A stretch of 5,216 nucleotides of DNA from positions 1 to 5,216 of IMG/VR virus record IMGVR_UViG_3300045988_125816. One strand, 5' to 3'. Shown piece after piece: positions 1 through 5,216 of the stretch. Under the pieces are notes generated by a model. It made no database searches, was not told the origin of the DNA, and saw only the letters and a program-made list of their open reading frames with translations. This DNA is from a virus. Numbering within the stretch: the first letter of the stretch is position 1; every line of letters starts with the position of its first letter. A program made the translations under genes and the position numbers.

Positions 1-1379
1 AAGCCCCTGTTGATGCTGACGGTTATGCTGGTTGGAAGTTTGGTTCTCTTGCTGATTATCTTGGTGTACCTCCTAATGATAAGACCGCAGGTTTTAAAGT
101 CGCTGATTCTTTTACTGTAAACGCTCTTCCTTTTCGTTCTTATGCAAAAATTTGTGAAGATTGGTTTCGCGACCAGAATTTACAGGATCCTCTTCTTATT
201 CCGACTGGTGATGCAACTGTTGATGGTTCAGATACCGGTGAGGTTTGTTATGGTGGAAGTCTTTTCCATGCTAATAAATTTCACGACTATTACACATCTT
301 GTCTCCCTCAGCCGCAGAAAGGTACTCCTGTTTCTATTCCGCTCTCTGGCACTATGCCCGTTATAACCCGCCCTGATTCTTGGTCTCCAGAGGTTTTGAA
401 GCTTTATGGTGATAATACTTCTACTCGGTTGGCTTGGTCTACTTCTGTAGGTGATGTTAAGTTTGATGGAACTGCTATTGGAGTTTCTGATAGTTATTCA
501 GATCATCGTTTTGTTGGTTTTACTGGTCTTGCTGGTTCTGGTAATCCCACGGGAACTTATTCTTTTGTTCCTTCTAATCTTGTCGCTTTTACTGGTGATG
601 AAGTAGGCGCTGGCTCTTTTGTTGGTATTGATGTTTCCGCGCTTCGTTTTGCTTTTCAGATGCAGCGTTTTATGGAACGTCTCGCCCGTGGCGGTTCTCG
701 TTATATCGAAATTCTTAAATCTATGTTTGGTGTGACTTCTCCTGATGCTCGTTTACAGCGTTCTGAGTATCTTGGCGGCAATCGTGTCCCTATTACTGTC
801 CACGAAGTTACAAATAATGCGCAGTCTGAGAATGGTTTTCTTGGTAACCTTGGCGCTTTCTCGCATACTACCGATCATAACGGAGACTTCATAAAGTCTT
901 TTGTTGAGCATGGCTACGTAATTGGTGTTGTGTGCGCTCGCTATGATCATAGTTACCCGCAGGCGCTTGATCGTCTTTGGACGCGTTCTAGCCGTGAGTC
1001 GTTTTACTGGCCTGTATTTGCTCATTTGTCTGAGCAGGCTGTCTATAAAGATGAATTGATGTTTTCTCCGGCAACTGCTAAAAGTGTTTTTGGCTATCAG
1101 GAAGCATGGGCTGAGTATAGATATGCTCCTAACCGTGTTGCTGGTGAAATGCGTCCCAATCATCCTCAGACTCTTGCTAGCTGGAATTATGCTGATGACT
1201 ATGAGACTCAGCCTACTCTTTCCGAGTCTTGGCTTGCTGAAGAGAAGTCTAATATTGATCGTACCCTTGCTGTGACTTCTGCTGTCAGCAATCAGATTCT
1301 TCTTGATGTGTATATTCAGGATCATACTTCTCGCGTTATGCCTACGTTTTCTGTTCCCGGTCTGGTTGACCATAACTAA
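1..1379 (+). CDS. VP1: Major capsid protein VP1, C-terminal continuation of the ORF that starts at 4822. Codon phase begins at position 3; 1..55 duplicate 5162..5216.
   Basis: Uninterrupted frame-3 ORF from position 3 to TAA at 1377-1379. Contains ...LPFRSYAKICEDWFRDQNLQDPLLIP..., a conserved capsid motif. The ORF track lists only the 354..1379 portion because it requires an internal Met. Size and sequence are consistent with Microviridae VP1. Confidence 0.9.
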   Translation, partial: APVDADGYAGWKFGSLADYLGVPPNDKTAGFKVADSFTVNALPFRSYAKICEDWFRDQNLQDPLLIPTGDATVDGSDTGEVCYGGSLFHANKFHDYYTSCLPQPQKGTPVSIPLSGTMPVITRPDSWSPEVLKLYGDNTSTRLAWSTSVGDVKFDGTAIGVSDSYSDHRFVGFTGLAGSGNPTGTYSFVPSNLVAFTGDEVGAGSFVGIDVSALRFAFQMQRFMERLARGGSRYIEILKSMFGVTSPDARLQRSEYLGGNRVPITVHEVTNNAQSENGFLGNLGAFSHTTDHNGDFIKSFVEHGYVIGVVCARYDHSYPQALDRLWTRSSRESFYWPVFAHLSEQAVYKDELMFSPATAKSVFGYQEAWAEYRYAPNRVAGEMRPNHPQTLASWNYADDYETQPTLSESWLAEEKSNIDRTLAVTSAVSNQILLDVYIQDHTSRVMPTFSVPGLVDHN

Positions 1380-1384
1380 ATTTA

Positions 1385-1407
1385 GGAGGGCTTCGCCCTC
1401 CTTTTTT
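1385..1407 (+). terminator. Rho-independent terminator downstream of VP1
   Basis: GGAGGGC(1385-1391) TTC GCCCTCC(1395-1401) forms a 7-bp GC-rich stem, followed by TTTTTT (1402-1407), immediately after the VP1 stop. Confidence 0.75.
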
Positions 1408-1413
1408 GAAAGG

Positions 1414-2061
1414 ATGTTTTTTTTGCCTAAATTAATTTCTAGTGATTCTGGTTATTCTGGCGCTGTTCGTCATTATGATAATGATAATGACGTTTACAAT
1501 AAGCATTTTTGGTATAATGAGCTTCATCCGTTTTGGCGTAAATATGAGTATGGTAATGGTTATACACGTTATGTAGATAGGTATTCTGGTAAAGTTGTGC
1601 GTGATTTTTATGGCGATGATCCCAAATCTTTTAAAAAGGTTGTTTCTGATGCTGTTTCTTCTGCAAAGAGTCTTGCTTCTGGCGCCGTTTCTGGCGTTGG
1701 TTCTGCTAGCTTTTCTTCTGCGCGTTCTGCTCCCTTTTACCCTGATGCGCCTTTGTCTACAAAGTATGGCATGGACTCTTCTACTGCTTTTGCCGAAGAA
1801 ATGGCGAACACTGCTCATCAGCGTAATGTAGCCGATCTTCGCGCCGCTGGCCTTAATCCTGTGCTCGGTATTTCTGGTTCTGGCGCTGGTACTACTTCCG
1901 GTAATTCTGCTGTTTATTCTACCATTGCGCCGCCTGATAATTCTGCTGGCGCTCTTTCTGCCATTGGTAAGGTTGCCGCCGGTATTGTCGGCCTTTTTGC
2001 TCCTAAGCGTGCTAATGCTGCTAAGACTGTGTTAGAAGGTCTGACCGAAATTTTGGAATAA
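1414..2061 (+). CDS. VP2: Minor capsid / DNA pilot protein VP2
   Basis: Frame-1 ORF ending TAA at 2059-2061. It contains AFAEEMANTAHQRNVADLRAAGLNPVLG, resembling the conserved gokushovirus VP2 motif, plus Gly/Ser/Ala-rich low-complexity tracts typical of pilot proteins. The ORF-track start at 1303 lies inside VP1 and upstream of the terminator, so the real start is ATG 1414 (embedded in AAAGGATG) or TTG 1423, 8 nt after AAAGGA. Confidence 0.8.
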   Translation: MFFLPKLISSDSGYSGAVRHYDNDNDVYNKHFWYNELHPFWRKYEYGNGYTRYVDRYSGKVVRDFYGDDPKSFKKVVSDAVSSAKSLASGAVSGVGSASFSSARSAPFYPDAPLSTKYGMDSSTAFAEEMANTAHQRNVADLRAAGLNPVLGISGSGAGTTSGNSAVYSTIAPPDNSAGALSAIGKVAAGIVGLFAPKRANAAKTVLEGLTEILE

Positions 2062-2095
2062 CGCTGCTTGAATAACGCCGCGATATAATCAAATT

Positions 2096-2160
2096 GACCG
2101 ACTCGCGGGTGCGCGTGCGCGCGGTATTTTTTCGCGCGCGTGCGCGCCTGTGTGTCGGTC
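2096..2160. repeat. GC-rich imperfect palindrome with alternating (CG)n/(TG) tracts. Candidate ssDNA hairpin: complementary-strand origin, recombination site, or Z-DNA-prone element.
   Basis: Outer arms GACCGAC (2096-2102) and GTCGGTC (2154-2160) are exact reverse complements. The inner arms GGGTGCGCGTGCGCGCGG and CGCGCGCGTGCGCGCC share the 12-nt direct repeat GCGCGTGCGCGC and can pair with a few G.T mismatches around a TATTTTTT loop (2125-2132). Local GC content is far above the surrounding AT-rich genome. Confidence 0.7.
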
Positions 2161-2194
2161 TTACCTTTGGCCGCGGTCTGGTGCCGGTTGAAAT

Positions 2195-2282
2195 GATACT
2201 GCCGCATTTGGCAGTTAGCCCCTATACCCTCTTGTTGTATAGGGGCTAACTGACACCGCTATCTCGTGTGGCAGTATTTTTT
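2195..2282 (+). terminator. Compound stem-loop region: a perfect 15-bp hairpin nested within a long-range stem, ending in a T-run. Candidate terminator and/or ssDNA origin structure.
   Basis: CAGTTAGCCCCTATA (2212-2226) is the exact reverse complement of TATAGGGGCTAACTG (2238-2252), with an 11-nt loop. GATACTGCCGC (2195-2205) pairs with GTGGCAGTAT (2268-2277), with one G.T, followed by TTTTTT at 2277-2282. TACTGCC can alternatively pair with the nearer GGCAGT at 2210-2215. Confidence 0.6.
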
Positions 2283-2293
2283 GTTTGGAGTCT

Positions 2294-2321
2294 TTACAAA
2301 CTTTGATTTATGTGTTATAAT
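2294..2321 (+). promoter_or_regulatory. Near-consensus sigma70-type promoter with extended -10
   Basis: -35 TTTACA (2294-2299), 16-nt spacer, TGT preceding -10 TATAAT (2316-2321), i.e. the TGnTATAAT extended -10. It sits about 30 nt upstream of the ORF95 start. Confidence 0.65.
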
Positions 2322-2336
2322 AAGTTATACTTATTA

Positions 2337-2343
2337 AGGAGGT
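2337..2343 (+). promoter_or_regulatory. Shine-Dalgarno sequence AAGGAGG for ORF95
   Basis: Perfect AAGGAGG, 6 nt upstream of ATG 2350. Confidence 0.7.
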
Positions 2344-2349
2344 TTAATT

Positions 2350-2637
2350 ATGTCTGTTCCTGTTTTTGGTAATTCTTGTTCTGATAAACTTCATGTCTTT
2401 TCTGTTGTGTCTTATTATAGACCTGTTCGTTGGTTTGATTCTAATGTAGGTTGTGGTTTTGAGTTGCTTTGTGATTCCGATGATATTTGTAAGTTTCATC
2501 ATTTTATTGTTGCTCCTAACCGTGATATTGCTAAGAGAAATGCGTTTGAACTTGTGCTTGAAGATGTGCATGATTTGTATGACAACGATGCTTCGGCTGT
2601 CATTTATCTTCAGCGTTGTAAACTTGCCGATGGTTGA
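2350..2637 (+). CDS. Hypothetical 95-aa acidic Cys/His-containing protein, an accessory gene between VP2 and VP4; function unknown
   Basis: ATG with a perfect SD and its own strong promoter. Codon usage (T-rich third position: tct, gtt, cct, gat, ctt) matches the rest of the genome. No recognisable motif. Four to five Cys and several His suggest possible metal binding. No hydrophobic segment. Confidence 0.7.
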   Translation: MSVPVFGNSCSDKLHVFSVVSYYRPVRWFDSNVGCGFELLCDSDDICKFHHFIVAPNRDIAKRNAFELVLEDVHDLYDNDASAVIYLQRCKLADG

Positions 2638-2675
2638 TTTGTTTATTCTTGATGATCGTTTTTTGAGGTCGATTG

Positions 2676-3653
2676 ATGATGTCTTGTTACCACCCTTTAA
2701 CCCGCGTCGTGTACCCCGTGGCCGCGAATATCAATCCTGATACCGGAAAGTATAATGGTTATGTTACGTCATGGGTGCCGCTTGAGTTGCGGCGCCCTGA
2801 CTATCAGTATACTGATATTCCCTGCGGTAAGTGTCGTGGCTGTCGGCTTGATTATGCTCGCGAATGGGCTAATAGAATGTTTTTAGAGGCCGCTTTGTCT
2901 CCTGATGATAGTTGTTGGTTCGTGACACTTACTTATGATGATGCCCATATTCCTTTTTCTGAATCCGGTAATCCTACTCTTGTAAAGCGTGATGTTCAGC
3001 TTTTTTTAAAACGCCTTCGTCGCGCCCATGAAGATGATCGTATTCGTTTTTTCGCCGCCGGTGAATATGGTGATACTACTTTCCGTCCGCATTATCATAT
3101 GATTGTTTTCGGTCTCCATCTGGATGATCTAAAGCTTTATCGGTTGTCTAAGCATGGCTATCCTCTTTATAATTCGGCTAGTCTGTCTGGCCGCTGGACT
3201 GATTTCGACGGTGTATCTAAAGGTTTTGTTGTTGTCTCCCCTGCGTCTTGGGAAACTATGAGTTATACCGCTCGCTATACGCTTAAAAAGCTTAAAGGTA
3301 ATGATGGCTTCCTCTATGATGAGCTTGGTATTCTTCCACCGTTCTCTTTGATGTCCCGCCGTCCCGGTATTGGTGGCGATGCTTATTCCCCCGGCTTGTT
3401 TGAGCAGGATTATATTTACCTTGCTGGTCGTAAGATTGCGCCGCCTAAGTATCTTAAATCCTTGTATGAACGTTTTGACCCTGCTGAGTACGAGGGATAT
3501 TCCGCTTACCGTAAAGAGCGTGCTAATGTTCGTACAGAGACTTTGATTAAGTCTCTTAATAAGCCCTATTTGGATTATCTTAAGGATTGTGAATATAATT
3601 TTTCCCATCGCACGGAGACTCTTAATAGGCGTGATTTAAATATTGATTTGTGA
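2676..3653 (+). CDS. VP4: Replication initiation protein VP4 (rolling-circle HUH endonuclease, phiX gene A-like)
   Basis: GAGG at 2665-2668, 7 nt before ATG 2676 (the ORF-track start TTG 2673 is also possible). Motif 1 FVTLTYDD, motif 2 RPHYHMIVFG (the HUH motif), motif 3 YTARYTLKK with two Tyr spaced by 3 residues as in superfamily-I Reps, and an N-terminal CGKCRGC cysteine cluster. Confidence 0.9.
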   Translation: MMSCYHPLTRVVYPVAANINPDTGKYNGYVTSWVPLELRRPDYQYTDIPCGKCRGCRLDYAREWANRMFLEAALSPDDSCWFVTLTYDDAHIPFSESGNPTLVKRDVQLFLKRLRRAHEDDRIRFFAAGEYGDTTFRPHYHMIVFGLHLDDLKLYRLSKHGYPLYNSASLSGRWTDFDGVSKGFVVVSPASWETMSYTARYTLKKLKGNDGFLYDELGILPPFSLMSRRPGIGGDAYSPGLFEQDYIYLAGRKIAPPKYLKSLYERFDPAEYEGYSAYRKERANVRTETLIKSLNKPYLDYLKDCEYNFSHRTETLNRRDLNIDL

Positions 3654-3737
3654 GGATGTTTTACGTGAAACGACAATTTTATTTTGCCCGTGTCCAACCT
3701 AGATTTTAAATTATTTTTGTAAAGGATGTGACTATTT

Positions 3738-3854
3738 ATGATGCGTCGTAAGCTTCCCTCTGGTGTTGATGCTAATGTGTTCCGCAACACCGCCGCCGTT
3801 GGCAAAAAGATAAATCTTGGTACCATTATATTCAGAGGCGGTATTCGCCTGTGA
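3738..3854 (+). CDS. VP8: Small basic DNA-binding protein (gokushovirus VP8 / phiX J-like), 38 aa
   Basis: Not in the ORF track because it is too short. ATGATG at 3738, with AAAGGA 11 nt upstream. Translation MMRRKLPSGVDANVFRNTAAVGKKINLGTIIFRGGIRL* is net basic with a C-terminal RGGIRL, resembling the C-terminal motif of Microviridae J/ORF8 DNA-packaging proteins. Its position between VP4 and VP5/VP3 fits the gokushovirus layout. Confidence 0.6.
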   Translation: MMRRKLPSGVDANVFRNTAAVGKKINLGTIIFRGGIRL

Positions 3855-3968
3855 CTGTCTGCCTTTCCCCTTGAACAACTAGCGCCGCTAGGCGCAATGG
3901 CACTTTTGACTAGTAGTTCTCCCGTCCTGAACGTATGTAATAACGATTTTTTGAAAGGATGTATTTTT

Positions 3969-4199
3969 ATGAAAATGCCCGTTTATTCTATCCGTGATGT
4001 TCTTAACGGTTATTCCGCTCCTATGGTTGATGTCAATGACAATACGGCTATTCGGAATTTCAAGTATTCCCTTGCTGGTGATTCTGTTGTTGGTGCTAAT
4101 GCGTCCGATTATGAACTTTATCGCCTTGGCGAGTTTGATACTGTTTCCGCTAAGTTTACCCCTGAAGATATGCCTATTCTCCTTTTCAGAGGTATATGA
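3969..4199 (+). CDS. VP5: Small 76-aa protein, putative VP5-like nonstructural/packaging protein
   Basis: ATG 3969 (MKMPVYSIRDVLNGYSAPM...DYELYRLGEFDTVSAKFTPEDM) lies 9 nt after AAAGGA. The upstream part of the 3897 track ORF has no RBS. The position between Rep and VP3 corresponds to gokushovirus VP5. The homology call is from memory of a GEFD-type motif and is uncertain. Confidence 0.6.
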   Translation: MKMPVYSIRDVLNGYSAPMVDVNDNTAIRNFKYSLAGDSVVGANASDYELYRLGEFDTVSAKFTPEDMPILLFRGI

Positions 4200-4200
4200 T

Positions 4201-4674
4201 ATGGCTAGATTTTTTTCTTGTCCCGGTTCTCCGTTTCGACCCGTTCGCGAAAGTTTTTATGATTCATCCGGTGCTCTTTGCCTTCGTACTGTTGGCACTG
4301 ATAATATTGATCAGCTTATACAGAGTCATGCCGCTGGAGCTGATATTGTTTCACTTGCCCGGCGTTGTATGCTCGGTGATCCTTCTGCTGTGCGTACTGA
4401 CAGCCCTATGTATATTGATAATGTAGGCGCTCCCAAGACTCCTATTGATATGCTTAATACTATGGCTAATGTTCGTCGTACCTTCGATTCCTTGCCTGCT
4501 GATACTCGCGCGGAGTATGATAATGATTTCAATAAGTTCTTTGTTTCCATGTTTTCTAATAAGTCTACCATTCCCGGCAATGATGGTAAACAGACTCTTG
4601 ACCCTGTTGACCCTGCTTCTAATCCTGTTGACCCTGCTTCTAATCCTTTACCCGCTGGAGGTTCTAATGAATAA
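4201..4674 (+). CDS. VP3: Internal scaffolding protein VP3
   Basis: ATG 4201, 8 nt after AGAGG, in frame with the 3994..4674 track ORF. Contains ...NVRRTFDSLPADTRAEYDNDFNKF..., resembling the conserved VP3 motif (FxSLPxxxRxxYxND) of gokushoviruses. Ends TAA at 4672-4674. Confidence 0.8.
   Translation: MARFFSCPGSPFRPVRESFYDSSGALCLRTVGTDNIDQLIQSHAAGADIVSLARRCMLGDPSAVRTDSPMYIDNVGAPKTPIDMLNTMANVRRTFDSLPADTRAEYDNDFNKFFVSMFSNKSTIPGNDGKQTLDPVDPASNPVDPASNPLPAGGSNE
4605..4646 (+). repeat. Perfect 21-nt tandem duplication inside the VP3 C-terminus
   Basis: TGTTGACCCTGCTTCTAATCC at 4605-4625 is repeated exactly at 4626-4646, encoding DPASNPV twice in a Pro/Asp-rich tail. Confidence 0.85.
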
Positions 4675-4821
4675 TTTAAAAAAGAAACTTGGTTCTTTTT
4701 TTCGTTGCTTTGATGATTTTATACATTGTTTGCGCGTTCTCTTTTTTCTTCTCCCCGACGTTGTTTCTGATGTCTTTGCTGGTGATTGCAATTATCTTGA
4801 ATATGATTTGGAGGTTTATAG

Positions 4822-5216
4822 ATGAATGTTAATGCGGAGTCGCATTTTGCTATTGCTCCTGCTGATGTTGACTTTCAGCGTTCGCAGTTTGACCGCTCCC
4901 ATAAGAATACATTGACATTTAATGTTGGTGAGCTTGTGCCCTTCTATATTTCGGAAGTTCTTCCCGGTGATACTTTTGATGTGTCTACCTCTAAGGTTGT
5001 CCGCCTTCAGACTCTTCTTGCGCCTGTTATGGATAATCTCTATTTGGATACGTACTATTTCTTTGTTCCACATCGTCTTGTATGGGATCATTGGCAGGAA
5101 TTTTGTGGTGAATCGAATCAGGCTTGGACTCCTTCAGTTGAGTATTCTATTCCGCAAATTAAAGCCCCTGTTGATGCTGACGGTTATGCTGGTTGGAAGT
5201 TTGGTTCTCTTGCTGA
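4822..5216 (+). CDS. VP1: Major capsid protein VP1 (Microviridae F-like), N-terminal part. It continues across the circular junction into 1..1379, for about 572 aa in total.
   Basis: ATG at 4822 preceded by GGAGG at 4811-4815 with 6-nt spacing. Translation MNVNAESHFAIAPADVDFQRSQFDRSHKNTLTFNVGELVPFYISEVLPGDTFDV...LYLDTYYFFVPHRLVWDHWQEF is typical of a gokushovirus VP1 N-terminus. The open frame runs to the window end, and the sequence there equals 1..55, so the frame continues at position 3. Confidence 0.9.
   Translation, partial: MNVNAESHFAIAPADVDFQRSQFDRSHKNTLTFNVGELVPFYISEVLPGDTFDVSTSKVVRLQTLLAPVMDNLYLDTYYFFVPHRLVWDHWQEFCGESNQAWTPSVEYSIPQIKAPVDADGYAGWKFGSLA
5162..5216. repeat. Terminal redundancy: exact copy of window positions 1..55, the circular genome junction
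   Basis: Base-by-base identity of 5162..5216 with 1..55. It implies a circular 5161-nt unit genome. Confidence 0.95.

Follow-up and report, generated by a model that had tools for sequence, protein, structure and literature searches.

A strand-specific hairpin under structural selection, next to a probable viral-strand origin, in the main intergenic region of a gokushovirus-type microvirus

Introduction

Gokushovirus-type microviruses are among the most abundant phages of the gut and the environment, and to our knowledge neither of their replication origins has been mapped by experiment. The genome analysed here (the window, a whole stretch of 5,216 nt) carries a GC-rich palindrome of alternating CG in its main non-coding region, which raises the question of what such an element does at this place. 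The original prediction saw in it a candidate minus-strand origin, by analogy with the hairpins of phiX174 and G4, or alternatively a XerCD/dif recombination site, and pointed to its capacity to form Z-DNA. We examined the palindrome, its conservation and its neighbours in the intergenic region, and weighed these readings together with others.

Results

Genome context

The window spans one complete microvirus genome, a circle, and its bases 1-55 are repeated at 5162-5216; this terminal redundancy of 55 nt leaves a circle of 5161 nt, with 43% GC and 37% T. The genes of this circle lie on the + strand without exception, and are arranged as follows.

4822 across the junction to 1379, + strand: VP1
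1384-1402, + strand: canonical terminator hairpin after VP1
1423-2061, + strand: VP2-type (pilot protein) gene, from the ORF list and from gene calls on identical contigs
2062-2349: intergenic region of 288 nt, the main non-coding region
2350-2637, + strand: ORF of 95 aa
2676-3653, + strand: Rep/VP4
3738-3854, + strand: basic protein of 38 aa
3969-4199, + strand: VP5
4201-4674, + strand: VP3

The Pfam marks found on identical and related contigs are Phage_F for VP1, Chlamy_scaf for VP3, Phage_ORF5 for VP5 and REP_ORF2-G2P for Rep. Both the expected gene set and a circle of about 5 kb are present and, judged from the sequence, the genome is that of a gokushovirus-type member of the Microviridae. 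The nearest genomes in GenBank are gut microviruses, with a VP1 identity of just 51-53%. Strong Shine-Dalgarno sites suggest a host that is not E. coli-like, perhaps a Firmicute.

The intergenic region has a modular order, which runs from the VP2 stop through two hairpins (HP0 and HP1), a spacer, a third hairpin (HP2) and a T-run to a promoter.

2062-2082, + strand: HP0, a small hairpin directly after the VP2 stop, with a 6-bp stem (2062-2067/2077-2082), from RNAalifold and the alignment
2083-2095, + strand: HP0-HP1 linker, with the conserved core AATCAAA, from the alignments
2096-2160, + strand: HP1, the palindrome, with left arm 2096-2123, loop 2124-2132 and right arm 2133-2160, from folding, the inverted repeat and the pair table
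2161-2171, + strand: HP1 3' tail, 11 nt, conserved and pyrimidine/T-rich, TTACCTTTGGC, with clade consensus YTAYYTTTKG, from the alignments
2172-2195, + strand: HP1-HP2 spacer, variable and poorly conserved, with insertions in relatives
2196-2280, + strand: HP2, a long hairpin followed by a T-run, with core stem 2215-2228/2238-2251 and the 3' motif TGACACC at 2252-2258
2293-2321, + strand: strong sigma-70-type promoter, TTTACA-N17-TGTTATAAT, with 11 of 12 matches and a TG extension, conserved in the clade

In the relatives the -35 element of this promoter reads TTGACA, and the promoter is followed by the ribosome-binding site AAGGAGG and the ATG at 2350. The stem of HP0 is 92.9% paired with two covarying pairs, and its 9-nt loop, TTGAATAAC, is invariant but for the first base, the clade form being (T/A)TGAATAAC.

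HP1 is the most stable fold of the genome

The GC-rich alternating-CG palindrome was found at 2096-2160 with all the parts that had been described. It is delimited by GACCGAC (2096-2102) and GTCGGTC (2154-2160), contains two copies of the 12-mer GCGCGTGCGCGC (2111-2122 and 2136-2147) around the T-rich loop GTATTTTTT (2124-2132), and includes GGTGCGC at 2108-2114. Its GC content is 71%, against 43% for the genome, and it holds 15 CpG where 3.2 would be expected per 65 nt. Genome-wide there are only two alternating purine-pyrimidine runs of at least 11 nt, and these are the arms of HP1, with 15 nt each (2109-2123 and 2133-2147). In a repeat search HP1 was the longest inverted repeat in the window (28-nt arms, 9-nt gap), and it is single-copy in the phage genome.

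The 28 positions of the stem comprise 22 Watson-Crick pairs, five G.T pairs and one T.T mismatch (T2103/T2153), so that 27 of the 28 pair on the + strand. The hairpin that had been described as partly mismatched is thus indeed a long one, with mismatches that are mostly + strand wobbles. The 12-nt direct repeat is likewise present, but it does not stand as a feature of its own: it follows from the self-complementarity of the 12-mer, which has T.G/G.T at its centre, and relatives do not share it (the arms of the relative L062, described below, differ), whereas they do keep the pairing.

The stable ssDNA hairpin that was anticipated is also what folding predicts. As + strand DNA, HP1 folds with −30.0 kcal/mol (z −7.35; none of 200 shuffles as good), and as + strand RNA with −54.2 kcal/mol (z −8.95). 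On the − strand, where the G.T wobbles become C.A mismatches, the DNA fold reaches only −21.8 kcal/mol. A sliding ssDNA scan of the whole genome with 70-nt windows placed HP1 as the most stable element (z −7.6) and HP2 as the next (z −4.2), with no other outlier. G.T occupies, on the + strand, five of the six non-Watson-Crick positions of the stem, which has a probability of about 0.002 given the composition of the arms.

The C-to-T mutational bias of ssDNA is a possible contributor to this excess of G.T.

Two other ways of reading the sequence were considered and rejected. The overlapping ORFs (2094-2249 on the + strand and 1914-2207 on the − strand) are both interrupted by loop or spacer indels in relatives, and the TTGAAT...TATAAT pair at 2068-2089, taken as a promoter for a small RNA formed by HP1, has a spacer of 10 nt and a −10 that is not conserved. 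An Rfam search with HP1 gave no match, apart from a spurious miRNA with an E value of 0.5.

HP1 is conserved within its clade and under selection for structure

Seven other assemblies contain the intergenic region in identical form. Protein searches led to L062 (VP1 91% identical), and cluster members gave five more distinct genomes. As the original prediction would have it, HP1 is conserved in close relatives: it is carried by all seven distinct clade genomes (7/7), and a covariance model made from the window and L062 recovers it in all clade genomes with E ≤ 3e-23. Between the window and L062, HP1 is 88% identical, in comparison with about 65% at third codon positions and 51-60% in the other intergenic stretches, and the seven substitutions in the stem each preserve pairing (P 0.001-0.009, by simulation). 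Over four full genomes, conservation amounts to 0.92 for HP1 and 0.95 for HP2, versus 0.80-0.91 for the genes and 0.59-0.78 for other intergenic regions, while the VP1-VP2 intergenic region around the VP1 terminator reaches 0.91. Besides HP2 and this VP1-VP2 region, HP0-HP1 is the only conserved non-coding module.

To assess covariation, the seven distinct sequences were aligned independently with MAFFT and compared with 500 shuffles. Standard pairs are formed by 98.9% of the HP1 pair cells, and double compensatory changes occur in five pairs (seven cells); neither value was reached in any of the 500 shuffles. Most of the covariation falls in the base of the stem, GACCGAC/GTCGGTC, which does not alternate, and sliding the pairing partners abolishes the signal, save for the expected ±2 slip of the alternating repeat, which keeps about 70% of the pairs. 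Four G.T (G.U) positions are invariant in the alignment. HP1 is a real, strand-specific hairpin, under selection for structure. Selection acts on the + strand pairing, G.T included, and for this reason readings of HP1 at the level of duplex DNA are weak.

Outside the clade HP1 was not recovered, and in relatives with a VP1 identity of about 55% its place is empty or occupied by something else. When the intergenic region was searched by blastn, in which the low-complexity filter may mask CG runs, only HP2 and the promoter region were matched among phages, and nothing better than E=5 was obtained among plasmids. A scan of IMG/VR with the 17-mer GGTGCGCGTGCGCGCGG gave 61 matches, all in phages of 56-77% GC, mostly in coding sequence and none related to the window. 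A degenerate pattern of the two HP1 arms matched 36 times in GTDB, as scattered single hits in GC-rich genomes, and once in IMG/VR, with no common flanks or loop; such exact-pattern scans have limited sensitivity for HP1. The search for the locus by VP1 gave nothing in IMG/VR and, in JGI metagenomes, only relatives of about 40% identity.

HP2 resembles the phiX174 viral-strand origin

The hairpin downstream of HP1 is nearly invariant within the clade and far more widespread than HP1, with blastn matches in many gut microviruses. Its loop is CCTCTTGTT. A first pattern that required exact arms matched only unrelated large phages and was abandoned, and a pattern of the loop and 3' flank was found in at least 120 IMG/VR contigs, most of which are 4-5 kb long. 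In 88 distinct genomes the loop has the form (T)ACTTGAT(G/A)T and the 3' flank is TGACACC, and the sequence of the stem varies freely, with 32 different arms among 41 strictly scored hairpins. The annotated origin of phiX174 (AACTTG/ATATTAATAACACTATAGACCACC, with the nick at 4305/4306) and HP2 both carry ACTTGAT where the nick lies, with GAC(C)ACC some 20 nt further downstream. Because of this likeness we read HP2 as the viral-strand (+) origin, which it probably is, with a putative Rep nick after G2235 (CTTG/TT).

The outer stem of HP2 and its T-run at 2277-2283 also look like the terminator of a transcription unit, and this terminator-like hairpin with its T-run is conserved, 110 nt downstream of HP1. 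Among the 88 genomes we found no universal hairpin upstream of HP2, which in about half of them comes directly after the preceding ORF.

Similar hairpins occur in other lineages

In addition, we identified alternating-CG hairpins directly 5' of HP2 in L157, L174 and L254, which belong to an unrelated lineage (Rep about 35% identical). In these three genomes the hairpin lies downstream of a canonical terminator and has no T-tail, and this position beyond the terminator makes a role in the transcript unlikely. Their CG tract is rearranged, yet it is still alternating, and there is no + strand bias. When the 60-nt windows of the 88 origin-bearing microviruses are ranked by CpG density, the top three come from two unrelated lineages, and each is located no more than about 110 nt upstream of HP2. 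Similar G.T-rich hairpins occur elsewhere too: in L182 one is located 5 nt beyond the VP1 stop, at a site taken by canonical terminators in relatives, and in L128 one is located in the VP1-VP2 intergenic region.

Discussion

A candidate signal for complementary-strand initiation

We propose that HP1, with HP0 and the 3' tail (about 2062-2171), may be a signal for the initiation of the complementary strand that acts at the level of ssDNA, and we assign this reading a probability of roughly 0.4. According to this proposal, HP0, HP1 and the tail would together act in cis, as one module, through the structure that they fold into on the + (viral) strand. The GC-rich stem of HP1 would remain duplex while the infecting ssDNA is otherwise coated by host SSB, and would in this way mark the start of the complementary strand for host priming by primase, RNA polymerase or a PriA-type primosome, perhaps with the start itself in the single-stranded, conserved tail that follows the stem. 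Priming would then turn the ssDNA into the replicative form, on which HP2 would act as the Rep-nicked viral-strand origin.

This proposal is consistent with the fold scan, in which HP1 is the dominant duplex on the packaged or entering + strand, and with the presence of a separate canonical terminator, formed by the outer stem of HP2 and its T-run, which scores better than the HP1 tail. The tail could be either a weak U-tract or a possible priming site, and the trinucleotide that follows the stem (TTA, or CTA in L257) presumably fits the initiation preference reported for Firmicute primases, a point that is speculation on our part. The proposal further draws on the selection for pairing in HP1, on the standing of HP0-HP1 among the few conserved non-coding modules, and on the layout of the intergenic region, with its parallels in G4 and in L157, L174 and L254. 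Conserved long hairpins before Rep in other uncultured microviruses have also been proposed as minus-strand signals, although not certified as such (PMC9865509). The minus-strand origin put forward in the original prediction is thereby retained as a candidate, a selected and strand-specific hairpin beside a probable viral-strand origin, although homology to the F-G elements of phiX174 and G4 was not found.

More doubtful is the wider proposal that HP0-HP1 is the complementary-strand origin of a gokushovirus clade and that wobble-rich alternating-CG hairpins are interchangeable, host-adapted minus-origin cassettes, which would have been acquired independently and often beside a phiX174-like HP2.

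Some observations speak against priming. HP1 is restricted to its clade and resembles no characterised priming signal in sequence or structure. G.T pairs are better tolerated in RNA than in DNA. Some microviruses have an intergenic region of 88 nt that contains only HP2, and a hairpin at this position is accordingly not universally required. The location of HP1 in the VP2 3' UTR, its T-rich tail and the presence of the L182 and L128 hairpins near VP1 also point away from it.

Alternative explanations

Since all genes are on the + strand, the structural evidence applies equally to mRNA, and roles in ssDNA and in RNA are inseparable by sequence; that the relevant molecule is ssDNA and not mRNA, and that the function is priming, is what we infer. 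HP1 may instead be a G.U-containing hairpin in the 3' UTR of VP2 on a late polycistronic mRNA, where it would be an intrinsic terminator, weak or in tandem, stabilise the message by blocking 3'-exonucleases, or offer an RNase III-type processing site and so tune VP2 expression. We hold this explanation to be only a little less likely than priming. The 35 nt that separate HP1 from the VP2 stop contain no terminator, the RNA fold of HP1 is highly stable (about −54 kcal/mol, z about −9), its wobbles are tolerated, four of them being invariant, and its tail is conserved and T-rich, with 5 T in 8 (ACTTTTTG in L257). Intergenic hairpins of phiX174 are leaky terminators and mRNA-stabilising signals, and the G.T-rich hairpin of L182 takes the very place of a canonical VP1 terminator. 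However, the stem of HP1 is two to three times longer than those of usual terminators, and the T-run score of its tail (2.1-2.9, within the top 13% of the 15-mers of the genome) is below the 3.6-4.6 of the VP1 terminator and the HP2 T-run; a terminator scan with a rule of at least 5 T in 8 did not call HP1, though the tail satisfies that rule. The terminator-like HP2 downstream would make HP1 redundant for 3' end formation, a role in RNA leaves the invariant HP0 loop and the linker unexplained, and the alternating-CG hairpins of L157, L174 and L254 lie beyond a canonical terminator, without a T-tail.

Three further explanations were considered. A flip of the CG/TG arms to Z-DNA, or a cruciform in the negatively supercoiled replicative form, could modulate nicking at HP2 or the promoter, and the idea draws on the two 15-nt alternating runs, unique in the genome and within the length range of about 12 bp or more, on the position of the three most CpG-dense windows upstream of HP2, and on the tract of L157, L174 and L254, which was rearranged with its alternation kept and shows no + strand bias. 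We nevertheless consider it quite improbable: the runs of a Z-DNA former are there, as had been noted, but the covariation of HP1 is strongest in the base of the stem, which does not alternate and has no bearing on Z-DNA; any transition leaves the alternation intact, so that its survival does not point to selection; and the C.A mismatches of the − strand (−21.8 vs −30 kcal/mol) disfavour extrusion of a cruciform. That HP1 has no dedicated function, being a slippage-prone palindromic GC microsatellite or a captured REP/MITE-like repeat that is merely tolerated, is very unlikely. Alternating CG tracts can grow by slippage, a register slip by 2 leaves about 70% of the HP1 pairs in place, and the element is lineage-specific, but it is conserved beyond synonymous sites and other intergenic regions and shows compensatory changes, and it is single-copy, with no multi-copy family in the pattern scans of IMG/VR or GTDB. 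We attach hardly any probability to a XerCD attachment site that mimics dif, either in the duplex form of the enterogokushoviruses or in that of CTXphi, a folded ssDNA hairpin. Enterogokushoviruses do carry their dif motifs in non-coding sequence between VP2 and VP4/VP5 (Kirchberger and Ochman 2020, PMC7062461), the HP1 stem has 28 positions, the same as dif, and GGTGCGC equals 7 nt of E. coli dif with the rest unmatched, exactly as first noted. Against this, the best match to four dif sequences is 17-18 of 28 positions genome-wide, the same as in shuffles, while the intergenic region does not exceed 17 of 28 and HP1 has 12 of 28, bearing in mind that the dif of the host itself may differ, and the XerD-arm core TTATGTWAA is absent from the whole genome. 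The selected + strand wobble pairing is not required of a duplex recombination site. Neither is there a sign of integration: bacterial genomes yielded no close relative, the VP1 relatives with more than 57% identity are all Logan/ENA contigs of about 5 kb or less, the full contigs are all circular, the GTDB scan with the HP1 pattern gave scattered chance matches only, and the chimeric contigs L086 and L087 join at 2261/2262, outside HP1. Most gokushoviruses lack dif (PMC7062461).

Implications

The locus offers a compact and testable pair of elements, formed by the widely conserved phiX-like nick-site hairpin HP2 and, just upstream, the clade-specific and selected HP0-HP1. If HP0-HP1 is the minus origin, this would be the first defined origin pair for the gokushovirus subfamily, and HP1, as minus-strand origin, would reveal the priming route of the host, which would help to predict hosts and to design synthetic genomes that can be rebooted. 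Should HP1 be an element of RNA 3' ends, it would be an ordinary regulatory hairpin of unusual composition.

Comparison with known systems

Like G4 oric and the F-G elements of phiX174, HP1 is a non-coding + strand hairpin of a member of the Microviridae, GC-rich relative to its genome and predicted to stay folded on ssDNA. In G4 the annotated primer start (CTG at 3996-3998) is 4-6 nt 3' of hairpin I, which is GC-rich, and the stem of HP1 likewise runs, on its 3' side, into a conserved single-stranded tail. HP1 differs from both in that it consists of one alternating-CG stem of 28 bp, in place of three short hairpins, and lies after VP2 and before Rep, whereas the G4 and phiX174 elements lie between the coat and spike genes. 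In stability HP1 is comparable to these elements or exceeds them, with −29 kcal/mol over 136 nt for the G4 region, −17 for phiX174 and −30 for HP1 alone. A search of the G4 genome and the phiX174 F-G region with the HP1 covariance model revealed no homology (best E 2.6).

In the Ff phages (M13/fd), the last gene is followed by one or more minus-strand priming hairpins, the nick-site hairpin and the promoter of the replication genes, and rolling-circle plasmids have their single-strand origin immediately upstream of the site that is nicked. The Ff and sso elements are strand-specific imperfect palindromes, and behave as lineage- and host-specific cassettes whose sequence is not conserved. The order of elements in the HP1 intergenic region mirrors this layout of Ff phages and rolling-circle plasmids. 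A promoter scan of 2096-2160, where the stem is almost pure G/C, found no −35/−10-like hexamers of the Ff type. The CS-6 motif of ssoA, TAGCG(T/A), is absent from the entire + strand and occurs on the − strand only at 938 and 3272, HP1 does not contain the RSB motif of ssoA, and it is much shorter than ssoA, ssoU or ssoT. Terminator or stabilising hairpins of phiX174 are similar to HP1 in that they come soon after a structural gene, in the sense of transcription, with a T-containing tail; HP1 differs in its far longer stem, its weak U-tract and the better terminator downstream.

Among other uncultured microviruses, the reekeekeeviruses have a conserved hairpin of about 64 nt, with compensatory substitutions, between the last gene and Rep, for which a role in negative-strand synthesis was proposed that "cannot be certified" (Olo Ndela et al. 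2022, PMC9865509). They belong to a subfamily other than that of the HP1 phage, and the likeness to HP1 is drawn from their published description. The attP of enterogokushoviruses and HP1 occupy the same general region downstream of VP2, with the difference that HP1 has no dif-like sequence and is selected as a hairpin. HP1 therefore resembles the structured intergenic signals of phiX174, G4 and the Ff phages, is a homologue of none of them, and represents a kind of element that is already known. What is distinctive in HP1 is its alternating-CG, wobble-rich composition, and tracts of this kind recur beside the origin-like hairpin in two lineages.

Accessory features of the window

Window 2350-2637: ORF of 95 aa, flanked by the promoter and Rep
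Window 3855-3968: VP8-VP5 intergenic region, with a small GC hairpin (GCGCC GCTA GGCGC) at 3882-3895
Window 4689-4832: very hydrophobic 47-aa ORF, overlapping the VP3-VP1 junction region

The slot between the promoter and Rep is variable: in L062, the relative with 91% VP1 identity, it is 47% identical in nucleotides and holds a different ORF, of 89 aa, while other members of the clade (the seven distinct genomes that carry HP1) have ORFs of 96-98 aa. No ORF was called in this slot in L261, L262 and L264, where the VP2-Rep distance is ~400-420 nt. Homologues of the 95-aa ORF were found only within the identical cluster, and none outside it. Conservation of the VP8-VP5 intergenic region is moderate, with 86% identity to L062. 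The 47-aa hydrophobic ORF is a possible candidate for a membrane or lysis peptide; on identical contigs, gene callers choose a different, 52-aa frame in the VP3-VP1 junction region, and not this ORF.

Hairpins and CG-rich palindromes

Window 2062-2082: HP0, a small hairpin directly 3' of the VP2 stop codon

The 9-nt loop of HP0, (T/A)TGAATAAC, is almost invariant in the clade, its stem has two covarying pairs, and AATCAAA is retained in the linker 3' of the hairpin.

Hairpins like HP1, the 65-nt GC-rich alternating-CG hairpin, were also observed at other positions, in L128 (4423-4488) and L182 (2226-2275). Both have alternating CG/TG arms with many G.T pairs and a T-rich loop, and are much more stable on the + strand. 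The hairpin of L128, a relative with 56% VP1 identity, lies in the VP1-VP2 intergenic region, and that of L182 lies 5 nt 3' of the VP1 stop. In a distant gokushovirus lineage (Rep ~35% identical), rearranging alternating CG/TG/CA palindromes lie directly 5' of the genomes' own HP2 (L174 ~1483-1607, L157 ~381-481, L254 ~3-95), with a canonical terminator upstream of them; in the survey of 88 genomes, the three windows of highest CpG density come from the tracts of this lineage together with the window.

The HP1-HP2 spacer seems to act as a hotspot where GC-rich palindromes are acquired. L259 has an inserted GC-rich tandem or palindromic sequence there, with GCCGCGGCGCTTGC repeated (~3010-3075), and L264 a different hairpin at the same spot.

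The origin-like hairpin HP2

Window 2196-2280 (core 2215-2258): HP2, a hairpin whose loop reads CCTCTTGTT, flanked on its 3' side by TGACACC

HP2 is kept in more than 88 distinct microvirus genomes, with a stem that covaries freely, and is probably where Rep nicks the DNA in gokushovirus-type phages.

In two short contigs from separate assemblies, L086 and L087, an identical, unrelated stretch of 76 nt (1-76 in both) is joined to the phage at 2262 (junction window 2261/2262), ~27 nt beyond the putative nick in the 3' direction and not at HP1. L086 (776-1337) has a second junction, at window 2960. Chimeric assembly or a library artefact is the probable source of these joins.

The outer stem of HP2 and its T-run look like the terminator of the operon. 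A second copy of the 3' arm of this stem, GGCAGTAT, occurs ~15 nt downstream in six of the seven clade genomes, overlapping the -35 box (GGCAGTATTGACA); unlike these, the window has lost the downstream copy (2270-2299). Among known systems, HP2 is similar to the annotated viral-strand origin of phiX174, AACTTG/ATAT...GACCACC.
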